A stretch of 63,982 bases of DNA, filler included, from Dimargaris cristalligena (Eukaryota), in NCBI GenBank assembly GCA_003614675.1. It is 3 parts of 3 records of this genome, joined end to end, with 100 filler letters (N's around TTAATTAATTAA, not from the genome) between each part and the next. Parts side by side here need not be neighbours in the genome. Positions count along the whole stretch, not along the records: positions 1 to 21,757 come from ML002652.1; 2 more parts are not named here. The stretch is one strand, 5' to 3'. Every line of letters starts with the position of its first letter. Positions within the stretch are counted from its first letter, which is position 1. The translations under genes and the position numbers were made by a program. The notes below the pieces were generated by a model, which was given only the letters and a program-made list of their open reading frames with translations, had not been told where the DNA came from and ran no database searches. This document shows, piece after piece, positions 1 through 63,982 of the stretch.

Positions 1-1
1 T

Positions 2-2509
2 TTAGGGCAATTCACCAGTCCCCCCACCGGTCCAGATTCGTCCCCTACCTATCTACCGGCGGCGGGTCAATTAAGTACCACCCCTTCTCCCGCGGTGCAC
101 CCGGTGAACCTACCTCCCCACTCAGCCCCCAATCCCCGGACCACCCATCGGTCGACTCCTCCTCAACCTTATCCCAGTGGCACTCATTCCGCCTTACCCA
201 AGAGCAGCCGAACCCCCTTGTCGGCCAACTCCAAGCCCTCACCCCGACTTAACTATATCCCCTGGAACGGTCACTTTGGTATCAACGAGCGCGGCGAAGC
301 GGCCGTTAGAGCCGAGTTAATCTACAACTCCTTTCGAGAGCGGCTACCTTTGGTGGACCTGAACCGCTACCTCCTCCATAAGGTCATTGTGGATAAAAAG
401 GCGGAACTCGGCTGGGAGGCTAGTAACCTCCAATATGCCATCAAGAAAGACTGCCTAATTTTCCTGTTGGTGCGATTCAATTTCGCCCCTAACAAATCAC
501 GGCGACGCACGTCTAGCAGCGATGGTAGCGGTAGCGGTAATGGCGAAAGTACTCACAATCCCACTTCGAAGAAGGCACCCCCAAACCCGACCGGGACGGA
601 GCCCCTCCCAGTCGATGCCTATAACGACTTCATATTCTACCTAGCTGAAAAGAAAATTATGGGGGTCGTCTCGTCGCCCCCCCGGGGTCTCCTTTCCTTA
701 CACTGCTTCGCCTTGCGGTTCGGGGAAACCATGCCCGAGATCCTCAAATGGTTTCGCGTACCCACTTTACCTCCCGCCCCGCCGGCATCGGGCGTTATTG
801 GGCGACTATATGGTATCCTAACGCTCGCCCGCTCCCCCGAAATGGTCTACGGGGAACCGCAGCAGCTTCGGGGGGTGGTGGTGCCCCCACCACCTAGCTC
901 CACTTCCATAGCGGTCGACCCCATGCGCCAGCTTCAGCAGATCGCTGGTTTAGCGTTCCCTCATTCGCTTTCCAACCAACCGGCTTCAACTTTCGGGGTG
1001 CCTGGTTTAGACCAAGCGGTTACCAATGCTATCCAACCGCCCCCCGCCTCGGAGCAAAGGGACTCGACCCTGGTGATCCGAAATATGGAGCTGCTCATGG
1101 CCTTGCAAAACCCCGACCAACCCCCGACCATCCGGTCATTGGGACAAACCATCATGGGCAACCCCCAAATCTTTAATGCCGTCATTTACTCGCCGGACCC
1201 CCCGATGGATACTATTCTGCGGCTTTTCCAGGCCGCTCTGACCCTGAATCCGGGGGCCTTGGTGGCGCCCGCCCCGTTGGGAGGGGGCGATGGTGCACTA
1301 CTGTCCCATGGGTCGATACCGGCCGTCACCACGTATTCGGATGCCCGCCGGGATCCCCGACGATCGGCCCATTGCACCTCCCTGCAAGGCGAAAAGTTAT
1401 CGTCCATGTCGCCCCTGTCACTGGGAACGTCCTTGCAGAGTCCGCCCTACTCTTTGCATGCGGCTGCTCCAGAGACTACGACCGCCAGTCGATGGTCGGT
1501 ATCCCCTGACCTAAGCTCGAGTTCAAACCAAGGGGTAGTGGTGAGGTCCCAGGCGGATACTGGCGTCACTAACCATCCACCCGTGCCCATAGTTACCACC
1601 CTGCCATTGGAACCCACCCCCCTGGCTGTCGCGGCGCCGCCGATGCCACCCACTGAAATGGCCGGTTGTAGTCGCTCTAGTGACCATGGCCTTGGTCTAT
1701 CCCTCACCCCAAGTAGTGACCAGTCCACCCCCAATGGAAACCCCAGGAAACCGGACCTGGTGACCCCTCAACAGTCCCAAACTGGTCTTGACATCCCACC
1801 CAAATCCCTGGATGTTCAGCTAAATGTGTCCGAATTCTCGCGCGGTATTCCCGACCTGCTGCCTCAACGACCCCGGCAACACCTGTTGACTTCACCACCC
1901 CCACCTCCACAATCCCCGTCACCGCCGCCGCCCCCACCTCCACAATTCCCGTCACCGCCGCCGCCCCCACCTCCACAATCCCCTCCTCAGCCAAGGTCAC
2001 CGATACGTACTCGTCCATCTTCACCAGCACCAGCACCAGCACCACTACCCCCTCCTCCCTATCATTCGCCGGAACAAGTCCCTCGTTTGAGAACGAGTGC
2101 ATCCGGTAAAAAGCGCTACCCGGACGGAACCAAACTCTATTGGACCTGGGACCGGTCCTACGCGACCGACAAATCGGGCGATAACGTGCTGTTTGATTCG
2201 GTGCAAGACTGCCGGGAAGATTTTGACCTATCCAATGTGGTTAACATCGAATACGGTCATTCGGATGAAGCCACGGGTAATGACGGTACCGGTAAATTTA
2301 CGGGCACCGGCTGGTGGGACACTACTACTGGGGAACGGGGGGATACCTACCCGCCGCCACCTGCCGCTAACACTACTAATGCTTCGGCGGACAAGGCGGA
2401 TTCGCATAATGAAAGTTTGCCGTCGGATGATGAACACCCCGTCGACTCCAACTCTATATTAGCATCGTGGAACAAAAAACCCACCCCTTCCGAGAACGCG
2501 GGGTGGTGA
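2..2509 (+). CDS. Pro/Ser-rich hypothetical protein, 5' part lies outside the window or in an upstream exon
   Basis: Frame is open from base 2 to TGA 2507-2509 (>800 codons). The window begins with tttag, a possible 3' splice site. No family recognised. Confidence 0.7.
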   Translation, partial: LGQFTSPPTGPDSSPTYLPAAGQLSTTPSPAVHPVNLPPHSAPNPRTTHRSTPPQPYPSGTHSALPKSSRTPLSANSKPSPRLNYIPWNGHFGINERGEAAVRAELIYNSFRERLPLVDLNRYLLHKVIVDKKAELGWEASNLQYAIKKDCLIFLLVRFNFAPNKSRRRTSSSDGSGSGNGESTHNPTSKKAPPNPTGTEPLPVDAYNDFIFYLAEKKIMGVVSSPPRGLLSLHCFALRFGETMPEILKWFRVPTLPPAPPASGVIGRLYGILTLARSPEMVYGEPQQLRGVVVPPPPSSTSIAVDPMRQLQQIAGLAFPHSLSNQPASTFGVPGLDQAVTNAIQPPPASEQRDSTLVIRNMELLMALQNPDQPPTIRSLGQTIMGNPQIFNAVIYSPDPPMDTILRLFQAALTLNPGALVAPAPLGGGDGALLSHGSIPAVTTYSDARRDPRRSAHCTSLQGEKLSSMSPLSLGTSLQSPPYSLHAAAPETTTASRWSVSPDLSSSSNQGVVVRSQADTGVTNHPPVPIVTTLPLEPTPLAVAAPPMPPTEMAGCSRSSDHGLGLSLTPSSDQSTPNGNPRKPDLVTPQQSQTGLDIPPKSLDVQLNVSEFSRGIPDLLPQRPRQHLLTSPPPPPQSPSPPPPPPPQFPSPPPPPPPQSPPQPRSPIRTRPSSPAPAPAPLPPPPYHSPEQVPRLRTSASGKKRYPDGTKLYWTWDRSYATDKSGDNVLFDSVQDCREDFDLSNVVNIEYGHSDEATGNDGTGKFTGTGWWDTTTGERGDTYPPPPAANTTNASADKADSHNESLPSDDEHPVDSNSILASWNKKPTPSENAGW
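1898..1983 (+). repeat. Coding 33-bp tandem repeat (~2.6 copies) encoding PPPPQ(S/F)PSPPP
   Basis: Unit ccccacctccacaat(c/t)cccgtcaccgccgccgc is repeated head to tail. Confidence 0.85.
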
Positions 2510-3346
2510 TATATGATTGTTATATGAGACTACTTTTGTGCTGATTGAATGAGATGAGACTTATTTCTTTAATTATAGCTAAATTTGGTTTGCACTTTCG
2601 TTTTTGAAACGTTTACGTCTTTGCAGTTTAACATTATGGTATTGCAACTCAATGAATGACTTATTGTTACTATTTGAAGGGTTTGGTGCCAATTTATTTT
2701 AGCCCAACTACGTAAGCGCCAGATGCATGTTTATCCATGAAAAAGAGAAAGGTCGTTTTTTGCATTTAAGCCTCTCTGAAAACGGCTATAGTGTGACTAT
2801 GGTCACAAATATACCCCAGATTCGTGATCCAATCTGAATTAGAGGTATGAATTATTAAAATCCAGAACTGATCAGTTTATAACGACGGGGTCCATTAAAG
2901 GCGGACTCAGGACATAAAAGGGAAATAGACCTCTACCTAGTCCCCTATAAATAATATAACACCGCCCGTCTGAACATCTACCATTGTATCAAACAGACCT
3001 TTGGGGGGACCTTAGATTTTTTGTAGGAAAATTTATTTTACATAATAGGATAATCGGAGAAACAGATTTAATAACAACAGAAATAAGCCATAGGCAAAGG
3101 TAAAAAATACCTAATCGCCCAAGGTGAATAGCAAAAGGTGCAAAAATACAGAGACTTGGGCGAATGTTGGCTGGTTGGGCCCGTGTCCCTTGTGAAGGCC
3201 ACTTATTATGGGTGAATGGCTAAAGTAGGGAAAGGTGCTCTTCTGAATTCAGTCCAGGAGGAATCGGCCTAGATTGAAATATATATCTATTTTTCTAATA
3301 AAAATAAATGAGGCATCGTTTAGCGTGGCTAACGGGGGGTCCCGCA

Positions 3347-4322
3347 TTACACGGATCCACGTCGGGGACGTAGGCCAAGGCGGCGGTACTTCTTAAGCTT
3401 AAGGACGCGCCGCCGCCAAATAAGAGTCATGCACGACAGAACGGCGACAAATACGTTGAGAAACTAGGGAGGAGAATGTAAAGGTGGATAGATACCCAAT
3501 CATGCAAAGATTAGGGGGGTTTTATAAGCTGGGTGAGTGACGGTTCAATGAATCCAAGTAGTGACACCCTTTTCCCGGAATCAACCGGGATTTAGCCATG
3601 GATATACCCGATCCAATATATAGTCTTTATATAAGACGGTGTCGGGCGGCTATGGATAATAAAGCCGAATACTAGCCACTAGGCCAGCGCCAAGACCGGT
3701 AAGTAGCACGGGTCCCCACGCCCCCTCCCCTCTTCACCCTTTCGACTACTTTAGGGTATGGCCAGCATTGCTATAGATAACTAACCCGCCTGTTAAATAG
3801 CTACGGCCTAACCAAAGCATAACCTACCTGAAATCGGAAAAAGGCCCAACGCGAGACGGATTTGACTTGGTCGCAGGGCTGAAAACGGGGCAAGCTCGTG
3901 ACGTCCTGCTTCTCAGGGGGGACTTTTTCCTTCCACAGGCATTTGACGGCCTGTTTGCGGCCCGTATTAGCGCAGTAGGGAAACGCCCCGGGGCTGTTCA
4001 TTTCGTCGTCGCTGCAGGGTTGGCAGGTCCCGATGGTTTCGCATTGGTACAGTGACCCCAAGGGATCGCTCGCCTCTCCATCCACATGGAGGGGGAAGGC
4101 GGGGGGCGTTAAAGGGGGTGACGACGCGGGGGGCGGATTATTGACGGCTGGGGCAGTGCCAGGGGTAGTGGTTACCGTTGCTAACGAGGGGGGAAGGACC
4201 TGGTCCCGGCGGGTTAAGGATAAATGGTCGGAGAAGGGGTCTTGGATGGTAAAGGTAACGAATAGGAGAAGTATGACGGCCACGGGGAGGGCCCGGCGAA
4301 GGCCACTGACTAGTGAAGCCAT
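3347..4322 (-). CDS. JTB: JTB (jumping translocation breakpoint)-like membrane protein; exons 4322-3828 and 3463-3347; 203 aa
   Basis: N-terminal hydrophobic segment, six-Cys domain (CETIGTCQPC..YCANTG..KC..QPC), then WAFFRFQ|FLNVFVAVLSCMTLIW-RRR transmembrane helix and basic tail. GT-AG intron 3827-3464 joins in frame. Confidence 0.7.
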
Positions 4323-5450
4323 TTGGAAGAAATCTGTGAATGGAAAGCAGGGTGCCTGGCAATGTATCAATAGGGCTTACACAGGAATCATCCGAGACCG
4401 AAGTAGAGAAGAGCTGGAGATGGGCGGAAAAGTGGGGAACTAAGAGGGCAGCATGTAAAAATTGCCTGTCACGAACGTGAATAGAAAGAGAATAGAAAGG
4501 AGAGAAGAGGTCCAAGCATTAAGAAGGAGACACTATTATTGGCTGACGCAGTGGGTCTCTGAAGTAGGGAAAATAATCTGACAAGACGCATCACACTAAA
4601 AGGACCTTCCTTGACTGAACTCCTTTGGGTAACATTGCCAACCAACCGCTGGACGATTAAAAACCACCCCACTAATTATACTATGAACTGAAACACAGCA
4701 TCAGCACTTGCTCTAGCCCCATTAAACGGCTTCACCTTGGCATGTTAACTGATATTCAATGGAAAAACATGCGATACTTAGAGCTATAAACATGGCCACT
4801 TCCAAGCAGCTTGGCAAAACACACCATATTGGAAATTGGGCAGAGAAGCTGGTTCAGACACCCCCTAGTTAACCATAACTAATAAAAATTTGGCCTCTAG
4901 CGAGTACATTATATAGCCGCCCAAATAAAAAGCAGTCATAATAGAAACACATTTGAACCCAACCGTGGAAATTGGCACCTGACCAATTAACCCCTCAATG
5001 GCCAGGCTGAAGAAGGCTCGGTTAATGGAATTTAGTTGACGGGCCTATAGGTACGCAAATAAATATTATAGATCGTGGCATTATAGCCCAAAGCAAAGGC
5101 AACATCTAACTCAATCCCAGGCTTCTTCCATTTCGAATTTTGGGAATAAAAAATTTAGCAATGAAACCAATTAGTATATATAGGGAGGGAGATATATAGA
5201 TATGTAAAAGAAAACCCGGATATATTAATAAGCTGGGCAGAAAGCCGGTAAGGACAATAAATGATAGACAAATGCGAGGGCAAAGCAATGCTGGATGGCT
5301 AGCCAAAGAAACCTAGCTATTCGAACCCAGCATTGAAAAAGCGGGGGTGGTATTTTAAATGGTTCAACATAGCCGAGACTCTGGGCCTCGAGACAAAAGG
5401 AGAGTGCAGAAGGAAACTAATCAACGAAGGGTACAGAAAAGGAGGGGTGG

Positions 5451-8400
5451 CTATTGCATCTTTTCCCGAATGAAGCCCAGGAACTGCTGATAGCTCATCA
5501 TGTTCATGTTTTTGTCCTCCACCAGGTGCGCGTGGAACTGACTACGAAGCTGTGCCGGTGCATCCTCCTTGACCAGCTGAAGTGTGGGCGCAAAAGCGTG
5601 GCGGGTTAGGGCCGCCAGGCGGGCAAGTATAGCATGAACCCGACGGGAAATGTCCGTATCTAACTGGGGCAGTCTTAGGGGCCCGCTGGTCAATTCATTG
5701 TATGAACCCACACTGAATAGGTCACGTAACAGGTTGGGGTGGGCGTCCCGGCCCATCCAGACATACTGTTCAGTAACGGAGTAGAGCAAAAAGACGCCAT
5801 GGCGGGCCAGTTTCTCACTGCTAAGATTGAGAGGGGGAGGTAGCTGAGTCAGGTTAGGAGCCTGGTCGCTAGGCAGGCCAGCTTCGGGTGAAAGTTCATG
5901 TAGGGGATAGAACTTCGCCAAAAGGTAGGTCTGGAGAATTTCAGGCGGCAGGGTGAGAACCTGGGCCAGAGCTGCCGTTCGGAGGTCGCTGGGATGGTGA
6001 ACCCCGGTGGCGGAACGCAGCGCATCGCCCTTGAGAATACCCAGAGTGAGAAGAGGCAAGAGGTTCAAGCTGCGGGGCACGGGGATCTGGCCGAGAGTAC
6101 CGTTGATGAGACCCAGCTCGGCCCGGTCTACGTTCAGCATATCTACAGTCTTGAATTCGACGGCCTTACGGGCGTCCTCCAATTTAGCGGACAGGACCCG
6201 GTCGGCGGCCTTCTTGGCGAGCAGAGCCGCCACAGCGACCTGGTCAATACCACGGAACAGATCGCGCACTTGACTCACAATGGGCAAGGCCAGGGTGGCT
6301 ACCCGAATACGACGTTCGCCGTTCGAAGAGGTGTAGAGCAGGGCTGATTGGAAAAAGGCCACGGGCCCAGCCAGGTCGTTTTCGAGGGCCACATCAGCCG
6401 CGTAACAGTGGTCAGGGGACACGTTCGGCAGGGCCAGTAAATCGGTACTCCGAAGGAAGTGGTGACCATAATAGGCAGGGAATCGAATACCAGGGGAAGC
6501 CCGAATACGGAATACGGCCTCCCATCCATTGTCCCGGGACAGAAACCGTTTCATTTCGGACATAACCTGATTCACATCTTCAGGCCGGGTGCTCAAGAAG
6601 CCCGGATACATATAGATGCTACCACCTGAGGTACGGGCCAGGGGGGCCAATGAGGCCAGGTCCACATAGCCGGAGGCAAAAACAAAAAAGTCCACGGTGA
6701 TCTGCAGGCCTAGGACTTGCTGGATAAACGAACTGTAGAAGGGGTCAGCTGGCTTGAGCAGGTCCGATTCTTTAGCCGTACCCGCGGCCTTGACATCCTC
6801 GCGGTTCTTGAGAGCACCCGCCTTGATATTGGGCAGGGCCGAGTGGCAAACAATGATTTTACCACCAATGTGCTGGATCAAGCGCTTGGCGGACTGAAGG
6901 GCGGGGCCAAGGGCGAAGCCGGTAGCGGTAGTACCCAGGAACATCTCGCCTAACCGACTGAGCAGGGCATCGATGGCCGGGCGACATTCGGACAGGTTAA
7001 CTAGCAGCTGATTGGGGTAGGGTAGGAAGGGATCATCCAAGTCGGGCACTACCAGCATCTGGGGCTCGGTGCCCTCGGGGGTGAGACTATAGAAATGTAG
7101 GGCCGAGTCTACCGTGATGAAACACACCATGGCGCGCCCGTCGGTGTTGGGGATCCGGTCCAAGCTTTCCAGAATGGCCTGGGCCATTACGCCAATGGAA
7201 CCGTTTTTGACGGCATCGTGGGACACGTCGATGATAAACACATAGACGGGAGGCTGCGGGGGACGACTCATATACTGGGCCGGGGCGACATATTCGACTA
7301 CGGAGTGGCTTAGTTCGGGACGTTGGAAGCGGTCCACGGGAACCTGCTGGTAGGCGTCGTAATCAAAAAAGGCCGGAACCTCATTCTTGAGGTTGCAGAG
7401 ATTGCATAGCCACTTATAACCACCATCGGTGAAGCGCACGTAGGGGTTCAGGTAGGTACGGCAACGACGACAACGGACGATATCATGCACCACAGGCAAG
7501 GGGCTCTCGCCCTCGTCATCGGTCTTGAATGGAGTAAAGGTAATACCGAAAAGCAACTTGGATTTCTTGAGCAGAGAAGCGGAGTTGGGCACGCAATTTA
7601 AGGTGGAGCGCATGTGTTTGCCGTCACAAGGCACATAGTGCGGGGTCGCGGCAGTCTGGGGAGGCAGCACCACGGGGGGCAGGGGTTGTTCCAAGGTCCA
7701 GATCTCGGGGGGACCAGCTAATAAGGCGGATGCGGCCCCGGCATTATGGGCACCGCTGAAGCCCATATTACCGAATTGGTTGGACAGCGAAGCCATGGGG
7801 TCCTGGGCGGCATAACCCGGGGAAGCGGGGGAACGCTGGTGCCCTGGATTCGGAACGGGTGCGGCGGGAGCCTCGCCCGGCACAAAAAACTGCGGAGCCT
7901 GGGTGATCTGAGAAGGGGCGGCATTGGGAGGATAGCCAGCGCTGGAGGGCAGGGGAGGGGCACCAGCCTGGGCGTTGGGCTGAGTATAGGCCGATGTGAT
8001 CTGCTCTGGATAAAGCCGGCGCCGGGCACCATGCCCCGAAGTGGATCCGGACATGGAGGTGGGGCTGCGGGGGGTATCAGAGGGCACAGGTGAGGCGGGC
8101 GGGTACGAAGGAGTTGTGGGCCCATGCCGGGGGCTAGCAGCGGTGGGGTGTTGGGGTGGGGACATGGGGCGCTGCGAACCAGGACCAGCGACGGCATACT
8201 GGCCCGGATAGGGAGCAGGGGGGCGCTGGCCGTACATAGCGGGCCGTGGGCGGACGCCGTAACTAGCGCCGGGGGCCGGCGAGGGTTGGCCGGACCGCGA
8301 GGGCTGGGGGCGAATCGACTGGGGAATCCCGCCCGGAGGTGGCTGGAAATTCATGGGACGACCGGGAGCACTGGCGGGCGGGTAGGGGGGTCCCTGCGAA

Positions 8401-8588
8401 TTCGGTGGGGGCCGGGGTACCCCAGGACCTCCAGCGGATTGGGGAGGCCTGGGCCGGGGTTGGCCCATGGCACCAGGAGGGCGAGGGCGGGGGGCGGCAC
8501 CGTACGGACCAGGTTGCTGGGGCGGCTGTTGTGGATATGAGGGTGGGGGTGGCCGTTGGGGACCACTTGGCGGCGGCTGCGAATTCAT
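5451..8588 (-). CDS. SEC24: COPII coat subunit Sec24, intronless CDS, 1045 aa
   Basis: Pro-rich N-terminus, zinc finger RCRRCRTYLNP..WLCNLC, trunk motif PPVYVFIIDVS, beta-sandwich GERRIRV, gelsolin-like C-terminus. Confidence 0.97.
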   Translation of the reverse strand: MNSQPPPSGPQRPPPPSYPQQPPQQPGPYGAAPRPRPPGAMGQPRPRPPQSAGGPGVPRPPPNSQGPPYPPASAPGRPMNFQPPPGGIPQSIRPQPSRSGQPSPAPGASYGVRPRPAMYGQRPPAPYPGQYAVAGPGSQRPMSPPQHPTAASPRHGPTTPSYPPASPVPSDTPRSPTSMSGSTSGHGARRRLYPEQITSAYTQPNAQAGAPPLPSSAGYPPNAAPSQITQAPQFFVPGEAPAAPVPNPGHQRSPASPGYAAQDPMASLSNQFGNMGFSGAHNAGAASALLAGPPEIWTLEQPLPPVVLPPQTAATPHYVPCDGKHMRSTLNCVPNSASLLKKSKLLFGITFTPFKTDDEGESPLPVVHDIVRCRRCRTYLNPYVRFTDGGYKWLCNLCNLKNEVPAFFDYDAYQQVPVDRFQRPELSHSVVEYVAPAQYMSRPPQPPVYVFIIDVSHDAVKNGSIGVMAQAILESLDRIPNTDGRAMVCFITVDSALHFYSLTPEGTEPQMLVVPDLDDPFLPYPNQLLVNLSECRPAIDALLSRLGEMFLGTTATGFALGPALQSAKRLIQHIGGKIIVCHSALPNIKAGALKNREDVKAAGTAKESDLLKPADPFYSSFIQQVLGLQITVDFFVFASGYVDLASLAPLARTSGGSIYMYPGFLSTRPEDVNQVMSEMKRFLSRDNGWEAVFRIRASPGIRFPAYYGHHFLRSTDLLALPNVSPDHCYAADVALENDLAGPVAFFQSALLYTSSNGERRIRVATLALPIVSQVRDLFRGIDQVAVAALLAKKAADRVLSAKLEDARKAVEFKTVDMLNVDRAELGLINGTLGQIPVPRSLNLLPLLTLGILKGDALRSATGVHHPSDLRTAALAQVLTLPPEILQTYLLAKFYPLHELSPEAGLPSDQAPNLTQLPPPLNLSSEKLARHGVFLLYSVTEQYVWMGRDAHPNLLRDLFSVGSYNELTSGPLRLPQLDTDISRRVHAILARLAALTRHAFAPTLQLVKEDAPAQLRSQFHAHLVEDKNMNMMSYQQFLGFIREKMQ

Positions 8589-8622
8589 GGAGACTGGCGA
8601 GGCGAAAAACGGGAGGAGTTAT

Positions 8623-9138
8623 CTACAATAAAACAAACGAAGAGAGGATTGAATCTAAACAACAGGCGGGCGGCTAAAGTGAATCAGACGTAACACACTT
8701 TAGCTGGATGATGAATGATGTCGGAGTTTAGGGAAGAAGGGTAATTGGGGGGTGAGTGAGCAGTATGAATCAAAGTTTGATAGGGTGGCCGATGAGGGGT
8801 GGTGGAGTCAGGTCATCACCATAGGTTCTAGGCGGGCAGGCCGCTCAACACAGGGGGTTGGGATGAAACGCCGTCGAGCGTAGAGCCAGCTGGCCACAAG
8901 GGTCTCAGGGGAGGGCAGGGGTAATGTGGTTGGGCCACTCTCCCTCTGCAAATGAAGTGGACTTGGGGAAGGCTAACTCGGCTGTTTCGGAGCGGACGAA
9001 GGTGCCGGGGGTGGAGTGAATCATCCGCTTTAGAATCGCGGGGTTGACCTACCTTGGGAAGTCGAATGTAACAAACGAATAATAATATAGAGGGCCGAAA
9101 GATGAACAAACCGGGGGAAGATGGGTACGGCCGCTTAC
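8623..9138 (-). other. Probable 5'UTR intron of SEC24
   Basis: Minus-strand donor GAG|GTAAGC at 9138 and acceptor TTGTAG at 8623 after a pyrimidine tract, 34 nt before the ATG. Confidence 0.5.
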
Positions 9139-9591
9139 CTCAAGGCGGAGAGAGAACTTCGGCTGGCCTGCGTTCCCGAGCTGAATAGAGTGGGAAGGGT
9201 GAGGTTTGGTGGCAGACTGTGATTTATCCCATTATTCCCCAGCACCTACAGTGAAAATGTGGTGTTCCTTGGTTGGCCACGCCTGGGGAGGGGCATATAG
9301 CCCCACCGCTGCCCAGCAGATGATGGTACGGACGGGGTGAATGCGCGCATATACGGGGCCTGGTAGGCACAACTCCCCCGCACGCTGCTACTAGTTCTGG
9401 GCTGCACATGTGAGAGAACGGGTTGGCGGTTATTAGGCCTCACGGCAAAGGTGGTGTGGTACCTCTCACCAAGCAAGGTATGCGAGTTGCCCCATCCTAA
9501 CCACTGTCCGCTGGTTGGCCGACCATAGCCGCGTGTAATGTTCTAGATAGCCAGCTTATCTGTTCGCGCCCCCTGAATGGACACGCCCGCC

Positions 9592-9671
9592 GTCTCCCCC
9601 CTTCTCCGTTGCTGGGCAGTGCTTAATCTTGGTCTCCCCTTCTCCGTTGTTGGGCAGTACTTAATCTTGGT
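9592..9671. repeat. ~39-bp tandem duplication in the SEC24/ADK1 divergent promoter
   Basis: gtctcccc(cc)ttctccgttg(c/t)tgggcagt(g/a)cttaatcttgg occurs twice in tandem. Confidence 0.85.
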
Positions 9672-9831
9672 GGCACATATACTTGCGACCCTTCCCCTGG
9701 TCGCCCCACTTTCCTTCTACCCTTTTCTTTCTTGCTTGCTTTTATCCTTCGTTTCTTCTACTGCCCCATCGCTTGGCGATCCTTTACCCTCCCTCCTCTC
9801 CCCTCCACCTGTTCACTAAACTACTATAACC

Positions 9832-10723
<892 letters not shown>

Positions 10724-12231
10724 GGAGGACTTGGCTACGCGTCCCAGCGGGGGTGGGTTGATATAATCGGATTATGGCGAGTGTGTGTGTTCCCTCCGCC
10801 TAGTCAAATGCAAATATATATGTCTCCAATAGGCATTGGCGCTTTGTTCGATTGCTACAATCAGTGGCTGGGGGGGGTACCTTCTCCCGTATATCGCCGC
10901 CATGGCGGATGGTGTAACACTTCTTCCGATCCTTTATTATTACGCTTCAACGAATCGCTAACCCAACCTGACTTGACTTGATTTGCCACGAAATGCAGGG
11001 CTTTAGCCACTTGCTTTTTTATACCCTTCGGCGATTATGCCCTAATTATGCTGCCGTATTGCAACCTTAAAGACCCGCTGTTACTCGTACCTTTCCTTCC
11101 ACCATCTCCCCTTTTATTACTATGTTTCTTTTCTTTATCCTGGACTGTCCTATGCATCCGTACTCTTCCATTTATTTTTCATTGGGGCCATTTTGCCTTC
11201 TGACACTTAGATGCCTCAGTCCGCCTAATGCTGTGCTCCAACTATTTTCCGATGTATCGCCTGAACCTGCGGCTATTTAAAACTGGGGAGGGTGGTGGGG
11301 ACTTAAGTGAATTGTTATCCTTATATATCCCCGTGTTTTGTGAATGGCGGTGTCATTCTCATTACTACTGCCACCTGTACCCGTTTTCCCCCCCTTCCAC
11401 CTTTCCCCTTCCCAATTATCTTCCCTAGTGTAAATTTGCTTTATACCCCCCCCTCTCCTATTCCGTTCAATTTTCAAATGGACCACTATCTAACTTATAT
11501 CATCACCTCTACCAGCTGTAGCGGCAGTAAAGGTTGTCCGTTTGTACCCTATATCTGTATGGTTAAGAATTGAGATGCGTCATACCATTTGTGCCCATTT
11601 GCTTAAGAACTCCTGTCACTTTCCACTTGATAGTACTTGGGTTAGTTTATTGATAGTATATCGAAAACCACGGCCCTCGGTGGCCATGGTTGTATAGCAA
11701 CCGGATACATGCTGGTTTCAGCCAAGGGGGAAAATCAGATTGGGACGTACTTACCCGATCTTGTTTGTGAAATACCGCCCGCGCGGGGTATTCGTGTCCC
11801 CCTAAAGAGCCCCTCCTGGCCATCTATGATACAGACCCTAACATATTAAGGTAGGGAATGTAAGGGAATGACAACGACATACTGTCGGACCCGTCGACTG
11901 CATAGCTATTTTAAGCCAATTTCCGTTGGTTGGGTCTATATTTTTAATCCTCTGTGGAGACTGCATTGCCCGTTTATGTGCCGTTTAATCAGGGGTGAAT
12001 CAACGGGCGGAGCACATTTTCGGTCATCTGTCCCATTCTCTATGCGTCTCGGATGGTCAGGGAGTTTAGGTATTAATGTAAAATGAAGCGGGATTCGAAT
12101 ATGTCTGTAGTTCGTGCGTATCCAAACTTCCCGGGACTGGTCAGATGCGAGGACGGTTAATCGAGTCGGGTGAATCGTCAGCCGGTCACCTGCGGTGCTA
12201 ACTGAAGTGATATGTCAGGCCTCCATTTATA

Positions 12232-12377
12232 ATATGGGAGAAGTTCATACAGGCTGTATAACGAAAAATCCGTTAGATGGTGCCAGTATTACTGGTTAAA
12301 AGCCATTATTCTCCCACATATTCTCCTATCCGCGTACTATGTAAACTTTATACAGCTGGTTTGGATTTTTCCCATAT
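12232..12377 (+). mobile_element. MITE-like element, copy 1 (146 bp)
   Basis: 30-bp imperfect terminal inverted repeats ATATGGG...CCCATAT (24/30 match). Core AGGCTGTATAACGAAAAATCC is shared with the copies at 22975 and 43830. Confidence 0.85.
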
Positions 12378-15300
12378 GAACTCGGTATACAGCAATTCAA
12401 GATGGTTAGTGGCAAAACGCAACAACTGACCATTTGGTTGGAACGGCGGGGGAGGGCAGTCGCTCAAAAGCTATCAGGTAAGGTGGTTAGGGAACAGGAC
12501 TTGTAAAGTTGTATACTAAGGTCCGCCATTTATAATACATGATACACCATTATGGAGTCACCTGGGCAACAATGGAAGTGGAGAGTGTCGCTAAGGTGGA
12601 TAAACACCATGGTAAACAATAAAATAGCCACTTCCGCTTGGCAAACCAATGTGTCGGTGTCGAATTGGTGCACTACTTCTATCCGACTGCGAAATCTAGG
12701 ATTCGGAGGAGGGGGAGAGAGACAAGACTGATACTACCTTGTTAAATGGTGTATATACTATACTACTCTGGCCGGCTTACCTTTCCATGGCTTCGTTTGG
12801 ATCCGGGATCACTCCGTGGAAGAGGGGACTGGGGAGGGGGGAGGGTGACTTGAATAGGCAAATAATGGCCTCTCTAAATTGCCGCTTCCAGAACCCCTCT
12901 TTCCATTCTTCACGGATACGGGAGTATGCGCGTAATTCGGATGCGAACCTGTACCGATGCCCCTCCTCTGCGCCTGCATACCAAAACGCAATGAGGCAAG
13001 TCACCCCACTCTTGCTTCTCGGAAGCATCCGGATCCGGGGGCGTGACTGCTTTCGGTAAGACCACCATTCGGGTACCCCTTCTCTTCAACCCCTACCTTA
13101 CCCTCCCCTTCTTCCCCGCTTTTCCGCTCATTCACACGCATCCAAAACACAACCCATGCTGGCCAACTAGTGGTTGGTCGATTTAAGCTGGTACGCAAGT
13201 GTTAGTTTAATATGAACCTTCGCATCGACAGTGGAAGAGGAGGGGTGAGAGGCCGAATGAAACTTAATGGAGGGTGGGAATGTGGCGGGGATGGTAAATA
13301 GATAAAGTAAGTTAGGCCTAAGGGGTGCGGATAAGTCGAGGAAACCTTCCTTCGCGCCGGTATTACGGGGGGCTACAGCTGTGCTACTTGGTTGGATTTC
13401 TGACGAATAACAACTGGGGTTGGTTATGATTAGACAGGGCGGGGATGGCCTTGAGAAGCAGGCCGGGCGTAGTCGGGTCGGATAACGGGGCCTTCACGAG
13501 CTCCTTCGCCGCCCTTAGTCTATAAATGACTGGCCCGAGTTTGGCCAAATTGCTTGGCACAAAGGGAATGGGGGGTTTTTTAAATAAAATAAAAAAGAAT
13601 TGTGAAGGAATTAAACCGGACACCTCTTCCAGAATTCGTTGCAAAGTAAGCCTACTTGTCTGCAGCGAGAGTCGGAGAAGGGGGGAAACAGCCACCACCA
13701 CTTCTCTTCGTAGTATTCACCTTCGGACACACAGGGTTCCTGTGCATGACCATCCTTGCCTAATTGATTACCATGTATAGGAAAATATCGGAATGGCGCA
13801 CCCGTGCTTCCGCCTTTCCCTATGCACATGACTTATTCGACTTTTCTGTAGAGAGCTGATCCAAAATGGGTAAATTGGAGAGGTTGAAGGAGTCGTTAGG
13901 TCTTGATCAATCCGCTAGTCAGCGTTCCTCCTCCTCCACCGCTAATACCTAAACGGCCTCGCCCCTTTTTAGATGTTGGCGGTTCATGGAACTGGTCAGG
14001 ACAGGTAGTCGGAATTACCCGGTGGTTGAAACTTAACGTGGGAGAAATAAACCATGAGGGATATATATAAGCAGTCCAGTAAATATTAGGCAGTCCTCCG
14101 TACAACTTGGAATGATGGCCACTTGGCGGGCCCAGCGCGGTCTAGAAGCGGAATAGTAGCAGGGCCATTCCCCCATGGAAAGGCTGGAGTATATGGACTT
14201 GGGAAATGAATGAATGGCATGCTAGGTCGTTGCCGATTCGGTACGGATTGGCCTTGGGGGGATTTCCTACCCCTCCAACGAGGAGTTCGAAGTGATTCAC
14301 TAAAAGAGAGGGAGTGGGTGGATCATACCGTTTCTTATAAACACCATAGGATCAAATCAAAAGGGCCTGTGACTGTTATTTGAGCCATCTGACCCCCTAG
14401 TAGGTAAAATTAGGCGGCAATGGCGAAGGGGCAGGGGTTGCTGCTGACCACCTCCATGACACCTACCTATTCACGGGTAAATATAGCGAATGGGGGAGGC
14501 AGAGAAGGCAGGGATGAATCGGCCGATTACAATACTCTCTTTGCTTCCACGGCCTCTTTCCCCTTTGCAGTGACAGCTTCCCGCCACCCCACTAAGTAGT
14601 GACTTGAGGGATGATTACACAATGGCTGTTCCAGTTCATATGACCACTTCTGCTCGGGGTTATACAGACAAAGCCATCTGTAACCTCCACACGCTCCTTA
14701 ACCATGCCTCCACATGAAAGGGTGTGTGTGGGTGTTCTTCATCCGCCATGATTTGGCAGCCGGAAGGGGGGTGGTGGTTCAATTGCACCATCTTGACCTA
14801 ATGTTCCAATGGTACCCATTCGGCTGGAGCCGGGAGTGCAATACGGGGAGCGGAGGGCCCTTCGAAACGGGCTGTGGTTCTACACCCCCCTTTTCCGTCA
14901 ACACATCCCCTATTTTACTGGACTTCTCAACACACGAAGGGGGGGAGAGAGCCTTTGTTATATTCTAGGACCATAAATTAGGGAGGATTTTCGATCAGGG
15001 TGACTAGTCAAGCTATAGTAGTATATTATGACCTTTATCAGCCAATACCCGTAGTATCTGATATTAATAGTGTGTCATTAGTGTGACTGGGTTTTTGTTC
15101 GGACCAATTGCACACCGCCCAGAGGGCAAGGCGAGAGGAATTTCCGGCAAGGTCGTCGTCGTTCTATCTATAACAGGAGCACGGTCAGTTGAATTGGTTT
15201 TTGGCAGTGATGATCGTTTAAGAATGAGAGTGAAGAAGGTGGGGGACCTATCTCTTTTTGACTGGGGCCTTCCAGGGATGTATGAGAGTCAACAGTGGGT

Positions 15301-15410
15301 TGGTGCGGCTATTGTTCGGTGGTCAACCCTGGACCAAAACCAAGGGCGGGTATACGGGAATTGGCCCATGGCGGTGTGAGAGGTCGTCTGTTCGCCACGT
15401 ACAACAGGAC

Positions 15411-15436
15411 ACTATTATCACTACTACTACCACTAT

Positions 15437-15467
<31 letters not shown>

Positions 15468-15468
15468 A
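15411..15468. repeat. Compound (ACT)n/(GCT)n microsatellite
   Basis: ctactactac cactattact actactgctg ctgctgctgc tgctgct. Confidence 0.9.
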
Positions 15469-18215
15469 TTAAGACCCATTGATCCTGGATTATGGTGTGC
15501 GAGGATGAGAAAGAGGGTCGGATGGAGACTTTTTGAAAACCAGCAATAAGGATTAGCTCAGCCAGAAGCCCCCTCCCTCATTACTTTTTCACTTGACATG
15601 ATTTGTGCTGCGTTCATTTATTTACCATTACGGAACAAGTAAATGGCATCATTGTCTGTATATCCACCCATTTATCGCTCGATTCGCTTATGAAGTGTAT
15701 GTGGGTGTGGGTGTGAGTGATACTGCCTCAGTCAACTCCTCCCCCCCCCCACTCACACAGCTCGCACCGTATAACCCACCCACAGTGTGTATAGGTGGGT
15801 GTGGTATTGTACGGATGTCCACGAATCGGGCTAACCCGGAAATACCCTCGACATGAACCAATCAAGGGAACTAAGCCATCGGGCATTTCAGGACCAAACA
15901 TGCCGAATCGGGAAGGCCAGGTGAATAGGTGTGTGTGTGGAGCCAAGAATAAGTTGCAAGGGGCCTCTCTGCATGATTGGCCAGTAAATGGGGTATACAA
16001 TGAGCAAACGGTATGCGAGAAAGACAGAAGGAGGAGGAAGAAGAGACTCGACGAAAGGCGGGGCGGCGTTTAATTACCATTTGGGATATTTTGGGTGGTT
16101 TATCCACTAACATGGCAGCGGGAATCCACCACGCCCACATCCTCGCTGCACATTAGGCGCGAAAGGAAATCGCCATAGTAGGAGTGGAAATCGCCATTTC
16201 TTCCGATAATAAAGCAATTGTACTGGCTGGGCCAGTGGAGTAAGGGTAACACAGGTAACTAACTAACTAATTAGTTGACTGACCGACTGACTGAACAGCC
16301 AGTAGTAGAGTGCCTCCTACCCTATTAGGACTACACCAATAAGCCTTATACAGTGGACGTCGTGTGGGGGAGGAGGGATTTTCCTACTTCAAGGGCTAGA
16401 GAGAGTAGAAATCCCGGGAGAGGCCTGCTGGAGATAGACGAGGGCGGTATTCAGCAACTATGCATGGAGGAAAAGGACCATTGTCCTCTTCATTGCACTT
16501 TGCCAAGGCAATGAATGCCAAATGGACCAAGTATACGTAGTTTACTTACTCTCCCCGTCGGCCTCTGCCACCTAATGGGGGGGGGTCTGCACCAACAGCT
16601 TTAATAACCCACTGGAAGGGGTGGGTTTACAGTCTGTTCTAGCGCCACGCACCTCCGGCGGAGGGCGCGGTCTGGACCAGCAGCAGCAGCAGCTAAAAAT
16701 AGGCGCACCCCGACTGCTTGGGGGCTTCCAGAGTCAGGGATATCACCACACCGGTAATTAAAACCGGGTCATCGCCACCATCGGATACTAAACTCCTCTC
16801 ACTTGTCTTGGCCACACCAGCCAATATGTTTTAGACGCCTGCCACGGCAGGTTTTAGGAGTAGTACACTGTTGCCCCTATACGCCAACACCACCAGCAGC
16901 AGCAGCAGCTTTTAAGCTGGGCCAGCGGGTGTTATTCAGCCAGCTCCACTAGCGGTGCCTTTTCCCTCGCCTGTTCGTCGTTGGTGCTCTGAGGTACCAA
17001 AAGTGGGTTGTTTTGGTTTCCTGGCGTAATACAACGTGTAAAAATAATTGTCCAAAGCGAACGTTGACTGGGGATGGGCCATAGTAGTGCAAGGGGGAAG
17101 TGCGACGCTGGCGGGAATAACGTTGTGCCGCGCACCAAGTATGCTAAAATGACTTGGCTGCAGTCTGCATAGCTGCAGCCGGCTTCATGTTTCCAGACGT
17201 CTCTTCTTTAACCCCTCCGCCAGGTTGATTGTCTGTAATTACTACTACAACCCATCGTCATCGGGGGGAGTGAACAGGCCGATGGAGAGGATGAGGGGAG
17301 AGAAAAAGCCCCTGCCGCCTGGAACGGGAGGAGCCGCGTTCATTTAACACTGCAGTCCCTATTTTTAGCAAGTCCGGGCGTTTTCGGGTTCGTGGTGGTA
17401 TTACCCTATAGGTGTGGCTGCTAGAAGGGGTTGGCTATATAGTTAGTATACTCTATAAGAGTGTGGGGATGGGGATGTTACACCGCCACCACCACTACCT
17501 ATCCTCCAGAAACGCGTTTATCAGTTCATACGCCCAAGTAAGGCCTATCATATTGTCGAAGATGTGGTGTCGTTGTCAGCAGCATTATACGGTATCCATG
17601 ACGAACGAAGAGAGGGGAAGCGACACATCTAATCTGGTAGCTACCTACTTACTTACTTATCTAGGCATATGTAGGGCCGGGGTTCTTCCTGGTCGCGGAG
17701 CAAACCGGGGGATAGATCACTCTCACTACGCTGGGGGATAGCACGAGCGAAGAACCTGAACAGATAGATAGATGGAGGAAGAAGGGAGGGTCCCCCTAGT
17801 TCAAATGGGAGGAGGGAGGACCCTATTTTATTGGTGGGTGGTGCTTGTGACAACTGTGTACTCTTTAGGTGTGAAAACCACACCCTCCCTTGGGCCAATG
17901 GCAACTAACTAGGGCTGTGACGGCTGTTTTTCAGGCGCCTATCTGATCCCCCAATGGCTGCCCGCTCTAAGCTTAACTATACCATTCCATTGGCCCCGGT
18001 TTTTTTATATGTTGTGCATGCACCCCACTTCACCATCCTCCCTCTTTCCAACTCCTCTTCTGTTTTTACACTATCTATATATGCATTTTCTATTCTTATA
18101 TACGCATTAGTAGAAGAACTTCACCTTTTCATCTATTGTGACTAACCTAATACCTCCCGCTCTCTCTCCTCCCCTCCCCTCCTCCCTTTGTTCCTAAACT
18201 GCTCGCGTTTCCCCC

Positions 18216-18225
18216 ATATATATAG
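18216..18225 (+). promoter_or_regulatory. TATA-like element upstream of PCK1
   Basis: atatatatag flanked by CT-rich tracts, ~120 nt before the upstream in-frame ATG at 18346. Confidence 0.45.
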
Positions 18226-18522
18226 ACCCGTCATTTCCCTCTTCGTTTTATCCTCACTTCTTGTCTATTCCACCGCCAGCTCTCGCCCTCCCCTCTGTTT
18301 GTCTATTTACTAGCCCTTTTCTTCTTGTTGTTTGACGACCCTTGCATGTCGCCGACTCAGCGTATCATTTCCCAAAGCCCGTTTTTCTGTCGTTTCACCG
18401 CCGCCTCCCACCGCCCCTTCTCCATACCCCGTTTATTTTCCTCCGCCTGCCCGCATTCCCGCTACGCTACCAAGCCCTACTCAATACTTTCCAAACCCCA
18501 GCCCTCCCGTTCTATTAACACC

Positions 18523-20157
18523 ATGGTTCACTCCTCCCGTGTCTCCACCCCGGACTCCGCGTCCATTGAAATCGCCCTGCACCAGTCCGACGGTATCGAC
18601 TACCACCGCACCCACATTTACCGCAACTTGTCCGTCGCCTGTCTGTACGAAGATGCCCTCAAGTTCGAAAAGGGCACCTACATGTCCTCCTCCGGCGCCC
18701 TGATCACCTCCTCCGGTGAAAAGACCGGTCGCAGCCCCAAGGACAAGCGTATCGTCGAGGAAGAAGATACCCTGCACGATATCTGGTGGGGCCCCGTCAA
18801 CACCAAGATGTCCGAGCGCGTCTTCCGTATCAACCACGAACGTGCCGTCGACTACCTCAACACCCGCGAGCGCCTCTACGTCTTTGACGGTTTCGCCGGA
18901 TGGGACCCGAAGTACCGCATCAAGGTCCGTGTCGTCTGCGCCCGTGCCTACCACGCCCTGTTCATGCGTAACATGTTGATCCGCCCCACCGACGAGGAAC
19001 TCGCTGACTACGGCGAACCCGACTTCACCATCCTCAACGCTGGCCAGTTCCCCGCTAACCGTTACACCACCGGTATGACCAGCGCTACCAGCGTCTCCAT
19101 CAGCTTCGAGCGCCGCGAAATGGTCATTCTGGGTACCGAATACGCCGGTGAAATGAAGAAGGGTATCTTTACCGTCATGCACTACCTCATGCCCAAGTCC
19201 GGCGTGCTGTCCCTCCACTCCAGCGCCAACGAAGGCCCCGACGGCGATGTGTCCCTGTTCTTCGGCCTGTCCGGTACCGGTAAAACCACCCTGTCCGCCG
19301 ACCCTCACCGTGCCCTGATTGGTGACGACGAACACTGCTGGTCCGACGACGGCACCTTCAACATCGAAGGGGGCTGTTACGCCAAGTGTATCGACCTGTC
19401 CGCCGCCAAGGAACCCGAGATTTTCAACGCCATTCGCTTCGGTTCCGTCTTGGAGAACGTCGTCTTCAACGAAGAGACCCGTCTGGTGGACTACACCGAC
19501 AGTTCCGTCACCGAAAACACCCGGTGCGCTTACCCCATTGAGTTCATCCCCAATGCCAAACTGCCCTGTGTCGGTGGTCACCCCAAGAACATCATCCTGC
19601 TGACCTGTGATGCCTTTGGTGTGCTCCCCCCCGTCGCTCGCTTGACTCCCGCCCAGGCCATGTACCACTTCATCTCCGGCTACACCGCCAAGATTGCCGG
19701 TACCGAAGAGGGGGTTACCGAACCCGAGGCCACCTTCTCGGCCTGCTTCGGCCAACCCTTCCTGGTCTGGCACCCCGTCAAGTATGCTTCCATGCTGGCT
19801 GCCAAGATCCAGCAGTACGGTAGCAAGGTCTGGCTGGTCAACACCGGCTGGAACGGTGGTGTCTACGGTGTGGGCAAGCGTATCTCCCTCAAGTACTCCC
19901 GCGCCATCATTGACGCTATCCACAATGGCGAGCTGGCCGACGCTGAATACGTCAACTACCCCACCTTCAACATCGACATCCCCACCTCGGTCACGGGTGT
20001 CCCCAGCGAGGTGCTCAACCCCCGCTCCGCCTGGGCCGGTACCGATGCCGAGTTCGATAACACCATCACCAAGCTGGCTACCCTCTTCAACAAGAACTTC
20101 AAGGGCTACGCCGACCGCGCCACGCCTGAGATCCTGTCCGCTGCTCCCCGCATTTAA
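18523..20157 (+). CDS. PCK1: Phosphoenolpyruvate carboxykinase (ATP); possible longer isoform from ATG 18346
   Basis: [19 protein letters not shown], kinase-1a [31 protein letters not shown]. Strong C-ending codon bias and good start context (acaccATGg). Confidence 0.98.
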
Positions 20158-21524
20158 TTCGACGTTGGGCCTTCCATTCCCTCTTATCATTCAGCATAGC
20201 CTCCTCCCCTCCCCCATGGCGGGGGCCGGACTGAGTTTGTGTTGTTTCAACTGGCCACTTAGTTTCATTCGACCTATTTAATCCACCGTCCTTTAACCGT
20301 TCTTTATTAATGGGGTCAATATTTTACCACCGCCTGCCCAGCCCAATGCCAAAGGGTAGCGAGGCGTAGTTTGTTTGTACGAGAGTGTACCTCTCTATTT
20401 CTAAGGGTTGCTCCTCCTCTTCAAACCTAACCTTCATTTCCATACTTCCACCCGGCGGTGTCCCAAACCATTTTCCTTATTTATCTGTATCATACCTCGC
20501 GGTCACACTGATAAACTGTCATTAACTCACTCTTCTCCTCCCCCTCCTTTGCTCTCCCAAAATAAACTGTGCAACCGTTCATAACCAAACTATTCCCCTG
20601 GTTTACCCTATTGTTGCGAACCCTGTTTCGATGATCGATCTTGATGGGTGTGTGTGCCGAGTGGGCCTGGCTGTGTACTACTTCCCTGGCGTGATGATCC
20701 GAATACCCATCCCTCATTCTCGGACACTTTACCATTCTTTGGTGGGAATGGATTCTTCCCATAATGGCGGTTATCTATATCACCTCCCCCCTCCTTTCTG
20801 CTCTTGAAAAGAGCTAATTATCAGCTGAAGAGCACATGCTGCCTTTTTACAGGCCCATAGTCCAATCTGGAGTGCTTCCCAGCCCCACATCCCGCTAAAC
20901 CAATCGGGGCTAGGATGTGACTGTTGTTCTCGTCGCCGTGAATAATATAAAACCCCCATGTGATATTCTGTCGGGGGGGGGAGTGGTTATTTATAGAGAT
21001 TATCGGCCGTTAACTGGTTGTTGGACTATTCTCCGGGTCTGCAAGGTCCCCCTTTCCTTCTTCCAATAGGCATGGGAAGGGTGGTGGGGTGTGTCCTTTC
21101 CTCTACTTGGGTAGTGGCTGGAGAACACTGTGGCTAATTGAGCGTGTCATTTCAATATAGAGGATGAATTCTCTTTATTCAATTGGGCGACGCAACAAGG
21201 GTGGTCCCAGAATAGAAAATGGGGTGGTGATTTAAATACACCGTTACATCTTCGATTGGCACCGGGGCTTTGTTTTAGTTGATTGGTGCTTGATTATTAT
21301 TGTGGACATATATATGTGTGTGTGGATTAGGGGGGGGGGTATGGTATGGTGATTATTGCCGGTTGGTTTATTTTCTAACCTGTGAAGTCATTTAAATATC
21401 GTTTGGCTGAAATATTAGCTTAGCTTAGGGTCGGTTTGCCTTGCATAGAGTGCCTGCATATTCTCCTTCTCTAAGAGCACATATTACTGTGATTGATCCA
21501 TACTCTACATAATTATAAATTCCG

Positions 21525-21677
21525 GGTGGGTGAAAGTCACCTCAATTATACGGGGTTTTTTGAACAGAGTGATGGAGGAAGACGCATGGATGCCATTCGT
21601 TTTAACCGGAATTAAAGGCCCAGTCAGCAAAGTGGCAGGGGGTTGGTTATACAGTGGGGTTGAGCAGCTCCCAAATG
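21525..21677 (-). mobile_element. Degenerate copy of the MITE-like family
   Basis: Ends gtgggtgaaagtca... and ...gttatacagtggggttgagcagctcccaaatg resemble the ends of copy 2, with a similar length and an internal ttttaacc. Confidence 0.5.
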
Positions 21678-21757
21678 AATTTTAATAGGGGCTTGTACCG
21701 GGTTCACATTCGAAAGGGGGCATATCAACGCCTATTAATTATATAGAAGCATGTCGT

Positions 21758-21857
21758 NNNNNNNNNNNNNNNNNNNNNNNNNNNNNNNNNNNNNNNNNNN
21801 NTTAATTAATTAANNNNNNNNNNNNNNNNNNNNNNNNNNNNNNNNNNNNNNNNNNNN
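21758..21857. other. Assembly gap: 44 N + TTAATTAATTAA + 44 N
   Basis: Fixed 100-bp spacer carrying stops in all six frames; same structure at 43590-43689. Confidence 0.97.
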
Positions 21858-22718
21858 CGGGTCTTCGTAGTGGAAACCCAGGGGGGTAATTGCGGTTACT
21901 TGGCCACCGTGGGCGGTTTGATCACGGGTGCGACCACTTCGTACATCCCTGAGACGGGGGTTCGTCTGGAACAAATCCAGCGGGACGTTCGGCACCTGCG
22001 TAACCGGTTCTCTGAGTCCAAGGACTGCGGCTTGGGTTGCATTGTTCTCCGCAACGAGAAATGTTCCAAAACTTACACCACGGAGGTGCTTAGTAACATC
22101 CTGCGCGAAGAAAGCGAAGGGCTGTTCGATGCCAAGACCTCAGTGCTGGGCCATTTGCTTCAGGGCGGTACCCCGTCCCCGTTGGACCGCTACCGGGCTA
22201 CTCGACTGGCCGCCAAGTGCGTGCAGTGGGCGGAACGCCTGGCCTGGGACTCGATTGATAACCTGGATGGTGCAAGATCCCCCAACCCCGCCCAGAATTC
22301 CTATCGCGACGTGAATACCTACCCGGGAGCCCCCGGGAGCGAGAATTTCAGCAAGTTTGTGGCCAAAAGCGCTTGCTGCGACTCGACCAATGTGGGCTCT
22401 TCCGTCAGTGGCGAACATTTTGTGACCCCAACCCACCGGGCCAAGGAACTCCGTCCCACTGTCTTCACTCCGAACATGAACAGCGCCACGGTGATTGGTA
22501 TTGTATCCACCGAGGTCGGCTTCACGCCGATTCAGAAGCTCATTAAAGAGACCGACTTCAAGAAGCGCCGCTCGCTCCGCAACTGGTGGCTGCCCGTTCA
22601 CGACCTGGTTTCCCTGTTCGCCAAGTATGGCATGTACCCGGGTGAGGAACAGCCCTACCCGTCGCAACAGCGGGCGGAGGTGCTCAACACCCAGGACATC
22701 AAACATATGACGAAATAG
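21858..22718 (+). CDS. PFK: 6-phosphofructokinase, C-terminal part only (5' truncated by the gap)
   Basis: RVFVVETQGGNCGYLA, LGHLLQGGTPSPLDR and ETDFKKRR..WW are motifs of the eukaryotic PFK regulatory half. Confidence 0.93.
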   Translation, partial: RVFVVETQGGNCGYLATVGGLITGATTSYIPETGVRLEQIQRDVRHLRNRFSESKDCGLGCIVLRNEKCSKTYTTEVLSNILREESEGLFDAKTSVLGHLLQGGTPSPLDRYRATRLAAKCVQWAERLAWDSIDNLDGARSPNPAQNSYRDVNTYPGAPGSENFSKFVAKSACCDSTNVGSSVSGEHFVTPTHRAKELRPTVFTPNMNSATVIGIVSTEVGFTPIQKLIKETDFKKRRSLRNWWLPVHDLVSLFAKYGMYPGEEQPYPSQQRAEVLNTQDIKHMTK

Positions 22719-22974
22719 AAGGGTATTCTAATAATGTCCCTTGGCTATTTTCTATGCAAAATAGAATGGGCTGTCCTTGCGCACTATTAATTCATGTTTG
22801 ATTGCAAAATTCTGCTTTTCCTCTCACCCAGGGTACCTATAGTTGTTTTTCCACGCTTTATCGCTTGCCCTCATTCCTCCCATTTTTAATCTTATATATA
22901 ATCCCTATTTTTGCTGTATTTTCCACCAAACTGTTTAAGCATCACCCCCGATTTTCCTTTATCAACCCCAATAA

Positions 22975-23118
22975 ATATGGGTGAAATTCAAGCCGGCTGT
23001 ATAAAGTTTTACATGATTTGTGTATGGGAGAGTATGTGGGAGTAACCATTTTAACCAGTAATGTTGGCCCCATCTAATGGATTTTTCGTTATACAGCCTG
23101 GTTGAACTACTCCCATAT
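22975..23118 (-). mobile_element. MITE-like element, copy 2 (144 bp, inverted relative to copy 1)
   Basis: Terminal inverted repeats match 25/30; the reverse complement aligns along copy 1. Confidence 0.85.
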
Positions 23119-23596
23119 GCAATTGATGGGCTATTTAGACTGAGGGTTGCTTTTTAGCTCCATTGCTAAATAGTAGGCTAAACTCACACTGCACTTCTCT
23201 CCCCCTTTAAATTATTATCTCCACTAGCATCAATCAATATTTCACTTAGTGGCTAGTTAATAATTAGGATAGTATATTGATAATTGAAAAAGTATAGTAT
23301 TAACAATGCTTATCACAAGTCTGATCGAGCGGACACGAAAATGACCAACGGCGATAATTGCACTGCTGGATAAAAAAAATAGGGGATCTGACGACCTTTG
23401 GTGATGTCAAATTCGCAGTGGCTAAGTGTGTCTTAAAAAACACAGAAAAAAAAAGAGGAAAAGGCAACTATACTCAAGGCACACGCTTAATATATGTAAA
23501 TCAATGGAGCCGCATAATTATATCACCAGCGGAATCGCGCTGCCTTTGATATATTAGGGAAGTATTTAGGTTCCAATACCAATCAACGTAGCCACC

Positions 23597-26500
23597 CTAG
23601 GCCTGCTTGGGAGGTTGGCGGCTGCCAAGGAGCGCCTGCGCCAGAGCAGCATTGGCCTCCTCCACGCGGCTCTTGCCCGCAGCAGGACTGTTAGGGTTCG
23701 TCGGCTCCTTCTGAATCTTCATGGCCTTGAACTGATTCAATAGAGAGTTGGTCAATTGGCTAGTGGGGTTAACGTTGCCACTGGGGGCGGCCTTATCAGC
23801 GGGATGGCTAGGGGCCGGGGCGGGAGTCGCCGCAGGCAAATTGGATTTAGGCTTCGGGGCGGAGCTCTTCCGCTTGGGTTTGGTCTTGGTCGGGGCCGGG
23901 TTGGGGACCAATGTGGAGGACGAAGCCGAGGCCGAAGTAGGGGTGATGGCCGCCGGAGCGGTTGGCTTAACCGGGGAGGGGGGCACCATAGGATGGGCTA
24001 CGGACTTGGGCTTCGGGGCCGCTGAAGTTTTCTTACCTGGCGTCCCGTATTTCTTGGCCGCGGCCTGAGTCGGCGGGGCATTATCCGTTTGAGGTTCTTT
24101 CTGACCGCGACGCACGAACTGCGGGTTAGTCACATTGAGCAAGTGGCGCTTGTGTAGCATATAGCCCCGCTTGGCAGAGCACAGCCCATTGAGGTTGGTG
24201 CCGAGGGGGAAAGGGGCGTCAAGGATCAGACCCAGGAACTGGTCGGAGATACTGACCACGAAACCACGGGCTCCGAAAGGTACGGCCATATTGGGAGTCA
24301 GGTTCACTACACGGTCACCCAACTCAAAGGTCTGCTGATCCAGGCGCCGGCTGGCTTCGCCGGGTTCCAATACGGCGGGGCGGGGCACATTGGCCACCGA
24401 AATGTCCTTGGCCTGCTTGTCATTATAGGCGTGGTGGTCCTGCAGGAAGGCATCCAGTCCCTGTTCCAGAGCAATCGCCGCTTCGGGCAGGAAATTGTCG
24501 CCCTCCGCATCGAGGTAAATGAGGCAGTCCAGGTTCAGGCCCCGGATGAATTCAATGAGCGCAGTAACGTCGGCACCCGTGATTTTATCACCGAAGATAT
24601 CGAAGGCACTCACTTGGGTATCCTGGGGCATAGCCGTCAGACGCTTGAACAGGCGGGGGCACGCAGCCTGGTACAGCTTTACCAGGTTGATGGCCCGGGT
24701 CGAGAACTGCCATATGTTGTCGATATGACGAGCATATCCGGCAGCAGCGGTATTATCCGCCGGCCCACAGAACCGCAGACCGATATCGAATTCCCGCCCG
24801 TCAGGCAAAGTCATGATAAAATTGGAGCACAGTCGGCGGAGCACATTGTAGGGGATTCGGAGGGCATCCACCACGGCCATGGCGTCGTGGAACTCCTCCT
24901 GGGTGGTAAACCGGTGACCGAACTGGTTCAAATCGGTCTGGAATTGCAGGTAGCGGGCCTCGGTGGGCTGGCGGTACACGGACATACCCAAGGTCAACAG
25001 GTGGTTCTTGGACTTCAGAATCTTGGCCGACTGGCCGTAGAACGCCGGGGCTAGGAAGAACACGGATTCGCCCACGGGTAACCACCGCTCCTTCTGGTAG
25101 AAGGGGCGTTCGGCGAATCGGTGATCCTTATTGCGGTATTGGTGGATAGTTGCCTTCAGGGGTACGAACTCCATCTGGTCTAGCGGGGCGTATTCTCGAC
25201 GCAGCCAGCCTTGCTCATCTTCCCGCATACCCATCATCCGCACCACACCCAGTACAAGTTGCCATTTCTTAACCACCAACCCACGGTGGGTCATCTGGCC
25301 CACGTTGTTCCGTACTTTGGAGCGGATGGTATTGCGGTCCCGGTCAGTCATTGGGAGCGCAACCACCTTGCCCTTACCCTCGGCGGAGGGCGAAATAGTG
25401 TACACATTGTGGTCATCGTGTACCGAAACTACCTTGGCCTGAGTAAGGTAGGGCCAGTCAATCAGCACAGTGCGGCTGATAAGGCGGGATGCGATCTCCT
25501 GCGGCGAGGAGTGCTTCTCGAGTTGACAGTCGTTGAGATAAATCACAATACCATCTCGGGAGCTCTTCAGGTTAGACACCTTTACGCCAACCTTTTCGAT
25601 TTTCCAGTGGTGGGGTAGGCTGTAGAGACTGGGGAACCCGGGCAGCATGCGGTTGCCCGTCAGAGCGCCGGGGCAAAGTCCACTAACCAGCCGCCGGTCT
25701 TCACCCACCGGGGGGTTATGTTGATCGACCAGACGACAGCGGTTTTCAGTCAAATCGGGAAAGAATTCGGGCATGGGGGACGGGTACGGGGGTTGTTTCT
25801 TGGCCGCTGGAACGAATAGTAAATTCTCGGCAAATCGATTACGACGCTTTTCGGCCGCACTGAGAAGGTGTTCACGGGCCTTCATGGCCGTCAGAAGGCG
25901 CTTACTTTCGATAAACGGAATCAGCACCACTGCTTCATAGCTCTGACGCTTGCCGTTCAGATCCGTGCGGAACGCGCTGGGGTAAAAGTCGATGATGGGG
26001 GACTCGCTGTCGGTGAACAAGTCGTGGTAGGCGGCAGGCAGCAGGTCCCGGCTGTAGGCGGGCAGGACCCCCATGAGTTGCTGGAAGGGTAGGAACGGCT
26101 TGTTCTCATCGAAGGTCAGCTTCAAGTCCTCCAAGTCGTGGATGTCGGACAGCATCGGGGCATAGTGGTACGGGTAGAAGTAGCTCCAGGATACCAGGCC
26201 GTGGTAGTAGTAGTGCAATGCCCACTGCATAATTTTAACGTAGTGGTAAACCATTGTACGGACCTGGGGAGAATCCTCCCGGTAGTCCCAGCCCATCTTG
26301 CTCTTGTAGTACTTCTTGTTAACAATCCGGTTCGGTTCCAAACGCTTGACGGGGGCGTCGCTGGCCTCCTCCAGCAGGGATTGGTAACGGATGAACACCG
26401 GTACGATACTAGCGGCAAACTCGGCCACCTTGGTGGAATCATAGGGCGGGAAGGGCAGTTGCAGCGTGAGGGGTCGGTCGGGCTGGTTCGTATCGACGCC

Positions 26501-28377
26501 AATCTTCAGGCCCAGATTAAGGCCCGCTTCCTTGATAAAGGTGCGATTGTCCGGGTCGGAGTCGTTCAGGGTGATTCGGGGCTGGTCACGTTGGGAGACA
26601 AACTTATAGATCACGTCCAAGAGAGCACACTGGGCCGGGGTGATGTAGGTGGGGAAGTGCTTCTCCGTGGCCTTAGGGTTGCGGAAGAGCGGGTGGGTCG
26701 AGATCTTCTCCTTATCGGCGACAAAATCGTACACGCGCAGGCCGTTGAGGAACGCCGTAAAATTGGGCAAATTAATAATGCCGTTCTCGGTCAGATAGCC
26801 GGACAGGGTCGGCAGAATGGTCTTGTAAGCGGCGAAGAGGAATAGCATCCCCTGTTTACTAATGTGCAGGTCGACCAAATGGGGCACGAAATCGTTTCCG
26901 AGGAGCATGATAATGAGCACAAAGTCATCAATGACCCGTTCGATGCTGAAGGGGAACCGAACTTCGCGTTGCACGTCTAAAAAGTCGAGTTCAAGGTACT
27001 CGCGCAGGAGCTGTAGATGGTAGAGCAAGAAGCGCGGGGGGGTATCCTTGGGCGGGGCAGTATCGTCCTTGCGGCGGTCACCATAGATGATCTCCTCGCG
27101 CAGAATGGCCATGTGGGGCTCGTGAGTTACCAGGCCGAGTACGATCAAATCAGCATCCTGCCCGTAGAGGCAGTGGCGGGTGTTGGGGTCGTAGTCAGGC
27201 TGGGCCTTGGCCTTGCGCATGAACTCCATAATCTTGTGCTCGCCTTCACCGGGAACCTCATGACCGGATAGGATCACCTGGACGTTTTGCCATTCCCGGT
27301 CCTCGCTCACCTTCTGGGCCAGGAAGTACTTGAGGAACACTGTGAGCTTTTCCATGAACACAGTACCCGGGGTAATGCAGTTACTATCGAAGATATCACT
27401 CTTGCCCGAGACAACACCTTCGTTTACGGCCTTTTGCAGATTCACCTCCGATTCCGCCGCAGTGGTGAAGCGACGGGCTCGTTGTTGGTTCATCTTAGCA
27501 CGCGGTGCCACACCTAGGGTTCGGTAGTTATGATTTACATAGGGGAGTCAATAATGGGATTAGTATGGCTAGACTAAGGTTTGTCAAATGTGTACTGCTA
27601 TATACTCCGGTATAGCCAAACCGGTGGCGGGGAGAAGGCAGTGGGGGGTCTATTGAGGTACTTACCATCAATGGCGATAAAGAACACTTTTTTCGGTTTT
27701 ACGTTATTGAAGAGTGTCTCGATGTACTCAAATATCTTTGGAAATAGTATCTGGTCGGGAATCGCGGTGGTGGCGCTGCCCTCCTGGTTGGAGCGACTGC
27801 AGTTGTGGATAACTCCGTTGACATCCAGGTAGAGGTTGTCTGCGGATGGTGTAGTGAGTAGAAGGCAATGCGCGTATGGAATATGATAACAAGGCACCGG
27901 GTGCGGATAGGGGGGTAGTTAGCGAACTGAACGAATGGTCACCAAGTCGGGTGGGTACCAGCACTGGCATTATTCTAGTCGAGCCAGGGCCTCGAAGGAG
28001 TAATCAACTTTAATAGTGGTGTAGACGTGGGACTTACCGAACTCGGGATAGATGGAGTTCTCGATCAATTGGTAGCAGAGCGGATAGCGCTCACTATAGA
28101 TAATAGCAAAGTAGAGGATAATCGTCAGTAGTAATGGTTAGTATTTGGGTGGCTGGACAAGCCAAACTAGTTTACGGGCTTAATCGGGGGCCTAAGCCAT
28201 TTTCGAGCCGGAGAATAGCGAATGCCTCCTATTTTACGGGCCAAGTAGAGATGCCAAGCCGGGCGAAACCCCTCGCTACTCGTATGTCCCAAATATACGT
28301 ATATATATATATGTATAAGGCATTCGCTTGAATAGGGGGACCTACCTCATCCAGAGGAAGAATTTGGGAATACCCAT
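23597..28377 (-). CDS. XRN1: 5'-3' exoribonuclease Xrn1; exons 28377-28346, 28093-28038, 27839-27666, 27513-23597
   Basis: Spliced N-terminus MGIPKFFLWMSERYP..EFDNLYLDVNG..AIDGVAPRAKMNQQRARRF, plus PGEGEHKI, DADL, GNDF and a C-terminal SH3-like FELGDRVV. Confidence 0.96.
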
Positions 28378-28992
28378 CTTGGCTGTCGGGTGGGGCTGCG
28401 GCGAGATGGGTCAGCGGGTAACGGTGGGTGAGAGGAGACTGGTGCGGTGGACCGGAGGGGACGGCACAGAGAAATAGGAGGGATGGGGGTCTGGTCGTTT
28501 CTACCGAAAAGCTTGAATGCGATAACGAGATAGAAAGTAATACAGACTGTTAAGGAGATCCGAAGGGTCCACAACTGTGAGGTTTTATGAAGATGAGTTT
28601 CGTATGGCTGCTGTCAGAGGCAGGGAGTGGGCGGTATTTACTGGACCAGCACCAGCACTAATGGTCCCACTAAACACCACCCATTGGTACTTCTCCCCTT
28701 TTTATCGACAATCGGATAAGTTTGGTTATTACGGCTCACCTGGTCCCAAGCATACTTATCCTTTTAACTTGGGAATTTCGAGGCTTCGGTGACTCAGGTG
28801 CATTGTTTATTTTTCCCGTCGTTATTTCTGGTCATTATTAAGGTGTCTTGCTAATATTTTCAGCCCAAGCGATTCTTCCAGTGTCATTCCATACCATTCC
28901 ATTCCATTCAAAACCAACTCTTTACTATTCATACCACACAAGCAACACCCCCACCCGACCCTCCCACTCCAACTAAAGGTTCACTACTTACC

Positions 28993-31856
28993 ATGCCGGC
29001 CGACTCAACGACTTCCACGCCGGTTTTAGAAACCGCCCAGCCCCAGTCCCCGGCTCCGACTGCCGCTCCTGCTCCAGCACCAGCAGCCCCGGCCAAGCCC
29101 ATGTCTATTTTGCGGGTTAAGCGTAAACGCACAGACGAACCCTTAGACGCCCTCAGTAAGTTATCTCTCGGAATTTCCCGGCTCTAATTGAGCTATATTT
29201 TCACACGGGGCCCTGTAATAATGTTATTTATTTTTCTTGACAAAACACCGAACAGCTTTGACCTAGTGAATTACTAGTCCGATTGCTGTTTCCTCCCTGA
29301 ACAACTAACTACGCACCACTCACAGTGGTACGACTTTACGGTGTATATACGGCGTTTCCCGCCGGGCCTCTCATATTTTATTAACGCACATCCCTTTGCC
29401 ATCTAATGATTACCGAGTTTAGTGGTGGCTCAAGCAAGTAGGCTGGCCGAAAAGAAGATTAAACCTGACGATGAATCGAGCGCATCTAGTTCAAGTAAGT
29501 ATCCGTGCTGCTTATCGCTATCAAATAGGGCACTTTGGCAGGCCAGTCCGTTGGTTTCAGGGATTGGCGTATAGTCACTGTCAAAGATATATTATGCCCG
29601 TATTTCTCCTTGGCGATAGCCAACATTCCATCATTGAATAACAATAGACACACACACAAACTATAACCACTGCGCCTAATAAACTATACATTGTCCTTCT
29701 TGTTTATAGTTCCCAAGATCTTCCGATTCGCCGAAACTGTCGATCTGAAGGCATTCGAGGACATGGAAAAAACACAACTTCTGAGCGTAGGTCTTATTGG
29801 GTTACTATGTCAGAGTACTAGAGCGCTTGGTTGTTTAATAATACCATGCCCAGGACTCAACCAAGGGAGTGAGAATTAAGGTCACTAAGGACCTAGGGGT
29901 ATTCTAAACATTATCATTTAAACACCCTGTCTAGAGCACCGGGTCTAGTCATTTTAACCACTCTATATATGTGTTATATTGCTCGATATCCCATCAATCT
30001 ACTCGTACAAATTCCGTAGGATAAAATTAACCGATTTACAGGGAGAAAGGCGGCCACCACGGAGCGTACCGCTCCGAAAGAAAAGGCCGAGGACGTAGTA
30101 GATAGGGAGGAAAAGATGGAACGTCGGCGAAATCAGCTTGCGCTTGATAAACTTGTAAGTCCAGTCAGTCTTTTGGATTGTTTCAATATGGTTAGTTAGA
30201 AACTAGTGATAATGCGGGGGTGATTTCAACCGTTCTGGGGGGTAGTTGCTAACCAGACCACTAATCCTTATTACACGGCTCTTTTGAATCAATCCATTTT
30301 GTATAACTGGTAGAACGAATCCAAGTGCGCTCGGTTCCGTGTCATCAGTAAGAATCGGTACTCGGCGCTTGTCCCGAAAGAGGAGAAAAAGTTCCCTGAT
30401 AGGTATGTCTATTGGCTTCCGTCTTAGCATCGTACCCACTAGTTTACTGGGTCTGGGTATTATTTCTATGTTTTCGACTGCCTCGTTTAACCAATTTCAA
30501 TTCAATTTATAACTTGCATATTTTTATTTTCTACTGTTTTTGGACGTTGCTGTAGCCATAGGCCAGAGACTCGGGACCTGTTCGATGTTATTGATGCCGT
30601 TAAAGAAGACGACAAGCCGTAAGTTATACTCTCAAAATATATAAGCTACATTACCTCCAAGAATTCGCTAAGTTGGTCTGATTGGGGTTTGCACATTGGG
30701 TGACTGCCTCCTTAGATACAGCCCATACTGGTTTGGAGAATATTCCCCGTTTCTAGCTAACCAATATTCCGTAACTCTATACTACCTCCATACATATCTG
30801 AACTACTGCCCATAACAGACGGGTCAGTACGAAGTCTAAACGCGACGACGATATTACCTGTAATCTCATCCCTATGATCGAAGAGTATCTCAACGGTAGG
30901 TGTAGGACTTAAAATTTGCATTACTTAGGAAAATTCTGGCAACCGCAATTATCACTATACTTGCATTCGCACTCCTATGGTACTAAACGATCGATTTCTC
31001 TTTTCTCCTTCCTGGGTAAAATTATACAACAGTGGAAAAGAAGAACGACGACTACGTCTACGACGTTTATTACATTGACGACCCCGAGGAGCATGAACTG
31101 GCCCAAACTCCTCTGAACTATGGCTCCTTGTAAGTAATGCCTGTATATAGGCGATTATCCGGCGACTTCTGTGTATTGGTGATTTTAAATGATTGCCCTG
31201 CCGCTAGCTGTATGTCGACTTAGTATCTACGTTGGTATATCCTTCACCATATTGTACGCTCAACTGATTTTGTTTTATCTACCTATTCAATACCCTTCCA
31301 ATGTTAACCATAGGTTTTGGAACGGAGATGGTGAAGATTACGATAATTTGGCCTCCGACTCGGATGAATTTGAAGGCGACGATGACTCAAATGGTAAACT
31401 ACGTTGTAACCGGAGGGCTATGCTACGCTATAGGTTTATCGATAGTAGCGTCGAGCTTCAGTATTACCATATTCGCATAACTGTACATACCAGCTTACTA
31501 ATTGTTAGACACTAACCGCCAATCTGTTTTTTTTACCGTCTGATGGTTGGTTTATTTTGTTGTAGCCGAGGACTATTACGGTAACGACTACCCCGACGAG
31601 GCAGACTGGGAGAATGAGTGTAAGTTTTATATGTGTTCGCTATTGTCTCTACTTAGAAGCTTGCGTACACTTTCCACTCTGGCTACTGATTCTTGGAATT
31701 TTAAATCAATATTTACCTATACGCTTTACACTTGCTATGTTCTGTATGGGATGTCCATGTATTATAACAGTGTCGGATTTTGAGCATGGTTCCGATGAAT
31801 ACTCGGACATTGAGGGCAACGGCGGTCGATCGGCATTTAGCGACGACGAATGGTAG
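28993..31856 (+). CDS. IWR1: RNA polymerase II nuclear import factor Iwr1/SLC7A6OS; 11 exons (28993-29155, 29423-29494, 29710-29786, 30020-30154, 30314-30402, 30556-30618, 30819-30895, 31033-31129, 31314-31393, 31566-31619, 31771-31856)
   Basis: ILRVKRKR..EPLDAL N-terminus, DYVYDVYY, DDDSNAEDYYGNDYPDE. All ten GT-AG joins keep the frame. Confidence 0.88.
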
Positions 31857-32153
31857 TCGGACCCAGTAACCCTGAGAATTGGTTATCGAGGATGCGCACC
31901 ACATCTGACCCGGAGTATACATTATCCCACTTTATAGCCCAAAGAAGAAAAATTGACATTGGAAAGGCGACCCAATTGTCCTGCGACTTTTCAACATTTA
32001 TAGGCTGCCATCATCAATTTTAATGGCACGAAAATGGAAGCAGCACGACCTGCTCTAGTAATATATTAATAATAAACCCGCCCAATACATATTTCATAGG
32101 AATGTCTAGCTTGGTTGGTAGGTGGGCAGGTAGACAGGTAAGACGGAACGACC

Positions 32154-32913
32154 TTAATCACGATGACGATGCCGACTACGGGTGGTCTCATGGGGTCGCG
32201 ATCGAGAGCGTGAGCGTGAAAGGTGCCGGGAGTGGCGGGAACGGTGACTGCGTCGCGAAGACCGGGACCGCCGTCGCTCAGTTGGCCTCGCTCTAGCAGG
32301 TGAACTGGATTGATGAGCGGGCCGTTGTGACGGCCCAGGGGAGCGCGATCTTCTCCTCTTCATTTTTTTCTTATGATCTGATTTGGGCTTATCCTGAACA
32401 GGTGGTCGGTTTAGGGGCTCTTCAGTTGGTGCGTCCAGCTCAAAGCCCGGCGCCATACCTAGTGCTTCGGCCAGAGCGCGAGCCTCTTGGGCTTTCAGTT
32501 TCTCGATTTCAGCTTGGTTTTGATCCGCCCGTTCCTTCGAGTACCAAAAAATATCCCGGCCCGCCTGCCAACGACCTGTGGGGGCTCTGACGGAATTGCC
32601 GAGATAATATTCACGGTCTCGGGTATCCTTGACCTTATCCCAAGAAAACTGATCACGGCCACCGCGATTTCCTAATTCGGTATAAACGAAGTACCAGATA
32701 GTAGTGAATTATTTTTTTAGAATCGGGCTATTTTGGTGGACGGATACCAGATGGATTGTGGATACCCATTGATAAAAACAATGTAGAAAGTAGTGCTTCG
32801 GAATAGGCCGTCCGTCACTAACGAGATGGGTATTGATGAAGCAGCCGACTCGACAACAAGCTATAAATAAAAGCCACTCTAAAAGACTCACCTGCGCGAA
32901 TGGGTTGGTACAT
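32154..32913 (-). CDS. MMTAG2: MMTAG2/C1orf35-like protein with RS-rich tail; exons 32913-32892 and 32671-32154; 179 aa
   Basis: MYQPIRAGNRGGRDQFSWDKVK..REYYLGNSVRAPTGRWQAGRDIFWY matches the MMtag domain pattern. Confidence 0.85.
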
Positions 32914-33479
32914 TGTGCTTTAACCCTAATGCGCTGGCTAGCGACAGGTCGAGAAAGGTGGCGGGTTTTTCTTAATGTTGGTATGCGATTCCTTCAGGAA
33001 GAGGTTTCTTTACAAAACGGGCGAATTCCACACTGGACTCAAACTATCAGGGGAGGGGCAGCAAGGCTACAATAAAGGGATGTAGAGGACTGGACTGTGT
33101 AATAGTTGGCATGGGTGTAAATAGGTAACATAAGGTTGAAACGGCTTAATCGTGCAGTCTGCCAACTGACTAAACTAGCTTGGTTGGAATAAGCACATGG
33201 TGGGTTTAGTAACGTCAATTAGGGCAACTTATTGAAGTCACCCAAGTGATGAGAGGCACCTTGGCCAAAATTGGACGGAATGTGTCCCAATTCCTACGTA
33301 ACTCACCCCATTCAGGACTGATTTCACCAGCTTGTCTCCGCAGTTGAGTCTGTCTATCCAAGTCCCGATTCCACTCTTCTTCTGGTCATTCTAGTTTGTT
33401 TTGATCGACCCGATCTTTTAGCTTCAGGTCCCCAACGCTCGATCGCCTACCTTCAATCTGCTTAGATAGCCTCGACACC

Positions 33480-34668
33480 ATGGCCAGCCCCCTGCGCGCC
33501 TCAATTTTGCTTGCGGGTCTCCAGCGTGGACCGACCCTGACCTGGACGGCCCTTCACCTCCAGCCGGTAGCCCTCGCTTGTCTCAGTGCGATCCGTACTT
33601 ACTCTACCCGAGGTGATCTCCGTTCGCGGTTTTCCCTTACCGACTTTGGCGTATTCAGTAAGTTATACTCTCTGATCTTTGTCAATTTTGAGCAGACCGA
33701 CATACTGGCCAACGAATTTACACAGTTATTTACTAAGCGCGTTACGTCAGCGTATCGCCAAGTTTATTCCGAAAGCAAATCCATACCTATTGATCTGGCT
33801 ATTGACGGTAACATAACTGGCGGAAGTCGCGTTCCCGACCTCTTTCTCACCGAACCTGGGTAATTTCGTTTCGTGCATATTTGATTGGAATGGGTATTTC
33901 TCCCATTAGATCGGTTCGTTCCTCTCACTCAACAGCCCCTCCCCAGCATATTTAGCAAATTGGGCTTCAAATATCGCATTCACGGCTGGCGGTGCAAGAT
34001 GCGTACTACTATGGCCATTGCGACCGTCAAGACTCGCATGAATGGTAAATTTAAGATCCCTGCCTTTCTGGACGAGGCCGTGACCCTATACGAAGTGATG
34101 AACGACTCTTTCGCTAGCGGGGACCGCAAACTCCTGCAGCACATTTGCATGCCCTCCATGCTGACCAAGCTCAAGTACGAGATCAAAAACCGGAAGCACC
34201 GGGTGGAATGGAAGTCCCACGGCCAAGTTGAACCCCCGAGTCTGGTGTCCTTGGCCACTGCCAAACTGTCCAGCGATATTCTCGCTACCCAAGCCGTCGT
34301 CCGCATTTATTCCAAGCAGGTTAGTACTACGCCGGTGGTTATTGGGGCTTTAGGGCTACTCCCACCTCCGTCAATTGAGGCAAGGTATTTCGGTTTTACC
34401 AGTAACTGTATCTAATCCACAGCTCCTTTAGTTACTAATTTCGCATATATATTGTCTTAATTTGGAACACTCTAATTTGGATAATATGTCGCGGTAATAG
34501 AGCATGGTTATTTATGACCATAAGAACAAGGTTATTTCCGATAACTCCGACTCACCCATCGATGTCCTCGAATACTTGGTCTACCAAGCCATCGTAGAAA
34601 ATGGGCAAGCCCAGTGGAAGATCTACGGCAAACTCAACGAGACCAATCTCGACACTTTCAAGCCTTAA
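33480..34668 (+). CDS. MBA1: Mitochondrial Tim44-like domain protein (Mba1/mL45); exons 33480-33657, 33910-34319, 34501-34668
   Basis: Presequence-like N-terminus (..IRTYST), then YEVMNDSFASGD..L, QAVVRIYSKQSM.IYD, VLEYLVYQ..WKIYGK. Confidence 0.8.
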
Positions 34669-35128
34669 TTCTCGCAGACCTACTCTAGTTTAAAATGATT
34701 TTTGATTTACGGACATAGCGGCAAAATGCCAATACATGTGGACCTATAGACCCCGCACCCTAGAGTGTACGGTTGGTCCCTCTGTACTATCTTGTGTGTC
34801 TAACCATGGCTTAGTATTGGGTATTCGTTTAACTATATAAATATATACACTGCCACCAACAGCGGGATGCTTTTCAGTGATTGTTAATGGAATTAACCTC
34901 CTACCCCAATATCTGTGATTTCCGTGGCACACTTGCTTGTGAGTTGATTCTTTATTACTTTTAATGAATGCAACCAACGTTAATTTATACCAGACAGATA
35001 CAGTGACTCGAGATTGGGAGCTAATTGTTTAGAGAAGCTACCAAAAATCCAACGCATACCATTCACTTTATGAGTATGTCGACAAGGGCAGGATAGTTCA
35101 ATCAATTGGATTCTAACTACTCCGTGTT

Positions 35129-35530
35129 TTAGGGCATATTGTGGGCATCCTTGAATTCCCGGTACTTCTGCTTAAGCTCGGAGTAGCAATAGAGACAGAT
35201 GTGATGGGAAAGCTTGTTCTTGCCACAGGCTGGGCAGGTATGGATATCGTGACGATCTTTCAGCGCTTTGTTGGACTGGCGCATACGGCTTCGGCTGTGG
35301 GTGGTCTTCTTCTTGGGCACGGCCCAGAGGAAAGCCTCTTTAAGAATATCCGTCAAGGAGCTGGTGATGGGGAGTCCGAGCACCGAGCCGACGGCCGTGA
35401 GCCAGCGGCTGGCCCAGACGGGGGCGGGGGTCAATAGGGAGGGTTGAATCGCATAGGCTAGGGTGCGTCGGGCGGCGGCGGGGGCGGTGCTGCCAGTCGA
35501 CAGTACGCGGCGGGAAAGGGCGGCCAACAT
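35129..35530 (-). CDS. MRPL32: Mitochondrial ribosomal protein bL32m
   Basis: Long presequence followed by AVPKKKTTHSRSRMR and zinc ribbon CPACG..HHICLYC. Confidence 0.95.
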   Translation of the reverse strand: MLAALSRRVLSTGSTAPAAARRTLAYAIQPSLLTPAPVWASRWLTAVGSVLGLPITSSLTDILKEAFLWAVPKKKTTHSRSRMRQSNKALKDRHDIHTCPACGKNKLSHHICLYCYSELKQKYREFKDAHNMP

Positions 35531-36482
35531 GGTATGTGGATTTAAAAGTACGTTGAGCCAATGATCAACGGGATCAAGGAGAGTGTCCGATCAGTCGAAT
35601 GAGAGGAAAGGGGTACTTTAATCGGTGGTAAAATGGGGGAAGCGGTAGATTATGGTGTACCGGCAGATTCAAGAGAATGGCAAGCAAACGAGGTCCAAGC
35701 AAATAGAGATCATACAAACGGCAAGTGCAATGGGGGACTGAAGTGTGAAAAGGCTCTTCGAAACAATGACCAACTGCTGCATCTGTTCGAAGATTCAGTA
35801 CAGGTTGGCTAGAGTCGGCTCTGGCTGCTTAAGGTGGGCAGATCTTGCCTACCTACTCTGACTTGCACTTGCTTACTGGGGTATATTGACACTATACCCA
35901 TAATACCTCCCACTAGACCTAGGGAAGTATAGTCGCCTGTACTCATAGTAGTATTCTAGAGAAAGCGAGACGTGCTTAATAGACGCGTGGTCCATAGTGA
36001 GCCAATATGTTGCGCAGGACGAAAGCAGTGAACTACTTTAGGCCTTGCAAGGCTACCAATATATAATGAGTGAGTTCGTAAGTTTATATTAAACGCCCGG
36101 TCCCAGAATGATGTTAGCTTTAAAATTGGACATGCGTCCCGTTTGATTTGAAGCAGGGTTGCCCTCGTTTATTCGAGGAGAAATGTCTGACATCACCATA
36201 CCTAGATGTACTATTCCTTAATGTAAACGACTTCAATTATCCCGGTAAGTCGTAAAACCCACCATCATGCAACCGGGCCAGTGTCCCAATACAAAAATAA
36301 AGTAAATGAGCCCCCTAGATTAAACCCCTCCGCCCGATACCACCATATATTTTAAAAACCCACATCAGTATTTATTTGTACTAGTGTATTTGCAATTGTA
36401 AAGAGATTTCGAAATTAAAGGAATATAAAGAGCAGGATCGTGGGATGGATATCCCAACCACACCAAAATTACAGAGAACGCC

Positions 36483-37580
36483 TTAGTTAATATCAAATAG
36501 CAGGTTCTCGGAATCCGAGCCGGCCAGGAGGAGGCCGTTCTGAGGGTGAAGGTCTAGACAATTAATAGGCAGTCGGTTGTAAATATTGGACTTTCTAGGT
36601 GCATTGTAGACCTGGAATGAGCTGGACGGGGCCGAAGAAGCAAAGGGGTCATGGGAGTATGCGCCAGGCCCCCGTGAGTAGTTAGTAAAAGCTGATGCAT
36701 CGACGACACCGCAGGTCGAATCCTCTGAGGCGGTGACAATAGTAAAGGGACGGTTGGGATGGAATACCAGGTCATTGATTTCGGCGTTATGTACCGCCAA
36801 GGTTTGCGACTGGGGCTCGGTGTACTGCCGAATGTCCCAGGTGGTGACTTGTCCCAGCTCATTACCAGTAGCGAGGCGGCTAGTTTGGGAGGGATGCACG
36901 GCCACACAATTAACAGCGGCGTCGGGGCTAATCGGATCTATGAATACGACAGCGGCCGACTTGCTAGGGGTCCGGCGGTCAAACACCTTAAGCTGACCAC
37001 CGCGGCTTGTGGTGAGCAGTGTTGACGATGAAAGCCATGCAACATCGTAGAGGGGAAGGCAGTCAGCAACGATACTGTCCACAGGGGCCCCGCGGTCCAA
37101 GAGAAATAGCTGTAAAAGACCATCTTCACCCACACTGGCCACCTCAGGGTCCCGGTGCTTATGGGGCTGGACACTTAGGGCCGTCCGGGGGGACCGGAAT
37201 GTGGTGGTGGGGGCCGCTAGGGTTCGAACGGGCTGAAGGGCGGTGGGGATCTTGAGGCTGGCGGAATCTTGGGTCAGTTTGTAGACGTACAGGCAACCGT
37301 CGCTACTGGCGGTGACACACATGTCGTCCTGGGCCTGGACAACGTCGGCGACTTCCCCGGCGTGAGGGATGGTGGCAACAGCGTGGGCTTTGAAATTAGG
37401 TTCGAATTGACGGGTACGTACATTAGGGCCAGGACACTTCCACAGGGCCAATTCGTTATGAGAGCCCCGGTCCCAGGTACCGGTCAAGAAGAATAGGTCG
37501 TCTGGGGAGTAGGAGGACTGGGACCACCAGCAAAGGCTAGCGATTTTCCGTTCGACGGGCTGGATAAAGAACTGATCCAT
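36483..37580 (-). CDS. NUP43: WD40 nucleoporin Nup43-like, 365 aa
   Basis: N-terminus V.RKI..L.W..FLTGTWD..LALW, H.GEV.D, VASVGEDG, LKVFDRR, CVAVHPSQ..LATG..WDIR, FHP..T.SED and GSDSE follow the Nup43 repeat pattern. Confidence 0.72.
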   Translation of the reverse strand: MDQFFIQPVERKIASLCWWSQSSYSPDDLFFLTGTWDRGSHNELALWKCPGPNVRTRQFEPNFKAHAVATIPHAGEVADVVQAQDDMCVTASSDGCLYVYKLTQDSASLKIPTALQPVRTLAAPTTTFRSPRTALSVQPHKHRDPEVASVGEDGLLQLFLLDRGAPVDSIVADCLPLYDVAWLSSSTLLTTSRGGQLKVFDRRTPSKSAAVVFIDPISPDAAVNCVAVHPSQTSRLATGNELGQVTTWDIRQYTEPQSQTLAVHNAEINDLVFHPNRPFTIVTASEDSTCGVVDASAFTNYSRGPGAYSHDPFASSAPSSSFQVYNAPRKSNIYNRLPINCLDLHPQNGLLLAGSDSENLLFDIN

Positions 37581-38206
37581 AGTATAGGAAAGGCGGTAAT
37601 GAGGCGGAGTGGGGAAACGATTAGAAAGGCGGCGGGGGAGTTTAGCGGCTGAGTGTATGCTAGGAAATAGTAGGGATGGAAGGCCACAAGCTAAAGGGGT
37701 TTAAAAAATGGAAGGACTTTGCCACGGCTTATTATGACCAGTTTGCTTAGCGAGGTTCGGCACTCTTTTCCAGTTGCCTTGCTAATGAAAACGACTTGTG
37801 GACTAGGCAACGGCAACTGTTCCGACTTGCCTGGGCACCTCATGGCCCAGACCGGGAACAAGATTCACTCGCCACTCTATTCCCCCAGGATGAACAGGGC
37901 CTATTACACCACTAAGTATTGGTTGCCCTGCCCTGTTTTATGGAGAGCGACGGAGTGGAAGCCCCCCTTCACTTGGGCCGGTGGGGGGAATTAGCCGGCT
38001 GGCTGATTCTGGAGTACCACGCACTTGCTGCGAATCCCCCATTCCCTCATGGTTCAGCTGAAACTGCTAAGTTGCCTTCAATCGACTAAACTCCCCAAGT
38101 TCTTCGCAATCCCATTGATCCATTCGCCTATTTATCACCCTATTGCTTGATTTACCTGTCTACGGATCCCATTTGTCTTTACCCTCTTACCCCCCTTCTA
38201 CACACC

Positions 38207-38582
38207 ATGTGGGCCTATATCCGCCAAAAGACCTTCGAACAGCCCTTCATTGTCTGGTCCATCGCCATTGGGTTCATCTGTAAGTTATTCCGGCCCCGGG
38301 ACTTACCCTATTGAGTGAATCCCTGCGACTCCGCCGAAGCCCCGGCCAATGGGACGGTTACCCATCACCCTTTGGGGACCCCTTTACCTATTGCTAACCC
38401 CAACCTCCCTATTTTTACCCCCTATTCCACTCGGTTACCTCTTTATTACAGCCCCGGTGGCCGGCCTGTCTATCCCGTTTATCCGCAACCGCTACTTTGG
38501 CTGGACTCCTTCGGTGCCACTGCCCAAGAGCTACCCAGTGCCCGACCGCCCGCGCCGCCAGCTGACCGGCTACGATAGCTAA
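38207..38582 (+). CDS. NI9M: Complex I accessory subunit NI9M (NDUFA3/B9 type); exons 38207-38279 and 38452-38582; 67 aa
   Basis: MWAYIRQKTFEQPFIVWSIAIGFISPVAGLSIPFIRNRYFG..PLPKSYPVPDRPRRQLTGYDS; the SYPxPxRxRxxLxGYD C-terminus is typical of fungal NI9M. Confidence 0.88.
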
Positions 38583-39780
38583 ATGCTGGAGACGGGCCCT
38601 GGTTGATCGACGCCCGCCCTCTATGCTCTGCCACATTCCCAACCTCCGTTTAGTTGCTTAGAAGCAACATTGGGCACCAAACGGGCCAGGCGCCTATTTT
38701 CCACCTGACTGTTTTTAGATAAAGTGAGGGCAACTACGAATCCCCAAGTTTGCCCCCACCGTGGCTCTGTATTTCTTATATTTTTGTTCCATATTGAGGG
38801 ACGTAACGTGTTTCGATCAATAATCGCTATTTATTACAGCCTCGACGTTGAACTGTTGTTTGGAGTGGAGTGATATGGTACACATTATAATGCTGGGTAA
38901 TGAAGAAAAGGTATGCTTTAAAGATTAGCGATAGTACTATTTTGTGACTGTACAGAAATGGTTGGCATAGTTAGTGCCCTGTGTTTATAGGCTTGATTAA
39001 GTCCCGTTGTTAAGGGGGAGGGCTGGGGAATAGGTTAGATCCCAATGATGCTAATGACCTTTTTAGCGTAGTGCTGGCTTTCCAGAGTTATTTGGCATAG
39101 ACCGGGAACGTGGCATCTCTCATAAATATGAAGGAGGGAGGGTGTGGGCTACTTATGGCTTCCTCCATTAATGAAAAATGCGTTGACGGGGCTCGTAATA
39201 TGCGAGTGGTAATAGTATTAGTAGTAGTTAGTAGTGGCAGCTGGCTAATTTTAGGGGGGAATGGGCCTTACTCATCACGTGACATGAACGCAGGAGTGGC
39301 GGCCCGTGTTACTCACACCAAATGCAGTCCAATTGCGCCGTTCTACTTAGGCGAACTGTCCACGCGGAGAGGGGACTTTAAAGGAAAGAGAGAGAGAGGG
39401 ATAGAGAGGATAGGTGAGGATTGATTAATCCACTGCCTAGCAAACGCCGTGGATAATAATTATGCACTGGGTGGTAAGATCTGGGACCAGCTAGGCGTAA
39501 AAAAGGCCCTCCTCTCTCCAGTGGAGTTGGGAGAGACCCATTGCCATTAGAGTATATCCACCCGCCCAAGCCTGGCTGCCGCAGATACATAGCACATATA
39601 TCGCAACTTCCCTGCCCCTTTTCCTGTTAATCCGTCCGTACCTTTTCCTGCTTCTCTCTTCTATTCCGTGTCTTCTTGATTCCAAACTTGCTCGACTCCA
39701 TCTCACCCGCCTTGTTCAGTATTGAGTAAGTGTTCCGACCCGTACTTACCTCCTCTATCTACCCTGCTCTTTCCACCCGG

Positions 39781-40342
39781 GTAAGAAGAGCCTCTGTCCA
39801 TACGCTGCTCCTTTGCTGCTCTCCTAACCATCTGAAGCTCGGCCTAGCGCCGCTGGGCAAGTCGAAGGGGGGAAAGCGACTAGGGGACAGATGTTATGGC
39901 ACAGGAGGACTACCGAACGGCCTGGGTATTCTTGGGAGTTCGAGGGTTCCCAACCTATCCAACGGGGTCGACGTTGGCTTGGTGGAGGGAGTTGGCTGTA
40001 TGCGCATACCTTCTCTACTGACCAGTTGCCCGGTTAAATCCGAGCCTTACCACCTAAGTACTATGATTCCCCCGCCTCGGATAATACAGCCTATTTCCCC
40101 CGGCTGCATACATAATAGGGAGATTGGGCTCCTCCTATGCCCCGCGTGATCTCTCCCACCCTGCTATGACCTTCTGACTCGCGATACCTATGCCAACTGT
40201 GCCCGTTCCGGGTGAAGTTATTGGCCTTGGACTGCATCTATTTCTTCTCACTGAAAAAAAACCTGCGTACTAATCTCCTTCCCTTTTGATTCACCTTGCT
40301 TTTCTTTCTATCCCTTCACCTTCCCGGTTTCCTGCCGAATAG
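39781..40342 (+). other. Probable 5'UTR intron of BZW/5MP (alternative donor at 39726)
   Basis: Donor GG|GTAAGA, branch point TACTAAT near 40269, long pyrimidine tract, acceptor AATAG at 40342. Confidence 0.55.
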
Positions 40343-40473
40343 CATCTGACACCCTACCACCACCACCCTCTTTTTTTTAAAAAATCTACCCCCCATATCC
40401 GTCCCCACCACCCATCCCCCTCCTTCCCTAGTTATTGGTCCGTACATCCAATCGAGTATCCGGTTACGCTTTC

Positions 40474-41751
40474 ATGTCTTCTCAGCCCACTACTACGTCT
40501 CAAAAACCAGCTCTGAATGGTGCGAAAATAAAGACCCGCAAGCGTGAAAGCAAGGCCAATGCCAAGTTCGACCCGGAGACTTTCCGCGAGCAACTGCTAA
40601 CTATTATTGACGAAGTCGACCCCAACCAGTTTGATTCCGTCTACGCTAAACTCGACGTTACCGGCAACACCCTTGACTACCGTCGCTACGGCGAGCCGCT
40701 CTTCGAAATCCTCATCACTGGTGGCATCATTGCTCCCGGCGGTATCATCGAAAAAGACGACGACGTGGAATCCCGCTACAACGTGTTTGCCGTCGAAGAT
40801 TCCGTTGCTGCCATCCAGCCCCATGTTGAGGTCCTGAACAAGCTGATCCGTCGCTACAAGTACCTTCTGCGCCCCCTCGAGGAAACCCTCAAAAACCTGC
40901 TCCAACATGTCAATAAGTTCTCCACGGCGGAGGCCAACAAGCTCTCCATTTTGGTTGCTCTGCTTATCACCCATCAGCTTATTCCGCTCACCATCGTGAC
41001 CGCTCTGCTGAACGACCACCTGGTCAAGGAAGGCATTGCCCTGGTATGCCTCACCTCCATTCTCCGCGTCTGCATCTCTATCCAGGGGGTGCCCCAGCTC
41101 GGCCGTTACCTCAAGAAGGGTAAGCTGGACGACCGTCTCATCGAATTCTTCCCCCCCAACAAGCAGGACGAGGAAAGCTTTGCCCGTCACTTCGAGGTCG
41201 AGGATATGAAGGCCGTGGTTGAACTGCACAACAGCATCCGTGAGAACACCCACAAGGCCGAGCTCACCGATAGCGTGCGCGAAATGATCGAGGAGGAGAA
41301 AACCGACACCGAGATCGTGCTCCACCTCAAGAAACTGGTCAAGGAGCACCAGTGGACTGAGTCCGACGTGATTGGCCTGATCTGGGACGGCATCATGTCC
41401 GCCGTCGACTGGGCCACCCGCCCCGAAATCATTGAGAGCCAGACTCTGCGTCAGGTCAAGGACTGGTCCCGCGTGTTGGCCTTCTTTACCACCCAGCCCC
41501 GGACTGAAGTCGAACTGCTGGGCCATGTCCAGGTCTACTGCTACGACAATGCCAAGCTGATGAAGTTCTTCGCTAACATTGTCCGTATTCTGTACGATAA
41601 CGACGTCCTGTCCGAGAACGCCATTCTGTTCTGGAACGCCAAGGGTGCCAAGCCTCAGGGCAAGAGCATCTTCCTGAAGCAAATGGAGCCCTTCGTCGCC
41701 GCCCTGGAAGAAGCCTCTGATGACGAAGAGGAGGACGAGGAGGAAGAGTAA
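40474..41751 (+). CDS. BZW: eIF5-mimic protein 5MP (BZW, W2 domain)
   Basis: QKPALNGAKIKTRKR, LDYRRYGEPLFEILITGG.IAPGG, KLIRRYKYL, W2 domain with LYDNDVLSENAILFW..GKSIFLKQM and acidic tail. Confidence 0.93.
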   Translation: MSSQPTTTSQKPALNGAKIKTRKRESKANAKFDPETFREQLLTIIDEVDPNQFDSVYAKLDVTGNTLDYRRYGEPLFEILITGGIIAPGGIIEKDDDVESRYNVFAVEDSVAAIQPHVEVLNKLIRRYKYLLRPLEETLKNLLQHVNKFSTAEANKLSILVALLITHQLIPLTIVTALLNDHLVKEGIALVCLTSILRVCISIQGVPQLGRYLKKGKLDDRLIEFFPPNKQDEESFARHFEVEDMKAVVELHNSIRENTHKAELTDSVREMIEEEKTDTEIVLHLKKLVKEHQWTESDVIGLIWDGIMSAVDWATRPEIIESQTLRQVKDWSRVLAFFTTQPRTEVELLGHVQVYCYDNAKLMKFFANIVRILYDNDVLSENAILFWNAKGAKPQGKSIFLKQMEPFVAALEEASDDEEEDEEEE

Positions 41752-43003
41752 ATCCAGCCTTTGCATCTTCAGCTCTGTCCTTCCATCATTTCCCCCGCCC
41801 TTTGATTCTTTTTATTTTTATTTTCATCTATCCCTATTAATCATGCTCTCGTTCTAGTTACTATCCGAGACGTATTCCCCCGTACATAAAATGCGTCCTG
41901 TTGTAACATTGATTTTTTGTTTAGTATGAGGGGTGCGGCTCAGTCACATCCGGTCTCCCGGATTCCTGCCCATTGACCCCCCCCCATTTGGTGCTGCAGC
42001 ACTTTTTGCCTGGATTATTTGGCTTTGAGTACCACCTTAGTTCTCTCTAGGTTAGTTGGCTTCACGCCCACCTCTACTCATCCATTTCTTCCATCCTTCT
42101 TTAAACATTTGGCTGCTTTGGTCAACATTTTTCTCACAATACATACCACCCACCTGTAGGCACTAACTCAGTATATTTTTAAGTGACTTTCGAATGGGTA
42201 ATGGTGGGTCGTGTTTTGAAAACGGAGGGAATAATGGTAGGGTTCTTTGTTTGGTAATTAGCAGCCTTGGGTTGTTCAGGGTGTAACCAGTATGCTGGTA
42301 GGGGGTAGTCAAAATTGGAATCATGGTTAACGGTTATGGATAAATTGATGCGGTTGGCAGTGCCTTGGGTTTCGCCCCCTGTCAATTAACCCCTCCTTTG
42401 AATGACTGTTAAAAATAGAAAGAGTGACCCGGGTGCGGTAAATATCTAGATGAGATGTCTAGTAAGGCGTCGATGGTAATGCCTCCTTCGGATGCTCTCC
42501 ACCATAGTCACGTATGCTTCTATAAATCATTTCAAATAAAACGTACCCACACCTTCCCAGCGTATACCAGAGAAACCTCAACTCTACAATCTAAACTAGT
42601 CGAACAGGGTTTATTCCTGACTGCCAGGGCGGTAGCTATACTAAAGACATGTATGCTATACATAAGCTGTATCTATTCAACCCCCCGAAGCCCCTGTAAC
42701 AAAATGCCAATTTCAAATACCTACCCACGTATTATTCCTTCTACTACCAACACTAGACCCCCCCGTTTTTTTTGAATCTCCCCCCTCCCAGTTTACTGTG
42801 TTTGACCGACACTTAGTTGGGCTATCTCAATTCACAACACATTTCCTCCCGTTTTCATTCCATTCCCTATTTAGCTTAACTGGTGAAATACCTCACCACC
42901 TTCATTCATATTCCCCCTTTACTTCTGGTGCCCTTTCTTACATTTACACCCTCCCCTCGCATTCCAATTTCTGTTAATTTCGAAACGCGTTGCCCCCGAC
43001 CTC

Positions 43004-43589
43004 ATGACCCACCCCGACGATATGGAGGCCGTTTCGACAACGGTCTACACCATCCCCGAAGGTCCTCCGGAAACCACTCTCGCGGTTCCGCGACGCGACT
43101 ACTATACCACCTGGCACCAAACGGGCGCCCCATTGGTGATTGACTTTGGTTCGTGGCATTGTCGGGCCGGCTGGGCTAACAACCCCCCGAAGGACGAAAC
43201 CAACGGCCCTTTGCTCGATTTCGAGAATGCCTACGCTAAATTCAAGGACCGTAAGAACCGTAACGCCAAGCCCGTGCTCCTGGTCGGAAATGACATGTAC
43301 ACCAACGGTAGCACCCGTCTGCAGAGTAAAACCCCCTTTGACAATGGCATCATCTGCAACGCCGAGCCATTGGAACAGATTCTCGACTACGCCCTCCTCC
43401 AGCTGGGAATCCAAACTAGCCGGGTGGAGCACCCCATTGTGATGACTGAACCGCTGTGCGCCCCACAGTACCACCGGCAACTCGTGTCCGAATTACTTTT
43501 CGAAGGCTACAATGTGCCCTCGGTCGTTTACGGCATCGACTCCCTGTACAGTTACTACGAGAACCACCGGTCCCTGGACACCGACGGGT
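43004..43589 (+). CDS. ARP5: Actin-related protein Arp5 (INO80 complex), N-terminal part truncated by the gap
   Basis: PLVIDFGSWHCRAGW, LVGND, TPFD, EQILDY, HPIVMTE, SELLFEGYNVPSVVYGIDSLYSYY. Confidence 0.9.
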
Positions 43590-43689
43590 NNNNNNNNNNN
43601 NNNNNNNNNNNNNNNNNNNNNNNNNNNNNNNNNTTAATTAATTAANNNNNNNNNNNNNNNNNNNNNNNNNNNNNNNNNNNNNNNNNNNN
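43590..43689. other. Assembly gap: 44 N + TTAATTAATTAA + 44 N
   Basis: Same artificial spacer as 21758-21857. Confidence 0.97.
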
Positions 43690-43829
43690 ATTTTTTTAGA
43701 AAAAAATATGGTCATTTACCTCTAGATCATTGTCCAAGCCACCACCGCCATCTCCCGCTCTTAACGGCAAGTGAATCGGGTGATGGGAGAATACCGGTTA
43801 GCATCCCTTGATGGGGATCATTCTTCTAC

Positions 43830-43973
43830 ATATGGGAGCAGTTCAACAAGGCTGTATAACGAAAAATCCATTTGATGAGGCAAGTACTACTGGTTGAAAA
43901 TAAACATCCCACCAATTTTCCCATACACATATCGGTTAAACCCTTATACAACCAAGCTGAACTTTACCCATAT
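43830..43973 (+). mobile_element. MITE-like element, copy 3 (144 bp)
   Basis: ATATGGG...CCCATAT terminal inverted repeats (23/30) and the same AGGCTGTATAACGAAAAATCC core. Confidence 0.82.
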
Positions 43974-45199
43974 TGTCAATCATAGGCAATATGATCGTTT
44001 TACTTTAGTGTGGGATTCTTCTACTTTCACAATACTGATCGAATAAATCAAGCTTATCTTTGAGGTATCCTGCCACTAGTATTGGGCGTTTAAAGCGGAG
44101 AGAGGATGATTATGCCTACCTTCTAAGGGTTGGTGGCTTTGGCATGTTGGATGGGAATAGAATAAGGTGAGTTGAACAAGCCGGATGGGTTCCCAGACAT
44201 GATGTCGCTCGCGGTCATGTAGTCTAGAGCACCCAATTTTTAGGCACTTGGTCTAGTGAAAAGCAAAAGGGTAAAGCGTTCCCTAGGTCTTCCTCCCCCT
44301 CTAGACCCGGGAGTTGCACCTGCTCAACCACCCGACTATCACAGGATCATCGTAGTTACCAATTGGCTTCTTACCAAAGTTCGGAATGGCTAAGCGTATT
44401 GCTTTTGAGGTTGACACCATCTGGTCCAAGGGTATAATTAATGACCATTCGGAAAAGGAAGGAAAAGTGAAGCGACAATGGGTTGTCTGTCTATATACAA
44501 GGGGATAGTTTAGAGCAATGGGGAGATGTGGGAATTGAGAGAATAATACCCGGGCGAAGAAATAGAGAATATCGTGAATAGGTGTGCAGCCCCGAGACTA
44601 TATATATATACCTGTGTGTACGTGCGTAACATCTATAAAAATGTTTGGCGAAGCATCAACCATCTATTCGCAAATTAGAAATGTATGAGATGAGCGCAAT
44701 TGGTATTCATGATATTATTGTGGGTTTCCGGGGAAACGTACCCCTATAATCGCTGAATAGAGAAATGGGTGAATTAATGGTATCAGGGAATTCCTAATGT
44801 AATAGTTAGTACAATAGCTATGTGGTATATACCGAAGTCTGAAGCTGGTAGTAATCAATTGAGAATAATATATAGAGTATCAACCAATTCCCTTATTCGG
44901 ACTTTAACTGGCCTAAAAGAGAATGCTGGCTTTTGTTGACTGGCCCTGTATTCTCCACTTGCGTCCCAAGCGCACCACTGTCTTTGGCCCCGTACATCTC
45001 TCCCATCTACCCTTTGAATGTCCCAAGGGAATTGGCTCATATACTTCACCCTGTTTTCATCCCTACTCCAAATATCTCCCCTTGTTTTCGATTTGTTTTA
45101 CCCAAGCTCTCAACCGCTTGATACTCGCCCAATTGTCTGTTTCACCCCAACCCCGCTCCTACTCACTCATTTTTAACTTACCCGTCCTTGTCCTCCAAA

Positions 45200-45553
45200 A
45201 TGACCATTCCTCTCCCTGCCAAGCTGCGCCAAAAGAACAACCAGTTTGCGAGCAACGCCATTAAACGGAAGACCAAGCGCCCGGCCAAGAAACAGGTATC
45301 CGAACCAGAGGTTGTAAACAACGACCAGGAGCAGTCGGAAGCGGATGACCTTTCGGATGACTCTTCCTCGACATCCGCTACTGCTACTGCTGCTGAGGCC
45401 ACAACCGTTCGCCAACGCAAAGCGCCCCGTTCCGCGGGCTTAGGCATGGGACCCGCCACGCAGGGCCAGGGCCCGAAAATCAATCCTTACCTGGCTGGGT
45501 TTCTGCTAGTCATGCTGGTTGGCAGTATTCTGGCCCAGATTTTCGGCCGCTAA
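45200..45553 (+). CDS. RAMP4/Ysy6/SERP1-like tail-anchored ER protein with an expanded linker
   Basis: PAKLRQKNNQFASNAIKR N-terminus and INPYLAGFLLVMLVGSILAQIF C-terminal transmembrane segment match the two conserved RAMP4 blocks. Confidence 0.7.
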   Translation: MTIPLPAKLRQKNNQFASNAIKRKTKRPAKKQVSEPEVVNNDQEQSEADDLSDDSSSTSATATAAEATTVRQRKAPRSAGLGMGPATQGQGPKINPYLAGFLLVMLVGSILAQIFGR

Positions 45554-46500
45554 GCCCTATATGTGCGGCTAGTGAAGGTTCCCGGCGGGGGAGCTGCCAT
45601 CGAGTCCATCCCTTTTCCCATCCATGTTCCCGTTGTTTTTGCATGGGCATCAGTGTCCGCATACCGTAACATTGGTGGAGGCTGAGAAAACTGGCTATGG
45701 GCCTGGACGGGCGGACGACCGGGTTTTTGTCTGACAAAATGTATATTGTTTATTAGGAAAGGCCGATTCCCGAGTTATGTGATGTTCAATAAACTAGAAG
45801 TACGTATTTGTACCGGTGCCTTTTGAGCAATTGCTGTTCATTTAGGTTTTTAAAAGAGTAGTCGTGAAGTACTAGTTTGGGGTCAAATATAGTCATTAAC
45901 CACCAGTGAAGTTGGTATCGGAAGTCCCAACTGCTGCATAACTTACCGGGGTATGAGTCGGGATTAAGGTCCGTTGTAAGCGGCATGGGAAGAGAGCTAG
46001 AGGGAGAAAGAGAGAGTTAGGCTGGGCTAAGTCGACTCTATACGCCATTTATTTAAAGGTCGTCGGCGGAATGCATATATGAAGGTTTGGAGTGGCTGCA
46101 TTGATTCCATTCGCATACATCCAGTTGCGTGAGGGCCACCACTATAATGGCTAGTCTGTTTCACGTGTATTTGCGCGGACTGGGAACAGGTGGAGTAGTC
46201 TCGTTCATTTTTGAAAAGGACTCGGCCAACGGCGGCAGTGTTCTTGAATACTCAGTCTTTGCCTACTTTACCTATGGACAACTTCTATCCAGAGCTCAAC
46301 TCTCTTCCTTCAATGAGCCCATTCGGTGTATATCAGCTCTAAACTTCCTCCTATTACCTTGTCCAGACTTTACGACATTCGACTCTCTTAGTTTACTGTG
46401 CCTCTTACGAGACTCACTTCCTCCCCCCTCCCCAACCCTGCTTGGCCAGTGGCCACTTGATTCCACCTGCCTACCACCCGCTAGCCAGCCACTTCCAGTC

Positions 46501-48109
46501 ATGCCCTTTTCGAGTAACCGGCTCAAGGTCCAGCTCAAACTGGCCATTGGACGGTTCCGCCTCCTAAAGGCCAAGAAAGCCTCTCTCAACGACCAGCTTC
46601 GACGTGAAATTGCCGCCTTGCTCAAAGCCAACAAGGAGGCAAATGCCCGCATCCGAGTGGAGCGGGTCATTCGGGAAGACCTGACCATCGAGGGGTATGA
46701 AATACTCGAGCTGTTTTGCGAATTGCTGTTGGCTCGATTGGGACTGCTGGACCAGATGAAGTAAGTCTTAACTACGAACGCTCCTACCACTACCACTATT
46801 AATGTATTGCACCAACAGCCACGATGGCTTGTTCTAGGCTTGCTCCGGGTGTATAGCACGGTGCTCGGTGTTTGATTCCATTGGGGGGCTCGATACTGAA
46901 TTGCGCATATACCAGGAGTATTTCATCACTCCGTATAAAGACCGCAAACCAGCCACATTGTCTTCGGCCCATCGCTAAATATCTTTTAATTTTATCTCAT
47001 CCTACTGACGCATTAGACAATGCGACCCAAGTCTGTTGGAAGCCGTCCACTCGTTGATCTATGCGACACCGCGGGTCGAAATTATGGAGCTAGCAACGGT
47101 AAACCATTCCTCCTATACTACATTCCCTTGACATTGCTATTGATGCACTTAGAGAATAGCCTACCGTCCGTCTTCTTGGTCAATTGCACGGTGCAAAAGC
47201 AAAACCCGATTACCATAAAATCGGTGGCTTTCACTTATTCTTCACCGCCCGTATTTTTCATTGTGGATATTCAAACGATATAGATCCGTGACCAGTTTGC
47301 CATGAAGTTTGGTAAGGACTTTGTGATGCGGGGTGCCGATAATGCTGACGAAACTGTCAATCCACGGGTAAGTAGGCCATGAATAGGCCGATTCAAAAAA
47401 TCATATTTGACACATATTAGTGTACATGGTGAACAACCTAATCCCGGACATCGACCGTTTTATGCGTCCTGCTTCAATTGAAGGTCCCCAATCCATGGCT
47501 ACCCAAACGGATATTTAACCTCTGGATATACCACCACCATTTATCTATACCAATTTACCAATGACCAGCTCATCTTTAAACTGGGCTGGGATGCGCCCGA
47601 ACCTTTTTTAGTGACTGCGTATCTAGTTGAGATTGCCCGAAGCGCCCAGGTGGCCTGGCAGCCGGCTGATGACAACGAGACGCTGTTCGACTCAGACGAA
47701 CTCGAGGTAATTATAAGTTGGTATATATTTTTTTTTGACTATGAGCTCTCTTTGTCTACCATGTTTGGGTAGTTGGTAAATATTTACACTTAATTGCCCC
47801 TGGCTTAGAATCTCACCCATCCGATTTCCTCACGTGCTTTGTAACATCTCTACTCTCTCGTAATCTACGACCCAGAAATCCCTGGAGGCGTCAATTTCAG
47901 GTGGCGTCCAGCAGGTGTCAATTAATAGTGAGCCAGCACCGCCGCAATCTACCGCTTCTACAACCACCGGCAATTCATCACCTGGCCCTCAAGTGTTACC
48001 CGCGTCCCCAAAACGGACCATCCCGGGTCGATTACCACCCGCTGACTCCGTGACTTCCGAATTTGACGATCTGGCCCGTCGGTTTGCTGCCCTGAAGTCC
48101 CGTAAATAA
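46501..48109 (+). CDS. IST1: ESCRT-III-like Vps4 regulator Ist1; exons 46501-46760, 47017-47098, 47284-47367, 47569-47706, 47876-48109
   Basis: LKVQLKLAI.R, RREIA.LL, ARIRVE.VIRED, LELFCELLLAR, EAVHSLIYA.PR and C-terminal MIM1 FDDLARRFAALK. Confidence 0.93.
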
Positions 48110-49218
48110 TACCAGCGAATTTATAGCTTGTCATAAATTCGAGTCGTATATATTAGTGTGGGTTATTTTATCCACATGTGTATTTTCTGTGACTTTATTT
48201 TTCTATGAACCAAGTCCTCGGATACCGAGTCTATTCTATTAATAAATAGCCTTCTCCTACATCCTCTATTTCTTGGGATAATCCCAAGTAAGGTGACTGA
48301 TGAGATTCAAATCATTAGACTGAGGCATGCCAACTACCTTAAAGACCACTTGTGTTTGGCAGACTTTACATGTCTACATTGTTAGCCCCAGACAACTTGC
48401 CTTGTACCCACACATACCTATATACATACCCGGCTGAACAGCTATAATTAGGAAACACCAGGCAATGTACGCCACTGAATAGACAAGGTGTCGGCTATCA
48501 TTTAGTATCTCCTGGGCTTTTTCAAAAGAGCGCGGGGAAAGGCATAGAGAGTCAAGTGAATATGGGAGTGGCATTGTAGGGGGCCGAGTACTCATTGCAC
48601 CCCCGTTATCACATTGCGTTTTACCCATGGCATACAATGAGTTGCCCCCCCCGGTCTCTCCCTTTTCTTATTCTCACTATCCTATTGGTGTGGGTTTGTT
48701 TTGGTGGGGAGAGGTACGGGCTTTGGAGCCCTGTGTACATTCAACCTTCTCCCGACATTCCTTCTCCCCTCCTTTGCCGTCAACTTCAGTCACAGTAAGA
48801 ACTCTGGAATCCAACTCTTCCCAAGTACGTAGACATATCCCATGGACCATCTCAATAGTTCTTAACTCAGTTGACTCTATAGCTCTTCCCCTTCTACCCA
48901 CTTCATTTTGGCGACTCTTGAGGACTGGTTGTTGTTGTTTTTTGGTCCGTTTTCAATCATATACCGTTACTCCACAAAGGGACTCTTGTGAAGCCCAATT
49001 GGCCTGCCTGGAGCTATTCCTTATTTGCAACCCCGCACTTAACCTCTCCGAGTATTTCAATCCACCTTCCTCAAACGCATTTTTTTATTTTGAATTCACA
49101 TTCACCGTATTCAGACTCCGCTGATTTGGGTCGATAAAAATAATCTATTTTCCCACCGGACGTTCTTATTCCCGAGGCCGCCCTTATAGACATTCAGACC
49201 GGTACTTGCCAACCCGCC

Positions 49219-50328
49219 ATGGAGCCCGAGGCAAAAACCGAGAATGAAGTGCCCAATCGTGCCAAGTAAGTTGTTGACTTTATATATGTCTCGAGGTGCA
49301 GATTGTTTGGTGGATATAAAAAAATACTTACATTGATGAATATTCCAATACCAATACAATACAATATCCATATACAGCACACTATGTTATATTTGGTTTT
49401 ATATTGCTTCTCGACTTGTGAATTGATTTATATTTATATTTTCATGCATTTGACTAAACCCCCATCCCATCCACGTACCGCCGCTGTAGCGTCATGATCA
49501 AAGTCGGTATGGTCGGGGACTCGCACATTGGCAAAACCACGCTCATGGTCAAGTACGTCGAAGGCATGTTCGACGATGACTATATCCAAACCCTAGGAGT
49601 CAACTTCATGGAGAAAACCATCATCATCCGCAATACCGAAATCACCTTCAGTATCTGGGATCTGGGCGGCCAACGCGAATTCGTTAGTATGCTGCCGCTG
49701 GTGTGTAACGATGCCGTCGCCCTACTGTTCATGTTCGACTTGACCCGCAAATCAACCCTCAATAGCATTAAGGAATGGTATCGCCAATCAAGGGGGTTCA
49801 ACAAGACCGCGATTCCGTTTCTAATCGGAACTAAGTATGACCAGTTCGTGGATTTGGCGCGGGAAGACCAAGAGGAAATTACTCGACAGGTACGTAGAAC
49901 TTTATCGAAATGGGATAAGGGTAAATCTGGGGGGGTGCTAGCTCTCAATACCTACACCTTTAGAGTCAACGCTGCTGCACTAGGTAGTCCTGCGAATTAC
50001 TGATTAAACAGGGCATATTGTTATTACTATTACATGTAATTATTTCTTTGGCCCGTCTTTATTCTAACCCGACTTTTGAAAAAACATATCCTGACCGGTG
50101 TACTTCACCAACTCCCTTGATCCCATCTTCACACCGCAGGCGCGGAAATTTGCACGGGCAATGAAAGCATCCCTACTCTTCTGCTCCAGCTCGCACGACA
50201 TTAACGTAAAGAACATTTTCAAAATTGTATTGAGCAAAGCCTTTGATCTCCGCTGTACTATACCCGAAATCAACGAGATGGGGGCTCCCATTCGTGAATA
50301 TAATAATAATATTACCACCAACCCGTAG
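49219..50328 (+). CDS. TEM1: Septation/mitotic-exit GTPase Spg1/Tem1; exons 49219-49265, 49490-49889, 50140-50328
   Basis: IKVGMVGDSHIGKTTLMVKYV, YIQTLGVNFMEK, WDLGGQREF..MLPLVCND, QARKFARAMKASL.FCS; no CAAX motif. Confidence 0.95.
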
Positions 50329-51968
50329 TCCCTTTCCTATATTTTTTTTTCTAGTTTGTTTTATTTATTGAACCCGACTCTTGTATTAGTTTGAACACCT
50401 TTGCCTCCTCGTTTTATTTTTTAACCCCTCCCCTCATCCACTCTCTTCTACATCTAATTTGAACGCGCATAAAAAAATGGACTATTTGGTATCATAGTAT
50501 TGTTTCTTTTACTGTCAAGTATGGAGCTGGCACCGTAGGCCGAACCATTCCCTTTTGGCCCGCGGTGTTCAGCCCACTCCACCCTTGTCATTCAACCGAG
50601 TATTAGCGAGCCTGCCCCTTTTTTCACTTGATCGATTTATTCTAGCATTAACAAATTTTCATCAAAAGACATTCCACTGTTTCCACCCTTCTACTCCTGC
50701 AATGAAGGTGCCACCTCCGTCGGTTTACTTATTGAAATCAATTAGCCTATGGGCCTGGGTAAACTAGGTGTATCTTTTGGTTAGAGACTCTGCTACTGGA
50801 CGGATAGAAAGGAGGGCTCTCAGGGTCCGATGTTGATCTTTGAGGGGCGATAGTGGCCGGATTGTTTGCAAGGGGATGGTGGTGTATGATGTGCGATACT
50901 AGTGCCCCTTGCTGTGGTACCCGGGCAGGAGACGAAATGTTGGCCCCTTGTCAATTCAGTGCAGATTTCTCCACAAGGATAAGGGATGGAGAAGTAGGGG
51001 GCCTCGTTTGGGCCCTAGCTTACCAACTGCCGCCCCTATTATCATCCCATTCGCACATTTATTAATATAATATATATAGCCACTTGGTTTACTACCCATT
51101 GCTGGCAGGTGCCTTTAGACCTAAGCCCAAAGTATTATAGAAGGAAATTGGCATGCGAACGAAATAAGGCAACCTGGGAAATGATGAACAAGGCATTAGG
51201 AGGGACCTTATGACCCGTATTTTGCACGCCTTCGCGTGACTTTATTCCGCGCATTTGGTAGAGATCAACCCAGGGGGGCACAGCAATACAAGTTAGTAGT
51301 GATGATAAAGTGGCCGGTTAGCCCATTCTCAGGATACACATGGGTATTTGCGCAAGCCTCAGGGTATGGACCGCCTCCCCTTTTTTGTTAACATATTCCG
51401 TCGATTTGGGTATGCCGTTATTTTTACCAACGGACTGATATATAATAGACTCGGATTCAACACCAGTAAACGGCTGCTATTCGGAACTAGAATATACGAA
51501 CAGCTAGGCTTGGCCAATCGTCAGTTGGAAAGGAGGGGTGGCGGTATCTCTTGTTCGTCTAGCATTTGGCGTTGATGACCTCTACTTTGCTGGAGAGTCC
51601 CTGAAGGTGGGCATGTGTGCATAGTCGAATATATATATAAGTACTAGACCAGCTGCTTTTCACTTGTCTTCCCAGTTCGTTGGCACACCTTACTCAACAC
51701 CCGAATTACTGCATATATTGTATGCTTTTTGGAATTCGCCAGTTTGGACTGACCCTGGCTCACTCTTATTTACTGCTTATTACAGCGCGCTCTTTTCTCC
51801 CACACTCTCTCTCACTTTCCCTTTCGCTCTCTTTCACCCCCTTTCCTTCCTCTTACGCTTGAACCTACCTGCCAGCTTTGCATTAGTCCTCCTCACCTTA
51901 CCCCCATCGCATGCCATCTCATTATCGTCACCCTTAAACTACACCGCCGCATATATACACACGAACCA

Positions 51969-53880
51969 ATGGCCTCCATACCAACGGCCGCTTCACTCCC
52001 GGAGCCCTATAGCACCGAAAGCAACCCCCTTCTGGTCCCGGGGGGTATAGACGGCCGCGACTCCGCCCACTTGGCCACCCTTCCTCTGACGGACCACAGC
52101 GAAACCGGCGAGGTCCTGTCCGACTCCTCCCGCCTGGCCCTCACCGGCTACGCCCTATTTGTCGGACTCGTCATCGCCCTGTCGTCCGTCCAATTCGGCT
52201 ACCATAACGGGGAACTCAATACCCCCAAGGAGGCCCTCACCCACTGTGACCTTACCGACCCCGCCCGAGTCGGTGGGGGTGCGGGTAACTATTTGCCGAC
52301 CCTGCCGCCCTGTCTTCCCATGTCCGATATGACCTTTTCGTTTGTGACGTCGATTTTCACATTAGGCGGCCTGGTTGGCTCCCTTTTGGCCCCCACCTTA
52401 GCCGACCGTTGGGGTCGTAAAACGGCCACGGTCGGCAATAATATACTCTATATCCTGGGGTCGCTGGCCATGGGTCTGGCTGTAAATGTGCCCTGGCTGC
52501 TGGCCGGTCGGTTTTTGGTGGGCGTAGGGTGCGGAGTGTCAATTGTGGTGAATCCCATGTATTTAACCGAAATTGCCCCCCGTCCGTGGCGCGGATCATT
52601 CGGTAAGTTGTCGCAGTCATGAACTGATTTTATATCGTTCCTTTCCCCCTTCTGTACCTTGTGGATCGATTTACCACCTTGTATACCTGGCTGCTAGATC
52701 GACTCGCTTGTCCTGACGAGTTTATACGCCCTTGAATTTCGTCTAACCAATTCCCAATCAGAACTTGACTAACCCCTCTTGTATAAAATTTCGTACAACT
52801 CTATTCGCTATATACCTAGGCCTGTTGAACCAAATGGGCATTGTCTGTGGCTTACTATTTACCCAAACCCTTGGCTACTTTCTTAACAATGTCCCAGGTT
52901 GGCGTCTAGTTCTGAGCATGGGTATTCTGCTCAGCGTCCTCCAACTCTTTCTCATCATATTTTGTGTGGAATCCCCCCAGTATCTGGCAGCCCAGGCGGG
53001 CAACGACATCAAAGCCCGCGCCAGTCTGTGTCGGTTACGGGGAACTATGGATGTAGACCGGGAGTTGGCCACATGGCAAAACGTTGCCCAAAGTGCCTCG
53101 AGCGCTGATCCCACGGAAACTGTGACTTCGTTTGCGTCGGTGAATGAAGAGGCCCGACTACTCCCAGGCTCACTGGGTGACGACCGTTCACCCATTGCCA
53201 CTACATTCCCCACTACCGCCACTGTTGCTGCCCCCGCTTCTTCCACCCTGGGCCTGGGCACCCTCTTCCGGTCAAAGCTCTACCGCAAACCCCTGCTCCT
53301 GGCCCTACTGATGCAATCCGTGCAGCAATGGTCGGGTATCAACACCGTCTTTTTCTATTCCACGGTGATTCTGAGTGCCATCTTCCCCGGTCGCGAGGGG
53401 ATCCTCACCGTCCTCATCAACGTCTTCAACCTCATCGCCACCATTGTGTCAGTGTCCCTGGTCGACCGCCTAGGTCGTCGCCCACTCCTGCTCGGCTCTA
53501 TGGTGGGTATGGCCGGGGCGCTCCTGGTGTTGGCCCTTTCCATCCAATTCCCAACCCCTGCCGTATCGCTAGTGGGTCTGTTCATGGTTGTAGGCACTTT
53601 CGCCGTCGGCTTGGGCCCCCTGTCTTTCCTACTGTCCGTTGAATTGGTCGACATCCGCGCTACGGCTACCGTATCCGCCCTCGGTTTGGCGGCTAACTGG
53701 ATTTCGAATTTTACCGTATCCTCCCTCTTTCTTCTGCTTAATAAGAGCATGGGCGGGTGGGTATTTATCCTGTTTAGCGCGATCCTACTAGGGGCCGGCT
53801 TGGTAGTGTACAAATTCGTACCCGAAACGAGAGATAAGACGACCCAGGAGATTTGGCGTGATATGGGCCTGATAAAGTAA
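51969..53880 (+). CDS. MFS sugar porter (GLUT / Vps73-YBR241C-like); intron 52603-52819
   Basis: QFGYHNGELN, DRWGRK, GRFLVGVGCG, PMYLTEIAP..RG, VESPQYL, QQWSGIN..FYS, DRLGRR, GLGP, PET motifs. Confidence 0.93.
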
Positions 53881-54654
53881 TAGCCGCCCTTTTGATTTTT
53901 TTGGAGATGACTGGGGTTTAAATGACCTAGCTGATTGTAGTTTTAAAGCCTCTTATGTAGAAAAATCCATCAATAACCTACAGATCACACTACTTTTATA
54001 TATATTTATTCCCATTTTCTGGCGTGGATACCCCCAAATGCGGGGCATCCCGACATGCTCTTGCAAGATTCATCTGTATTGATACTGACGATTGATTTAA
54101 AACCACGGAAATACCATAAATATGGCTTGGGTGTATTAATCGAAGCAATCCAGATTGTCCGAGGTAATCTACTCCATAATTATTATTTTGCCTTTCTTGC
54201 CGATTTGTCTGACCAAATAAACGACAGGCGGATTTTTACGATAATTGAATCGACAGTCCTTATTAAAATAGTATGTACATAGTGCCCAACCCAGTTAATC
54301 CCCCGGCCTATAAAGGATTGGGACTGCTTTTCTCCTACATCATTGTGTTCTGTTGGGTAAAGGAAATAATATACGCCAATACTTTTGTAACTTTCGCTGA
54401 AATGAATACCCATTTGAACGTGTGTGACGTAAATAGTCGCAGCCTAGAGTGAATCCACCTCCCCATTCCCATTACTACTCTTGTAGGCTATTGGTTTTTC
54501 CCCTCATTTCTCCTCGACTCGTTGAGCCCATCAACTTGACAATACCCTACCCCTATTTTCCGCTTCCCGTTTTTATTTATTTATTTATTCTGTAGCTATA
54601 TTTGGATAGGCCATTGCCTTTGGTCAGCTAAAGGTACCCCGTTTATACTTGACC

Positions 54655-56424
54655 ATGTCGTCATTATGGGCCTTAGGCTCCAATTCGGGCGGTCAATTGG
54701 GCCTTGGAACCGAAGACGACGCCCATTCCCCTCAACCTTGCCGATTCCATCCCTCCCCGGGCCCAACCCCATCCCCACACAGAGCCCCAACCGGTCGTTT
54801 CGATCCTTCTTCACCCCACGCTAACACCCATTTAGCTACCCCCTGGCGTAAACTCACCGGCGGTGGCAACCATGCGGTGGCATTGGCCGAGAATGGACAA
54901 GTATACAGCTGTGGTAGCAACCAGGACGGCCAGCTGGGTATGACCAAACCACCGAATATGCTTAGCCCGTTGTCTGGGTCAACAATACCGACCACTTCTA
55001 CCAATAGCAGCAGCAGCAGTAGTAGTAGTGGGCAGTCTACTATTCCGGCATGGGTGCCCTTCTGCTTTCCAGTCTTGGATCCCCCGCTAGCGTCCTCGGA
55101 AGCGACCAAGGAACAAATCTGCGGGCCCGAGTGGGCGGGGTTTACCTGGACGGATGTGGCCTGCGGATGGAACCATACCCTACTATTGGCTGGCATCGTC
55201 GGAAAGGTATACTCGTTTGGCCACAATGGATTTGGTCAGCTTGGTCGTCCGTCGGAAACGCTAGCGCGGGAAACCAAGGGGTGCCAGCCTAGGCCATCAC
55301 CTACTACGGTGCGGCCCTGTGAAGGGCGACTGCCAGTTAACGAGGATACCAACGGCAACGACAATGACAACGGTGAGGATAAGATCAATGATCCGACCGA
55401 GGTTTGGAGGGTTAATTTCCCCTCGGTCTCGCCGGAGGTACATATTGTCCAAGTAGCGGCGGGTCTCCGCCATTCATTGGCTTTAGATTCTGTCGGCCGG
55501 GTCTGGGGTTGGGGGATCCACCGCCACGGCCAACTGGGACCCGGGATGTCGGAAGCGGGTGGTGTTAACCCCACTACCGGCCGCAACCGGTTTATTTCCC
55601 ACCTACCCCGTCAGTTGCAGCAGCTACCGCCGATTCGCCAAATCGCAGGAGGTCAACACCATTCGGCTTTCTTGACCCAAACCGACCGGGTCCTGGTGTT
55701 TGGCTCCAACAAATACGGGCAGCACGGACCTCCAACGACGTCGTCAGTTATGACCGATCTTGCTACTGCTACTGCTACTATTACTACTACTACGCCTGCC
55801 GCAGTCATTGGTACCGTTGCCACGATATCGCCCTGTATTGAACTACCTCATGATGCACCAGTGGCTAAACTGGTTTCGGGTTGGAGCCATTTGGCTGTGC
55901 TGCATACGGATGGTCAGGTTTTCACTTGGGGCCGCAGTGACCGGGGCCAGCTCGGTTGGGAACCGTCGGAAACGAACAATCAGGGCCAATTCAGCGCCAT
56001 AATAGGGCAGGTCCACTTCCCCGTTACGCCTAGTTCATTACCCACTACTACCCCTGCAGGGGTGCAATCTACTACCATCACCACCACCGCCCTTACCACT
56101 ATCACTGGCTCCGAGATAAGGAAGGCCGCCCACCAGACACCCCAGTTGACGGCAATCGACCTTAGCTGTGGATCTGAGCATACGCTGGCCCTCGCCTGGG
56201 ACGGTAGCTGTTGGGCGTGGGGCTGGAATGAACATGGCAACTGTGGAGAAGAAACTTGTACGGACGTCAAGTGCCCCCGCGTAATCCGGATTTCCCCTGA
56301 TGCTTCGACTGGGGAAGAAGGGGGGGACTGGGCCAAGGTTGGTCGTATAGGCTGTGGGTATGGGTTCACCCTATTAGCACCCGACCAGCCACCACTATTA
56401 CCGCCGCCATCTGTAGCCACATAG
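54655..56424 (+). CDS. ATS1: RCC1-repeat protein, Ats1/Kti13-SERGEF-like, with Ser/Thr-rich insertions
   Basis: MSSLWALGSNSGGQLGLG.EDD..SPQ, repeated GxNxxGQLG and ACGWNH/AAGLRH/CGSEH blades, WGWNEHGNCG and GCGYGFT C-terminus. Confidence 0.75.
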   Translation: MSSLWALGSNSGGQLGLGTEDDAHSPQPCRFHPSPGPTPSPHRAPTGRFDPSSPHANTHLATPWRKLTGGGNHAVALAENGQVYSCGSNQDGQLGMTKPPNMLSPLSGSTIPTTSTNSSSSSSSSGQSTIPAWVPFCFPVLDPPLASSEATKEQICGPEWAGFTWTDVACGWNHTLLLAGIVGKVYSFGHNGFGQLGRPSETLARETKGCQPRPSPTTVRPCEGRLPVNEDTNGNDNDNGEDKINDPTEVWRVNFPSVSPEVHIVQVAAGLRHSLALDSVGRVWGWGIHRHGQLGPGMSEAGGVNPTTGRNRFISHLPRQLQQLPPIRQIAGGQHHSAFLTQTDRVLVFGSNKYGQHGPPTTSSVMTDLATATATITTTTPAAVIGTVATISPCIELPHDAPVAKLVSGWSHLAVLHTDGQVFTWGRSDRGQLGWEPSETNNQGQFSAIIGQVHFPVTPSSLPTTTPAGVQSTTITTTALTTITGSEIRKAAHQTPQLTAIDLSCGSEHTLALAWDGSCWAWGWNEHGNCGEETCTDVKCPRVIRISPDASTGEEGGDWAKVGRIGCGYGFTLLAPDQPPLLPPPSVAT

Positions 56425-57250
56425 GCTGATCTTCGTGGGGCTTTACTCGAGTATGAAACATGCCCGCTGCCACGGACGAAGGTAAAAGGAAAACATCCTA
56501 GCAGTCCAGTATTTACAATAATGTGTATCTGTGGGTTTACATTGCTTAGCAGCCTACGATGATTATTTTTTGATCATCGAGGTCGTGCAATGACCGGGTC
56601 TGGCGGAGGGGCATATCGGACCCAGCTGGAGGACACTGAGGAACTGCCTCTTCTTAGGCATTCCAATACACCACCGCTCAAGGTGAGCCATTCGATTCTG
56701 AGTTTTATACGAGGTATTGGGAGGCTTGGGGTGGAGTATAGTATAGTATATACTCGTCAAGCTGTCACATCTGTTGAACCCAATCGAATGAGGCAGAAGG
56801 GATTGGCCTATGCATCAGGAGAAGACTTGAATGATAAAGAAGAGCCCTTGATCTAGCTCCACCACAAGCCGAGTTACTCGCGTATGCCATAAAATTGTGG
56901 GCCGTGTGGCTGCGGAAATGAGGGTTCCATATCCCTGGTCCAGCTGCGCCTGCCCAAACTATCTGACAGTACCATCATTGTTGGGCGTGGCGTTTCTTAC
57001 CTGCTCCCTTCTCATATTGGCCTATTGTTCCGCAGTTAACGCTAGCCCTACACCGCCTTAAACGGTACTGCTACTGAAAATCAACAAGACCGTCTCTTCC
57101 ACAAGCGACAACTTTACTCCCCCCCCCTTTGAGTTGATATATATATATATAGGCCCGGTTGCCCACCGACTCATAGACAGCAAACGTATTCCCTGATCAT
57201 CATTATCCCTTTAATATTCTCTCTAATAAACACACATTCCACCCCGACAG

Positions 57251-57303
57251 GTAAGGCATATCTACCCATCGATATACACCGTATATTCCGTTAACCCACA
57301 TAG
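57251..57303 (+). other. Probable 53-nt 5'UTR intron of the HSP20-like gene
   Basis: CAG|GTAAGG donor, GTTAAC branch point, CATAG acceptor; an (AT)n TATA-like tract lies at ~57138-57151. Confidence 0.55.
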
Positions 57304-57328
57304 CTCATCCAAATCGGCATCGTCAGGA

Positions 57329-58330
57329 ATGTACTCGAACGGCCGCCCGACAAGCTCTTACGGTCACCGGTCCCAACCCTACCCTCCCCCGGCGAAGCAG
57401 CCGCCGGTCAAGTCCCGCTACGCCCCCCAGCCCATCATCAGTAGCGGGGGTATCACGCCCGACGGGGAGGGCCAGGTTGATTTTGACCGTTTTTTTTATT
57501 GCCGCCGTAAACTGCCCGGGCTGACGGTCGACTCGATTCGGATTGGAGTGGATCCGAGTCATTTGACCATTATCATCCGGGCCCCGGTGATCCCTTGGCA
57601 GGCGATTCAGTGCTGGTATTTCGGATGCCCCGCCCCGGACCTCTCTATCACCACCACGGCGGCGGCGGCGATCGAGGACGGATTGACGGGTAACGACGGA
57701 TCCCAAGGGGAGGCAAACCAATCGAACCCGCTGGTACCGTCGTCGTTGTCGTTGTCGTCACTGATCGCCAGTAGGCATCGCTGCACTACTCAGACGGTGG
57801 GGCGTCAGCCCATAGACTTAATTCCCGAGGGTGCAACCACTCCCCACCACTTGGGGGGATCCCCCCTGTCGGAGCCCTCCCCCTCTTCCCCCTACTCCTC
57901 CTCTTCGTCCGATTCGTCGGACTCATCCGACTCGGCGAACTCCCCTGACGTTGCCTCCTCGGAAAAAAAGATAGGCGAGGTCGCTACTACCCCCATCGAT
58001 TGTCCAATGATGATGGGTGAAGGGGGGAACCGTCCATCTGCCATCCCCCCTCCTCTCGGCCCTACTATAATCCACCGCCCACCGCCGCCCACGAGAAAGG
58101 GCCCCATCGCTCTGGACGTTTCCTCCCACATGCCCAGCCCGGCGAGAAAGCTAGGGGGAGAGGGGGTATTGGGCCAGCAAGAAAGTGGTGATCGGACGGA
58201 ATACATTCCGTTATCCGATAAATTGGAAATCAATCGCATCGAAGCCTACCTCCATAACGGGATCCTGGAAATCTTTATCCCCAAAAAAGATGACGAGGCT
58301 ATCAAGTTCGTGCCGGTGAACGTATACTGA
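57329..58330 (+). CDS. Small heat-shock (alpha-crystallin) domain protein with a large low-complexity insertion
   Basis: KLPGLTVDSIRIGVD..LTI (beta3-5) and IPL..INRIEAYLHNGILEIFIPK..FVPVN (beta7-9 plus an IXI-like motif). Confidence 0.72.
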   Translation: MYSNGRPTSSYGHRSQPYPPPAKQPPVKSRYAPQPIISSGGITPDGEGQVDFDRFFYCRRKLPGLTVDSIRIGVDPSHLTIIIRAPVIPWQAIQCWYFGCPAPDLSITTTAAAAIEDGLTGNDGSQGEANQSNPLVPSSLSLSSLIASRHRCTTQTVGRQPIDLIPEGATTPHHLGGSPLSEPSPSSPYSSSSSDSSDSSDSANSPDVASSEKKIGEVATTPIDCPMMMGEGGNRPSAIPPPLGPTIIHRPPPPTRKGPIALDVSSHMPSPARKLGGEGVLGQQESGDRTEYIPLSDKLEINRIEAYLHNGILEIFIPKKDDEAIKFVPVNVY

Positions 58331-59130
58331 ACTTCGGCAGGTCGCGAAACAAACAGGGATTATTTTAACGGCAGGGTGGAGTAGCTTCCACTAGCCGACT
58401 CTATTTTCTACTTTGGGCATATTAGCATTAAACAAATGGCATTCTATTCGACCACTCTACCGTTCGATATGACCTGACCCTCCATTGTCCTTCCTTCTCT
58501 TATACCACGCATTATCCAATACCCATAGCCACAGCCCGGTTCATCTCCACCCCCATTACACCTTCAATGTAGCAGTAACCAATCGCAACTTCATATAAAG
58601 ATATATTTTAAAACAGAAGCCCCTTCCACCCTCTCCATAATCATTTGGAGAGGAAGGATACGGATAAATGAAGACCACCGAAAAATCAGAAATAGGTTCG
58701 GACGACGACTTTAGATAACTAATCATACAAATTACAGATAACTCTCACGCATAGAATAAACTTGGATCAGGCATTGGAATTGAATTATCGCTGGGAAAGC
58801 CCTACCATAGAGTAGGTAACATAAGGAAAGGCCGTGCATGGAGGGGTAGAGGAAAGAGCGAGAGAGATGGGTAATCGGGCATCAAACGGGGGCGACATGG
58901 CCTCTATAGGGATATCCATCGACCTTCGGGCCACTTTGACAAACGAATGGAAGGGAGTGGGCGAGGAGGAGGAGGAACATACTGATTAATTAGTAAACAT
59001 CCAGCACACTATATGGTAGTTTTTCATGTGCCCACCTCCCCTTTTTTCACTCTCTTTCTATTCCAGCACTTTCTCCGCGTCGGCCAGGAGAGGGGAATAC
59101 GAATATAGATTCGTTGGGTCGCCAGGACCA

Positions 59131-59370
59131 TTAACTCGAACGTCCGCCGGTCAATACTTGAAATATATAAGAGAGTAGGCTGGTGGACCCCGAGTAGAGC
59201 CAACCGAAGGTCCAGCTTAATACGTATAACACTATCAGTATTTCCCCGAATTGGATCACATAGGCGAGAAGCAGAGACGAGGGTGTTTTAATCGGCTTAG
59301 TAGCCTTCGTCGATGTCGCAGTAGTAGTGGAGGTGGTAGACATGGCGGCGGGCGTCTTTTGGTCGGACAT
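59131..59370 (-). CDS. Small orphan membrane protein, 79 aa
   Basis: ATG with -3 A, Thr/Ser-rich N-terminus, hydrophobic C-terminal half, CT-rich upstream region. Confidence 0.5.
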   Translation of the reverse strand: MSDQKTPAAMSTTSTTTATSTKATKPIKTPSSLLLAYVIQFGEILIVLYVLSWTFGWLYSGSTSLLSYIFQVLTGGRSS

Positions 59371-60577
59371 CGTGGGCGAATGAGGGTAGAAGAATAAGCG
59401 GCAGTATATGTTACAAAAAGAATGCGAGTGTCCCTTGAGTAAGGGATATGTAAGTGGAATAAGAAAATAAGACGAGGTGTTATAAGATATGAATAGGCCG
59501 TGAGGTAAAGAAGGGAATGGAGTAAAGGAATAGGGGTGGTGGTGACTTCTTAACAGGGAACAAGAAAAGAGAAGGAAAATACAGGAAGGGAGCGAAGGGC
59601 AGAATAATAATATTTCTTGGTCATCCAGTAGTGATATTTAGATCCCATTATATCATTGGCATTCGTCCAGCCACAGGACCACCAATTCTGGTTAAATTTG
59701 GGGGGTTAAAGAATGGGGTGAGACGTCCTTCCGCCAACCACTAAGAACAATAGCACCCTTACAATAGTTAGTTGAAAGGACCTCAAGGGTTATCTTTTGG
59801 CTGACCCAAATGCTGTTGCATAATATACTCGTATTTCTCCTCAAATTAATTACTGCTAGTGTGTAGGTATTTTGTTATTAGAAAGTTAAGGTTCAAAAAG
59901 AAATCGAGGGGTATATATATATATATCGATACGAGCGACTGGTATAAAGAAAGTAGAGATAAGCTAAACACATCGGTATAGTTGGGAATATACATATATA
60001 GAACTAAGTGATACGAACAATAGGCGGTGATTAATCTCGAAGCTCTCTTTTATCCGAGCCCAGAGAGGTACCCCCTTCCCTGCTTCATACATCAAGAAAA
60101 TTAATCTATCAAGTGGTCCAAAGCAACCAGGGAGGGAGGATGAAAGGCCCCCACAAAAAATAGGAAATATAATATAGGGAGGGAATGGGCCGCGAATATG
60201 ATTCATTTGGGGATTTCGACGCAGATCAGCCTAGTGGATGCCTATAGCCCCTTAAAACTCGAGCAGGGTAGCTGGGAGAGGGCATTCGAAATTACATTTT
60301 GTTTAAAAGGAAATAAGAAAAGGGGATGGATGAAGTAGTGTGGCAGGGGGAGGGGAGAACGAGAAAAAAGAGTGGGTAAAAGAACCCCGCTAGGAAGGAG
60401 GATCCGTGGGTTAGCAATATGACCAAAGGATGACGAGTTGGCCACACTCAAATAAAATTATCGACAGGGCAGAGTCGGCTAATAGATGTGAGAGTCGAGG
60501 CTTCGGCAATAAGCCAAGAGGCACGGACAACAAGGGCCGCTAAGCCGTTGGCCAAATGAACCCCCCGAATAAGGCGT

Positions 60578-61201
60578 TTATTTCTTCGTCGCCAGGGGAA
60601 CTGTTATCGGGTGACATGGGTCAACGGTAAATGTGAATAAAGTGAAATGAAGGGGATGATAATACAGGTTAGCTAATGATATTTTTATCATAATGAAAAG
60701 GGCTATCCGTCGGTGCAGCAGCTCTCCCCCTTCCATAACCAGGCCGCCTGAGATAACCCGGTGGGCGACAATGGTAAAGGGTAAATGCTTAACCAAAAAC
60801 CATGCACAGCTATACAAAATATTGGGACAAGAGGGTTTCAAGGCACCCCCCCTCTCATGTAATCGGAATAGGTTCAACTTACCAATGATAATGACGAGGA
60901 GGATAATGATGACCACGGCGATAATAATCTTCAGCTTCATATCCTTCCACCACATTTGTTTGCGGACCCGCGAGGCGCCCTTGCGGAACTGCCGGGCCCC
61001 TTCGTTCATGTCATCAGTCTTGGAATGGAGGACATCGAGACGTTCTTCACGTTCCATCACCTTGTCGATGTTATCCTGCATAATGTTAACGACCTCGTCT
61101 AACTCCTGCTGGATTTGGTGGGACTTGTTGGGCGGATTGCCACCCGGAGTGGGGTGACCGGAAGTCGGGTTGTTCTCCGAGGGGTAGGCATTGTACGACA
61201 T
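60578..61201 (-). CDS. SNC1: Synaptobrevin / R-SNARE Snc1-like; exons 61201-60883 and 60600-60578
   Basis: IQQELDEVVNIMQDNIDKVMEREERLD.L..K..F.KGA.RVRKQMWWKDMK, then transmembrane helix ending IIIVPLATKK after splicing. Confidence 0.93.
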   Translation of the reverse strand: MSYNAYPSENNPTSGHPTPGGNPPNKSHQIQQELDEVVNIMQDNIDKVMEREERLDVLHSKTDDMNEGARQFRKGASRVRKQMWWKDMKLKIIIAVVIIILLVIIIGKLNLFRLHERGGALKPSCPNILYSCAWFLVKHLPFTIVAHRVISGGLVMEGGELLHRRIALFIMIKISLANLYYHPLHFTLFTFTVDPCHPITVPLATKK

Positions 61202-62155
61202 GATGGAGAAGGTGGGGTGAGGATGAAGGGGAAAGGGGTCAGATAGAGACAATCCAAAGGAAAGAGGAACGGAAGGAATGGAAAGAAATCTAGAGAGTGG
61301 GAAAGGATGAATGTCAAACAATGTAAGGACAGAGGAAGGAGCCAGAAAGAGACAGAGAGAGAGGACAAATAAGGAGGTGAGGTGTTAGTGGAGGGGGTCT
61401 TGGTGGGGGGGAAGGTGAAACTACGCGGCTTGGGGGGCGCCTAGGCCTATATAATAAATGGCACAGTTGGTTTGGGGCCACGATAATATTTCGAGACCCG
61501 ACTGACTTCTATTCTAGAACACCAGCCTAGGAGAAGGAGAAAAGGCCCTTGTTTGGGTCAGGTAAAGCAGGCCCACCACTGCAACAGGCCAAGAAAGGGG
61601 AGAGAGACACAGGCGGCGTTCCTAGAACACCTAGCCTGGTGCAGGTATAACCCCAGCCCACCTCCACGACTACAGCAGTTGCCGGCAGCGCCTCCTCCTC
61701 CCAGCCCTTTGGGTGCACACACAGTAGGCAAGCTAAGAAAGGGGGAACAGGCAGGAAGAGGAGGAGGCAGCCCTATCCACAGCTGGCTAGCTGGGTCGTA
61801 CGTATGGTGAGACTTGGCAGGTGGACTTGGGCACCTGGCGTGGTGACGTACAAGCCTCTCCTCCTTCATTCGTTCACCCACTCAGCTTCATACCGGTGGT
61901 TCTTCCCGTCCCGCTTCGCATAACTTGTTCAATTGGGCAAGCGACTAGGCTCTGCTGTGGCAAAAGACGGCATGCTGGTCACCAAGAATAGTTGGAGAGG
62001 GGAACTTACCAAGGAAGCAGTGGACAGATACTGGGTACAGTTGACGAGACGATACGGTACAAGAGCAGGAAATAATAATATACAAGAGAGCTAAGGAAGG
62101 AAGTCAAGAAGGAAGGACAACGGGCTGGGCGGTGAAACCTTAATTTTAATGAGAG

Positions 62156-62161
62156 GAAAGA

Positions 62162-62204
<43 letters not shown>
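62156..62204. repeat. (GAAAGAGAGAGA)n purine microsatellite
   Basis: About 4 copies of a 12-bp GA-rich unit. Confidence 0.85.
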
Positions 62205-63982
62205 GGGGGGAGAGCGGGAGAGATAAATATAAAACTATACAGCATATAGAGGGTATATGCAGCTCACATTACATATAAATCCCCTTCCAGGGCCAGCCAG
62301 AGAGGCAGGGTTAAATAAACGCTGGGCCAAGGCAAGGCGAGGGGAGTACGCCACCCCTGGCTGGCTGGCTGGCTAGTGAAATGGTTTAACCAACCGTAAT
62401 CTACAGAGAGGCCGATTACGCACCCGATGAACCAGCAAATCACGGGCTGGGGATGGCCCCCCGGCTAAGGCTTAGGCGGGGGTATTACTCCGGCCAATGC
62501 GAGGCTGTCCTACTCCGTCGACTAGAGAAGAGAAAGAGAGATGCGCTGCACAGGCCCAAAGCGGAAACTCAATTCTTTTGGGCCCGATTCCTAATGGAAT
62601 AAATATATATATATATATATATATGTATATCTAAAAAGCTGCACCCTGGTCGTTCCACCGTAGTGGCTATTGTTCACAGCCCATTCCATTCCATTGTTCA
62701 TCAGTGGGAGGGTCATTTCCATACTTGGAGATGTAGGTCCCTCCCTGTGACTGAGGGCCATCCAGTGGGTACCAGATGCAATTATTGGCCTAGCTGAATT
62801 ATCCATGCCGTTCCACAGCCTATTGTAGTTGGATCATTGCTCGGCTTTTAAACATGGTGCACCCCTTCCACGTTCACTCTTCTACCCCGGACTGCCTGCA
62901 CCTACGCGATACGACTTTGCAACTGCCTGCTTCTCACTCCTCCTTAATTGATATTAATACATATGTAGATCACCACACCATCCTCTCCCCTCTCTGGATT
63001 CTTCGCCTCTTCCAGACCCTGGATCGCCGAAATTACCCAATAATCTGTCCTGGTGTATTCCATCTGAACTGAAGCCATCCCGTAAAACCAATCCCCTCTG
63101 TTTGACGGCTGGGACATATATCAAGCAATGGCATCCGCGGTATAGATCCCCCGCCGGCCTAATTATAAACTGCCGATTCACTTACTGTTCTATATAAAAC
63201 CCCTTAAACATCTTATAATGTAGGGTTATCCCCTCCTGGACTATCTTTATGGAGAAGTGCAGATGGTTCTGGGCATTCGTAAGGTGCTGGAAGGGCTAAA
63301 ATCCACTACTTTGGCGAGTCAAAATCCGATGTTCTTGCACCATGGACAGTCAGGCAGTGTCAACAAATCTAATGTCCAGAAAGCAGTAGCATACGTATCA
63401 TTAGCATGACCCGATATGGTGGTCGTAATAGCATAGCCGGGCCACCCGGGCACTGCGTCACCATCAGTGAGCGTCACTGCGAAACTCCTTTCCTTAGCCA
63501 GATCTACTTAGCATAGGCAATCCATATCCTGGCGTTGCTAGTCATCCAACATTCGCTCAGATATAAACCGGGGGCTAATCACAGTTACTTGCACTTTCCC
63601 AAATGAAAAATGGGTTCCTATACAACCTTTGCCAACCCGCCTGATAAATCCAAAGGGGATGGTTCCTCTATACGAGCTAGTCTTACCACTGCACTATAAT
63701 CGAGACTGGGAAACTATTCAAGTCCCTCTCGCTGCCCCTTTTCACAGAGCATTCTATCAGACACTGCGTTCGACTTTGGCATACCGCACATCCCATTAGC
63801 ATCACCACAGCCACCCTTCCTTCCAGAGGATCCTGCTATTCAATACGATATCCTTATGCAGATCGAATTGATTAATATAGTCGAGTAGAAGATGTAATAG
63901 TCAACTGGAAAGGCTAAATCTGCACGCACCATGTGGGTGGTATCTGTAGTGGTGGGGGGGGGGGGGTCTCAAGTGCTTCTTG

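Follow-up and report, generated by a model that had tools for sequence, protein, structure and literature searches.

The gene for ATP-dependent phosphoenolpyruvate carboxykinase (PEPCK) in the fungus Dimargaris cristalligena has a second ATG in frame and upstream of its strong start codon, which raises the question of whether one gene supplies both a cytosolic and a mitochondrial enzyme, or whether the upstream ATG is an unselected feature of the leader. Dimargaritales (Kickxellomycotina), the order concerned, are parasites of moulds. If the extension encoded from the upstream ATG works, an ATP-type enzyme would make PEP in fungal mitochondria, and the route of carbon out of the TCA cycle in these mould parasites would be altered. 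If it does not work, the locus serves as a warning that pyrimidine-rich leaders mimic presequences with open, basic, acid-free frames. In this study, we analysed a window of 63,982 nt, filler included, which joins three parts of the genome assembly GCA_003614675.1. Positions count along the whole window, and the features are listed in Table 1.

The downstream ORF at 18523 is an ATP-type PEPCK with a full-length family match. Together with the upstream extension it forms an intronless ORF of 603 codons (18346-20157, plus strand), and the 603-residue form matched PF01293 (PEPCK_ATP) with an E value of 1.5e-226 and 753 bits against a cut-off of 26.5, residues 90-555 covering profile positions 2-465 of 465. 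Nucleotide binding by a P-loop involves a motif of the GxxGxGKT type, and GLSGTGKTT is present in the translation. The 544-residue protein is 100% identical to the database protein P0001, which shares its cluster with a protein labelled Dimargaris cristalligena, and its identity is 90% to the enzyme of Tieghemiomyces parasiticus, 87% to that of Dispira simplex and 84% to that of Dimargaris verticillata. The third codon positions of the coding sequence are strongly biased, with 61% C. An antisense ORF of 569 codons (window 18481-20190, minus strand) spans the whole PEPCK gene; it is not a gene but results from this strong C3 codon bias.

Table 1. Positions of the PEPCK locus, its upstream elements and the neighbouring genes in the window
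Feature	Position	Strand	Remarks
Sec24	5454-8588	-	
Adenylate kinase	10175-10720		
Inverted CCAAT-box-like decamer pair	17892..17996	+	GGGCCAATGG at 17892-17901, CCATTGGCCC at 17987-17996
TATA tract, likely core promoter	18217..18224	+	TATATATA; 129 nt before ATG 18346, 306 nt before ATG 18523
T-rich leader or promoter segment	18226..18345	+	T 42%, C 37%, G 12%, A 10%
Upstream in-frame ATG	18346..18348	+	context ccttgcATGtcg, T at -3, T at +4
In-frame extension, 59 codons	18346..18522	+	C 44%, T 27%, A 17%, G 12%
Main start codon of 544-residue PEPCK	18523..18525	+	context aacaccATGgtt, A at -3, G at +4
ATP-dependent PEP carboxykinase CDS	18523..20157	+	intronless, 544 codons + stop
Xrn1	23600-27493	-	
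5MP/BZW-like protein	40474-41748		
Sugar transporter, two ORF pieces	51969-53877		
RCC1-like protein	54655-56421		

On the plus strand between 18082 and 18522, the ATG at 18346 is the only one. The sequence-only reading of this stretch had placed it in frame with ATG 18523, 59 codons ahead and with no stop in between, and had called its context poor and that of the downstream ATG strong; sequence and translation confirmed the arrangement, the bases around both ATGs are as given there, and the translated extension agreed letter for letter with the peptide proposed there. A count of residues returned the same 6 Arg and 2 Lys with no Asp or Glu, the RLFS and RYA motifs were recovered with RPFS in addition, and the TATA-like tract noted near 18216 lies at 18217-18224. 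The anatomy of a two-AUG dual-targeting gene is present, namely no intervening AUG or stop, a U at -3 of the upstream AUG against A at -3 and G at +4 of the downstream one, and a TATA element upstream. The PEPCK frame is closed by a TAG at 18223-18225, formed from the end of the TATATATA tract, and through the segment 18226..18345 it is open but contains no ATG. The extension peptide contains 8 Pro, 12 Ser, 2 Leu and 4 Ala, and its longest stretch free of Pro is 11 residues.

The spacing from TATA element to start is usually 30-120 nt, and a TATA at 18217 would therefore put ATG 18346 inside the mRNA as its first AUG; on the position of this element, the upstream ATG is likely to be transcribed. 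For comparison, the first ATG was inspected in 10 other ORFs of the window, whose starts are unverified; a pyrimidine stands at -3 in 4 of them and a T in 2. Given this frequency of pyrimidines, it is plausible that some N-terminally extended PEPCK is made from ATG 18346, although its context looks weaker than that of the main start. The leader is not significantly depleted of ATGs (one ATG seen; 74% of shuffles have at least one). Farther upstream than the TATA tract by 220-330 nt, the decamers GGGCCAATGG and CCATTGGCCC form an inverted repeat of 10 nt, 100% complementary and 85 nt apart. They resemble CCAAT boxes, are probably upstream promoter elements, and may serve a gluconeogenic promoter as sites for CCAAT factors. 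CCGN7CCG sites occur 50 times in the window against 36 ± 6.7 expected; none lies between 17709 and 18400, and they are thus uninformative on the PEPCK promoter.

Chance rates were obtained from 5000 dinucleotide-preserving shuffles of 18226-18522. The last 59 codons stayed free of stops in 33.8% of the shuffles, and 16.7%, or about one in six, acquired an in-frame ATG from which the frame stayed open as far as the main start. With so little G and A in the leader, few stops occur in any of the frames. The PEPCK frame runs open after the TAG at 18223, frame 2 is open from 18314 onward, and frame 3 has no stop between 18336 and 18515. An upstream in-frame ATG with an open path is therefore no more than chance gives in a C/T-rich leader. 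Acidic residues were absent from 63% of 1511 stop-free shuffles of the extension, and 13.2% of the same set combined zero acidic with at least 8 basic residues. Net charge over the first 40 residues is +5 for the extension, +5 for frame 2 and +4 for frame 3. The presequence-like charge pattern is largely compositional. A second control, made up of 617 overlapping stop-free C/T-rich frames from 30 window loci outside long ORFs, favours coding in the PEPCK frame: 0.3% of these non-coding frames had zero acidic and at least 8 basic residues.

With 8 basic and no acidic residues (net +8), the extension has the charge expected of a presequence, a non-specific property in which the other frames are alike. 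The R-2/R-3 consensus for MPP cleavage is R-x-[FYL]-[SA]; sites of this form are RPFS at 23 and RLFS at 29, with RYA at 39 in addition, and two or more such sites were found in 1.9% of 1557 stop-free shuffles. The maximum hydrophobic moment of the extension is 0.51-0.55 over 11 residues, as given by a home-made heuristic that is not a validated predictor, and this value falls inside the spread seen for cytosolic N-termini as well as that for the long PEPCK forms of Kickxellales, described below. A regular expression for the Tom20-type pattern phi-x-x-phi-phi had no match in the extension. The heuristics based on hydrophobic moment and Tom20 motif fail to separate positives from negatives. Ala and Leu together account for 4 of the first 40 residues of the extension, compared with 11-13 in 6 of the 7 scored Kickxellales long forms and 4 in the remaining one, P0051. 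An ER signal peptide was rejected on inspection, as the extension is without a hydrophobic core.

Whether the extension is coding was examined from codon usage and composition. By codon log-odds with PEPCK's own table, the PEPCK frame scored -23 bits, against -87 and -70 for the other two frames; this score was reached by 0.2% of 530 stop-free shuffles and by 0.8% of the 617 CT-rich non-coding frames. A table built from seven other genes of the window gave a weaker result (5.3% of shuffles, 13.5% of CT-rich frames). Codon usage leans to the PEPCK frame with p between 0.002 and 0.13 according to the null, and is overall equivocal. The density of CG per 100 nt rises from 4.2 upstream of 18346 to 7.9 in the extension, compared with 9.1 in the CDS, and both CG density and C content move toward CDS values exactly at 18346. 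Three-base periodicity was absent from the extension (chi-square p 0.13) and pronounced in the first 59 CDS codons (p 1.2e-6). G occupies the first codon position in 4 of the 59 extension codons versus 18 of 59 in the CDS, and 7 of the 59 are absent from the 544-codon CDS. Sliding windows of 20 codons came near the CDS level solely at 18346-18405; at 18406-18465 the score is at the level of the other frames, and 18226..18345 is non-coding-like in all frames.

Comparison with relatives supported the downstream start. Every one of the 9 annotated Dimargaritales PEPCK models contains the main-start Met, as part of MV[HQ], and 8 of these 9, the window's own included, are annotated to start there; in the extended one this Met is internal. 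The only extended model among the 8 other annotated Dimargaritales PEPCKs is P0124 of Dimargaris xerosporica (573 residues), which has an in-frame extension of 29 residues, basic and acid-free, ending in RKYHASAA before the conserved Met. P0007 of D. verticillata, a near-identical relative of P0124, is annotated without an extension. Upstream of Met 18523 conservation collapses, and alignment, judged by eye, revealed no similarity between the window extension and that of D. xerosporica. Among 18 candidates for short protein fragments in which a relative might read through the leader, 2 matched, neither of them from Dimargaritales. The pipeline used for the relatives, Funannotate, gave the short start to a D. 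cristalligena strain. According to the available part of PMC9866270, the low-coverage genomes of the relatives were annotated ab initio with this program; neither the short nor the long Dimargaritales models rest on transcripts.

In the sister order Kickxellales, many species of Coemansia and Kickxella have a long PEPCK with a presequence-like N-terminus beside a short form. Long forms are P0051, P0062, P0067, P0077, P0095, P0096, P0101, P0107, P0113, P0115 and P0118; short forms have 513-533 residues, and the others are long or 5'-cut and carry an N-terminal extension. These extensions start with MLRRTLAT, MLRRSLAT, MLPLRRTLAT or MLRTSRLLAT, are rich in Arg, Ala and Leu, have 0-1 acidic residues in the first 40, and share a conserved [RK]-x-x-YS[HQ]AA[RK] block. 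Their conservation between genera indicates that they are coding. The long N-terminus has the classic look of a matrix presequence, which makes these proteins candidate mitochondrial ATP-PEPCKs.

They resemble the window in coming from the same subphylum and the same enzyme and, as in P0107, P0095, P0062 and P0067, in having an acid-poor, Arg-rich extension (about 30-70 residues in Kickxellales) before the ancestral N-terminal segment. They differ from it in that each is a gene of its own, present in addition to a short form, and lacks an internal Met where the short form starts; they are also Ala/Leu-rich, begin with MLRRxLAT and share YS[HQ]AA, and their mitochondrial location is putative. 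A profile built from 10 long Kickxellales N-termini was tested against each extension. The window extension scored 2.1 bits, reached by 22% of 1000 shuffles, and -1.1 bits with the motif-only profile, reached by 75%; for the D. xerosporica extension the values were 1.2 bits (79%) with the full profile and -0.4 bits (50%) with the motif-only profile, so that neither extension was recognised by either profile. A search for further long forms with residues 1-80 of P0107 as query found only P0107 itself among 92 candidates.

Dimargaritales and Kickxellales each formed a clade of their own in a tree based on the core alignment (support 98 and 100, respectively), and for this reason the duplication in Kickxellales cannot be dated to before their split. 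In the tree of 40 PEPCK cores the long and short Kickxellales forms interleave, and the short and long forms of Kickxella, P0032 and P0062, are sisters, 96% identical from KLRRNLS onward, with unrelated N-termini. The grouping of the 10 long forms in a single clade was rejected by an AU test (p 1.7e-65); this group was named after the tree had been seen. These observations suggest gene conversion between the copies, or that their first part was exchanged repeatedly.

Several known systems resemble the arrangement considered here. Animal PCK2 is a mitochondrial PEPCK of the GTP family; as in the proposal for the window, mitochondrial PEP synthesis stands beside a cytosolic isoform, but the PEPCK family is unrelated, the gene is separate and the presequence is dedicated. 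HTS1 and VAS1 of yeast each supply two locations with protein by means of two in-frame starts. In such yeast proteins, as in the window, the standard form is untargeted and a basic N-terminal peptide comes from an in-frame start farther upstream, and neither stop nor AUG lies between the starts; for the window, start use and import are putative. The available text of Monteuuis et al. 2019 (PMC6582344) describes upstream N-terminal extensions in yeast that create cryptic mitochondrial targeting signals, the upstream starts screened there being near-cognate codons whereas that of the window is an AUG. The sequence-only reading had assigned animal mitochondrial PEPCK to the GTP family, and as a premise for mitochondrial PEPCK in general this proved too narrow: according to Nitzsche et al. 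2017, as cited in PMC6561023, Toxoplasma gondii PEPCKmt is a plant/fungal-type (ATP) PEPCK in the mitochondrion, so a mitochondrial location is not confined to the GTP family. Toxoplasma PEPCKmt is like the proposal in being an ATP-family enzyme in mitochondria, and unlike the window in being an apicomplexan, dedicated isoform whose location, according to the same source, was established by experiment. In our literature search, no fungal ATP-type PEPCK turned up that is described as mitochondrial, nor any account of the presequence-like long PEPCK of Kickxellales.

Taken together, we favour, with a probability of about 0.6, an ordinary leader with an unselected in-frame upstream AUG and a cytosolic enzyme made from 18523. 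The 544-residue ATP-dependent PEPCK would be made in the cytosol from the conserved, strong-context ATG, and ATG 18346 would be part of the pyrimidine-rich 5' leader. The open frame and the basic, acid-free peptide would be by-products of G/A-poor sequence, since a leader poor in G and A has few stops, few GAN codons and plenty of CGY codons. If ATG 18346 is transcribed, ribosomes stopping there would yield some extended protein, and this implies neither selection nor import. The near-open frames, the shuffle rates, the absence of periodicity, the scarcity of first-position G, the 7 codons that the CDS never uses, the Pro-rich and Ala/Leu-poor peptide, the 8 of 9 short models and the lack of similarity all argue for the ordinary leader, which is built on the leader anatomy, chance rates and conserved downstream Met as observed. 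Against it stand the codon score of the PEPCK frame, the two R-x-[FYL]-[SA] sites, the step in CG, the 0.3% of CT-rich frames, the D. xerosporica extension, the Kickxellales forms, and the TATA tract that places 18346 inside the mRNA. Where transcription starts, that the upstream AUG is used and that the extension has no function are points that we infer. A main start at 18346 that had been mis-annotated, with an essentially mitochondrial enzyme, is very improbable: after the TATA box, the first AUG to be met is the upstream one, and a T at -3 in 2 of 10 other, unverified ORF starts suggests that its context may not be prohibitive, but all 9 Dimargaritales models conserve Met 18523 together with the residues around it, its context is strong, and upstream of it there is the collapse of conservation, a non-coding-like first-position G and no periodicity.

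Functional dual targeting, kept by selection, is rather unlikely. It would have a minority of ribosomes start at 18346 and add a 59-residue matrix presequence, cleaved near RLF/SS, RY/AT or KPY/S, while the majority scan on to 18523 and give the cytosolic enzyme, so that PEP is also made in mitochondria. The absence of AUG and stop between a weak and a strong start with a TATA 129 nt upstream, the net charge of +8 with no acidic residue, the two R-3-like sites (1.9% of shuffles) and a codon score specific to frame 1 are consistent with it, as are the basic 29-residue extension of D. xerosporica with RKYHASAA directly before the conserved Met, and the MLRRxLAT start and conserved YS[HQ]AA of the Kickxellales long forms. 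Precedents are, within the text available of each paper, the mitochondrial ATP-type PEPCK of Toxoplasma (Nitzsche et al. 2017, as cited in PMC6561023) and the cryptic signals from yeast upstream extensions (PMC6582344). However, all chance controls that bear on the ordinary leader apply here too; the extension is Pro-rich with a longest Pro-free run of 11 residues and only 2 Leu, and has no detectable similarity to other extensions. The models of the relatives are also ab initio, by the available part of PMC9866270, and the D. xerosporica extension may thus be an unselected open leader. Accidental import, in which a low-level extended form partly enters mitochondria, unselected and with no metabolic role, seems improbable to us. 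Random sequence readily yields targeting sequences (Baker and Schatz 1987, as cited in the accessible part of PMC4607531), the charge pattern follows base composition, and the extension shows no conservation signal, all of which would agree with such import; but PEPCK is codon-biased (61% C3) and presumably abundant, and selection should act against the mis-sorting of any sizeable share.

A broader, unlikely proposal is that Kickxellomycotina put ATP-PEPCK into mitochondria by two routes: Kickxellales by a dedicated presequence-bearing copy, and Dimargaritales by just one gene that has an additional AUG, in frame and upstream (59 codons ahead here, 29 in D. xerosporica), the product being imported and cleaved near the cytosolic N-terminus. 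If true, this would be the first fungal mitochondrial PEP synthesis reported, and the two orders would form a natural pair of 'one gene, two starts' and 'two genes'. The Kickxellales long forms together with the D. xerosporica extension make mitochondrial PEPCK in the subphylum a testable hypothesis. The Kickxellales forms are a firmer lead than the window extension, and these saprotrophs are culturable and fractionable.

Other PEPCK records differed at the N-terminus or in their annotation. Mortierellaceae PEPCKs (P0041, P0042, P0044, P0048, P0072, P0085 and others) have a conserved His/Ser-rich N-terminal extension of 60-90 residues, SHYPQQSHPG.HHKAYHPDPE, which includes acidic residues and is not presequence-like; it may be a regulatory or metal-binding tail. 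P0002 (751 residues, ENA) is a PEPCK homologue with 67% identity over half of the query plus AAA_33/AAA_18-type kinase domains; it represents a fusion or, alternatively, gene models that were merged. The name 'Protein kinase C-like 1' is attached to many fungal PEPCK records; as all of these match PF01293, it is probably an error derived from the gene symbol PCK1. Besides the genes in Table 1, the window codes for a WD40 protein and a synaptobrevin, and several of the neighbouring genes are split by introns.
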